Of a DNA stretch of 64,000 bases, positions 1-64,000 are shown in pieces. Origin of the DNA: Octopus vulgaris (taxonomy: Eukaryota); contig OX597815.1 of the NCBI GenBank assembly GCA_951406725.2, forward strand, positions 151,466,001 to 151,530,000, given 5' to 3'. The position numbers and the translations under genes are program-made. Numbering within the stretch: the first letter of the stretch is position 1; every line of letters starts with the position of its first letter. The notes below the pieces were generated by a model that saw only the letters and a program-made list of their open reading frames with translations, was not told where the DNA came from and did not search any database.

Positions 1-610
1 GAGGCAAAGTATTTTGTATCGGTATTTACGAGGGAAGAGAGCAAATAATTTTACAATTATTTTTCTTTTGTGTGTGTGTGTGTGTCTGGGCCTGCTACTT
101 GTCATTTTTGGGGCCATTGATTTAAAACAAATTGCCGTAAAAATAGTGATAGCGAAACTTCATTTACCGATTTGGTGGATGGGGGGTTACTTATGGACGC
201 AATGTCTGCTGTTGATAAACAAAATCGGGGTGTGAATGGATGCATGTAAAAAAACATTTTGGCAGTTTTCAAAATATCTCTCAATAATTCATGGGGAAGG
301 AAAAGGGACCCAAATAATGGGGTGAGTGGAGGTATTAAACAATAGAAATTGTTTGAAAACAAACAAAAAAAAAGGTCCTTTTGAGAATCGTAATTTGTAT
401 TTTATGAAAAGGTAATCTGAAAAAAATTCTTGGCTGCGCATGTAACGAATCGTGTGTATGTGTTTGTATGTGTATATGTTTGTATATGTGCCTGTTGTCG
501 GAAGTTAGTGCGCCAAAACCGGTTGAAATATCCCGATGTGTTTTAAGCATCGTAGATTGAGATTCAATAAAATAATAATTAAAAAAAAAAAAAAGAGACA
601 AAAAAATGCA

Positions 611-642
611 ATGCATCCTCCGTCGGTTTCGATGATGAACAT
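611..642 (+). CDS. Possible upstream first coding exon of the Bcl-2-family gene (MHPPSVSMMN + AT)
   Basis: ATG at 611 and a consensus donor GTAAGT at 643. The phase-2 end (AT) joins the acceptor at 8689 (C TCC AAG ATG) in frame. The surroundings are CpG-rich, with an ETS-like CGGAAGT at 499-505. No transcript evidence. Confidence 0.35.
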
Positions 643-1081
643 GTAAGTACTTTGTATACGGCTGCATATTCCAGATACATGTAACCTTAATGTTATGTAT
701 GCCGAATCAGTGGGACATAGTGTATATGAGATAATGCCGGAAATTAGCTTTACACACCCCGTAACTGCAAAACGAACTTTCGAACCTGGATTCGATTGTA
801 GGTGTGCACGCGCGCGCGTTCACGCATCACATTGTTTATTCAGAAATGTTCAATTATGCGTGTCTTCTCTGTTGCATGATGCGGAAAAGGAGACCGTTTG
901 TAATATACAATGCACTATTACATACATAAATACATGTGTTTGTGTGTGTATGTGCTTATATATATATATACATATATACTAAGTAATTAAGGGTTTAGCA
1001 ACGATTTGCCTCACCACACACCGAATTTAGAAATAGCAGTCAAAGAGTTTTGGCTATTCTTTCTACTTTTTTTATATATAT

Positions 1082-1165
<84 letters not shown>

Positions 1166-1170
1166 CTCTA

Positions 1171-1241
<71 letters not shown>

Positions 1242-4069
1242 CGGGAAGCTAAGTTTCATTTTGTAGTAGATAAATATTCATACAGAAAAAAGATCCTGGC
1301 ATTGAAATTAAAAATCCGGGGGAATTGTGAACTGTAAGGGATTTTAAGATATGAGCCCCTTCGAATGTTGCGGAATGGAAAATCTCTAGAAGTATTGTTG
1401 GGAATGATTATACAGAAAGAAAATAGAAGGCAAAAATATAAGCTTCTCTTTAAGCTATTGTTTAATGTACAGGTCTTGTGGTATTTGATGGACACACTAA
1501 CCATGGAAAGAAGGGCAATGATGAATCATCTAAAAACCTAGCTTACCGGCTACTTAACTCTAACAAATGCAGACTGCTATTTTGTATTAGTAGCTTCCTC
1601 TCTACTGACTATACATACACACAGACACACAAGCACATAGGCGCGAGCGCACATTTATCTATAGCCACATCTTTACATGGAGTAGTTTTTAAGTAGTTCC
1701 ACAACTTTTACAAATGCTAATTACAGTACACTTACATTGTCTTCCTTTCTTTCTATTTATCTATCTCTGTATGACTTAGTAAAAATATTTTTATGAAATT
1801 AAATTTTCCTTGTAATTAGCCACAAAGCTAGCGAACTGAACCGAATAGTAGTATTACTGGTACTTACTTTGCTAGCCCCCTCCCCTGGAAAGATGGAAGG
1901 CAAAACAGACCCCGGTGGGACTGCTATGCCTGCAGTCCAACACTAATGCTACATTATTCATACTGTAGGTTCTGTTTTGCTTTTTGTGCCTCTGTTATCT
2001 CCAGATCATTCGTTGGTTTGTCACTGAGCAATGTAAAGATAATAGTTCGCTACTGTTTTTATCATTGCTTCTGTCGGTTGGCTTTCTCGTTTATTTATAG
2101 TCCTTTAAAACATCAAGTAGTCCAGTCACTTGAGATTCATTGTCGAGCTGTCAACTTCGGATCATATTTCAGCAATCTTTTCAACTATTTGCTTGTCCGT
2201 TTGGCTCGACTACACAGGTATGCATCGTGGGTTTTTATATACATATAATATGAACCTGTCTCCGTGTCGGAGCCAATCGGCTTTAGCTCTGCCCTCTATC
2301 AAGTCAGAACTACTACTGAAAACTACTAAAGGCATATATTACACATCGCCCTAAACCTAGAAGTATGCATTTGAAACTCAGTGAAATCTGTGAGAAGAAA
2401 AAACGAAAGATACCCGCCCTAACATTAAGAACAACGCACACAAATAGCAGGTTTCTCACTCTATTGGTTTATGGTGACCCACATTTCATTGAAGTCCTTC
2501 AAAAAGCGCAACGATAATAAAAAACACAAAATGAGTTCAAATTCCAGTGAAAGCGAGTAAGTTAAACACTTTCATGACAATTTTTTTTATTGTTTTACTA
2601 TGTTTCCAAACAAACAAACCCCCTTTATACTCCCATCTCTTCCAGGAGTGAACTGATAATGTGCGATGTAACTAATTAGTTATAACTGTCAGACTTCTTG
2701 TCTCGTATAGTTATAATCGTCATCACTATCATATCTCTCTGTCCTGGGGCACATAGTTACTTGCCTAAACTACGAAAGAAATGCTTCCCTTCCTCCCTTT
2801 TTTTTTTTTTGTTATCGTCGTTTGGTCCTAAGCTCTGTTGGACCAAGGACTTTCCAAATCATGACCACCCTGTTTTTTTGTATCTCTTAGGCTGTATTAT
2901 CTAATGGGAACTTCGCTCCTTAGTCGAGGTTATAATACATTGTGTATGAATCTATACTGTATAAATATTGTATGTAGATTTTAAGATATATATATATGAA
3001 TCGTGAATTTTTTTGGTATTTTTCGTTTGCTCCGAATTTTCGCTGGGCAAAATAAAGATATGGGATATGATTTGATGGAGATTTGGTTACTATCTCTATT
3101 AGCGTGGGCAACCACGTAAAAGAGCCATTGTATGTATGTATGTTTGCGTGTGTATTTGCACCTTTGTTTCTTGTTAGTCCCTGTGTTGCTATGTGTGTAT
3201 GTGTAGCTATCTGCGTCTGTGCGTAAGTGCTTGTATACCAAAGTTGATTTCGCAGTTTTTTTCCTCCCTATCTTCACACACTTTGGCCTTCGCTTTATTA
3301 ACTCTCTCTCTCTCACACACACACACGTGCCTAAACAAACAAAACAACTGCAGTTTAAATTCATTTTAAAACATTACATTAACAGGATGTTTATCTAAAT
3401 TATTAAACCTTTCGCTTGTTAACCATAATTTTCCTCTTCTCGAGCTTCCAAAAGCCCCTTAGTATATCTTTCTCTTTCTCTATATGTGTGTGTATGTAAA
3501 AATGGACATTTTCCTCAACATTGATATTTCAATGCTGGCGACAACACCAACTGCATGAATATTTTAATTGATACTCTAACATTTATATTCATATTTAAAG
3601 AGCACCACATACATATGTACACACTGACGACGCACACACATACAAAATACTACTTGGTGGTCCTCTTTGTCTATTCAAATACTAAACATACTGCGATTTT
3701 TCATTTCTTCCGTCTTCTTCTTCCATCTGATAAAACATATTTTGTTTCACTAGAAATTAGCTTTATACTTATTTACTTTTTGTTTAGTTATTTGTTTACA
3801 TCAACTGTTATTCCTTAAATAATACATGTACTGACAAGTGCAACGGACTTTTTACGGGAAAAGGCTAGCCGTAATGTATGCAGAGAAGAAACCAAGTCTG
3901 TCTAATTAATTATATAATCTAATATTTAGATTTTTTTTTTTATATGTCGACTGTGTTCAAAGTTGCATTATATTTTATTGTTTGCTCACTATTTTTCAAT
4001 CGCCATGGTTAGTTTTTGTGAACGACTTGACCATTTTGTTCGGAAGTGTCTTTACTTATGTAATATGTA

Positions 4070-4105
<36 letters not shown>

Positions 4106-5629
4106 GTGTGTGTGTATGTGTGTAATTTGTTATGAAATAGCTATGTAATATATGTTACTTGTATGCGGTAGATATAAAGCAAGTGTGGCTAATAGGGACA
4201 CGAATATGCATAGGATTTTGAAATAACGGAAACAGTTTTTACACCGATATACCAACGAAGAAGTAAGTTTACTCTCATACCAATAAATAAATATATATAT
4301 ATATATTGCTCCTACGGCAGACCACTGCCAGTCTCCCTGGTACATAGACTGTGTGTAGGTTATAAAATGTGTATGAGGGTTACACAAAGTGCATATCCCT
4401 ACATACTGTATAATTACCGTATGTTGTCAGTCTGCTATCATTAGAAGCCTAAAAAGCATAAATTGGAGTGGGGGTGTTTTAAATGGCAAAATCATTTCGA
4501 TTAAGTCATTGGGTATTGGTGGCTATTTTCGGTAGATTCGCTCTCCCCAGCGTCGGAAAGGTATTCGGATTCACCAGGTGATAGTGGTGGAGGTGGTCTT
4601 GGTAACAGCATCGTACACGCACTGTGACCGTGTGTGTGTATGTGAGTGTGTATGATTCGATATATTGCTGACAACACTAGATAAGGAACAAAATGAGGAA
4701 AGCATGATAAAAGAATATATATATATATATATTATTTCGTTGAACGTAGAGCCTAAGTTATTTCGGAAGTTTACTGCTGACTAAAATCACACACACATGT
4801 ACTCACACATACGCACATATATATGTATGTATGTGTGTGAAGGTATATTAGTTGACCGATTAGTGTTGTGATCAGTAAATCGGAATTTGCATTGAGATAA
4901 ATATCTTAAGTCTGTCTGTCTGTCTGCCTGTCTATCATTAATATAAGACAAGACACGTGTTACAGTTGCTTTATTATACATCTATAATCGATCACGTAAT
5001 ACAAGAGGTAGGGGACTGTTTTTTTACGTTTAATATGTGTTTACTTTTTTCCATTGCTTCTTCGTGCAATTGGTTTGTTTGTTTTTCTTCTTCCTCTAAA
5101 ACTTGACTAAACGTCAAATTCGTAAACTTGATAGATTTGTTATACATGAGTCATTGAACTAAAAATGATCACAAGACGATCCCATTTCTTTTCTTTTAAT
5201 CATTGTTTCTTTCTTTTTATTTTCAAACCTTTTCCACCCTCGTCAGTCGCTCTCTTGTCTGGTCAGTTTGTCGTTATTCAATTCAACAATCGTAGCTTTA
5301 TTGTTTTCAGAAATTTTAGTACTTATTTACTGACAGACAGTGGCTTTTGTGACAGTCACTATTATGTGACACAAGTCCTCGTCGAACCCAGTGAGGAACC
5401 CGATTTCGATTCCTAGTAAAAACAAAAACCTCCGTGATTCCTGTATGCTTCTTAATGTTCTTAAGAGAAAGTATAAAACGCCATAATTTGCCATTTCTCT
5501 GTCCTACATCGAGATGTTTATATATCTATGTTAGAAAACAGTTCGCCCATAATGCTTTTGAAGAGACAAAGAGCTGGAAATAACAAAACACTCACACATA
5601 TGTACACACACACATACACACATCTCTCT

Positions 5630-5847
<218 letters not shown>

Positions 5848-5990
5848 AGGTATGTAGAAAAATACAACATGGACAAGACCGTATAACTCTTAGAAGACGA
5901 CACAATAAACACGGACAGGACATTCGAAACCCTCAGTCTTCAGTCAAGAACCGGATCATCGTAGTAATTTCGGCTGATTAATATATATAT

Positions 5991-6141
<151 letters not shown>

Positions 6142-8272
6142 CATATATATATATGAAGAGTAACACTTATACACGGCGACTAAAACAATAACTGTGTATG
6201 TGGGGTAACGAAATAATTCAGCCTACTCCACCACAATTAGAAATAGAGTGTCGTGTCTTGTTTCAACACCGATATTGAGTACATCATCTACAGGATCATT
6301 TGTCTGACATCTGAAGATGGTTTGGTAGGGTTTCGTTTTCTGAAATCTGAGTTAGAAACTTTTCCCATAAACCATTAACTCAATGGGAGTAAAACTGAAG
6401 GGTTGATTTCCTTTTGTTTCCTTTTTCTTTCACATTGTAACTCGAAAAGGAGGGGAAATTGTCGCGATCTCCTCAGCTGGGGAAGCCATTGAAGTTGGGA
6501 GTCAACGCGAAAAAAATGTGGGCAAGAAGAGTGCTGTTGAGTTTTGCCCCTTACGGGAACAAAGGTTAATTTGGAAGTGAATCAGATGGTCCTGTACGCA
6601 GTCTGCTAGTTCAACAAAGCAGTAACAACGAGATGAGGAGGATATTACTGGACAAAAGTGGGTTAGTGGTAATATATCTTACCAACCAGTTGGGTAACTT
6701 TCCTTCTGTTTTTGATGTCAAGTCTGCTTAGCAACGATCACTTCCATTTATATAGGAATGACATTTATATAGGAAGTACACATGTACCTTACAAAGGGTA
6801 AGGAGCCGTTGCTTGCTGTGAGTATAAAACATGGCCCAGTCTTTGAGATGCAATTCTGGCATTCTTATAATCGCTATACATTGGTCTTCATGGGTAATTA
6901 TAAGGCCTGGTATTTGTAAATTGTGTAAAGGTCTTTGTTGTGAGATCTCTATGAACAGAGACGATGGAATATTTTGTCTGTAGATAAATTACTGGACTAT
7001 CGACTCCTAAACATTGATTTTAGATCCATTCTGGCTATTGGGCCATCTAGGGATTGAAAGATCTTGGGATTGTTACATAACAGTAACAAAATAAATGATA
7101 GATCAGTTACAATCCAAGAATTTGTTATTATTAAGTGAGCCTATGGCACTGAAGTAGTCTAAAATTTGATACTGAGTAACTCAGTGTTACCCAGCTCTGA
7201 GAGCAAGTCAAGGGTTCTTCATAAAAAATGAGTTTGTTCATAACTTTTGATACTGGTTCTATGATGCAAAAACTGTTTGTCTCAAAATGTTTACATATAA
7301 GTTTAAGCCTTCTATCACAATTTTTTGTAAGGATCTTTTATTGAGATATCTTCCAAACACCAACTTAATAATAAAGAAGTTATTTTATGAAACCTTAGAG
7401 ACTTGGTTTGAGTGCATGCAACAAAACTAGTGACCACCAGAGACACACAAGGTCCAGGTGGGGTGGGGGTTTAAATTAAACAATAGATTAAGTGTACCAC
7501 TCTAGAATAGGGTCAACCCTGATCAAGCAGATTTATGTCATCAAAGGCATTCCAGCCATGACCAACCCAATATTTTGTGTATCAAGGATGACAACATCTC
7601 ATATATCCTTTGTTTAAAATGATTAAATGTGATTTGAGGGAGATTTAGTTGGTATTTGTTGCAGATCAAGTGACCATGTCACCTCTTGTTGGTTCATACT
7701 TAAGAAAATAAGGTGTGGTTTAAGAAAGATTTGGCTTGTATTTCTTCCTGGTCAAGCAACTAGTTAGAGACTTCATAGTTGGCTCATACTTAGATAAAAC
7801 AGTAGGGTGTCATTTGAGAGAGATTTGGTTGCACTCTGTAGCAAGTTGATCAATTGTGTACAAGTTGCCAGTAACAATCATTGCATGTTACCTCTATTGT
7901 GTAACTTTGACTGTTGGCAGCTGTAATCATGAAGTCATGATAAGTACATGGAAACTATACCAGTGTATATTTATATATTTCAAACTTGCTATTAGAATAT
8001 GATTGTCCATTAATTGCAATGACTGGAATGTAGTTTATAAAAATAACATAGTAAAAGAAAAATTAAGTTAATCTCTGATTAATTATAGCTATACTAGAAT
8101 TTAATAGGTGAAAACAGGCAGTTTTTGCAGGCCCTCTAAGACTGGCGAGGGCAACATAGTTGATTTTCTTGAACAACAGCAGAAAAAACATGAACAAGGA
8201 TGGTAATTCCAAAAGTATGATATTCTATGGAGAAAAGATTTAGTTTTGTCATTAATGAAGGTGGTGTGTAGA

Positions 8273-8548
8273 CAGTGACAGACTGGATCTAAAAATATTG
8301 GTTGCCAGGAGACTACTAAGGTGGCCCACCCGCAACTACAATGCTATCATTTATTTTTATTTTATTTTATTTTTTTGTTAAAAGTATTCTTTTCAACTGT
8401 CTACAAACACAGCCAAGCTGAAATAATCAATGCATTCTTCCAGGAGTGAATAAAAAATTATCAAACTTGAGGGGATGGGCCCCTGTATATGGATTCTAAT
8501 GGCTCAGGGTCCCACTTGTCATCTGGCAACCTGGCCAGTCCGCCACTG
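8273..8548. mobile_element. hAT-like MITE
   Basis: TIRs CAGTGACAGACTGG and CCAGTCCGCCACTG. 8-bp flanks TGTGTAGA and TGTGTCGA (7/8 match). Confidence 0.7.
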
Positions 8549-8696
8549 TGTGTCGATACTATTTTAGTGAGTAAAGGAATGGAGCCATAACTGTTTTGTA
8601 CATTTAAAAAATCTAAATATGGATGTAATTTATTAACTTACTAGCTTATATGTTGATTTTCACAGTTGTTTCATTTTCTTTTTCTATAGCTCCAAG

Positions 8697-9558
8697 ATGG
8701 TTGGGAAAAGGCGTAGGCAGTCAACCATTCCTATGGTTAAACAAGAGGCTAATGCTATCTTGGAAGAGTTCTTGATGAGGCATCAGGAAAGCCTCACATC
8801 TATTACTCCTATGAACTCAGTTTACCAAAAAGTTTCAGAACTCGAAGTGTTTGAAGAGAAACCAAATTTCAAGCGCCGAGCCAGTTACAGAAAAGCATCA
8901 CATGAATCCATTCTAAGTGATGACAGTTTCCATTCAATGACAAAAACTGAAATTACTTATGAAAATACTGCTCCTCTTGCAAGCGATGAGGAATGTAGTT
9001 CGAGTATTGAGTCACCATCATCAGCTCCTGGCTTTCTTTGTAATTCTTCTAAACTTCGGCATTCTTCGAGTAATTCGTCGTCGTCTAGCTCTGATAATGA
9101 TTCAAGAGTACGTCGTAAAAAGAGCCTGTTTAAACGGGCAAAAGAACGACTGAGAATGTCGTTTAACATATCGAGAAAGTTTAAAAAAATTCAAGCCGAA
9201 AAGGAAGCGAACAATGACAATGTTTTTATAAAGAAGAAAGATAAGAAAAAGAAGAAGAAGGTCAAGACAAAAGATAAAGTACTGAAAGAAGTGACAACCT
9301 ATACAAGGACGCACATTCGTCAATCGTCTACAATATCAGATATTCCTTGCCAAAAAACTGAGATTACCCTTCGTGAAGGGGAAATCTGGGAGTCAAAGAA
9401 AATAAAAGAGAAGAATGGTGAGTCACGTCATATTGAATCTCATCTTAGCATTAAGGAAAGTTCAGACAATTCAGGTTCTAAAGGACTGCCATCATCTCTT
9501 AACAAATTAAAATCACTTCACAGAAATGGGAAGAAAACCCTCTCTCTTGGGAGAAAAG
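8697..9558 (+). CDS. Bcl-2-family protein (Bcl-G/Bcl2L12/Bfk-like), large N-terminal coding exon
   Basis: 287-codon non-repetitive ORF. Acceptor TTTTCTTTTTCTATAG ends at 8689, donor AG|GTTAGT at 9559, phase 1. VKQEANAILEEFLMRH resembles a BH4/alpha1 helix and is followed by Ser-rich and Lys-rich low-complexity sequence. Confidence 0.85.
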
Positions 9559-12500
9559 GTTAGTTTTATTTTATTATCTCACTTTTATCAATTATAGATA
9601 TATTTTATATAAATCTGTTTCTTTAATCATGACGAGTTCTGAAGAAATGGCCTGTGTCCAAGGCCTTCATAGGCTTCCCATAACCCCTGACATGTATGCA
9701 GTACTTGAACAATTGTAACTCCTCCCCTCCTTGTCTGCAGGAAGAACATGGGTGAGGAAAATATTTTAGAGTGGTGGCATTCTGGGTGGAGTATAGACAC
9801 AGTGTGGATGATGATAAGAGAAGATCAGATGAAACCAAAACTTGTATTCTTATTTATAGTTCTTTTTTTTTTCCATGTAAATATTTGTTACCAAACCCTG
9901 AAAAGTTTAAATGAAAACTTGCAAAATAAGAAGTTGGAGCTAATTTGTTGCACTTCTGAATAAGAAATGTCTGATTTTCTCAGTAAAAAAGTATGTTTTA
10001 AGTGCTGTACATATGTATCTATTTCTCCAATATGTATATTGAGAAAAAATGTACATATTGGTGAGACAACTGATAAACCTGTGCTTTCAAACAAAAATAC
10101 CTTGTGTTTATTTCAACTGAGTTGCACTGTCACTCCTGATATCAGATTAGCCTGTTAAAATATTACCAATGATGCTATCTACTGTTTACAAATTGCGTGA
10201 TATAAAACTATAAGTCATAGTGGCAGTTTACAGAATATGTTGTGCTTGGTTACATAAAAATGTGTTTGTTTTCTGTTTAAATCAACACCATTTCTTTTAT
10301 TTGGTCATTGATACTTTACAGATTTGTGATTTAGTTGATAAATATTATGTATGAAAATATATTTTGTCATATTAAATCCTAAATTTAATGAGAAACTCTG
10401 TGTTCCTAATTGTTTTCCATTTTGCTCTAAATTTACCTAAACTTTAGAAAATAGAACCGAAATTGTAATTATTCAGTTTGTAGGCAGTTTTGCCTCCATT
10501 AAATTTTGAGTTTAAATTCAAAATTCTTTTACAATAATGACTAAATGTTTTTCACATATAACATTTATTTATTTACCAATTCCAAAATCCAATGATGTAA
10601 AAATATCTTAAATTGAAGGAAGCAGATTTGGGATTTAACCTAAGATTATTTTAGCCATATAATGTTTTCATATTTGAAGTTAAAAATTTTAGCACATCCT
10701 TTAAATTCATTGACAGAATCTATGCTTATCAATAACTATTTCTATTAACAAGCTTACGAAAAAAAATGTTTATGGAAATGCTGTATATTGTTTAACAAAG
10801 TTTGATGTCTATTTGTAACATTGTCAAAGACCGTATTTATTATTACGTTACTTGTAATTATAAAATGCACTATTCATATAAATACTATAATTAATTCTTA
10901 ATGATCTTTACTTTTACCAAATTCACAAAATTTGGAAGCATTTGTTTTTTGTCACTTGAGTAAATGAAATATGTCTTCATTAGAAATAAAATAAACAATC
11001 CTAATTGAGCATTTCTCTAAATTTTGTAAATATGGTCTTCTTGTTTCTGTTCCCCAGTAACCATTTTTCACGTGTTTTGGTTATAATATGCAGTGTGTAT
11101 ATGTATATATATATATATATATATATGTATATGTATATATAGACATATTTGTGTTTGTGCGTATATTAATGTATGTATGTATGTATATCTTATATATGTA
11201 TATACATACACACACCCTGTAAAGTAGTGTCATTTCTTAGATTGAGATTTAACTGCACAAAAATTATTGTTGTTACACACAAATCACCTTGTTGGAATGT
11301 GACTGGAAATACATAGTGCTACAAAAAAAAAAAAAAGAAAACATCTTCTGGAACCAATGTTAGGGATTAGTCCACATTACTCCGTAAGGAGCATAGGGCC
11401 AGTTTCCCAGTTTCTCATTATAATATATTCCTTGAATAATATTATAAATCTATTTAAATCATCTAAGGATAGTGGAGGGATTACTGTAATGGCATAATAG
11501 TAACTTTTGTCTTGTTTTCCTTTATAAATACAACACTTCCCACAAACACTTTACATAGACCCATTTGTAAGCGGTCAAAGTTAGCTGTCCTTCATAAACA
11601 CAAGACTGTTTGAGCCAGTGAAAGAATTTCTTCAAAGTGGCTCAACATACCGGAATAGCAACCAAATGTCCCTTATTACACCTTACCCACCATCTTTAAA
11701 ATAAGAAATGTAAAAACACATTGCAGAACAATGTAGTCTTAGACATTCAAAAAAAAAAGGAATGCTCATGGCTGGAATGCCTTTGCTCATTGGTTTGTTC
11801 AGTCAGGGTTGACTTGATGCTAAATGGCAATAAAGACTACTGCAACTATTGTTATGTCTGGCTTCATTACCACCAATACTATTGAGTCAACATATAACCT
11901 TCAGCACGGCTAGAAATAACTGTCAAATCTCTGAATTTCTGTCAGCCAAATCACACCTACAAAATCAGAAGAATAAAAAATTATTGGATGATTGTGATTA
12001 GAAATACTGATTATTCATCTGTCCAATCAGGTCAGAATTTGGAACAAACAGCAGCAGTAACAACATTAAAGCATATTTTATCTCCAGTTACTCCGTGGTT
12101 GAAATTCCAATCCATCAATAATAAATGCTGTGTAAACTTTTACACAGTCATTTAAATAATTTATTCACAATTCATGACACCTGTTTGTTTTTTTTAATTT
12201 AGACACTTAACTATGTTCGTAAAATGTCAGCCAATTTAAAGGAAGAGTCAAAGAGAATCATAGGTCAAGTTTTTGACTGTCATTCAATAATTATTTTAAA
12301 GAGTAGTTTTCAATAAATCATGAAACTTAATTCATTTACAGTAGTCCTGCTTCTGTTAAATTACTTTGGAATAAATATTTTAATCTACTTTTTCACATAC
12401 AAAAATATCTGTGACAAAATTCCTGTTTCATCTTAGTTCTATAGTACCACTCCTATTTTTGAAACAGGGCAGTACTGTATGTAGTATATGCATTTCTCTA

Positions 12501-13174
12501 ACCCCAACAAGGTGCAGTTTTGATACACAGCAACACTGATCTGACACTTGGGCATTATGTGTAAAGTATGTTGTTAGATCTGACGTGTTTCTGGCTGGCT
12601 GGCTGGGTAGATGAATGGGATGGATAACCTTTACAAAGTATATCAGATTAAAGAGAACCAGGCACATTAAAACATTCTATGTGCTAAAAATGACATTACA
12701 AATAGGATGCCCTTATATAAATATTTATATTTGTCTGCGTGTGTGTATATAAGCATATGTGTATGCGTTTCATGTTTAAATTCAGAAAGTAATTATTCTA
12801 TATTATAAATGATAATGAGAATATTGATATAACTTATCCATTTAATCAAGAAAATAAATTGGATGCATTCCTATGCTACCTGTTGTATTAGCTATATTAC
12901 TGTGCTACCTGTTGCATTAATATATCAAAAGAGGCCTAAATAATAAGCACAAGCACACATGCTTCTTTTTTTTCAAATGAAATTTATTCTATTGACATGC
13001 AAGATTTTGACAAACATGTTTACACATATGCATTTATAATGTTATATACTCTTTCACTACTAAATTCTCTGCATTGAACATCTAACAATTAAATGAAAAA
13101 GCTCAACCACTAGTACTACTACAACAACAACAACTACCACTATTACTACCACCATATTTTTATTGATTGAACAG

Positions 13175-13564
13175 AAAGCACTGAGCAGAGGAATATTGTT
13201 CAAAACATCCATCACCGAACAGCATCTGAAGGCAATGATAAAGCTATACACGTAATCAAAGAAGAAAGTAAAGATAATAAAGATAGCACTACAACAAATG
13301 TTCTCAATGAGATTATAGCATTAGACAATGACGCTGAGAATGACTATCCACTTATTGAGACTTCAGCTCCACGAAACAATTTGCATCTGAACATTAATCC
13401 AGTTTTTACCAGTGAGCTTCCAGATCGAGGAAATTTTGAATTTAAGGCTGAACACGTAGAGAAAGTAACAACTGTTTGTACACCAGATGGTCTGACTCAA
13501 CGCAGATCATCTGTTGAGCATTATGAGCATCTCAGTGACTGTGATAATACTGAAGTTAATAATG
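13175..13564 (+). CDS. Bcl-2-family gene, internal exon (ESTEQRNIVQ...DNTEVNN)
   Basis: Acceptor ...TTGAACAG at 13174, donor G|GTAAGT at 13565. 390 nt, phase 1-1, open throughout and in frame with the flanking exons. Confidence 0.8.
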
Positions 13565-14270
13565 GTAAGTTATCGTCCAGGAAGTATTTCAAGCTAAAAT
13601 TTTCTTTATCGAAAATCATTGGAAGCTTACAAACTTTCCATATTAAAAAAAAAAAAAAATAGAAAAAGAAAAAAAAGCGTCTTGCTTACAAGTACTACAA
13701 GAGCATGATGACCTCTTTAAAGATTGTTCTTTCAGGGCTTACAGTTAGTTAAGTGAAAATAATAACACAATATATATATATGTCTTAATTTTTACTTTCT
13801 TTTAAATTTAATTCTTAACTGCTAAACATTACATAGATCATAACAAAGGCCATATAAATAAATGTAAGCCTCTATTATGACCTATGGAAATGGAATACTA
13901 AAAATTCTCTGCTTCTTGCTTGATTTCAACTTATTATCATTTTAATATTTAAGTTTCTCATACTTTGCATGAATATATTTGTATCTGTATGTATGTATGT
14001 ATATATATATGTATGTATGTATATATATATATATGTATATATATATGTAGATATGCATACATATTTTGTATTCTCTTACTGCTCTGTCTAATGTACTTTT
14101 TTGGAAAACTGTTGAAATATTTTTGATACTGTTGGGTTATTTAAAAGCACATGCACACTTGCAATTCCTCACTACAACACATATTTATGATCTGTTATGA
14201 ATTATGCAGCATGCATGTGTATATAGATGTATATATACATATGCTTTTGAATAAACTCTGAACTAATCTC

Positions 14271-14494
14271 TTACCCCTTTAGCATTGATTACTCTGTCAA
14301 TATGTAATGCTTATTTATTCACAATATTTTGGATTAATCATGCATTAATCTTGTAGCTTCAAACTTCCAATGATGTGATTATTTTTAGAATGACATTGTA
14401 AGGTAGGTTTGAGAGGCCAGATCTAGCCAATTTGAAAAGAAAATAGGTAAAATGTTTGGCCCTGATATGACAAGTTTAAATGCTAAAGGGTCAA
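14271..14494. mobile_element. piggyBac-like MITE (related copy at about 56430-56632 in the opposite orientation)
   Basis: CCCTTTAGCATT and AATGCTAAAGGG termini. The internal sequence is shared with 56430-56632. Confidence 0.6.
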
Positions 14495-15219
14495 ATCAGT
14501 AAAAATAAAACATTTTTAAAATATCAAAATTAAGTGAACCCTATGTGTCTTGTTCACGCAATTGCTTTATCAAACCCTAGCTTGTCCCACATACTATGGG
14601 CCTGGCTATCTCTGAAAACACTAGTTCAGATTAAATGACTTGATAGTATCATGAATATTTCTACATCTCAGCTTCTGTTTCTGTGTCTTTCTCAAACTAA
14701 AATAATGTATTTTATGTACTCACTCATCACTCATTGCCTTCATCAGTACTACGCAACTGGTAAATGGGTTTTTTTTATTCTTATAGTTAAGCTATTTATA
14801 TTTTTTGTTGCACCTCTCATATATGTTGTCGTTGTCTTTATTAACTTACTAGTTTATTGGCAAGTAATATATAAAGGTGGTGGTTTGACACAACCATGTA
14901 CAATCACAAAGGACAAAATGTTTTGAATGCTTTGCAGTATTTAGTCACAAAATTTTATGTTCTTATTTTGAGTACTTTTCAGTTTGAGTTTGTCTTTTGT
15001 CCTTCTGGGTTTAATGAAGTTAATGAACACACTAAATTGACTGTAAGGACTTTTGCGTTTTGTTTAAAATCAGTGAAGAAATAAAGTCCAACTTTCTATG
15101 AATGAAGTCTATGAGTTGATTTTAATCCCAAAGTAATGGTGAATAAATTCCATATGTCATTGTTCTCAGAGAAAGGCATGAACATCACACAATCATTTTT
15201 TTCTTTATTATATTGACAG

Positions 15220-15345
15220 TTAAAATATTTAGTTTCGGCCAAGATAGCAGCATACCAACTGATCCAGTTTGATGTCTCACTATTAGTTCATCTGTTGTTG
15301 CCAATGGTGACCAAGGACATCACATGGAGAAGAGTACAGGTCATG
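15220..15345 (+). other. Candidate 126-nt symmetric cassette exon with an in-frame TGA at 15270-15272
   Basis: Strong acceptor (TTTTTTTCTTTATTATATTGACAG) and donor (ATG|GTATGT). Phase 1-1 like its neighbours. Reads VKIFSFGQDSSIPTDPV*CLTISSSVVANGDQGHHMEKSTGH. Confidence 0.5.
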
Positions 15346-16590
15346 GTATGTCTGGCTGTGGCCAATTAGTCCAATGTGTGCTTAGGCTCTACAGCAGATC
15401 AGGCACTGGTAGCCTGCTGCGACTGAAGGCAAGGAATTGGCTCTGAACTTGCACACTTTAAATTTTCTAATTCCTTCCCCACAGAATTGTTTGCTTTTTT
15501 GACCAAATCAGAAGCAATTATTTTATTAGATTAGCAGAATTGTTACAGTATTAAATCATCATCATCATCATGTAACGTCTGTTTCCCATGCTGGTTGAAT
15601 GGTTTAACAGGAGCTGCACCATTTTCCATAGTCTGTCTTGGCTTGGTTTCTACAGTTGGATGCCCTTCCTAACACCAGCCACTTTGTGGAGTATACTGGA
15701 TGCTTTTTACATGGCATCAGCACATACTAACATTATCAGTTCACTCTCACCTAGATAACTTTGCGTTTCATCCTCTCGAGGTTGATAAAATAAAATATCA
15801 ATCAAGTACTGGGATTAATTTAATTGACTAAGCCTCTCCTAAATTTCAGCTCTTTGCTTATGTTAGAAACAATTATTTTATTACATGTTATTGTTTCAAA
15901 CACAGGTCTATTGCCTAACTGAAGAGGAGTGGTAGTTGTGATGTTCATGCTCTTTCTAACGTAATAGTGATGTAAGTGAAGTGAAATGGATTCAAGTGAA
16001 ATTTCATTTCTGACTTGGTTTGTCAAGAAATTATCAAACAATAATTGTTTTATTTTAAGCTCTGACGATTTCTGTACTGATAAGATAGCATAGAGTGTAC
16101 AAATCAGTTTATTAGGTAAGTGGTGGGGAACAAATGTGTGATTTTTGAGATAACAGAGAAATGGTGTGAGAGAGGTGAGGATAGATATGTTTACTGGCTT
16201 GTATTTGCTGTCATTTTAGATTTTCTACATCAAAATTACCAGAGATCAATACAAAAGTTATGATAGTGATATGTTACAAACTTGTTGAAAGGTTTTCCAA
16301 AACTAAGTCGTAAACTTATATTTTTAAATCTACACAAATATAAAATGAGTCCCTTGCTGGTCAGAAAATTACTTTGAGGGAGGAAATGAGTAGGTTTGGC
16401 ATCAATGTTTTCCCTTTGTTTAAAATGTAACAGTTCCTTTTGAGAACAACAAAATATGCTGCCCACAATTGATTGGCATTGACATTAATAACCAAAACCA
16501 CAGCAATCACTGCATGGCTGCATTTCAGTCACAGAAAGCAGTAAAAGAATAATAAAGTCTAGATATCACAAATATATATATATATATATA

Positions 16591-17126
16591 CAGGGTGGCT
16601 CAAAAGTAGGTTTACAGTAGGCACTTTAAATCTCTTTTAAAACATTTTATTACATTTAAATTTCTATCTTTCAATCATATTGTTTATGCACATCTTAAAC
16701 AGACAATGTTTAATCTCTCAGATGCTCAAAATGTCCTCCTTCATAGCAACATTCTTCAAACCTCTTCAGAACACTCTGACACACAGTGCAGCACAAATTC
16801 TGATCTCCATCAATTTCAGTGAATGCGTCAGAAATGTAATCTTTTAATTCATTTACTGTTTTGGGATTCTTCTTATAAACCTTGTTCTTTACAACACCCC
16901 AAAAAAGAAATCCATTAGTGTCAGGTCAGATTCTGCCCCATCTTCCAAACTAACACTGTGGAAAGGCTTCGTTAAGGTAGTCTCTTACTGTCAATGCATA
17001 ATGTGGCGGTGCTCCATCTTGCTGAATAATGGTTTCATATTGTTTTATAATTAAGATCTAAACTATTAATATATGAATGTGAAAGAGATAGTTAAATAAC
17101 TGTAAACCTACTTTTGGGTCACCCTG
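16591..17126 (-). mobile_element. Internally deleted Tc1/mariner transposon (intronic)
   Basis: 28-bp TIRs CAGGGTGGCTCAAAAGTAGGTTTACAGT and ACTGTAAACCTACTTTTGGGTCACCCTG with TA flanks. Minus-strand QQDGAPPH...DLTLMDFFFWGVVKNKVY...GGHFEHL. Confidence 0.9.
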
Positions 17127-17958
17127 TATATATATTTTGTTCCTCAGCACTGCTTGGCAACTGGTGTCGGTGTGTTTACATCCTCGTAAGTTAGCAGTTT
17201 GGCCAAAGAAACCAATAAAATAAGTACCAGACTTTAAAAATATGTGTACTGGAGTAAATTCATTCAACTAAAATCCTTCAAGGCAGTGCCCCAGCATGGC
17301 CACAGCCTGATATATATTGCATAAGTATTGAAGTACTCAATACATGCTTGTGGTAAAATTGGTTATTGTTTCACATCATTTTGCTGAGGTTTGTTGATAT
17401 ATATTTAGGTATCTCAGTGAAAACTTGTTTTAGTTTTAATTGTATAATCTCTCTCTCACACACATACACGCCAGTGGACTGGCATGACTTAGATGAAATA
17501 CCTTGCAGTGATACTGGTGCCAAGGTGTAGGACTCTCACCTTCTATGGGACACTATTTGGCATGTAATGGGGTATCCTGCATGTATGGCCAGTTGCTCAT
17601 CCTCCTCGAAAATACTTGCCCTGGTTTGTTGTTTGGAAGAGTTTTACAGGTTGAGATACTCAGACTTTCTATAAAAAACAAAATGGCATAGATGATATAT
17701 ATATATATATATATGTGTATATGTATGTATGTATGTGAAGACACATGGCTGAGTGGTTAGAGCATTGAGCTTACAATCATGAGGTTGTGAGTTCAATTCC
17801 TGGACCAGGCTGCATCTTGTGTTGTATCTATACATATACATATTGCTCAAATTATGTAAATAGTGAATGATGTGGGGTGTTTGTTTTAGTGTATTTTATG
17901 TTAAAAACCCAATAAATTTTACTAAATGTATTTTCCCCATTTTTCTTGTTATAAACAG

Positions 17959-18126
17959 ATGAATTTGATGAAGTTGATGGTGCTGTCGGCGGCGTTATGT
18001 CTTCTGAACCTAGCGAAGACCAATCGAAAACTGATATGTTTAAACGAGTGGCTGATAAACTGATGAATCTCGCTGATACACAGACATCAGCATCTGATTC
18101 AGAAGGTGCCTGTGCTAGAATCCAAT
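17959..18126 (+). CDS. Bcl-2-family gene, exon with DEVD|G and BH3-like motif (VADKLMNLAD)
   Basis: Acceptor ...ATAAACAG at 17958, donor T|GTAATT at 18127 (an alternative same-phase donor at 18106 is possible). Phase 1-1, with an LxxLAD BH3 core. Confidence 0.85.
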
Positions 18127-18587
18127 GTAATTATTATCTCTACTTTCTTCTCAGTTCAAGTTCTTACGTTCTGGCACAAGCAATTAATTTGATTATGATT
18201 AGTAATCTGTTTATGTTACATTCAAAGTAAATTACACAAAATTTTAATGCATCTGTTTCATGTTACATCTGTTTCATGTTACATTCGTTGTTAATTTATA
18301 TTGTGAAAAACAAAACTCAATCAATATGATTACAATTTTTTTTTATTGAACTTATTAACATCAAATTTGAATAAAAAACTTATTTAACTCTAATATATGC
18401 CTATGCATGCACAACTTGCATTTCCATCTCAAATATTTAAACTTCTAAAAGTTTATTAAATGTGTACCTCAGTTACTATATTTGATCATTAACTACTTTC
18501 TAAGAGTTTCTTTTCTAAAAATTCACAGTAAAGATATTAAAGTACAATTATTATTGTTTTTATTATTATTGCTGTTGTTGTTATTGC

Positions 18588-18635
<48 letters not shown>

Positions 18636-18660
18636 GATCATCATCATCATCATTATTAAT

Positions 18661-19140
18661 GGTGGCAGTGTGCTGGCAGAATTGTTAGCACTCTGGGAAA
18701 AATGTTTAGCAGCATTTTGTCTGTCTTTACGTTCTGAGTTCAAATTCTGGTGAGAGCAATTTTGCCTTTCATCCTCCTGGGATCAGTAAAATAAATACCA
18801 GCTGAGTACTCTGGCTGATGTAATCGACTATCCCCTTCCCCCGAATATCAGACCTTGTACCTGAAAGGAAGAAAGGATTATTACTATTACTAAGGCTGTG
18901 AACTGGCAGAATCATTAGCACACCAGGCAAAATGCTTAGTGGTATACATCTGTCTTTATGTTCTGAGTTCAAATTCTGCTGAGGCCAACTTTGCCTCTCA
19001 TCCTTTTTGGGTCGATGAAATGAGTACCAGTTATGTACTGGAGTCAACAAATAAAGTAGCAGCCAAGTACTTGAATCAGTGATATCAACTAACTCCGTCC
19101 TTAAAAAATTGCTAGCCATGTGCCAAAATTTGAAACAATT
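18661..19140 (+). mobile_element. Two tandem family-A SINEs (intronic)
   Basis: Same consensus as 26795-28835, preceded by (ATT)n. Confidence 0.85.
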
Positions 19141-19256
19141 ATTATTATTGTGACAGCATTAAAAATATTAATAATAATAATAGCAATAATAATAATAATA
19201 GTGATGATAAGGATAAACATGGATGAAATTATATACAAATTACAATTATTTTACAG

Positions 19257-19318
19257 CACCAGAACTGAGTGAATTAGAGAAAGAACTTGTGGAATACATT
19301 CTTTCTATAAAAACCTCT
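19257..19318 (+). CDS. Bcl-2-family gene, short exon (SPELSELEKELVEYILSIKTS)
   Basis: Acceptor TTATTTTACAG at 19256, donor GTAAGT at 19319. Its phase 1-0 is exactly what is needed to join the flanking exons. Confidence 0.85.
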
Positions 19319-20737
19319 GTAAGTTGTGTTCTACCCTAATTAAAAATCTAAATATTAACCATTTTAAATATGAAAAGTAAATGATTTATAATTCATTATA
19401 AAAATGTTAATTTAAAGCTAAAAATTCATTGAAATTCAGTAGGTCGCTAATATTTTGATATAAAACAGGCACAATTTTCTGTATCTTTCAACCTTGTTTT
19501 ATGTCTGCTTTCGATGCTGGTATGGGTTGCTCTCCTTAATGGATCAGGTGACTGCATCTTGCTTATAAGTTTCACTTTTGGCTTGGTTTCCAAACAGCAC
19601 CCACTTTGCAGAGTGTATGGGGCATGCATTTTATTGTGACCCCTGCATTAGAAAGGCTTTAGTGTTTTTGACAAAACAAAGGGGTCCTTCCAGCCCTATA
19701 CTTAACTGAGTGTACTAGGTGCAATTTTATTGTGACACCAGCACACAAGGGTGAGAGAGTGATGAATTGTAAGAGATGGATACATGGTGGGAGTGGATGA
19801 TGGATATTGATACCAAATGGCCAGGGTATAGAAAATTTAGGTAGTGTTTGAGATATATACAAATCTGATGAGGTTGTTTAAGTTGGAGATAAAAATTTAA
19901 CAAGTCCAACAGAATCCCTCGTGATACTGGATGCAATATGTAGTGAACGTAAGAGATTCACTGCTATCCTTAGTCACATTGGTAGCATAGTACAATGAGA
20001 ATGAGAAGAGAGATGGGCTGTTGGAGTATGAGTGTTAGAGGTAATAGTGATAATGTTATGGGCAATAGAGACTGGGTGATAGTGGCATGAATGAGAGTCA
20101 AAGGAGTGATTAAAGGAATGTGTGTGCATCATGGCTCTGTGGTTAAGAAGCTTGTTTCCCAACCACATGGTTTCAGGTTCAGTCCCACTGTATTATACAT
20201 TGAGCTATTATCTTGTACGATAATTCTGGGCTGTGCAAAGTTTTTTCAGTGAATTTCATTCACAGAAACTGAAAAGAAGCCTGGTGTGCATGCGCATGTA
20301 TGTGTGTGTGTTTTTGACATTGTGTCATAGTTGTAAAATAAGTGTCACTGTCACCCAAACAGTGCCCTTCATTTCCAATTTTCTACGTAGACATGTCTGG
20401 GAAATATATGACTTAAAAACTGGTAAAGGTTTGTGACAGGAAGGGCATACGGCTGTAGAAAATCTGTTTCAACAAATTCTCTCCGCCCCATGTAAGCATG
20501 AGAAAGTGGAAACTAAAAACCTACAAAAGTTATTGTTTTATGTCCAGCTCTGAAATGCATTAAATGTCTATGCCTATGTGAATGTCTGTTGTGCTATAAA
20601 AGCATAATAAATTCTACATTTTATTCATTGATATACCAGTTGTTACAGCTGTAAATTATAAAAAGAAAAAAATTGAAGAAAGAAGCAAAGATAATGAAAT
20701 ACACTGTCATTCCACTGATATTATATATATTTGTATA

Positions 20738-21105
20738 GGTGCCGGAGTGGCTGTGTGGTAAGTAGCTTGCTTACCAGCCACATGGTTCCGGGTTCAGTCC
20801 CACTGCATGGCACCTTGGGCAAGTGTCTTCTACTATAGCCTCGGGCTGACTAAAGCCTTGTCAGTGGATTTGGTGGATGGAAACTGTAAGAAGCCCATAT
20901 ATATATGTGTGTGTGTGTGTCTGTATTTGTCCCCCACCATCGCTTGACAACCAATGGTGGTGTGTCTATGTCCCTGTAAATTAGTGGTTCGGCAAAAGAG
21001 ACCAATAGAATAAGTATTAGGCTTACAAAGAATAAGTCCTGCGGTTGATTTGTTTGACTAAAGGCAGTGCTCCAGCATGGCCGCAGTCAAATGACTGAAA
21101 CAAAT
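20738..21105 (+). mobile_element. tRNA-derived SINE family B (CORE-like CCTTGGGCAAGTG block)
   Basis: GGAGTGGCTGTGTGGTAAG...GGTTCAGTCCC head. Other copies at about 20130-20520, 34355-34745(-), 40170-40335(-), 45335-45722, 52270-52665(-) and 56790-57245(-). Confidence 0.85.
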
Positions 21106-21245
21106 AGAATATATACACACATATACTAAACTGCTTAGTTATTAGAACTTGAATTCTTTTTACTTTTTATGCTGTTTATTTTTAATTTAGAATTTACTTT
21201 TAAGAAAAAAAGAAATTATAAAAAGTGAAATATATTGTTTTTCAG

Positions 21246-21494
21246 AGTCAGTTCCCAAGTGAAGCTGTCATAGACATACTTAAACAACTTACCTATCAGA
21301 ATTTCAAAGAGACTTTTGAAGCATACTCTAAAGACAAGAGTGGCTTACAAGAGGTGGCAGCTCTCTTCTTCCTTTCCAAGGCAGCTATCAACCTTGTTGG
21401 ACCTTTTCGTGCAATGGCTTCCCAGATAAAAGAACTAACTCTGCGATACTTTGAGGATAAGTGTGCAGCATTCATTGTGGAGAAAGGTGGTTGG
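21246..21494 (+). CDS. Bcl-2-family gene, exon with degenerate BH1 and BH2 (...RYFEDKCAAFIVEKGGW)
   Basis: Acceptor TTTTTCAG at 21245. Donor TGG|GTACGT at 21495 is a phase-0 intron directly after GGW, the conserved Bcl-2-family intron position. LTYQNFKETF resembles Bcl-G LSYSVFKTI. Confidence 0.9.
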
Positions 21495-21589
21495 GTACGT
21501 ATGTTTAATCTTTGTTAGAATATTTTAAAGATATTTGACATTTTCACCTCATAAATATCATTTTATCATGACGATGTTTGATAAGGGGA

Positions 21590-21810
21590 GGACTGGACTT
21601 GATGGGGGTGCTGGGGTTGGAGGAATCAGTGAAATGGCTGACAAGGGCTAATGGAGTGTGGTGGTATGGGCATGTGTTGAGGAGGGGTGAGGAGAATGTT
21701 CTGAAGAGGGTGCTAGAGTTTTAGGTAAATGGACAGCAAAAGCTAGGTAGACTAGGAAAAATGTGGAGGGAACAGGTGGAGGAGGAGATTGGGAGCGGTG
21801 ATGTCGATGT
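21590..21810 (+). mobile_element. RTE LINE C-terminal fragment (intronic)
   Basis: Translates as WYGHVLRRGEENVLKRVLEF...GRLGKMWREQVEEE. Confidence 0.7.
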
Positions 21811-23054
21811 TATCAACTATTGCCCTCCCTGTAATTGCTGGCCTCTTGCCAAAATTTGCAATCAGTACAAATTGCCATGGTACATAGCCATGTGGTTAGA
21901 GTGTTGCACTCACAGTTGCAAGACCATGGTTTCAATTCTCATACTGGGTGGTACGTTGTGTTCTCGAGTAAAACACTTCATTCAACATTGCCCCAGCCCA
22001 CTCAACAGTAGATGAGTAATGTTGTGATCCCAGCCACTTATCACCATGGAAGCCAGGTGTCTGACCCTATGAGTCCTTGGGGACTTGGGATAGTAAATAT
22101 CCAGAGATTAACAAGTACGGTGATATTAATATCCTTTTTACATTCTGAGAGAAAATACTGCTTTCTGTTTTTGATTTTTTTGGTGTCATAAAGAGCAATA
22201 AAATATGTACCCGTCAAATTAGTTGACTTGTACTGTCCTAAAATATATGACTATATACCAATGTTAAAAGTCACTATTTTATAATTATGAAACACAATAG
22301 ATTGTTCAAAACTGGAATATTATATTAAACACAACATCGTATTTTATTTTTGACTTCCATCCCTCCTGGGTCAGTAAAATAGATGAGTATTTCTCACATG
22401 TTGATGATTGATTCAGTTAATTATTGTTGCAAGTCACATTTATTGCTCTTCCCCTTTTCTACCACTCAAATGTGAATCAGGCAAATTGAATATGACAGAA
22501 TTATTTCATGTACCATGCCAAGAGGTACATGTTATCTTTAGTAATATAATTTGATTTTGACTTGCTTGATGAAATGTTTATTTCACCAAGCGATATATTT
22601 ATTTGATAAACATTAGATATGCTTTGCCCCCTACAGAAACTGTGGGAGTTACTCAGAAATGTTGCAAGCTCTTCTTTTGAATCTATTGCAATGTTGAAAA
22701 CTCTTCCATATAATCAGCAGGGATTTCAGGGTCACAAGTGTTTTGCCCTTTAGCTTATATGCTTCACCTGAATGTGGCAGCACGGACTGAATTAGTCTTC
22801 ACTTGCAGGAGGGTTCCACCTGTGGTTTCTTATCAACCACAACCACCTCAAGCTGGTTTCAATTGTTATGCCTATCTCCTTAGTGGCTTTCTTCAGTTGT
22901 TCGGGCTTCAGACCAGGCTTCTGCAGGAAAAAGTGCACCAACCTTTTTCCTGCAGTAACTGACTTCAATAGGGGATGGATTAGTAGTTTAGTTCTTGGAC
23001 CATGCATCTGTTTTTATTTATTTATTTATTTATTTACTTATTTTCTTCCTACAG

Positions 23055-23099
23055 GATTCCGTTCTTGAAGACACAGATGAAGAACCTAAAGGAGAGTGA
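23055..23099 (+). CDS. Bcl-2-family gene, last coding exon (DSVLEDTDEEPKGE*)
   Basis: Acceptor TTTTCTTCCTACAG at 23054. Completes BH2 as GGWDSV, with stop TGA at 23097-23099. The six exons total 1776 nt, or 591 aa plus stop. Confidence 0.88.
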   Translation, partial: DSVLEDTDEEPKGE

Positions 23100-26000
23100 T
23101 ATAATTATGTGACAGGGTAATGACTGTGTTTACAAATATTTAGCTTAATTGATCTCACATAGCTTCATCAGATTTTTCACTGAGTTGTGGGACTTTGCAC
23201 AAACCCAGCTGTGGATGAAAAGGAAGCTGGAATGAATTCCTCTTAACAAAAACATCACTGCCACAATTATTTGTTTGGAAGGGAAGTTACCTCATAAAAG
23301 TGGTAATAATGCTTGATGATTATGCAAGTATAATGGCTGGATGTTTAAAATTCTGAAAAAAATGCAATTTATTTTAATTGATAACATTCAAAAGAAAAAG
23401 CATACATGAACAGGGGAGGGAAAATAATTTTAATTCCAGTGAAAGTTATCGCTTTCAGGATTATTTTCCATACACTGCCATTTATCTCCCCATCCTGAAC
23501 AGTGCTAATTACAAGAGAAGAAGGAAGGAAAATGCACAAAGAAACCAAGATATTTATGAAAACGAGTGGGAATATTTTGTATAGAAAATGTATAATGAAT
23601 TTTTGTTCATTTCATTTTTTTTTCTATTGTTAAATGTTGGTACAGTGATCAATGGTTTTCTATCAAATTTAGAGCCAGTTTTGCAATGACATTTATAAGA
23701 AAAACAAATAAACACTAGCCAAATAAGAAACAAATTGCCTAGCTTTATATGTACACACACACACACATATTTATACATAGATATTTATATGCACACATGC
23801 ACACTCATATATACATACATATATATATATTTATACTTAAATATATATATATATTTATATATACATACATACATACATAACATACATATATGTATATATA
23901 GGTACATACATATACATATATACACATATATATATAATATATATATAATACAAACAGTAATAGCCTTTAATTATACTTTAGAATTGCATCAAATGACAAA
24001 CATAAGTATTTATTTTACATTTTCACGAAAAGAAACATTCCAATTATTGTAAAATGAAAATGTGTTCTAAAATGAAAATTCCCTTACTTTGATTGAGGTT
24101 TTATTTTATTTAATTTTATTTAAAATATATTTTGGCATTAGTATATTTGTAAGCTGAATATTTAGTACAGTTTTGAAAATAATCATTTAAATATGTTGTC
24201 ATTAATTAATGTTTTTAACACCATTATTACTGGCAGCATTTGTGATAGCTGCTGCCTGTAGATGTAATTTGTTTTTTAATTACATTAACAGTAAAAAAAA
24301 AAAAAGATTACATTTAGACTAAATTTGTTTCTTTTATTATTAATTTTAAAAAGTTGATTCCACTGAACATAAATAAATTAATGAAAGAATATCAAATAAT
24401 TTATATACAGCCTCAACTATATATTTGTTGAAAAAAAAATATTGTTTAAAATAATATTTAATAATACATGGTGATTATATTTCTGTGTATTGAAAATGTG
24501 AACGATTTAGGATTTCCATTTTTACTCATTTTCAGAACTACGTTGGCTGTATTTTCAGTCTTCTTCGGGTGTGGCTCTCATTTATATTCCTAGCAGAGAT
24601 GGAAGTTGCAAAATTTTTATCATAACCATATACTATTTCTATCACAATTTTAACACAGAGTGGAGTGTGAACTGGTAGAAAGGTTAATGCATACGGTCCC
24701 ATTCCTTAATGTAAAAAGTTCAAATTCTCCAGCAGCTTAACTTTACTACCTTTCATCCTTTAATATTATCACTGCACATAAGGCAGTGAACTGGCAGAAT
24801 CGTCAGTACCCTGGGTGAAATGCTTAGTGGCATTTTGTTCACCCTTTCTGGTCTGAGTTCAAACTCTGCCATGGTTGACTTTACCTTTCATCCTTTTTTA
24901 GTCGTTAAATTAAGTTCCAGTCGAGTACTAGGGTTGATGTGAATTGACTAACCCCCTCTCCCAAAACTTGCTGGTCTTGTACCAAAATTTGAAGCTAATT
25001 TTCATCACTACACACATACGTGCATGTGTGTGTATGTTCATTTGTATTACATTGAATATATATATATATAACATATTCAGTGTAATACAAATGAGCAGAT
25101 CACTATTCTGTGTCAACATGATGAAAATCTAAAAATGTATCTTAAAAAGTACACCACAAGAAAATAGATAATAAACATACAAAGTTGCAATATCAGTTTC
25201 ATGCTGGAATAAAAAAAAACGAAGTTTGAGAATGTCTTAAGTTTTAGATGTTTTCTCTTTTCTCCTTGAAGAAAAAAAAATAAAAGTACAAGAAAAGTAG
25301 AAACAAGGTACTTGTATGAGACATGTTAGAGTGACTGAAAGTGGAACAGAGACTACATACACACACATATTTACTGTTCCATTGTAGGTAGGATCAACAG
25401 AAAAACTGCTTCATCCTGTGAGAGATAAGTATCATTTAATACACACAATTTAAAAAAGAGCTGCTAATAGTTTCATGCCATTGTGATACAATAATTTGGC
25501 TGATTTATATAACATGCTATGTATCTCTAAGGGATCTTTGAGGTTCAGTGCATATTGTTTGATGTATTTAAAAAACCAGGATGCTGGTCTATGGAAAAAA
25601 ACATGGGGGAAATAATGAGAAGAAAATCATGAAGAAGGTTAATGCAAAAAAGTGTATCTCTACGGCATAAAACTATTAGTAGCTCTTTTGTAAATTGTGT
25701 ATATTAAATGATGTATATATATATATATATTTGTGTGTGTGTGTGTGTGCTTTGTGTCTAATGAGACAATATCAACATTCTAGTGCAAGTAACAAATTAG
25801 CATATGTCTGAAGATGGGTACAAATCAGCCAATCAAAATATTTTACATATAAATCTAAATTCATATGTAAATAGACCCTGAATAATTTTGACAATATTTA
25901 TACATGACACTATTTTAGAAACCCCATCATGAAATTATTCTTGGCTATTTTACTGCTTGCTGATATAACAATTTGTTTATATTAATAAACCACTTAAATA

Positions 26001-26794
26001 AAAAAAAAATTGAAATTAAAATATATTCATTTTGCTGCTAGGATAATTCTATATTTAATTGATTTAACCAATTCCAGTAAGTTTTTGAAGAACTATTCAT
26101 ATTTTTTTTCAATCATTTCAAGAAAGACAACTTTAAGTTGAAAGTAAAAAAAAATGGGATGGGACTTTGAAAAAAATCTCAAATTTGTATGTGAGTGTTT
26201 GATTGTGTGTATATTCTTATGTGTGAATGCTCAAAAAGGCTCAAAAACAAAACTTAAAGAAAGAAAGCATTGGAAATGATAATATAAATTATTGATCATA
26301 TTTATCATCATTTTGCTGGTTTGGTTACTTTTCAAATGGGGTGCTATCAGCAGTGTCTTAAGCATGTCATGAAGTTATATTATAGATTTTTACCATTGAT
26401 TTTGATTTCATACTCATTTAAACTAAGCAATGCCTCAAGAGAAGATATATAATATTCATGTTCCATTATATACTGCTAGGGGTGGGCATGGCGCTCACTT
26501 CTGTTGTGTCTCTTGTGCTACTTGTTTTCCCTTCTATAGGATTATTTTCTTTGGGAAAAAATAAATAATAATTATTTATGAATGAAAAGTCATGTTTTCA
26601 AATATATTCTGGATTTTAAGTGTTAACTTTGTATATTGTTAGTAAAGGAAAGCTTTCTTATTTTTTTTCCGGCCTCAACTTTTGAGTAAGAAAACAACAT
26701 AAATGCTTCAGGTGAAATAAGTATCTTCTAAAGTTTAGATAAATTAAGGTATATGTTATTTATTAACACGTAATGAATTTATTATTATTATTAA

Positions 26795-28835
26795 TGCTGC
26801 AAGCTGGCAGAGTCGTTAGCATGCTGGATGAAATGCTTAACAATATTTCACCCATTGCTATGTTCTCGGTTCAAATTCTGCCAAGGTTGACTTTGCCTTT
26901 CATCCTTTCGGGGTTGATAAATTAAGTACCAGTGAAACACTGGGGTTGGTGTAATCGACTAGCCCCTCCTACAAAAACATTTTTCAGGCCTTGTGCTTAT
27001 ATAGTAGAAAGGATTATTATTATTAAGGTAGTGAGCTAGCCGAATTGTTAGCACACTGGACAAATGTTTAGCAGTATTTCATCTGTCTTTACACCATGAG
27101 TTCAAATGCTGCTAAGGTTGACTTTGCTTTTCATCCTTTCAGGGTTGATAAAATAAAGTACCAGTTGAGCACTCAGGTCGCTGTAATCAACTTACTCCCT
27201 CCCCCAAAATTGCTGGCTTTGTACCAAAATTTGAAACCATTATATAATTCTGCTGAGGTCAACTTTGTCTTTCATCCTTTGGTGGGGTGCAATAAATTTG
27301 GTTCCAGTCAAATATTGGGGGTCAGTGTAATCGACTAGTCCCTTCCCCATTAATTTCAGGCCTTGTGTTTATGGTAGAAAGGATTATTATTATTATTATT
27401 ATAAGTTATTCTGGTAATTATCTGGCAGAATCGTTAAAGCATTAGACAAAATGCTTAACTGCATTCCCCCCCAAGTTCTGATTTCAAATCCTGCCACGGC
27501 TAGCTTTGCCTATCGTCCTTTTCTAAGGGTCAATAAAATAAATACAAATTGAGCAGTGGGGTTAATATAATTATCTAGCACTCTCCTCCAAAATTTCAGG
27601 CCCTGTGCCTACAGTAGAAAAAAGTTATTACTACTACTACTACTATTATTAATATCATTATTATTAATTTTTCTCAGCCCTTGTGGCCAATAAAAGAATT
27701 AATTATTATTATCATTATTAAGGTAGCAAGCTAGTAGAATTGTTAGCATGCCGAGTGAAATGCTTAGCAATATTTTGTCTGCCTCTACATTCTGAGTTCA
27801 AATTCCACTGAGGTTGACTTTGCCTTTCATCTTTTCAGGGTCAATAAATTAAGTAACAGTTGCATACTGGGGTTGATCTAATTGACTGGCCCCTTCCCCC
27901 AAAATTTCAGGCCTTGTGCCTTGAGTAGAAAAGAATAAGTATTTGGAAGTTTATGCATAGCTTTACTGAGGAGGTCTAATAAGGTCAAAATATGTCCAGA
28001 GTTGTCTCCTGTATTTGCCAGAATGAGAAAAATATTGAAAATTGATGTATTGTTGTTTTCCATACTGCATAGATATTTCTAAATATCCCATCCTTTTGTG
28101 GGTCGATAAAATTAGTACCAGTTATGCACTGGGGTCGTAATCGACTTAATCCCTATCCCCAAATTTGAGGCCTTGTGCTTCCAGTAGAAAGAATTATTAT
28201 TATTAAGTTGGTGAACGGGCAGAATCGTCAGCACATTGGGCAAAATGCTTTACGTTCTGAGTTCAAATTCTGCTGAGGTCAACTTTGCCTTTCATCTTTT
28301 TGGGGTTGATAACTAAAGTACCAGAGAAACACCGAAGTTGATGTAATTGACTAGTCTCCTCCCCCGAAATTTCAGGCCTTGTGCCACTTGTAGAAAAGGT
28401 TAATATTATTATTGTTATTATAAAAGTGACTCTAGGGTACAGATATACAAATCCCAATATACACATCTGATAAGGGTACGCAAGGCACATGCATCTACCT
28501 ATCTGGTGTCATATTGTGATGGGCATATCGGGCCTTGTATATTTGTACCTTAGCTCCACTTATTAATATTATTATTATCATTATTATTATTATTATTATT
28601 ATTATTTTGGCTGAATTGTTAAATTGCCAGAAAAAATGCTTTGCAAGTTTTTTTTTTTTTTTTTTTTTTTTCTGGCTTTTTACATTCTGAGTTCAAATCC
28701 TGCCAAGGTTAACTTTGCCTTTCATCCTTTCAAGGTTGATAAAATAAAGTACCAGTCAAGTACTGGATTGATAGTATTGATTAACCTCCTTTTCTCTCAA
28801 AACTGCTGGCTTTGTGCCGAAATTAGAAATCAATA
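26795..28835 (+). mobile_element. Head-to-tail cluster of about 8-9 full or partial tRNA-derived SINEs (family A)
   Basis: Repeated GCTGGCAGAATCGTTAGC...GAGTTCAAATTC...GACTTTGCCTTTCATCCTTT...AAGTACCAG units of about 215 bp, separated by (ATT)n. Confidence 0.9.
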
Positions 28836-29919
28836 TTCATTTTGTATTCATTGAAAATTTCAATCACTATCTATTTTTTTTTTATATATATTGATTAATC
28901 AAATGAATATTTTTTTCTTGGTTGTAATAGTAATATTTAAAATATGATTTTTCAATTAATTGTCATATTTCTTTTTTTTTTTTTTAGAAATATGTTTCAA
29001 AAGAAATTAACTGTAATTTTAATTGTCACAAATATTCTAATATTTTGTCTTACCAATTAAATATTTTTAGTTAATTATCTTAATGTGTATATTTTATGTG
29101 TGTGTTTGTGTATTTGTATGTCAGTATATGTGTGTATGTATGTGCTTGTGTGTGTATAATATACATGTATATATACATACACATGATATAAAGTATATTT
29201 ATATGATATATAAATAAGATATATATATATTTATATATATATATATATATATATTGTATATGTATATTCATAGATATATAAATTATATATATGTATGTTT
29301 ATGAAATCTACAACTAATTTTAAAGGTATTTATATACCAGTTCAGATTGTTTTTTGTTTTTTTAAACCTGGAAAAAATACAGCACACACATATACGCACG
29401 CATAACACACATACACAGAGTACAATGGCTGTGAGGTTTAGTACTGGGCTGCTGACAACTTAGACATTTGTTCAAACGTGACTCTTTGTACACCAAATCA
29501 AGGTAGATAACTCTGCTTGGCTACCAGTAGGTAAGAGGGAGAGTGTGCAGTTTACTTTCAATGTTGCTGCAATGCTTAACTCATCATATATCACAAATGG
29601 TAGGGATTGCTCCTACCAAACATACCAGCAAGAGTAAAATATGAATGTAAAACTATAACACTTGCTGGATTTTAATAAATTTCAATTGTGGTGGTGTTAT
29701 CTGCAGATTTATTTTGATCAGAGTGAATCATCAAGACAAGAATTTGTTCATTCTTTCCACCTATGATGTAATTATATCTAATTAATATTTCTTGGTCCAT
29801 CATGTTAAATATATTAGCCCCCATTTTACTAAGAGTAAAGTTATTGCTGTCCTATCAGTGTACGAAATGTTTATATGCAAGTCAAGTTTATAAGCATTAA
29901 AAGATGTATAATTTTGAAC

Positions 29920-30163
29920 TTAACCCACTTGTTACCATATTTCTATTGAAATACACAGCTTTTGTGTTTCAATTAATTTTAAAAAAATAATCAAGTGTTT
30001 AGTAAAATAACTTTGTCATTATTAAACTGGTGTTTGTAACATATTGGAACATAAATTAACATGAAAATTTGATGGGAGATTGTAATTTAGGTCACTTTAA
30101 AACAGAAAGTTTGTACGGAAGCACCAGCAGTAATCTTGAATAGGTTGGTATCAAACGGGTTAA
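29920..30163. mobile_element. piggyBac-like MITE
   Basis: TTAA-CCC...GGG-TTAA ends with short imperfect TIRs. Confidence 0.6.
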
Positions 30164-30622
30164 ATAAAGTACAACTAAATATATATATACAGTTTTTCTT
30201 TTTTAAATGCGCAAAACATCACACAAATGCTCAATATTACTATTGTTGTAAGATGTAGTTGAATCAGTCCACTTGAAATATCCAATTCTAAGTTCAGTTT
30301 TTATAGAGCCATATATCGAACAATATAACTGTTTTTTTCTCTTTAATAAGTTTCAAAATAATTTCATATTTTTTATTCTTTTTTTTTTCATATTCACATA
30401 AAAAAAAGTCACAATATTAAATCAGAATTATAAAATAAAATCAAACAGGATTGTTTTGAAGTATGTTTTATTTCACTTTTTTTTTTCTTCTGTTAGGTAT
30501 TAGCTTTTCATCTCCAATGTGCCTATTATGACAAAACTTTTTGCTAACATAGCAAATATTTGTAAGCGTTCTCATGTATGTATGTGTGAATATATATATA
30601 CACACACACATATATACATGGG

Positions 30623-30671
<49 letters not shown>

Positions 30672-30861
30672 TGTGTATATACATACATACAGTTATATAT
30701 GTATATATATATGCATACATATAAGTACATATATATATGTGTGTGTGTATACATAGGTGCATACACATATTTAATTACATGCATATATATATATGCATAT
30801 TCAAGTGTGTGTATATTCATACACCTGTCTTCGTCTCTTGTTTTTCTATAAATTTTAACTA

Positions 30862-30896
<35 letters not shown>

Positions 30897-32339
30897 GTGT
30901 GTGTGTTTGTAAATATATGTAGTGTATATGTATATATATATATTGTGTGTATGTTTGTGTGTGTATATATATATACATTTATATATGGGTATTCATACAT
31001 GTACATATATGGCCACAGCCTTCAGGCTGCATTGACTACAAGAAGAATACAAGACTGTGTGTGTGTGTATTCACTTTCTGATAATTTTAACTATTGTAAT
31101 TTTAGTTGGTAAAAAAAAGTGATGTGTGATAAAAAATTGTTTTGGTTACGTTCTGCTTCTATTGTTAACAAGTTGAAAATCTAGAAAATAAAGTAAAAAA
31201 TTTTTGAAATCAAATTTTGTGTTTATTTTTATTTTGGTGTCTATTTTTTTCTTTTATCTTTTACTTGTTTCACTCATTAGACTGTGGCCATACTGGGGCA
31301 CCATCTTGAAGGATTTTAGTTGAATGAATTGACCCCAATACTTTTTTTCCTTTAAACCCTAGTACTTATTCTATTGGTCTATAGGGATGTAAACACACCA
31401 ACACTGGTTGTCAAGTGGCAATAGGAGATAAGCACAGGCACAAAGACACACACATATGTGTGTGTATGTGTATACATACATGTGGAATTGTAGTCGTGGC
31501 CAATGCCAGTGCTGCCTGACTGGCACCCATGCTAGTGGAATGTGAAAAGCACCATTCGAGCGTGGGCGATGCCAGTTTCTCCCGGCTGACACCCATGCCA
31601 GTGGTACATAAAAAAAACCATTTGAGCATGACTGATGCCAGTGCCGCCGCCTGATTGGTACCCTTGCTGGTGGCACGTAAAAAGCTCCCACTACACTCAA
31701 GGAGTGGTTGGCATTACGAAAGGCATCCAGCTGTAGAAACTTTGCCAAATCAGATTGGAACCTGGTGCATCCTCCTGGATTGCCGGTCCTCAGAGAAACC
31801 GACCGGCCAACCGATGCCAGCATGAAAAACAGACGTTAAACAACGATGATGATGATGATGATGGACATCTTTCAGCTTCCATCTACCTAATTCACTCAAG
31901 GTTTTTGTTGGCCCAAGTAGAAGACACTAGCCCAAAGTACTGTGCAGTTGAACTGAACCCAGAACTATATGGTTGGGAAGCAAACTTCTTAACACACAGC
32001 CATATATATACATGTGAAGGCATGTGGCTTAGTGATCAGAGCATTCGTCTCACAATCGTAAGGTCATGAGTTCAATTCCTGATAGCACATTGTGTCCTTG
32101 AGCAAGACGCTTTATTTCACACTGCTCCAGTTCACTCAGCTGGCAAAAGTGAGCAGTACCTGTATTTCAAAGGACCAGCCTTGTCACACTGAATCTCCCT
32201 GAGAACTATGTTAAGGGTACACATGTCTGTGGAGTTCCATGAGCAAGCTGTTCCATTGATCACATCAGCTGGGACCCTCGTCATCATAACTGACGGAGTG
32301 CTCCTGTATATACATATATGTATGTATGTACTCATACAT

Positions 32340-32371
<32 letters not shown>

Positions 32372-33007
32372 CTTAGGGGTACTACAAGGTAATGCTGTAT
32401 TTTCAAGCAAAGACAATCCACGACAAAGTAAGTTTGAGATAGATGTCAATTAACTAATTACATGGATGACTAATGATTCTCCGTTTAGAGAGCATGGCTG
32501 GCTTACTGCATTGTAGCTTTCCCTGCTGGAAGAGCCCAACTTTAAGTCAATAAAATACTTAATTCTATGTACAATCTTGCAGTTTACAAATTCCACTGAG
32601 TTCGACTTTGCCTTTCATCCTCTCGTGGTTGATAAATTAAGTACCAGTTGCATACTGGGGTTGATCTAATTGACTGGCCCCCTTCCCCAAAAGTTTCGGG
32701 CCTTGTGCCTAGAGTAGAAAAGAATGTTGCTGTTTACAGTCAACAGACACCCACAAAATTATCCACCATTTTTCCAACAACAACCTTGGGCACCTTTTTG
32801 AATTCTCTATGTTTAACACTCATGCACATGCTAACAAAATGAAACAATATCACTACACTCATGACTTTTGGAAACATATTTTCATGCTCAGAATCTCAGA
32901 ATAAACATGTAAGATATCTCCTATTAGAAATTCTTCAGACAGAGAATAAAATTATACAAAATTTACATTTGGATGAAGTATTCATGCATAATTAGTAATC
33001 AGAAATT

Positions 33008-33361
33008 ACAGTTCTATATTTAAGAGATGAGGAATTATGTACATTATTCACATTTGATGGATATTTGTCCTCATCTTGTTTGTTGTTAACACGTTTCAGC
33101 TGATATACCCTCCAGCCTTCATCAGGTATCTTGGGGAAATTTCGAACCTGGGTATTTTTCGATGTTATTATTATTATTATTATTAATATTATTATTCACT
33201 GCCTGGAATTGAACTCAGAATCTTGGGGTTAGTAGCTCACACTCTTAACCGCTATGCCATGTGCTCGTAGGCAATTATGGAGTGAATTTTAGGGCTTATA
33301 AATCTAATATTTTCCTGTACTTGTCCATGATGAGGACAAATATCTGTCAAATGTAAATAAT
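33008..33361 (-). mobile_element. Non-autonomous element: tRNA-like head, (AAT)n, HHR-bearing Penelope-type tail, inverted terminal copy
   Basis: A box TGGCATAGCGG and B box GAGTTCAATTCC on the minus strand (33196-33266). The terminal segment is repeated inverted at about 33330-33364. A 13-bp direct repeat GTAATCAGAAATT lies at 32995-33007 and 33362-33374. Confidence 0.65.
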
Positions 33362-34849
33362 GTAATCAGAAATTGTTTCGGTAAATGGGAGAAAGAATAA
33401 AGAACAAATCTGGTAGTACAAAAAGGAGAGAGAGAAAGTTAGGAGTTGAAGTAATAACTGCATATACATATATGCATGTTCATGGCACTCCATCAGTTAT
33501 GATGATGAGGGTTCCAGTTTATCCGATCAATGGAACAGCCTGCTTGAGAAATTAACATGCAAGTGGCTGAGCACACCACAGACACGTGTACCCCTTAACA
33601 TAGTTCTTGGGAGAGATTCAGCATAATACGGAATGTGTGACAAGACTGGCTTTTGAAATACAGGTACAACAGAAACAGGGAGAAAGTGTGTGAGAAAGCT
33701 GTGAATGAACAGTACAGCAGGGTTCACCACCACCCCCTGCCAGAGCCTCATGGAGCTTTAAGCATTTTTGCTCAATAAACACTCACAACACCTGGTCTGA
33801 GAATAGAAACCGCGAGTTTGCTGCCCTAACCACTGGGCCATTGCACCTCCACATATACACATCCATCTATGTACATCTTTACATACACACACATATTAAT
33901 TTGGACATACATGCATACAACATAAGGCCAGGGGTTGCTCCCAGTTTCACAGCCTGTTTTGACATGGTTTTTACAGCTTGATTCCCTTCCTAATACCAAC
34001 CACTTTACAGGGTGTGTTGGGTGCTTTTAGTGTGGCACTGGCATGACAAATCCCCTCAATTGACAGGGCATTAATTTTGAGGGCAGTGGCTTTATATCAG
34101 GTGATGAGAAGTTAAAGTATGGTGGAACAACAGGAATAGGCATCTTGCTGTAGAGAAACACATGGTCACTGCAGTTTGAAAAGAAAGAGGATGGCAAGGA
34201 AAATATGTGAGGGTGCACTGTAAAGCTACAGGAAGGTGAATATATGAGAAGTGGTGTGAGTATATATATGAGAAGAGGGGAGTGGTAGATGAACAGAGAT
34301 GGGGACAGAAATAAATGCAGTGAGTGATGTTGTCTTTAATATACAGGGTATTCTCTCTCTTTTACTTGTGTCAGTCATTTGACTGCGGCCATGCTGGAGC
34401 ACCACCTTTCCTCAAGCAAATCGACTCCAGGACTTATTCTTTGTAAGCCTAGTACTTATTCTATCGGTCTCTTTTGCCGAAACACTACGTTACAGGGACG
34501 TTAACACACCATCATCGGTTGTCAAGCGATGTTGGGGGGGGGGGACAAACACAGACTCACAAACATATACACACATGTACATATATATGTATACATATAT
34601 AGGAGGGGCTTCTTTCAGTTTCTGTCTACCTAATCCACTCACTATATCCGAGGCTATAGTAGAAGTCACTTGCCCAAGGTGCCACGCAATGGGAATGAAC
34701 CCAGAACCATGTGGTTGGTAAGCAAGCTACTTACTACACAGCCTATACAGACTAAATTTGCTAATGGTTTATGTCCTCTTTTTACAGTAGCAGCTTGATG
34801 TATTGGTGAACAGTCAATGGTGTTGGAGAGCATAAAGATTGAAGTTGTA

Positions 34850-35465
34850 GGTGAGAAAAAGCCATCTGAATATTGGGAAAGATTTACCTGTATCATGATG
34901 ATTCGTACCAGGTATGAAAATGCTGTCATCATGACTGCTGCTCAATGCTCTGAGAATGTTGGAAAGGTTGTAAGGCATGGTATGGACGACTGCAATGCTG
35001 ACAACAAAGCTGTGACCAACAGGAAGTGAATGTGACAGATGCTCTCACTGCACATGCATGCTAGAATTCATCCCCACATTTCTGAACAGGGATTTAGGTC
35101 ATATGAAGCTGCTGGCTGAAGAAGCTTGCCACTAGGGGGCCATATGTGCAGCAGCAGGATTTGGCTCCTTGCCATACCTCTGGAAATAGTCAGAAGTAGT
35201 TGTTCGGAGAATTTCCACCACTTCACCAGCCCCAATTTCTGGTTTCCTATTTCCCTTGATTGTAATCCCATTGATTACTGTGTGTAGAGCATGGTTGAAA
35301 AAGACATCAACCACTCTATCTACAATACCAAGGCCAAGCTAGTGACTAAGTTTTAGAGGAGGGGTTTCAAAGATCTTCCCAGGGACCCAGCAAGGAATGA
35401 ATGTGTCAGGTTCCAGAGCCATCTTGAGGCCATGGTGGAAGCTGAGGGCAACTACTTTGAGTAAA
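34850..35465 (+). mobile_element. Tc1/mariner transposase fragment
   Basis: QQDLAPCH...FWFPISLDCNPIDY...LEAMVEAEGNYFE*, decayed. Confidence 0.75.
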
Positions 35466-35590
35466 CTGTTATCACCCAACCATAATCTAGTTAATATTTA
35501 AAATTTTTGTTTTAATACTTATATTTTTGGATGGAATATTGTATTTTCTTTTAAAGAAACCATTGCCCATATCATTAACGAATGCCCTAG

Positions 35591-35889
35591 ACTTGCCCAA
35601 AACCACTACAAGTTGTGGAAACACAACCAGGTAGCAAAAGTGTTACATTGGAAACTGTGCGAAAAGTAGGGGTAAGAGAGAGGCAAAATGTGGTATGAGC
35701 ACAAACCTCAGAGAGTGGTGGAGTCAGGCACTAGTAAAATCCTCTGGGATTTCCCAACCAAAATAGATCAGGTGCTAGAGCACACCAGACCAGACCAGAC
35801 CTAGTGGTGGTGGACAAGGTGCACCACATATACTATTTAGTTGATGTTGCATGCCCCTTTGGCCCACAAGTAGTCAAGAAGGAAAGTGA

Positions 35890-35895
<6 letters not shown>
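35591..35895 (+). mobile_element. R4/Dong-type LINE fragment (restriction-like endonuclease domain)
   Basis: HNQVAKVLHWKLC...WYEHKP...ILWDF...HTRPDLVVVDK...LVDVACP, the PD..D RLE signature. Confidence 0.8.
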
Positions 35896-35936
<41 letters not shown>

Positions 35937-36934
35937 GATAGATAAGGGTACACCAGGCACATGCATCACATCAATATGTGTACAACTTTCTTAAGTACGA
36001 AATAGTCTGGCTATGGAAGTAAGCCAGCTATGCATGAAAGACTTCAGGAGTTCCAACAAAACCTGTGATAAAGAGAAAATAATAATAATAATAATAACAA
36101 TGACGACAATGACGATGATGAATGCCCTGATGCAGTACCAGACAGTGGCTCTCGTGGCTTCTGATCTTAACTGATTGGAAGTGTTATTTTGTACACTGCT
36201 TTGTCTTGGTATAAAAGATGGGCTACAGCAAATATTCTGCTCAATACCAGATTTGCTTGTCAGTTGTTTGACCATAACCAGTTGAGCATGTCTCTTAGTG
36301 GCTGATGAAATGTGCATCTCTGACCACAAATAGAAGTAATGGGGGAGCATTATAGCTGTGTCATCATCATCATCACCATCGTTTAACGTCCGCTTTCCAT
36401 GCTAGCATAGGTTGGATGATTTGACTAAGGTCTGGCGAACCAGATGGCTGCACCAGACTCCAATCTGATCTGGCAGAGTTTCTACAGCTGGATGCCCTTC
36501 CTAATGCCAACAACTCTGAGAGTGTAGTGGGTGCTTTTACATGCCACCAGCATGAGGGCCAGTCAAGCGGTACTGGCAACGGCCACACTCAAATGATGTC
36601 TTTTATGTGCAACCTGTTGAAAGGAATTCTTGGAGGTTTGGATAATTCACCTTTGGAAACATGGGTGGTTTGTTCAACATCCTTAAATAATCCTTATTCA
36701 GGGACCTTTTGAGCAGGATGGGCTACTTGACCAGAAGAAAATTCTAACTGGGCCCCACCTGCAAGGTCATGCGCTGTTTATCTTGATATGAGATCACCAT
36801 GTTGTATACATATTGTTGTGATGCATGTGCCTGGTGTACCCTTATCAGGCGGGTAGTCATGATGATTATACTGGGTTTCGTATATTTTACCCCAGTGTCA
36901 CTTTGATGGCATGCACTGCTCTTTCACTCAATGA

Positions 36935-36996
<62 letters not shown>

Positions 36997-38034
36997 TAAT
37001 GAACTTTTATTGTATACAGTGCTCAGGTGCACTACAACGTGTCAGAAAAAGTAACCAAAACTGCATAGAATATGCACAGGAAGTGAACAGTGAATAAGTC
37101 ACTACAAACTGTCAAATTTAGCTCAAATACCCTGTATTGTAAAAAGAAAACTTTATTGCAATTTTTGCAATTTTCAAAATTCAAACAAAATAATAATATA
37201 TAAAAATACTTGTAAATGTGCCAAAATTGAACATGCTTTGGGTGCCAGTAACCCTGGTATTAATCCTGGTTGCCTGTGTTTTAATAGCTTTTCAACTAAT
37301 CAAGACCAACCCCTTCTAATAACATACTTTTCCAATTTATTGAATGATCTATTCTGATCAATAATATCTATAAATACTCACACTGAATACATTTTATTTT
37401 TGTCTATACAATTAATAATTTCTTTAATTAATTCACTAAGCATCAAAAGAGGTTGATCTGGTTGTTCTAAATCCATTTTGACTGTCAGTTAGAAATTTGT
37501 ATTCCTCAATGATTTTATTTATTCTTCAAATAAAAATTATAAAAAAATGGTTTCTGATTAATTCTGTGTTAATGGTGATGTTACATGAGGCTGCACAAGG
37601 ATCACTAGGTATCACTTTGAAGGCAGCGAGCTGGCAGAAATGTTAGCATGCCGGGTGAATTGCTTAGCAGTATATTGTCTGTCTTTACATTCAGAGTTCA
37701 AATTCTGCTGAGGTTGACTTTGCCTTTCATCAACTACTTACTTTGGGTAATTACTGACAGCACATGCCTGATATAGTATATCCACAAATATTCAAAACCT
37801 ACCAATCAAATAGGATCTCTAAACATAGCTTTTAACTTTGACCTGCTAACACTATTCATTTCCCTCAAAAGATATAATGATCACCTAAGTGGAGTTAGCA
37901 CTTTTTGAATCCTGAAGAAGTCCAACCATAAAATAATATGAATGTTGCAATTTCCTTGACATTAAACAACATGTTTTGGAGATTCCCATCAACTTATTGC
38001 TTTGATGGAAACATATATTGTCTTATCCTTGCTT

Positions 38035-38144
<110 letters not shown>

Positions 38145-38276
38145 GTATATATTTTTTTACCAAAATGCATTGCGAATAAGCCCGCCATTTTCATAGATAT
38201 GTAAAGATAAACATTCGTACATGCTGTGGCGAATTCTACGGTTGGCTGTCGGGTTTGTAATGTTGTGTTTTTTCTT

Positions 38277-38353
38277 GAGTTTGTTGCACTGATGAGCATA
38301 GAATGCATATTCTGCATTGATTGCGAAATCACAGGTGATATGTAACTAAATTC
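38277..38353 (+). ncRNA. Type I hammerhead ribozyme, complete
   Basis: Stem I GAGTTT-GTTGCA / TGTAAC-t-AAATTC. Core CTGATGA 38289-38295. Stem II GCA...TGC. GAAA 38325-38328. Stem III ATCAC-ag-GTGAT. Cleavage triplet AUA, predicted cut after 38340. Confidence 0.8.
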
Positions 38354-38482
38354 TGTTTTTAAATGACTTGCTTTGAAGTTTTGCATTCGGTACAATTTGT
38401 TTATTTTAGTAGTTTTGACTGCAAGAGTCCCTCCTAGCGTGCGGTACCTATGAATAATAGTACCCTCTATATAATATAAATA

Positions 38483-38516
<34 letters not shown>

Positions 38517-38521
<5 letters not shown>

Positions 38522-38841
38522 AAACACTGCATCCTTCAAAACTTCGATGCTTCCTGATATTTGCCAACAGTACACCTGATGCCTTTTTTTATGTAGGGCA
38601 CCTGAGCACTGTTTGCAACAATTTCATTATTACAATTGTAAATATATATATCATCATCATCATCATCGTCGAAAACGGACGCTAAACAACGATGATGATG
38701 ATGATGATATATATATTTACAATTGTAATAATGAAATTGTTGCAAACAGTGCTCAGGTGCCCTACATAAAAAAAGGCATCAGGTGTACTGTTGGCAAATA
38801 TCAGGAAGCATCGAAGTTTTGAAGGATGCAGTGTTTCAACA
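38517..38841. repeat. Inverted repeat, 153-bp arms with a 19-nt loop
   Basis: 38517-38669 is the reverse complement of 38689-38841. No mismatch seen by eye. Confidence 0.92.
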
Positions 38842-39690
38842 GCTAACAACTGATGCAAATAGTTTATTTCATGCTTCAACAATTCTGTGCATGAAATAAA
38901 TGTTTCTGAAAGTCGTAGGTTTTATATTGTTTTTTGATATTGTAAGCATATCCATGAGTGTTAGACATATGGAATTGAAAAAGGTGCCTGAGGTTGTTGT
39001 TGGAAAGATGATGAATAATTTTGTTGATGTCTACCAGGTCTGTGGTCAGATGTCAGAGCTTTAATTTGTCCATGCCCAGAGAAGCAATATGTTCAGAATA
39101 TGGTAGATGCCTGATGGCAGGTATTTGTCTGGTTGCACATTTCTAAACAGCTTCCAGGATATTGATATGCTGAGCAAGTTAGGGGTTCCAGACTGGTAAT
39201 GTAAATTCTAAGTGTAGATGTACCAGAGCCAGATACAGTTTTAAGTAGATGGAGATTAGTTGACAAAGGTCTTACTGAATGATGCTAAGACACCCTCAGC
39301 CTTCTTGATAATCTTAGAGATGTGGTTTGTTCACTGAAGATCGCTGTTTACAATTTATACCCAGGTCATGTTCACTAACAAACTTCTTAAGACTGATGTG
39401 GTTAAAGGAGTATGTAAAAACAGCATTTTTTCTTCCTGATGTGCATGGTGACGTACTTGACTGCAGTCAATTTTAGTTGCCAGTTACTTATTCATTGCTG
39501 CATTGTGTCCAGGTTTGATTGTAGAAAAGATCTATAGAATATAGGATCTGTTCTTTTTATCTAAAGGTACAGCTTGTTGTCATCTGCACATTTCAACACT
39601 GTAACATCCTTCAAGTTGGCATCAATATCATTAATGTATGCAACAAACAGCTGGGGTCCAAGAACGGATCCCTGTGGTACACCAGATGTC
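38700..39690 (-). mobile_element. CR1/L2-type LINE 3' fragment (decayed RT)
   Basis: SGVPQGSVLGPQLFVAYINDI and (F/C)ADDNKLY at 39561-39690. Decayed downstream RT-like sequence. Confidence 0.8.
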
Positions 39691-40078
39691 ATATGTGTGT
39701 ACACATAGACGCACACACACACGCTCATGTGCACGCACACACACACACATACACACTGGTCTTACTTCTGTCACCCTCAGACATCTAGGTACCACCAGCT
39801 TACTGTCTAGCAACATGGTCAAAGAAACCCCTTTCTAAAGGAACTGTTATTGCTGAGCAACTGATATTCTTGGACAATACAATATGATCTGCCTTGACCA
39901 GTAGCAGCCTACTTCTAGTATCTTTCCATTGGGTAATCTAAAACCTTAAAGAGACAGGCTTCTGTTAGAGACCTGCAAAACTTTAAGTTGCTTGGAACCT
40001 AATCAAACTGTTTTAAATAATGTATATAAATTTTATATACATGTATGCATATATATGCATCTATAATATATATATATA

Positions 40079-40130
<52 letters not shown>

Positions 40131-40133
40131 CAT

Positions 40134-40165
<32 letters not shown>

Positions 40166-40651
40166 GCACACGATGTGCTTCTTTCAGTTCCCGCCTATCA
40201 AATCCACTCACAAGGCTCTGGTTGGCCTGAGGCTATAGTAGAAGACACTTGCCCAAGGTGCCATGCAGTGGAACTGAACCCGGAACCATGTGGTTGGGAA
40301 GCAAGCTACTTACCACACAGCCACTCTAGTGCCTATCATCATCATCATCATCATCATCACTTAACATCTGTTTTCCGTGCTAGCACAGGTTGGACGGTTC
40401 GACCAGGGTCTGGGAAGCCAGGGGGCTGCCCCAGGCTCCAGTCAGATTGGCAGTGTTTCTACAGCTGGATGCCCTTCCTAACGCCAACCACTCCATGAGT
40501 GTAGTGGGTGATTTTTACGTACCCCTGGTACAGGTGCCAGGGGATGCTGGCAGTGGCCACAATTGGTTGGTGCTTTTTACGTGTCACCAGCACAGAAGCC
40601 AGTCAAGGCGGCGCTGGCATCGGCCACGTTCGAATGGTGCTTTTTATGTGC

Positions 40652-40838
40652 CACCGGCACAGGTATCACAACTACAATTTCCATTTGCTATTTATTTTGA
40701 TGTTGATGTACTTGACACAATAGGTCTCCTCAAGCACAGCAGGTCATCTACTTGATGTGCTTGAGGAGACCTATTGAGTCAAGTACATCAACTTCAAAAG
40801 GTCAAATGGAAATTGTAGTTGTGATACCTGTGCCAGTG
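40652..40838. repeat. Fold-back inverted repeat within the RTE 3' UTR
   Basis: 40652-40738 versus 40756-40838, imperfect. Confidence 0.8.
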
Positions 40839-41018
40839 ATGTACATATATACATATATACATATAGACACACCAGAGTAAGCTCATAACTGTGAAACAAG
40901 GTGGAAAAGATAGTACTTGAATACCGTAGGTAGAGTAATATGCTTTATTAATAAAGCTGCAAAGCATTGGAATATTGATGAAAGGGAATGTGAAACTCTG
41001 AGTAACAGTTTTCGGGAC

Positions 41019-41537
<519 letters not shown>

Positions 41538-41774
41538 CATACATATATGTGTACATATACATGTATATGTGTGTGTGTGTGTCTGAGCGTGTATGTAAAT
41601 GTAGGTCCGAGAGTTTCATGCATTGGCACTTGTTTGTTAAGTGCCAAAGCACAAAACTCCCGGCCCTTGAGTCACTCTGTTATATCTGTTAATATTAATA
41701 AGTATATACATATATAAATAAATATATATACCGGGTATCCCAAAAGTCACTAATGGGTTTCAATTTTTAATAAC

Positions 41775-44265
41775 TGGGTGCTTTTTACATGCCACCGACA
41801 CAGGGGCCAGAAGAGGCTGGCAAACGGCCACAATCGGTTGGTGCTTTTACATGTCACCAACACAGACACCAGTCAGGCGGTGCTGGCATCTGCCACGTTC
41901 AGATGATGCTTTTTACGTGTCACCGACATGGGTATCTTAACTACAATTTCCATTTGATTTTTATTTTGATGTTGGTGTTGATGTACTTGCTTAATAGGTC
42001 TCCTCAAGAACAGCGGGTACTCTATGATCCAAGGTTAGCACAGCAGGCCGTCCTGTGAGCCATGAACTTACTTCATTTGTTGGGTTTTCACAGTCACAGC
42101 ATATCCGAGAGGTCTTGGTCTTCATCATTTCCTCTGTGAGGCCCCACTGGCACAGGTATCACAACTACAATATCCATTCGATTTTTATTTTGATGTTGAT
42201 GAACTTGACATAATAGGTCTCCTCAAGCACAGCAGGCTATCCTGCAAGCCATGAACTCACTTCATTTGTCAGGTCTTCGAAATCACAGCATATCTCCAGA
42301 GGTCTCGGTCTTTCATCATAGCCTCTGTGAGGCCCAATGTACGAAGGTCATGCTTGACCACCTTGTCCCATGTCTTCCTGGGTCTACCTCTACCCCTGAT
42401 TCCTTCAACAGTTTGGGAGTGGCACTTCTTCACACATCTCTCCTCACCCATCCGTAGTACATGACCACACCAAAGCAAACGTCTCTCCTGCATGCTGCAT
42501 CCGATGCTTCTTAAGTCCAACATTTCTCTCAGGGCGCTTATACTCTGTCATGCATAGACACTGACATTGCACATCCAGCGGATCATGCTAGCTTCATTTC
42601 TTTCAAGTCTACGTATGTCCTCTGCAGTCACAGCCTATGTTTCACTGCTGTGAAGCATGGCAGTTTGCACATGTGCATCATACAATCTACCTTTCACTCT
42701 GAGCGAGAGACCCTTTGTCGCCAGTAGGGGAAGAAGCTTTCTAAACTTTGCCCAGGCTATTTGTATTCTAGTGGTAACACACTCTGAGCATCCACCCCTG
42801 CTACTAACTTGGTCACCTAGGTGGCGGAAACTGTCAACTACTTCTAGTTTCTCCCCCAGGAGTGTAATGAAATCTGTTTTCCAAGTATCAATGGTGTCTA
42901 TTGCCCCTGTGCATCTGCTGCACACGAAAGCTACCTTCTAGGTTAATTTTCCTTTGATGTTACTGCACCTCTTATGTGTCCATAGCTTACACTGGGTACA
43001 TCTTATGGAGTTTCTACCAACACCTTTTCTACAGATCGAGCAGGGCCACCAACCTGAAGGGGTGTGTGGTGAGTTAGCCTTCCTACTTACTAGAACTCTG
43101 GTCTTTGCTACATTGACTCTAAGGCCTTTTGATTCTAAACCTAGCTTCCACACATGAAGTTTCTTCTCTAGTTCCAGTGGTGATTCTTCTATGAGGGCTA
43201 AGTCATCAGCATAGAGGAGATCCCAGGCGCAACCTGTTTTGAATTCCTCTGTTACTGCCTGGAGGACTATGATGAAAAAAGTGGGACTGATGGCTGAACC
43301 TTGGTGGACCCCTACTTCTACCCAGAATTCTTCACTATACTCGTTGCCAATCCTAACTTTGCTAATGGCCTCTCTGTATAGGACCTGTACAGCCCTAATT
43401 AACCATTTGTCAATCTCCAGTTTCCACATTGCCCACCAGATAAGGGATCAGGGGACCCTGTCAAAGGCTTTCTCTAAGTCCACAAAAGCTATGTATAGGG
43501 GTTTTACCTTTAGCTAGGTATTTCTCTTGCAGTTGCTGAACCAGGAATATGGCATCAGTGGTGCTTCTACCAGGCACAAAACTGAACTGCACCTTATCTA
43601 AGCACCATCTCTCCCTGATGAGATGGGCTATGACCCTCTCCGTGACCTTCATTACCTGATCCAGCAGTTTGATATCCCTGTAGTTATTTCTATCTAGAGC
43701 ATCACCTTTACCCTTGTAGCAGTTGACTATTTTGTTGCTATGCCAGTCGTTAGGTATGGCTCCATCATGAACTACCTAGTTTACAATGCAGGTGACTAAG
43801 CTGTATGCCCACACCACCAGATGTTTTAAGCATCTCAGCAGTGATTCCTGATGGGCCAGGGGCTTTTCCTGGTTTCATACCCTTAATTGCTTTATCTACT
43901 AGGGAGCTGTCTATTCGGATAGCTGGTTCCTCTACTGGATCAACATTTGGCAGGCTCTCCCCTCCCATTCATTCTCCACATTCAGCAGTCTTTCATAATG
44001 GCTTCTCCAAGCCTCTTTCTTTTCAGAATCATTAAAAGCAAGTGCACCATCATCCATTCAAACACATTTCTCTCCTATGACATCACAATTTTCTCTCACA
44101 CACTGTCTTGTAATCCAAAATACCTCAGTTCTTTGGTCCTCACGTCTCTGGACATTGGCAAACTTCTTTTCCGTTTCGCTCTTGGCTATGTATACCTGCT
44201 GCCCAGCCTCCCTCCTTCTGGCTACCTGGTACAGTTCCCTACTACCCCCATCCTTCCAATATATT
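41775..44265 (-). mobile_element. RTE-clade LINE, 5'-truncated and decayed (RT, embedded PHD-like finger, 3' UTR subrepeats)
   Basis: Motifs KAPGPSGITAEML, FVPGRSTTDAIF, GVHQGSAISP, LLYADDLALI, RRLLWCGHVLR and GRGRPRKTW, with stops and frameshifts. The 3' UTR resumes at 40335-40740 and ends in (GAT)n. Confidence 0.93.
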
Positions 44266-44353
44266 TATATATAAAAAGAGGATAAGACCATTATTTAAAT
44301 TAACAACCATATCAAAAAACCTTATAGGTAATAATTATTATTATTAAGATTAT

Positions 44354-44632
44354 AATTAAGGATACCGAAGAGATACCACCATACCAGAAACAGCAGTCAA
44401 AATCTGACTAAAACCACATCAAGTATTCAAACAACACAGGTGAAAAGATAACTGAACCAATAAATTAGCAAATAAATTAATGGATAATTCCATTAATTTT
44501 ATCCATTAATTTATTTGCTAATATATTTGTTCACTTATCTTTTCATCTGTGTTGTTTGAATACTTGATGTGATTTTAGTCAGATTTTGACTGCTATTTCT
44601 GGCATGGTGGTATCTCTTCAGTACCCTTAATT
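44354..44632. repeat. Diverged inverted repeat, 134-bp arms with an 11-nt loop
   Basis: 44354-44487 versus 44499-44632, with about 9-10 substitutions counted by eye. Confidence 0.88.
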
Positions 44633-44635
44633 TTG

Positions 44636-44673
<38 letters not shown>

Positions 44674-44846
44674 ATAAATATTAGGGAATAAATCCAAATT
44701 TACAGGGAAAAAATCAGATTTAGGATTAAATCCAATTTTATAGTTAAATATTATATAATATTATTAGAGACAAAACCACTATTTTGCAAAACAAACAAGG
44801 AAAGACTTAATCAATACATAAAATTTTAATAAAAGTCAAAAAACCG

Positions 44847-44889
44847 CCACTACAATTGTTTCTTGTCTTGATCGACAATCTTCAGGTGG
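44847..44889 (-). ncRNA. Minimal hammerhead ribozyme, identical mirror copy
   Basis: Exact reverse complement of 44939-44981, in the left arm of the palindrome. Confidence 0.75.
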
Positions 44890-44938
44890 ACTTCCAATAA
44901 GTCAGTTTCAAATTATTTGAAACTGACTTATTGGAAGT

Positions 44939-44981
44939 CCACCTGAAGATTGTCGATCAAGACAAGAAACAATTGTAGTGG
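44939..44981 (+). ncRNA. Minimal type I hammerhead ribozyme (Penelope-type)
   Basis: CCAC-CTGAAGA-TTGTC(gatcaa)GACAA-GAAA-CAATTG-TA-GTGG. Stem I CCAC/GTGG, 5-bp stem II, palindromic stem III ACAATTGT, GUA cleavage site. Confidence 0.75.
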
Positions 44982-45065
44982 CGGTTTTTTTGACTTTTAT
45001 TAAAATTTTATGTATTGATTAAGTCTTTCCTTGTTTGTTTTGCAAAATAGTGGTTTTGTCTCTAA

Positions 45066-45325
<260 letters not shown>

Positions 45326-45961
45326 GTGTGTATAGGCGCAGGCGTGGCTGGGTCGTAAGTTGCTTGCTTACAAACCACATGCTTCTGGGTTCAGTCCCAG
45401 TGTGTAGCACCTTGGGTAAATGTCTTCTACTATAGCATTGGGCCGACCAAAGACTTGTGAGTGACTTTGGTAGATGGAAACTGAAAGAAGCCTATCATAT
45501 ATATATAGGTGTGTGTGTATGTGTGTATACGTTTGTGTGTCTGTTTGTCCCCCCAACATCACATGACAACCAATGCTGGTGTGTTTACGTCCCCCCATAA
45601 CTTAGTGGTTCAGCAAAAGAAACTGATAAAATAAGTATTAGGCTTACAAAGAATAAGTCCTGGGATTGATTTGCTCGACTAAGGGTGGTGCTCCAGCTTG
45701 GCCATAGTCAAATGACTGAAACGAACTTATCAGGCTCTTAAGAGTACTGGACAAAATGGCTGGCATTATTTATTTCTTTTGGTTTTTGATCTTTTGAGTT
45801 TGGTTTTTGAGCTCAGCTTCTACCTAGGTCAAATTTGCCTCTCATTCTCCCTGTATCACAAAATAAATTACCAGAATAAACTAAAATGCCAGTCTGGTGG
45901 AAATGTTAAAACATTGGATGGGATGCTTTGCAATATTATTTCAAGCTCTATCCATTGGGAA

Positions 45962-46712
45962 TGGAGGTGCAATGGCCCAGTGGTTAGGGCAGTGGACTTG
46001 CGGTGTAGGTTTTTGGTTTTGATTCCCTGACTGGGCATTGTGAGTGTTTATTGAGTGAAATCCCCTAACTCTCCATGAGGCTCTGGCAGGGAGTGGTGGT
46101 GAACCCTGCTGTACTCTTTCACCACAGCTTTCTCTTACTCTTACTTCCTCTTTCTGTTGTACCTGTATTTCAAAGGGGCCCAGCCTTGTCACACTCTGTG
46201 TCATGCTGAATCTCCGTGGAGTACTCAGCCACATGCACGTTAATTTCATGAGCAGGCTGTTCCATTGATCGGATCAACTGGAACCTTCATTGTAACTGAC
46301 AGAGTGCCACACTATTTATGTGTATGTGCGTGTGTGTGTGGAGTCGCAATGGCTCAGTGGTTAGGGCAACAGACTTGTGGTGTAAGTTCATGGTTTTGAT
46401 TCCCAGACCGGGCATTGTGAGTGTTTATTGAGCGAAAACACCTAAAGCTCCATGGGGCTCCGGCAGGGGATGGTGGTGAACTCTGCCATACTCTTTCACC
46501 ACAGCTTTCTCTCACTCTTTCTTCCTGTTTCTGTTGTATTTCAAAGGGCCAGCCTTGTCACACTCTGTGTCTCACTGAATCTCCCGAGAACTACGTTAAG
46601 AGTACACGTGTCTGTGTAGTTCTCAGTCACTTGCAGGTTAATTTCACGGGCCTGCTGTTCTGTTGATCGGATCAGCTGGAACCCTCATCATCATAACTGA
46701 CAGAGTGCCACA
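45962..46712 (+). mobile_element. Two tandem tRNA-derived SINEs, family C
   Basis: GCAATGGCCCAGTGGTTAGGGCAG head repeated at 45962 and 46340. Relatives at 33480-33852(-), 32010-32305 and 49290-49600(-). Confidence 0.85.
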
Positions 46713-48176
46713 ATCCATTGGGAGTTCAAATCCTGCTATGGATTTTTTAGATGGTAATAATCTGCTGCTTGTTTTAACCCCTTTACATAGTTCTTAAGTA
46801 TCTTTAGCAGAGTCTATTATATCGTGAGAAGTCATCCTAGATCTTTTGGTTGGTGAAAATTTTCAACCCCTATCCATCCCTCACTTCTTATATTGCTGCA
46901 ATCCTCAAACACCTGTAGTCTTCATGGGTAAGAGACTTAAGCCATCACCTTCTTTAAATACTAACACTTTGTCCTTGGGTACCTTTTGCAGAATCCAGGG
47001 TATTTCAGCTTACTAAGCAGTGTATTATGTCCTTGAGCAAGACACTTTATTTCACTTTGCTCCAGTCCATTCAGCTGGCAAAAAGAAGTTGCACATGTAT
47101 TTTAAGAGAATTATGTCTGTGGAGTGCTCAGCCACTTGCACGTTAATTCTACAAGTAGACTATTCCATTGATCGGATTAACTGGAGCACTTGTGATCATA
47201 ACTGCCTGAGTGCCAGTAACCAGAATTCACTCCATCGCAAACACTTGGCTTTGGTCCTTCAGTTGAAGATAGCCTTCCTTCCTCCCTCCTTCCTTCTCTC
47301 CCTACTCTGCCACAAGCCTCGAAGCCCAGGAAAAAGTCATGGGCGCTACTCTTCACTCTTAGCTAAGACATAAAAGGAAAAAAATTATAATACAGAAGAT
47401 TACGTGTTTTAGGGCGAGAATAGTCAATTAAATCAATCCCCTCTACTTGAGACAAGAATATTGTAACAAAAGCGAAACAGAGTTCTCTTTCCATAAGATT
47501 TTCCCTTTTGTAAAAGTCTTTTTGTTCTTGTTTAACTTCAAAATATTATATAAAAGACAGAAATAAGCAGGAGAAAGAAGCTACTGCCAACCTTTTCTTT
47601 TATATTTATAACTTAATTTTTTTTTTTTTCTATAGATGGGAGGAAATTTTGTTTCTAATCATATCTGTAGTGATTTTGAGAACTGGTTATTTTAAGCTCA
47701 AAACCTCTTTATAATCTGGTAATTGTTGGGTTTAGACTCCAATAATTATTGGTGAGTGGTTGGTAGTGGGTGGGTTGTGTGGGGAAGGCCGGGGGTTGGG
47801 TATGTTCTTATTCTTTATATTTTCTCTTGTCAGGAAAATAATCGATATTAGCGTTTCTGACTTGGCTTCAATGGTTCTTTTTCTTTTCTCTTTTCTTTCT
47901 CTTTTTTTTTTACTTTTTAAGATTATGTTCTGTTCTGGTGGTATATGAATCACAATCCATCTATGTGTGCATGTGCATGTGTGTATGTGTGTGTGTGTGT
48001 GTGTGTTTGCATGTGTGTGTGTTGTATGCTGGTGTTTGTGTAGTTGTGTATGTATTTGTATATATGGGTGGTTATATATGTATGTCTGTATACATACACA
48101 CACACACAGACCCCCCCACATAAATATGCATGTATATATATATATCTGTATATCCCATCCATCCATCAATCAATCA

Positions 48177-48272
<96 letters not shown>

Positions 48273-50502
48273 TTATCTACCTATCTATATGTGTGTGTGT
48301 GGTGTGTGTATATGTATGTATATATGTGTGTAGGAATATACATACATAATGTATATATGTATGTTTATGATCATGTATATATATTTGTGAGTGTATATAT
48401 ATATACATATCCACATATGCACATATATACATACAGACAGACAGACAGACATACTGATGTGTGCACATAATTACTCACAAACAGAGACATCTTTGGTCAC
48501 AGCCAACTACGTATACACATACATACACATACACAGACTCACACAGACATACACAGACTCACATGTATGCACATAACAGAGATATGCATATGTCATCATC
48601 ATCATCATCATCGTCGTTCAACATCCGTTTCCCATGCTGGCATGGGTTGGTTGGTTCGACAGCAGCTGGTCAGCTGAAGAACAGCTCAAGTCCCACAGAC
48701 CCCATGTTTGTTTTGGCAAGTTTTCTACAGCTGGATGCCCTTCCTAATACCAACCACTTTACAGAGAGTACTGGATGCTTTTACGCAGCACCAGCACGGA
48801 CGTGTTTATGTGGCACCGGGTCGGGTGCTTTTAACATGGCACCAGCACCCATGAGCCCACAAGGCTAGGAATGCTCAGCTGGAGAGGGATGCAGGGGATA
48901 GCCTGTATGCAGGGACAACCAAGGTTTTACACAGCTTGATGTGCCTTCTCAAGCACAGGAATCCCAGTCCCGTCTGTGAGTCCCAACATCTGTAGATCCT
49001 ATTCCACCACTTCATCCTATGTCTTCCTGGGTCTATCCATTCCACATATTCCCTCTGCTATTTGAGATCAGCACCTCTTAATGTAACTGTCTTCATTCAT
49101 ATGCATTACATGACAATACCAGTGCAGTCTTCTCTTTTGCACACTACATCTGATGCCTCATGCACCCAGTTCTTCTCTCAAGCCACTTATACTCTGTTGT
49201 ATGTGCACACTGACATTACCTATCCAGCGGAGCATACTGGCTTCATTTCCTTCAAACCTTCACATATCCTCAGTATTCACAGCCCATAGGAGCATTCCGT
49301 CGGTTATGATAACGAGGGTCCCAGCTGATACGATCAACAGAACAGCTTGCTCGTGAAATTAACGTGCAAGTGACTGAGCAATCCACAGACACATGTACCC
49401 TTAACGTAGTTCTCAGGGAGATTCAGTGTGACAAGGCCGGCCCTTTGAAGTACAGGTATTGCTCATTTTTGCCAGCTTAGAAGACTGGAGCAATGTGAAA
49501 TAAAGTGTCTTGCTCAAAGACATGACACCTCACCGGGAATTGAACTCGTGACCTTACAATCGCGAGCCGAATGCCCTAACCACTAAGCCACACACCTTCA
49601 CTAGTTACAGCCCACATCTTACTGCTATGTAGCATAGCGTTTTGTACACAGGTATCATACAATCTGATCTGTCAGTGTTTCTACAACTGGATGCCCTTCC
49701 TAACGCCAACCACTCATAGGGTGTAGTAGGTGCTTTTTATGTGCCACCAGCACAGGAGCCATTCAGGCAGACCTGGCTTCGACCACGTTTGGATGGTGCT
49801 TTTGGATGGTGCCACTGGCACGGGAGCCAGTCAGGGGGTACTGGCATCAGCCATGTTTGATTGTTGCTTTTTACATGCCACTGGCACGGTAACTTTCAGG
49901 CAGACCTGGCATCGACTACATTCGGATGGTTCTTTTTATAGGTCACTGGCACGGTGGCCAGTTAGGGGGCACCAGCCCCACCTACGATATTAGTTTTACT
50001 TGACTCAATATGTCTTCTCAAGCATATCATATCGCCTGACACATCAGGGGTATTCCTTACAGGGCTGGACATGTCTGAAGGTCATGCTTCACCATCTCGT
50101 CCCATGTCTTCCTGGGTCTACCTCTACAACAGGTTCCTTCTACAGTTAGGGAGTGGCATTTCTTCACACAGCTGTCTTCATGCATACATAACACATGGCC
50201 ATACCAGCACAGTTGCCTCCCTTGCACACCATATTTGATGCTTCTAATGTCCAACTTTTATCTCGGTGCTTCCACTTTGTCATGTATGCACCCTGACATT
50301 ACACATCCTGTGGATCATACTAGCTTCATTTCTTTCAAGCCTACACATGTCCTCAGCATTCATGACCCATGTTTCACTGTCGTGTAGCATGGCACTTCAC
50401 ACACATGCATCATACAGTCTTCCTTTCCTCCTGAGCGAGAGGCCCTTAGTTGCCAGCAGAGGTAGGAGCTCCCTGAACTTTGCCCAGGCTATTCTTACTC
50501 TA

Positions 50503-50661
50503 CATTATCTACGTTTGACGGATATTTGTCCTCATCTTGTTTATTGTTAACACAATGTTCGGCTGATATACCATCAAGCCTTCATCAGGTGTCTTGGGGG
50601 AAATTTCAAATCTGGGTTCCCATTCCTAAGGTATTTTTCGATGTTATCATCATCATCATTG

Positions 50662-50695
<34 letters not shown>

Positions 50696-51248
50696 TATTG
50701 AGTGAGAGAGCAGTGCATGCCATCAAAGTGACACAGGGGTAAAATATACGAAACCCAGTATACCCATCATGACTACCCGTCTGATAAGGGTACACCAGGC
50801 ACATGCATCACAACCATATGTGTGCGACATGGTGATCTCATGATAAACAACACATAACCTTGCAGGAGGGGCCCAGTTAGAATTTTCTTCTGGTCGAGTA
50901 ACCCATGCTGCTCAAAAGGTTCCTGAATAAGGGCTGTTTGAGGATGTTGAACGAAACACCCATGTTTCCAGAGGTGAATTATTCCAACCCCAAAGAATCC
51001 CTCTCAACACATGACTATGATGCTCCCCGACTACTTCTGCTCATGATCTGAGATGCACATATCGTCAGCCACCAAGGGACATGCTCAGCTGGTTAAGGTC
51101 AAACAACTGACAAGCAAATCTATGGTATTGAGCAGAATATTTGCTGTAGCCCATCTTTTCTACCAAGACAAAACAATGTACATGGTAACACTTCCAATCA
51201 GTTAAGATCAGAAGCCACATGAGCCACTGCCTGGTACTGCATCAGGGC

Positions 51249-51284
<36 letters not shown>

Positions 51285-51826
51285 CATTATTCAGGACACT
51301 GCTTGTTTCAGTTGATGTTTTCTCCATCGGTTGTAATGGATCCTCTCACGGATGAGGGCATGCCCTGCCCTTTCCGCTACTCTTCTAGCTTTATATTAAT
51401 CTACTGGTGTCATGATATTCAAGCCAGGTGGTATTAGCTTTGAGTCTCTACATCTATACAAGAAAGTCAGATGGTTTGAAAGATGAGCTAGTTTCTCTAT
51501 ATGTCTCCATTGAAGTCTAATGTCGGCTCCATACCAATTAGATAATACAGTTCTATATTTACGAGATGAGGAATTATGTACATTATTTACATTATTTACA
51601 TTTGACAGATATTCATCCTCATCTTGTTTGTTGGTAACACAACATTTCGGCTGATATACTCTCCAGCCTTCATCAGGTGTCTTGTGGGAAAATGCAAACC
51701 TGGATTCTCATTCCTAAGGTATTTTTCGATGTTATTATTATCGTGTTAACAACAAACAAGATGAGGATAAATATCCGTCAAATGTAAATAATGTACATAA
51801 TTCCTCATCTCCTAAATATAGAACTG
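50503..51826 (-). mobile_element. Composite Penelope-type non-autonomous insertion (two tandem HHR-bearing repeats plus inverted end) nested in an RTE LINE
   Basis: 13-bp direct repeat TATTCTTACTCTA at 50490-50502 and 51827-51839. RTE sequence continues collinearly on both sides. Inverted repeat between about 51545-51640 and 51744-51830. Confidence 0.7.
51636..51681 (-). ncRNA. Minimal hammerhead ribozyme motif (related, more decayed copies at 50549-50593 and 33088-33130)
   Basis: Minus strand GACAC-CTGATGA-a-GGCTG(gagagtatat)CAGCC-GAAAT-GTT-GTGTT. Stem I GACAC/GTGTT. Confidence 0.6.
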
Positions 51827-52675
51827 TATTCTTACTCTAGTCGCTACACTCTCAGAGCAACCACCCCCAGTACAGTTGCTTAGGTAGCAGAAGCTATTAA
51901 CTACTTCTAGTTTCTCCCCTTATTACCTCAGTGCATCTGCCACATGCAATAACTATTTTCTCGTTTAATCTTCCCTTGATATTGCAGCACCTTTTATGTG
52001 TTCATAGCTTACAGCAGGTATATTGTACGCCTTTTCTACAGATCAAGCAGGGCCATCTGCCTGAAGCAGGTTGTGATTTGACACCCTTCCTACTTACTAA
52101 TGCCTTAGTTTTGGCCCTTCAATTCTAGACCTTGCTTCCACACCCTAAACTATGTCTCCAGTTCTGGTAGTGACTCAGCTATTAGAGCAAGGTCATCAGC
52201 ATAGATGAGCTCCCAGGGGCAGCCTGTCTTGAATTCCTCTGTTAATGCCTGGATGACTATAATGAATAAGAGGGGATTTTAGTTGAATTAATTGAACCCA
52301 GTAGCAATGTTGCTTATTCTATTGGTCTCTTTTGTCAATCCACTAAAGTTATGGGGATGTAAACACACAACACTGGTTCTCAGGCAGTGGTGATGGTGGT
52401 GGAGGCAATACAGACACAAAGACACACACACAAATGCGCACACACAAATGCGCGCACGCACACACACACACACACACACACATACACACATACACACACA
52501 CAAGGGGTTTCTTTCAGTTTCTGTCTACCAAATCTACTCACAAGGCATTGGTTAGCCTGAGGCTATAGTAGAACATACTTGTCCAACATGCTATGCAGTG
52601 GGACTGAGCCCTGAACCATGTAGTTGGGCAGCAAATTTCTTATCACACAGCCATGCCTGCACCTATGTACGTATG

Positions 52676-52752
<77 letters not shown>

Positions 52753-52804
52753 ATACAGTATGTGAGAGATGGGAGGACTGAAAGTTCAAATATTGGTGTG
52801 CATC

Positions 52805-53590
52805 TGTAGGTTTGTGGAAGAAATCTGTTTTTCAGGTGTTATTTTCTTTAATTAGAAGTATGTCTAAAAATGGTAATTCCTTTGTGTGTTGTTCGATGGC
52901 GAATTTTATTGAGGTATAAAAATTATTTAAAAGTGAGCGAAAGATTCCTAAGTCTTCTTGGTTTTTGGTCCAAAATATAAAGCAGTCATCCAAATATTGT
53001 TCCCAATTGTTTTTTTATATAAATGGAAAAATGTTTGTTAAATGTTTCTGTTAGTTGGGAATAGAGTTTGACCTCAAGGAAGCCTATTGCATAGGTGGAG
53101 GCTACTTTTGTACCTATCACCATTCCTTTTATCTGTAAGTAGAAGTTGTTGTCGAAGAAATGATTATTTTCCAGATTATTTTCCAGTAAAATGAAGGTTT
53201 TTGAGAATCTTTCCATGATATGATTTGGGTGTTTTGTTAAATAGAAATTTATAGCTTCACTTCCAAGTTTATGTGGGATATTGGTGTATAGACTATTTAT
53301 ATCGAAACTAATAAGAATTGTCTACTGGTGGACACTTTTAGGTATGTATTTCAAGAAGTTCATATCTATTAAGTTACTTAAGTGTTGTGTACTTGATGCT
53401 GGTCCTGCAATAATCGGGTATGGTGTCAGATCCCTGAGTTTAGGAATTTCAACATATGTTAAATTGTTTCCTTTTATGCTATCTTGGATTTCTTTCGATT
53501 TGTAGATCTTGGGTAAACCGTAGAAGTTACTGGTTTTTGCTACAAGGTTGGTTAAATAATTAACTTCATTTTCAGTTAGGTTATGATATT
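52805..53590 (-). mobile_element. Penelope-like element reverse transcriptase fragment (decayed)
   Basis: Minus-strand motifs FYGLPKIYK, PIIAGP, SFDINSLYTNIP, LENNHFFDNNFYLQIKGMVIGT, LPFLDI and TDFFHKPTD, with frameshifts. Confidence 0.9.
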
Positions 53591-53645
53591 TTGGACCAGC
53601 CTATGTATCTTGCACAGGGTATTTATATCCTCCTTTTGGTTTAGC

Positions 53646-53724
53646 TTCTTCTTCTTCTTCTTCTTCTTCTTCTTCTTCTTCTTCTTCTTCTTCTTCTTCT
53701 TCTTCTTCTTCTTCTTCTTCTTCC
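53646..53724. repeat. (CTT)n microsatellite
   Basis: Direct reading. Confidence 0.95.
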
Positions 53725-53995
53725 TGCATGCTTTTGTATTTTTTTTATATATATATTTTTATATTTTTACCCCTTTTCTGTGTATATTATCTTGTATGTA
53801 TACTTGCAATAAAAATCTTTTGTTATTTAGGCAACCAGTAAACCATGCAGTTTTCGGTTTGCAAACAGCTACTTGAAGTTCAAAGAGTAACTCGTTGTAA
53901 ACATTATTATTAAGATTAAAATATAAATTATCCTCCTCAAAAAGCCATCTCTACTCATTTTTCACAGACACACAGACAGACATATATACACAGAC

Positions 53996-54075
<80 letters not shown>

Positions 54076-55017
54076 GTTAGGAAGGGCATACAGCCATAGA
54101 AACACTGCCAAATCTGACTGGGCCTGATGAAGCCTTCCGGCTTCACAGACCCCAGTTAAACCGTCCAACCCATGCTAGCATGGAAAACGGACGCTAAATG
54201 ATGATGATGATGATGATGATATACATATATATATATACATACACACACACACACACACACACAAAGCACATATATATATGTTTGCAAATGGTTGGCATTA
54301 GGAAGGGCATCCAGCCATAGAAAACCAGAAAATCAGACTGGAGCCTGGCACAGCTTTCCAGTGTGCCATCCCAATGAAACTGTCCAACCCATACCAGCAT
54401 GGACAATAGACGTTAAATGATGATGATGATAAGGGTTGAAAGGAATCAGGTACTTAAGTGATAGGCACCAGATTGGTCCAAAATTTAACTTGTAAACAGC
54501 TCCTTTAGTTGAGTAAATATCATTGCAACCAAAGTACATCCAGTGAAAAAATTCAGGTTATGTATACAGAGAATTTATCCCTTATGTGTATTTTAATACC
54601 TTATGGGCTAATCTAAAAGTGCATATTGTATTGGTCATACATTATTTGATACACTCCAGAATATCCAATGGGCTGAGATTCCAACGATGAATGCCAGTCA
54701 CTTCATATGTGTATACATATTTATTAAAAGCATGAAACAGGGAGTAATATCACAGTCGACAACTGAGGAGGAGTTAGACTTCTGTTGGTATTTTGTCCCA
54801 TACATATCTCTTGTGTGTTTACGTATTTTTCACTCATTGGTGATGTCCTGCTCTTAATGTTTACTTTACATTTATTTAATAATTCAGTGCTACGCAGCCC
54901 TTGTCAACGGTAAGTTTATATATATACAGGGGAAGAATTCACAAAAAAAAAAGACGAACACAGGTGGTGTAGAAAACAAACAGATGTATTAGTATACTGC
55001 TTGGGAAGTGAAAAAGT

Positions 55018-55053
55018 CTTTAACGTTTCGAGCCTACGCTCTTCCTCAGAAAG
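55018..55053 (-). ncRNA. Minimal hammerhead ribozyme motif in a Penelope-type terminal repeat
   Basis: Minus strand CTTT-CTGAGGA-a-GAGC(gtag)GCTC-GAAAC-GTT-AAAG. Stem III is reduced to the palindrome AACGTT. Confidence 0.6.
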
Positions 55054-55104
55054 GAACACAGAAAGAAACAAGAAGAGAAAATAAAGAATGTGTAGTGGCT
55101 AGCG

Positions 55105-55138
<34 letters not shown>

Positions 55139-55142
55139 TTTC

Positions 55143-55358
55143 AGAGTGAGAGAAAGAGAGTGAGAGTTTGAGTGAGAGAAAGTGAGTGGGAGAGAGAAAG
55201 AGAGTGTGTGGGAGAGAGAAAGAAAGAGAGAGTGAGAAAGAAAGTGAGAGTGAGAGAGAGAGAGAGAGTGTGAGAGAGACTGAGGAGAAAGAGGGAGAGA
55301 GAGTAAGAGAGAGAGATTAAGAAAGAAAGTGAGAGTTAGAGAGAGAGAGTGTGAGAGA
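55143..55358. repeat. GA-rich low-complexity tract
   Basis: Direct reading. Confidence 0.9.
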
Positions 55359-55823
55359 ATTCCTTGTTCTTGTTCTTTCTGTTGACTAAAACTTTTGTCT
55401 TTGCTTGGTTGCTTGGTTGGCTTTAAGTATTGAATGGAAGCATGAGCCAGCCTTCATGAACACCTGCCTGCTGACACACACACACACACATACACATACA
55501 CAATATACATATGTATATGCATATACATACGTATCTGTATGTATGTGTGTCTACATGTAACTATGTGTCTGTGTATATGCATGAGTTTTCTGGGGGAGGG
55601 GTCGATTTAATTGACTTGGCTTCTCTTGCAAAATGTGTGGCCTTGTACCAGAATTAGAAAATAATACACACACATGCACACACAAAACTATATGCCATCA
55701 AACATAACATAGATGCATTCACATACATACACATATTCACACATACATATACATACATAACACATACATACACATATACATACACACATACATATACACA
55801 TACATACACACTATTTGGCAGTA

Positions 55824-56189
55824 TTATTACCTCTGCCTTAGCGAAGGCAGAGGTATTGTTTTCAGTCGTGTTTGTTTGTTTGTGGATAAGATATCTCAAG
55901 AACTGCTTGATGGATTTGGATGAAACTTTCAGAGATGTTTAGCCTCATGACTAGCACAAACTGATTAGATTTTGGGATCAGTCTAGTACCGGACAAGGAT
56001 TCTGGATTATTTTTCCCTTTTTTTTTACTTTATTTTCGAGAGCGGTCGGGTTCATTTTTATTATTCTCTTTTGTGAGAGCAGTCAAGTTTATTTTAGATA
56101 TTCTCATTTTAAAAATCATCTCTGGCTAATCGTTGAGAGGACGTTGGTGTTGACTTGGAAGAGGTTTGTGCTCTCTGAATGTTCTTGTT
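55824..56189 (+). mobile_element. Helentron-associated (HINE/DINE-1-like) non-autonomous element
   Basis: 5' hairpin TACCTCTGCCTTagcgAAGGCAGAGGTA, then (GTTT)n, the ATATCTCAAGAAC...GATGAAACTTT block, a 3' subterminal repeat GGAAGAGGT and a short terminal stem-loop. Confidence 0.6.
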
Positions 56190-57008
56190 GATATCTAATA
56201 TTGGCACAAGGCTTCAAATCTGATTTGTTTTTTATTGATGGGATGGGAAAAAAAATCAATTAGCTCAACCACATTATTTGGTTGGTACTTTATTTCAATG
56301 ACCCTCTGCTCAAAAAAGAAAAATATGAAAGACAAAGTTGACCTTCCTGGAGAAGACAAAATCCTGTTTGCAGCCATCTTTATTTTGCTAGAAGTGTACA
56401 TGTTTAAAAGGTTTAAAATCCTTTTTATTTAACCCTTTAGTACTTAAACTGGTTATATCTGGCCCAAGAATTCTACCTGTTTCATGTTCAAACTGACCAG
56501 ATCCAGCCGCTCACACCTACCTTACAATGTCATTCTTAAAATATACCATCACATCATTGAAATGTCTAAGCTACAAGATAATGCATGATTAATTCAAAAC
56601 AATGTGAATAAATAAGCATTACATTTGACAGGGACCCCGTCACTCATATATACACATAAAAAGGGCCTGTTCAAGGGTCTATTTAACTGACTTAGGGCCT
56701 GTCACAAAACATGCAGCCTTGTACCAGAGTTATGCATGCAGACACATACTCATGCACAGACAGACACACACACATGTAAATATGTCATCTGACTGTGGCC
56801 ATGCTGGAGCACCGCCTTTAGTTGAACAAATCGACCCCAGGATTTATTCTTTGTAAGCCTAGTACTTATTCCTTCAATCTCTTTTTATTGAACTGCTAAG
56901 TGACGGGGAGGTAAACACACCATCGGTTGTCAAACAATGGTGGAGGGACAAACACAGGTACAAATAACAAATACATACGTACATATATATATATAAATAT
57001 ATATATAC

Positions 57009-57069
<61 letters not shown>

Positions 57070-57160
57070 GCATGTATATATATGTATATATATGTGTATA
57101 TATATATGTATGTATATATATATATGTGTGTGTGTGTGTGTATGTATATATATATGTATG

Positions 57161-57201
<41 letters not shown>

Positions 57202-57632
57202 GACAGCGGGTTTCTTTCAGTTTCCATCAACCAAATCTACTCAAGGCTTCTTTTTTTTCCCTTGCTTTTTCTATCACATAACTTAATTTTATGAATGAAC
57301 AATTTATCTTAATGTCCTACCAATGTATACAGTGAGAGTTTCTTTGCCCTAGGTGCCAGGAATACAGTTGGAAAGAAATAGAAACAAAATTGAAAGAATT
57401 AATTATAATAATGATTTTAAATTTTGGCACGAGGCCGACATTTTTGGGGAGGCACTAAGTCGATTGCCTTGACCCCAATACTCAACTGGTGCTTATTTTA
57501 TCAACACCCCAAAGGATGAAAGATGAAGTTGATGTCATCGGAATTTGAACTCAGAACATGTGGATGGACAAAATGTTACTAAGCCTTTAGCTTGGAATTC
57601 TAATAATTATGGCAGCTTTAGTAATAATAATG

Positions 57633-57664
<32 letters not shown>

Positions 57665-57665
<1 letters not shown>

Positions 57666-58215
57666 TTTGCCCTTATGCAGTACCAGGCAGTGGCTTTCGT
57701 GGCTTCTGATCTTAACTGATTGGAAGTTTTATTATGTATATGCTTTGTCTTGGTATGAACGATGAGCTACACCAAATATTCTGCTCAATACCACAGATTT
57801 GCTTGTCATTTGATTGACCTTGACCATTTGAGCATGTCCCAAAGTAGCTGACAATATGTGCATCTCTGATCACTAGCAGAAGTAGAGGCAGAGCATCATA
57901 GCCATGCGTCGAGAGGAATTATTTGGGATTTGGATAATTCAACTTTAGAAACATGAGTGTTTCATTCAACATCTTTAAACAACGCTTATTCAGGGACTTT
58001 TTGAGTGAATTAACTACTGAAGAAAATTCTAATGGGCCCCTCCTGCAAGGTCATGCACTGTTTATCTTGATATGGACTCACCATGTCGTCCACATATGGT
58101 TATGATGGATGTGCCCATTGTACCCTTATCAGATGGGTAGTCATGATGGGTATACTGGGCTTTGTATATTTTACCTCAGTGTCACTTTGATGGCATGCAC
58201 TGCTCACTCACTCAA
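57665..58215. repeat. Interspersed repeat of about 550 bp flanked by (AAT)n
   Basis: Near-collinear copies at about 36120-36930 (interrupted by an RTE tail) and 50698-51251 (reverse). Confidence 0.8.
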
Positions 58216-59124
58216 TAATAATAATAATAATAATAATGATAATAATAATATTTTCAAATTTTGCCACAGAGCCTGTAATTCCAGGGGAGGGGGGTAACTT
58301 GATTACATCAGCCCCAATGTTCAACTGGTACTTATTTTATTGACCCCGAAAGAATGAAAAGCAAAGTTGACTTTGGCAGAATTTGAACTCAGAATATGAA
58401 AACGGACAAAATGCCACTAAGCATTTTTCCCGGTGTGCTAATGATTCTGTAAGCTCACCGGCTTAACAATAACAACAACAACAATAATAATGATAATAAT
58501 TACAATAATGATAATGATAATGATCATGGAAAACGATTAAGAATAAGTTTATATTTTGCTAAACATAATGTGTTTGATTAACTGTTGAATATATCTATAT
58601 GTTCATATATTCAACAAATATATTAATATTTTTGAGTTGAAATTCTTTATTAGATATTATAGGAAAGTATGACAGATTTGGCAAAGGTTGTGAGGTTACT
58701 GGACCAGGTTACTGAGTACACGGTCATGAGGTCATATATGACCCTTTCTTTCTGTTGTGCTTATTGACAGGCTTTTCACTGCTGTAATTTGCTAGGCTGA
58801 CAAGCAGGTTCCACTCTTTTCATCTTCATAGTTGAGAATGAAGTTGTAAGAAAGATCAACCTAACTGAAAAGAAAAGAAAACAAAAACATTATTCCGACA
58901 TAATGGTAAACATCTAAATTTATAAAATCAATCAATTGCAGGGCAGCATAGATGATGTATGCAAAAGAAACAGGGGAATGGTGGTCGGTGGTGGTAGAGA
59001 AATTTACCTTAAAACGAAAGTACAAAAAAATTAAATATTATAAAAAAATCTAGTCTACTTTCAGTTCTGCATTATCTCCCCTGATTTATTTACTTCTCCC
59101 CTTATTTTTTTCATCCAATCTCCT

Positions 59125-59300
59125 TTCCGATCGCGCTCTCTCTCTCTCTCTCTTTCTCTCTCTATCGGTCTCTCTGTCTCTCCGTCTGTCTCTCTCTGTC
59201 TGTATGTCTCTCACTCTCTGTCTATCTTCTTTTCTTCCTCTCTCTTTATTTCTATCTATCTCTCATTTCAGGAGAGTAACTCATACCAAAATGGCGGAAT
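59125..59300 (+). promoter_or_regulatory. Probable DNAJC8 promoter/5' region
   Basis: CpG-containing sequence resumes here. There is a long CT-rich tract and a YY1-like CAAAATGGCGG overlapping the start codon. Confidence 0.4.
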
Positions 59301-59350
59301 CGACTTCGACAGACAACGTTGAAGAAGCTTTTAGTAATTTTTATACAGAA
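59291..59350 (+). CDS. DNAJC8: DnaJ homolog subfamily C member 8, first coding exon
   Basis: MAESTSTDNVEEAFSNFYTE followed by donor GTAAGT. Matches the recalled DNAJC8 N-terminus (EEAFxxFYxE|VKQIEKRD). Start context CAAAATGGCG. Later exons were not found in this window. Confidence 0.82.
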
Positions 59351-60479
59351 GTAAGTATTTTATACTTTTTATTTGACAGACTTGCCGCATCTCTTTGAAG
59401 CTATTGACTCGTGTACGTGTACATGTAAAAAACTCTGTCTAATTTTATAAATAGAGCTTTATATTAATGGTGTCAAACCATCGTTTATGAACATTCCTCT
59501 AGTTTCATACGTATGTATACGCTGTGTGTATATATACATACATATACATATGTATATATATGATATGATATATATATATATCATCTGGTTTAGACCCTAT
59601 ATTTTTTTAAATATGTTATTTACATATGTACTATCTCTTCGATTTCACGTTTCGCCCCACAATTGTAATCTTTTTTTGGAGACCTTGTATACACACACAT
59701 ATATATATATATACATACATAAAGATTATTACAATTGTGGGACGAAACGTGAAATCAAGATAATATACATACATACACACACATATATACATATACATAT
59801 ATATATTCACGTCCAAGACTTTAATCTGAAAGCGGACAAGTTTAAGGATAAATGATGAGGCTTATATAGATAAGACTAGGAAATTCTATCCCAACCTTGT
59901 TTATAAAGCAGGTATAAATGGTATTTTTAACTACGGCAATTCAAACGAGAAGAATGAACGAAGTCTATACACTCTTCTTATCAATGGATCAGTAACAATG
60001 CTCAGCACTCTTCATATTCACGTTTCTTTCTTTTTTTTTTAAGTTAATTTTCTTTAAAATAATAATTTTTTAAAGAAGACACTCGATTAGTTTGCTTGTC
60101 CACTAATGCGTGCGTTTAAACACATTTAATCACTGCAGTTAGAATACTGTTAATATGCATGCAGTGTTCTTTTATGTAAGAATGTGCGACTAGTTTGACT
60201 GAAGAAATCAGCGGAACAAATCTATAAGTAAACCAATTTAAGCATTGATTTTGTAAGAAACAAGCGCTACATTATACACACTGCTTGTATATTTAAGATT
60301 GTATAACTTTGCGACTTTACTTTTGAATATATTAAAAACTGTATAAGCAAGAATAAGCGTGGTTTGATGTCTCTCTCCGATTTTGTTTTTCTCTTCAATT
60401 GTTCACAAATGCATACTTTATCGCGCGCGCGCACATACACTTTAATTACCACTACTAATACTACTTGTACTTTCGATTG

Positions 60480-63400
60480 AGGCACAACGCCAGTAATTTT
60501 GACGGGGGACGGGTAGTTAATTGATCGCAGTACTTGACAGGAACTTTATTTTATCGACGCCCCGAAAGGTTGAGAGGCAGTATTTGACCTCGGCAAGATT
60601 TGAACCCAAACCGCTAAGGGCCGGTACAAAATACCGCAAAGCATTTTTTAAAATTGAATCTCTAATGATTCTGTCAGCCCATCGCCATAATAATTATAAT
60701 AACAATAATATATTCTTAGGAATTTTGACACAAGGCTGTGATTTTTGAAGGGGAGGGGTAAGTCGATACCATTACTTCACTGGTGCTTTGTTTTTATCGA
60801 TCCTCGAGGTATTAAAGGGAAAATTTATCTCGGCGGGATTACAATTCAGAACGTGAAGAACCGGAAGAAAAACCGCTTGGCACTTACCCGACGCTTTAAC
60901 TATTCTGCCAGCTCCCCGCCATAATAAATAATAATAAACATCTGTGTGTGTGTGCGCGCAGACAATCCAGTGAGGTTTATGTAGTTCGTTTCCTGCCAAG
61001 GAGCTATATTTTTCTTTCTTGAATTGTTTACAAATTGATATACCTGTATTTTGTTATATATATATGTGTGTGTGTGTGTGTGAGAGAGATATGTGTCACA
61101 GAAATATACACGCACGCACCAAACTTTACAGCATTCGCGTTTCGTATAAATTGCGAGTAAACGAGTGGGTGATGTTATTCATGAATGTTAGATATATTTG
61201 GATAACGTCTGTATCTAAATAAACAAGCAATTAAAAAGACCCCCCTCCCCCCGGAATGCATCCTGCCAAGTTATGCTGTTTGTATTTTCTTATATCATCT
61301 CGGTCAAGTTTCGTTCGTCTCCAGCTGCCTGCTGAGGTCATTCTTTTCATTAAAGTACTTTATTTTCAATGCAGAGGTGCTGTGCACTATTTGCCGATTG
61401 TTACCTTAGCACTCCCAATGGAATAGTGATTGTTTAAATTTTTTCTCTCATTCGTGCTAAAAAAAGAGAACAAAAAAAAGGTCAAAATTCTGCCGGAGTA
61501 TCGGTAACAAGTGCCCGTTGTGTAGAAACGTTAGAGCTCCGATAAAATGGCTTTTGATATTTATTCCTACTCTTTACGGTCTGAGTTCAAACCCTGCTGA
61601 GTCGAGTTCGACTTTGCCTTATATCATCGTGCGATCGATAAAATAGACTACTATTCAAGTTGTGGGGTCGATTTAATCGACTGTGTCCGTCCTCCTCTCT
61701 CCAAATTCCTAGTCTAGTACCTACATTACATTCAGTCAGGTTCTTCTTGTGTCTGAGGGACTTATGATAGCGATTCTCGTTTTGAAGCTCTCTCATGTCT
61801 ATGCTATCATATATCATTTCATTCAGCTTCTTATGTAAACTCCTTCCTCGCAACTCTTTGTAATCTGCTGCCCCACTCCGTTACTCGTCGCCTTTGTGCT
61901 AATAATAATGAAAAGATTTGACAGAATCGTTTGAATGGCAGTGTTTGTTCCGGCTCCTTATGTTCTAACTTCAAATCCCGCCGGAGTTGACTTTGCCTTT
62001 CATCCTCCCGTTGTGAAATGGTGGTGGTGGTGGTGGGATCAGTAAAATGAAGTACCAGCCATTTAAGTAACTTAAAGCCGATTTAATCGACTAACTTCCC
62101 CCTCCACTGCCATATTTCTGGTCTTGTGCCTCTGTTAGAAATTATCATTCTTTATTATTGAATTATTTGATTAATATCTAATATTGATTTTTGCTGTAGA
62201 GATATAAGCTATTTTTTTTTAAATGGGGAATGAGATGGAAAGCTTTTTTCTCGGACCAAAACGATTAAAAGGATTCGAAGCTGTGATTGAAAACTGGATC
62301 GCGAAGCCAACACATCCTTAGATGTGTCTCCATGCTCCACTTCACCATTTAGTGGTGTGTGTGTGTGTGTCTGCCTTTAGGTACAAATGCTTTACATTTT
62401 AAAGGAAGTGTGTTGTAGAAAGAAGTCTTATCGGCCGTCAGCAGCTCCGTTAGTGAATTGGCTTCAAACCGTGAATGAAATGTTCACGCCACCAGCACTG
62501 GAACTTCGTCTCTTACATTTTTGACTCCCTTTTTTAACTCACTGGAACTGAGACAAATTAATACGTTGAGAAGGGAGATGAGAAGATTCAGTGGCATCCA
62601 GTTTTCCTCCAGTGCACCGATGAAAGTCGAAGTAAACCGGCTCCTGCTGGGAATAGAAAACTGGGTCTCAAGCATAGTTTATCGATCGCAATATATTATC
62701 GATCACAGAAAGATGAAGAGTGAATTCGTTAGCTTACTGCTAATTTATCGGGTCCTGTTTATGTAGTTAGGTAAGAGTCGGACGAATTATATTGTTAGCG
62801 TTGCATGTTCAAATTCTGCCAATTTATCTTTCATCTTTATCCGGTCGATAAAATAAGTATCGTTAATATGCAGGAATCGATTAAATGGACAAGTCATCTC
62901 ATTAATTTTGTGGCCTTCTGTCTATAACAGCAGTCATCACAGTTGTTATTCGCGACTTCAGGGCCGGAATAATTAAAAACTTACCTGTCAGATAAACTAA
63001 TCGTGTGCCCCCTTCTAAATTTAAGATCTTGTGTCCGTCTCAATAGTGTTTCTATTCAAATGCATGACATTCCTGAGAATAACGTTTATTTAATCATTTC
63101 TTACCAACTCTTAAAGGTTTATTTAAAGCTTCATAGTTTGTTTTCCCTATCACAAACTCAGAAGATATTCTTTTCTACTCTAAGCACAAGGCCCGAAATT
63201 TTTGGGGAAGGTGGGGGAGGGGGCAGTTGATTAGATCAACCCCAGTACGCAGCTGGTACTAAATTTATCGACCCTGAAAGGATAAAAGGCAAAGTCGACC
63301 TCGGCGGAATTTGAACTCAGAACATAAAGACAAACGAAATACCTATTTTTTTACCACCCACAAGGGGCTAAACACAGAGAGGACAAACAAGGACAGACAC

Positions 63401-64000
63401 ACGGATTAAGTCGATTATATCGACTCCAGTGCGTAACTGGTACTTATGTAATCGACCCCGAAAGGATGAAAGGCAAAGTCGACCTCGGCGGAATTTGAAC
63501 TAAGAACGTAGCGGCAGACGAAATACCGCTAAGCATTTCGTCCGGAGTACTTAGCGTTTTTGCCAGCTCGTTGCCTTACAAATTCGGAAGATATTGTAAA
63601 TGAACTGTGACCGTCCTTTTAATTGACTAAGGAATGTATTTTTGCTCATTTTATTTCTGCTTGTTTCCCACATTATTACAGAATTATAATTCTGAGATGA
63701 AGTTATTATTGCTCAGGCGGCGAGCTGGCAGAATCGTTAGCATGCCGGACAAAATACTTAGCGGCATTTTGTCCGTCTTTACGTTCTGAGTTCAGATTCC
63801 ACCGAGGTCAGCTTTGCCTTTCATCCTTTCGGGGTCGATAAAATAGGTACCAGTAGAGTACTGGAGTCGCTTACATCGACTAGTCCCCTTCTCTAAAATT
63901 TCAGACCCTGTGCCTATGGTAGAACGGATTGTTATCATTACTTGAAAGCGGCGAGCTGGCAGAACCGCCGGGCAAAATGATTAGCGGCATTTCGTCCGTC
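60480..64000. mobile_element. Multiple family-A SINEs on both strands in DNAJC8 intron 1, with CpGs retained
   Basis: Copies at about 60480-60690(-), 60720-60920(-), 61490-61725, 61915-62140, 62770-62925, 63175-63580(-), 63716-63930 and 63947-64000. Confidence 0.85.

Follow-up and report, generated by a model that had tools for sequence, protein, structure and literature searches.

A 5′-truncated copy of a hammerhead-bearing repeat with the features of non-LTR retrozymes in a TA microsatellite of Octopus vulgaris

The 64,000-nucleotide stretch of Octopus vulgaris DNA analysed here (the window) carries a type I hammerhead motif at 38277–38353 on the + strand. The window is Octopus DNA, with six exons matching Octopus proteins at 90–100%. 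Six coding exons at 8679–23096, also on the + strand, belong to an uncharacterised Octopus gene whose product, about 606 aa long, weakly matches the Bcl-2 family at its C terminus; a location of the hammerhead in an intron of this gene is ruled out for the coding span, which ends with the last coding exon at 23096, 15 kb off. The TA tracts said to flank the motif are present at 38039–38152 and 38468–38517. The left one is a (TA)n/(CA)n microsatellite, the insertion target adjoining the truncated 5′ end of the repeat copy, and the right one comprises TA-rich sequence of the repeat itself (38468–38481) followed by (TA)n at 38482–38517. Directly after it lies a perfect 153-bp inverted repeat with a 19-nt spacer (38517–38841), which duplicates the end of a LINE remnant and, with no mismatch, looks either younger than the hammerhead-bearing copy or like an assembly fold-back. 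A broken LINE reverse-transcriptase remnant with the motif GVPQGSVLGP in its translation occupies about 38690–39900 on the − strand. Further along are a 50-bp inverted repeat (40695–40799, 92% complementary, 5-nt spacer) and, on the − strand at 42938–43447, a reverse-transcriptase fragment followed by a cysteine-rich finger, which we take to come from a likely RTE-type LINE.

The motif contains the consensus elements CUGANGA, GAAA and UH, has three helices and is open at helix I. Stem I is formed by 38277–38288 and 38341–38353 (12 pairs, two of them G-U, and one bulge). The core CUGAUGA at 38289–38295 has U as N7, where most subfamily A copies have A. Stem II (38296–38324) consists of the GCA/UGC closure, an internal loop and an inner stem of 38302–38307 with 38313–38318. 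GAAA starts at 38325, and with the stem III palindrome AUCAC-AG-GUGAU (38328–38339) it fills 38325–38339. UH is U38339–A38340, within the triplet AUA, and the hammerhead consensus places the cleavage site at 38340/38341, after A38340. The intact core, stem I and the stem II closure are thus as originally described. A type I descriptor matched only at 38289 in the entire 64-kb window and gave 0 matches in 100 dinucleotide-shuffled windows; the motif is therefore real and not a chance match. The folding z-score of the isolated motif (−0.74) is uninformative. A search with the Rfam hammerhead models, which had been proposed as a check, returned no hammerhead at 38277–38353 at the gathering score, nor did the 30 matches with E≤10 include one; the models may not accommodate a stem II and stem III of this length.

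Two details of the fold need revision. The inner hairpin had been drawn as AGAAU/AUUCU around GCAU. This form is rejected on the strength of the minimum free energy structure, in which AAUGCA (38302–38307) pairs with UGCAUU (38313–38318), and of an alignment of 18 hand-picked motifs spanning the subfamilies (alignment A1), in which 83.7% of stem II cells pair with AAUGCA/UGCAUU vs 64.2% with AGAAU/AUUCU. Stem III had been taken as five base pairs, AUCAC/GUGAU, within one molecule; this leaves a loop of two nucleotides (AG), too short for closure. A single molecule can form at most four stem III pairs, namely A15.1-U16.1 and three pairs on a CAGG loop.

The original prediction also suggested a genome search for copy number and stem covariation, and this was productive on both counts. 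Searching with 38155–38467 returned 2,226 candidates, of which 40 were scored; 39 besides the window copy aligned at 93–96%. Most copies extend upstream into sequence missing from the window. The full repeat is a 492-nt unit arranged head to tail, with up to 2.7 units per arm. Hundreds of copies are present: exact matches to a 3′-end 24-mer number at least 321 and to a stem III 22-mer at least 333 (control 0 for each), and a 15-mer common to the subfamilies has at least 1,023 (control 1), all three counts being lower bounds. The interval 38155–38470, described as a CpG-retaining island, represents the 5′-truncated end of this unit. The copy spans 38154–38481 on the + strand, comprises unit positions 173–492 followed by 14 TA-rich letters that begin another unit, and is 94.7% identical to the unit at L009:1501–1992; the predicted cleavage site corresponds to unit position 365. 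Two or more intact hammerheads in tandem occur at loci L009, L014, L015 and L020, and at L147 in subfamily C.

The sister units of subfamily B (500 nt) and subfamily C (459 nt) are 73% and 63% alike to the window copy, and intermediates exist beside them. The unit has a GC content of 32% and contains no open reading frame, and none of the arms ran into one. An older, more distant family E (L249, L262–L281) has a period of about 375 nt and copies 71–85% alike; it shares the stem III arms of subfamilies A–C and otherwise bears little likeness to them. At L011, a two-armed subfamily C insertion adjoins a subfamily A copy within one TA tract. At about 3234 of L105, on the − strand, lies a further partial tandem that carries a hammerhead; its stem III is again palindromic but of another sequence.

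The window copy had been called young. Compared with the majority sequence of 32 copies it has 10 differences in 311 sites (3.2%), against a median of 2.9% for the others, and a sister subfamily is 90–99% alike; the copy is thus of average age. The claim of a CpG-retaining island of about 310 bp holds in that the copy has 10 CpG dinucleotides with an observed/expected ratio of 0.94 vs 0.41 for the window. However, 7.7% of 313-nt tiles contain as many CpGs; the family majority has 13, and the enrichment is only mild. In a comparison aimed at a rolling-circle origin, tandem neighbours are on average 95.1% alike (8 arms) vs 97.2% for copies at different loci (28 pairs), both over 90 nt, giving no sign of recent local duplication.

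Stems I and II covary across subfamilies while the core is fixed save for N7, H17 and a few single changes. In alignment A1, 86.4% of hammerhead cells pair, and 11 of 26 pairs have changed on both sides (66 cells vs 24±5 in shuffled alignments); slid controls drop to 28–38% paired. Stem III is invariant there, a constancy that is built in, since 13 of the 18 rows were found by a stem III 15-mer. An alignment of ten whole units supports 87 pairs in 12 helices with 94.3% of cells paired. Twenty-eight of these pairs changed on both sides vs 15.7±2.4 in shuffles, 17 of them outside the hammerhead; the structures counted were derived from these same alignments, which leans the figures towards pairing, and kin share changes. 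Circular folds of units A, B and C gave z-scores of −4.0, −2.9 and −5.0 (40 shuffles each). Long-range helices close the whole unit on itself. The 3′ strand of one conserved helix is present in the window copy at 38435–38441 (+ strand), its partner at unit positions 66–72 being absent, and a conserved hairpin at 38443–38464 (+ strand; helix 12, 98.8% paired, two pairs changed on both sides) lies just 5′ of the first 3′ end. These patterns point to selection on the RNA structure, in the hammerhead and in the rest of the unit.

The ends of the copies record how they were inserted. Seventy loci were taken from the first 100 of the 321 listed 3′-end matches, and 11 were dropped as repeated loci or segmental duplicates, leaving 98 arms in 59 loci; the set was selected on the 24-mer, which all carry, and the extent of each arm beyond it was free. 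Arm 3′ ends fell at unit positions 484–492 (48 arms), at 110–126 (44) or elsewhere (6), so that 92 of 98 lie at two fixed TA-rich sites. Both sites consist of the element's own TA-rich letters merging into the target tract, and 79 of the 92 arms have TA-rich 3′ flanks. In the window copy the first 3′ end is at 38468–38481 (+ strand), likely a priming microhomology with the target. The 5′ ends are scattered and the median arm length is 186 nt. At 34 of the 59 loci arms occur in both orientations and meet at their truncated 5′ ends. The cleavage site is passed by 38 of the 46 arms that reach it, and one arm in 98 starts exactly there. No pile-up of 5′ ends was found at the site (9 of 98 lie no more than 10 nt from it, and 8 fall in the adjoining 21 nt). 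Because arms read through the cleavage site and almost never start at it, the template for insertion is a circle or an uncut tandem RNA rather than a cut linear monomer.

Penelope-like elements (PLEs) leave the same marks: an inverted 5′-truncated copy, an optional tail and a preference for (TA)n (PMC8557442), where the tail spans the distance from one internal start site to the other and uncut RNA is the main template (PMC11167929). The octopus copies combine 5′ truncation, an inverted partner, two 3′ ends and a (TA)n target. They further resemble Neptune/Nematis-type PLEs (PMC8557442, PMC11167929) in their partial tandems, in an optional tail between two internal starts with the hammerhead upstream of both, and in read-through of the cut site. 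They differ in having no open reading frame and in a tail of about 110–124 nt (140 in subfamily C) instead of 30–40 nt. Both octopus starts lie in target-like TA-rich sequence, whereas the start of the anole PLE is unlike the DNA that is cleaved (PMC11167929).

By its sequence the octopus unit also has the features of metazoan non-LTR retrozymes (PMC7229834): it is short, non-coding and arranged in tandem, has one type I hammerhead per unit and GC below 50%, shows no LTR, PBS or PPT, and forms a highly self-paired predicted circle in a host genome that holds PLEs; the mollusc example there is the mussel. Relative to those elements the octopus unit is longer (459–500 nt vs about 170–400), its copies are dispersed within (TA)n as insertions of 0.1–2.7 units rather than long arrays, and its stem III is a 12-nt palindrome. 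The two fixed 3′ ends and two-armed copies were not found described in the sections of that paper on which this comparison rests. The window copy is a sub-unit fragment of such an element.

We consider that 38154–38481 is probably a 5′-truncated copy of a non-LTR retrozyme, likely pasted into a TA microsatellite by a Penelope-like reverse transcriptase and endonuclease, with a ribozyme predicted to cut best as a dimer. The evidence supports the expected Penelope/retrozyme-type insertion in a narrower form: a non-autonomous retrozyme of 492 nt rather than a coding element's terminal repeat. In the scheme we favour, read-through transcription of a tandem locus would yield an RNA with two hammerheads, whose palindromic stems III would pair; both would cut after AUA and free a 492-nt monomer. 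A host ligase could close this monomer to a circle, by analogy with mussel, coral and axolotl retrozymes, and in the circle the lone hammerhead is predicted to misfold and so to be spared. A Neptune/Nematis-type protein would nick (TA)n and prime DNA synthesis inside the RNA at either of the two TA-rich sites, about 110–120 nt apart, that the copy ends reveal, often on both strands, with 5′-truncated, two-armed or more-than-unit insertions as the outcome. The window copy was primed at the first site and stopped after about 330 nt. Because it has a single hammerhead and is missing unit positions 15–172, it is most likely a dead end, and it is probably inert.

As to how the ribozyme cuts, we lean modestly towards a dimer preference. 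For the window monomer the hammerhead fold has a predicted probability of 4e-4, the core being paired with the 5′ arm of stem III, and the value was at most 0.0025 in all 13 monomers folded. Cofolding two copies gave −47.6 kcal/mol vs 2 × −20.4 for the monomers, with a double hammerhead formed through the stem III palindrome; among 11 representatives, eight cofolded as a clean double hammerhead, one was distorted and two did not form it. The folding model omits tertiary contacts and Mg2+ and is not calibrated on hammerheads that cut as monomers. At loci selected independently of stem III, 64 of 75 motifs retain both of its 5-nt arms with a 1–2-nt spacer, a retention that is in large part shared descent.

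The same retrozyme might instead carry a hammerhead that cuts well as a monomer, using the four-pair stem III on CAGG with stem I–II contacts rescuing the fold. We hold this to be a serious contender, at somewhat below even odds. Dependence on a partner is not obvious, because stem III could form four pairs alone. That is more than in coral, mussel and axolotl motifs with monomer activity (kobs of about 0.8 and 0.1 per min; PMC7229834). When constrained, the monomer fold lies just 4 kcal/mol above the minimum, and the conserved internal loop of stem II could dock. A review states efficient monomer cutting for the majority of invertebrate type I motifs (PMC7761336), published ones with a shorter stem III do cut in this way (PMC7229834, PMC7761336), and 8 of 9 predicted dimers did not cut in a 2026 preprint (10.64898/2026.07.22.740005). 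Against efficient monomer cutting, copies of subfamily B and family E frequently have just one A or G as the spacer, so that the inner C and G need a second molecule to pair with, and the mean unpaired probability of the core is 0.28 vs 0.66 for 200 random palindromes, 4% of which are as low. The dimer reading has a parallel in newt and axolotl dimeric hammerheads and PLE minimal hammerheads, whose palindromic helix III likewise lengthens on pairing (PMC4209133); those have 0–2 helix III pairs, whereas the octopus motif could form four alone and ten as a dimer.

A wider and more tentative proposal, which we regard as possible and rather doubtful, is that of a cephalopod retrozyme superfamily with a hammerhead switch. 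Stem III would mask the core in a monomer (off) and pair with a second copy in tandem (on), and the circles would be copied by Neptune/Nematis-type enzymes from two target-like starts flanking a conserved structured domain. If true, the switch would be one answer to how animal retrozyme circles avoid cutting themselves, a question raised in PMC7229834, and nature would have supplied a compact substrate for target-primed synthesis of the Penelope type on a circular template.

It is also conceivable that the hammerhead persists as a conserved fold for which cutting has become unnecessary: copying would proceed on uncut tandem RNA, and the motif would bind protein or cut only with a protein's aid. 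The read-through of the cut site and the missing pile-up of 5′ ends are compatible with this, and the ribozyme of the anole PLE needed protein and was dispensable for insertion (PMC11167929). We judge it unlikely, as the core letters have stayed fixed while the stems turned over between subfamilies 63–76% alike, and what variation there is falls at tolerant positions (N7, H17), a pattern that suggests selection on catalysis.

Slightly less probable still is that the copies are 5′-truncated pLTRs of an undetected autonomous PLE, the tandem unit being its pLTR and nothing more. The insertion marks are identical to those of PLEs, and 24 of 57 Xenopus retrozyme families match PLE termini (10.64898/2026.07.22.740005). 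At L196, a decayed PLE endonuclease region lies about 450 nt upstream of a related copy on the same strand, and 150 of 6,136 GIY-YIG candidates were scored. On the other side, in subfamilies A, B and C an arm extending beyond unit position 1 always runs on into position 492 of a further unit, the long-range helices close the unit on itself, and L196 is interrupted by a (CTT)n tract, an arrangement not seen in other loci. No autonomous parent was found in 50 GIY-YIG loci or in the 18 loci of a second family, which gave just short AT-rich matches or separate insertions, such as the retrozyme copies at L068, L105, L259 and L293. Likewise, no reverse transcriptase plus GIY-YIG reading frame joined to the hammerhead-bearing repeat was found among the examined arms and autonomous-family loci, and the 9.9-kb stretch around L249 gave no match in the protein search. 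An exapted, host-useful ribozyme at this locus, suggested by an intact motif on the strand of the upstream gene, is very improbable given that most subfamily A motifs in the sample (30 of 35) are just as intact, the copy is average in divergence and the coding part of the gene ends 15 kb away.

The non-autonomous retrozyme thus remains our preferred reading, and it fits the proposal that retrozymes are non-autonomous Penelope derivatives (10.64898/2026.07.22.740005). The octopus family is of the same class as the animal PLE-derived retrozymes described there, with the same proposed partner; their consensus lengths are 51–972 bp, and monomer copies are seen as dead offspring. The link there is pLTR homology, which was not found at the octopus loci examined, where the link is the insertion signature. 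That work surveyed 35 genomes, with no mollusc named in the part of its text cited here. An octopus retrozyme was not found in the literature searched; supplements and repeat libraries (Repbase/Dfam) may hold the family. In the main text of a repeat annotation of Octopus vulgaris, as available, 'ribozyme' and 'retrozyme' have 0 occurrences (PMC13282606). The class itself is already known, and the single copy in the window is ordinary. The interest lies in the family: covariation among its many diverged subfamilies backs a fold of the entire unit, and hundreds of insertion junctions show the mode of RNA copying, with two fixed starts and arms that read through the cut site. The genome also contains Penelope-type enzymes that are intact and have multiplied recently, which makes the PLE–retrozyme partnership and the idea of a hammerhead off in monomers and on in dimers testable with short constructs.

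The genome holds two intact families that encode reverse transcriptase with a C-terminal GIY-YIG domain and CX4CxxC, and in both the copies terminate within (TA)n at either of two AT-rich sites, spaced by about 30 nt. One (L294–L299; for example G000:C4:62139000-62146500) has a 454-aa ORF1 overlapping a 775-aa RT/GIY-YIG ORF2, and its protein is identical in 76 of 76 scored copies; this family is very young. The other (L091–L100) has two open reading frames of 479 and 781 aa and AT-rich ends about 33 nt apart. Neither shares sequence with the retrozyme unit, so the candidate mobilising enzyme, a Neptune/Nematis-type PLE protein, is proposed from insertion behaviour alone. Reading by eye, we noted in the repeat of the first family a minimal hammerhead-like motif, its stem III a palindrome of 6 nt, and a tentative U3-A8 hammerhead-like motif upstream in the second. 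The window itself contains a broken Penelope-like reverse-transcriptase remnant on the − strand at 52757–53588, 41–53% identical to the intact families.
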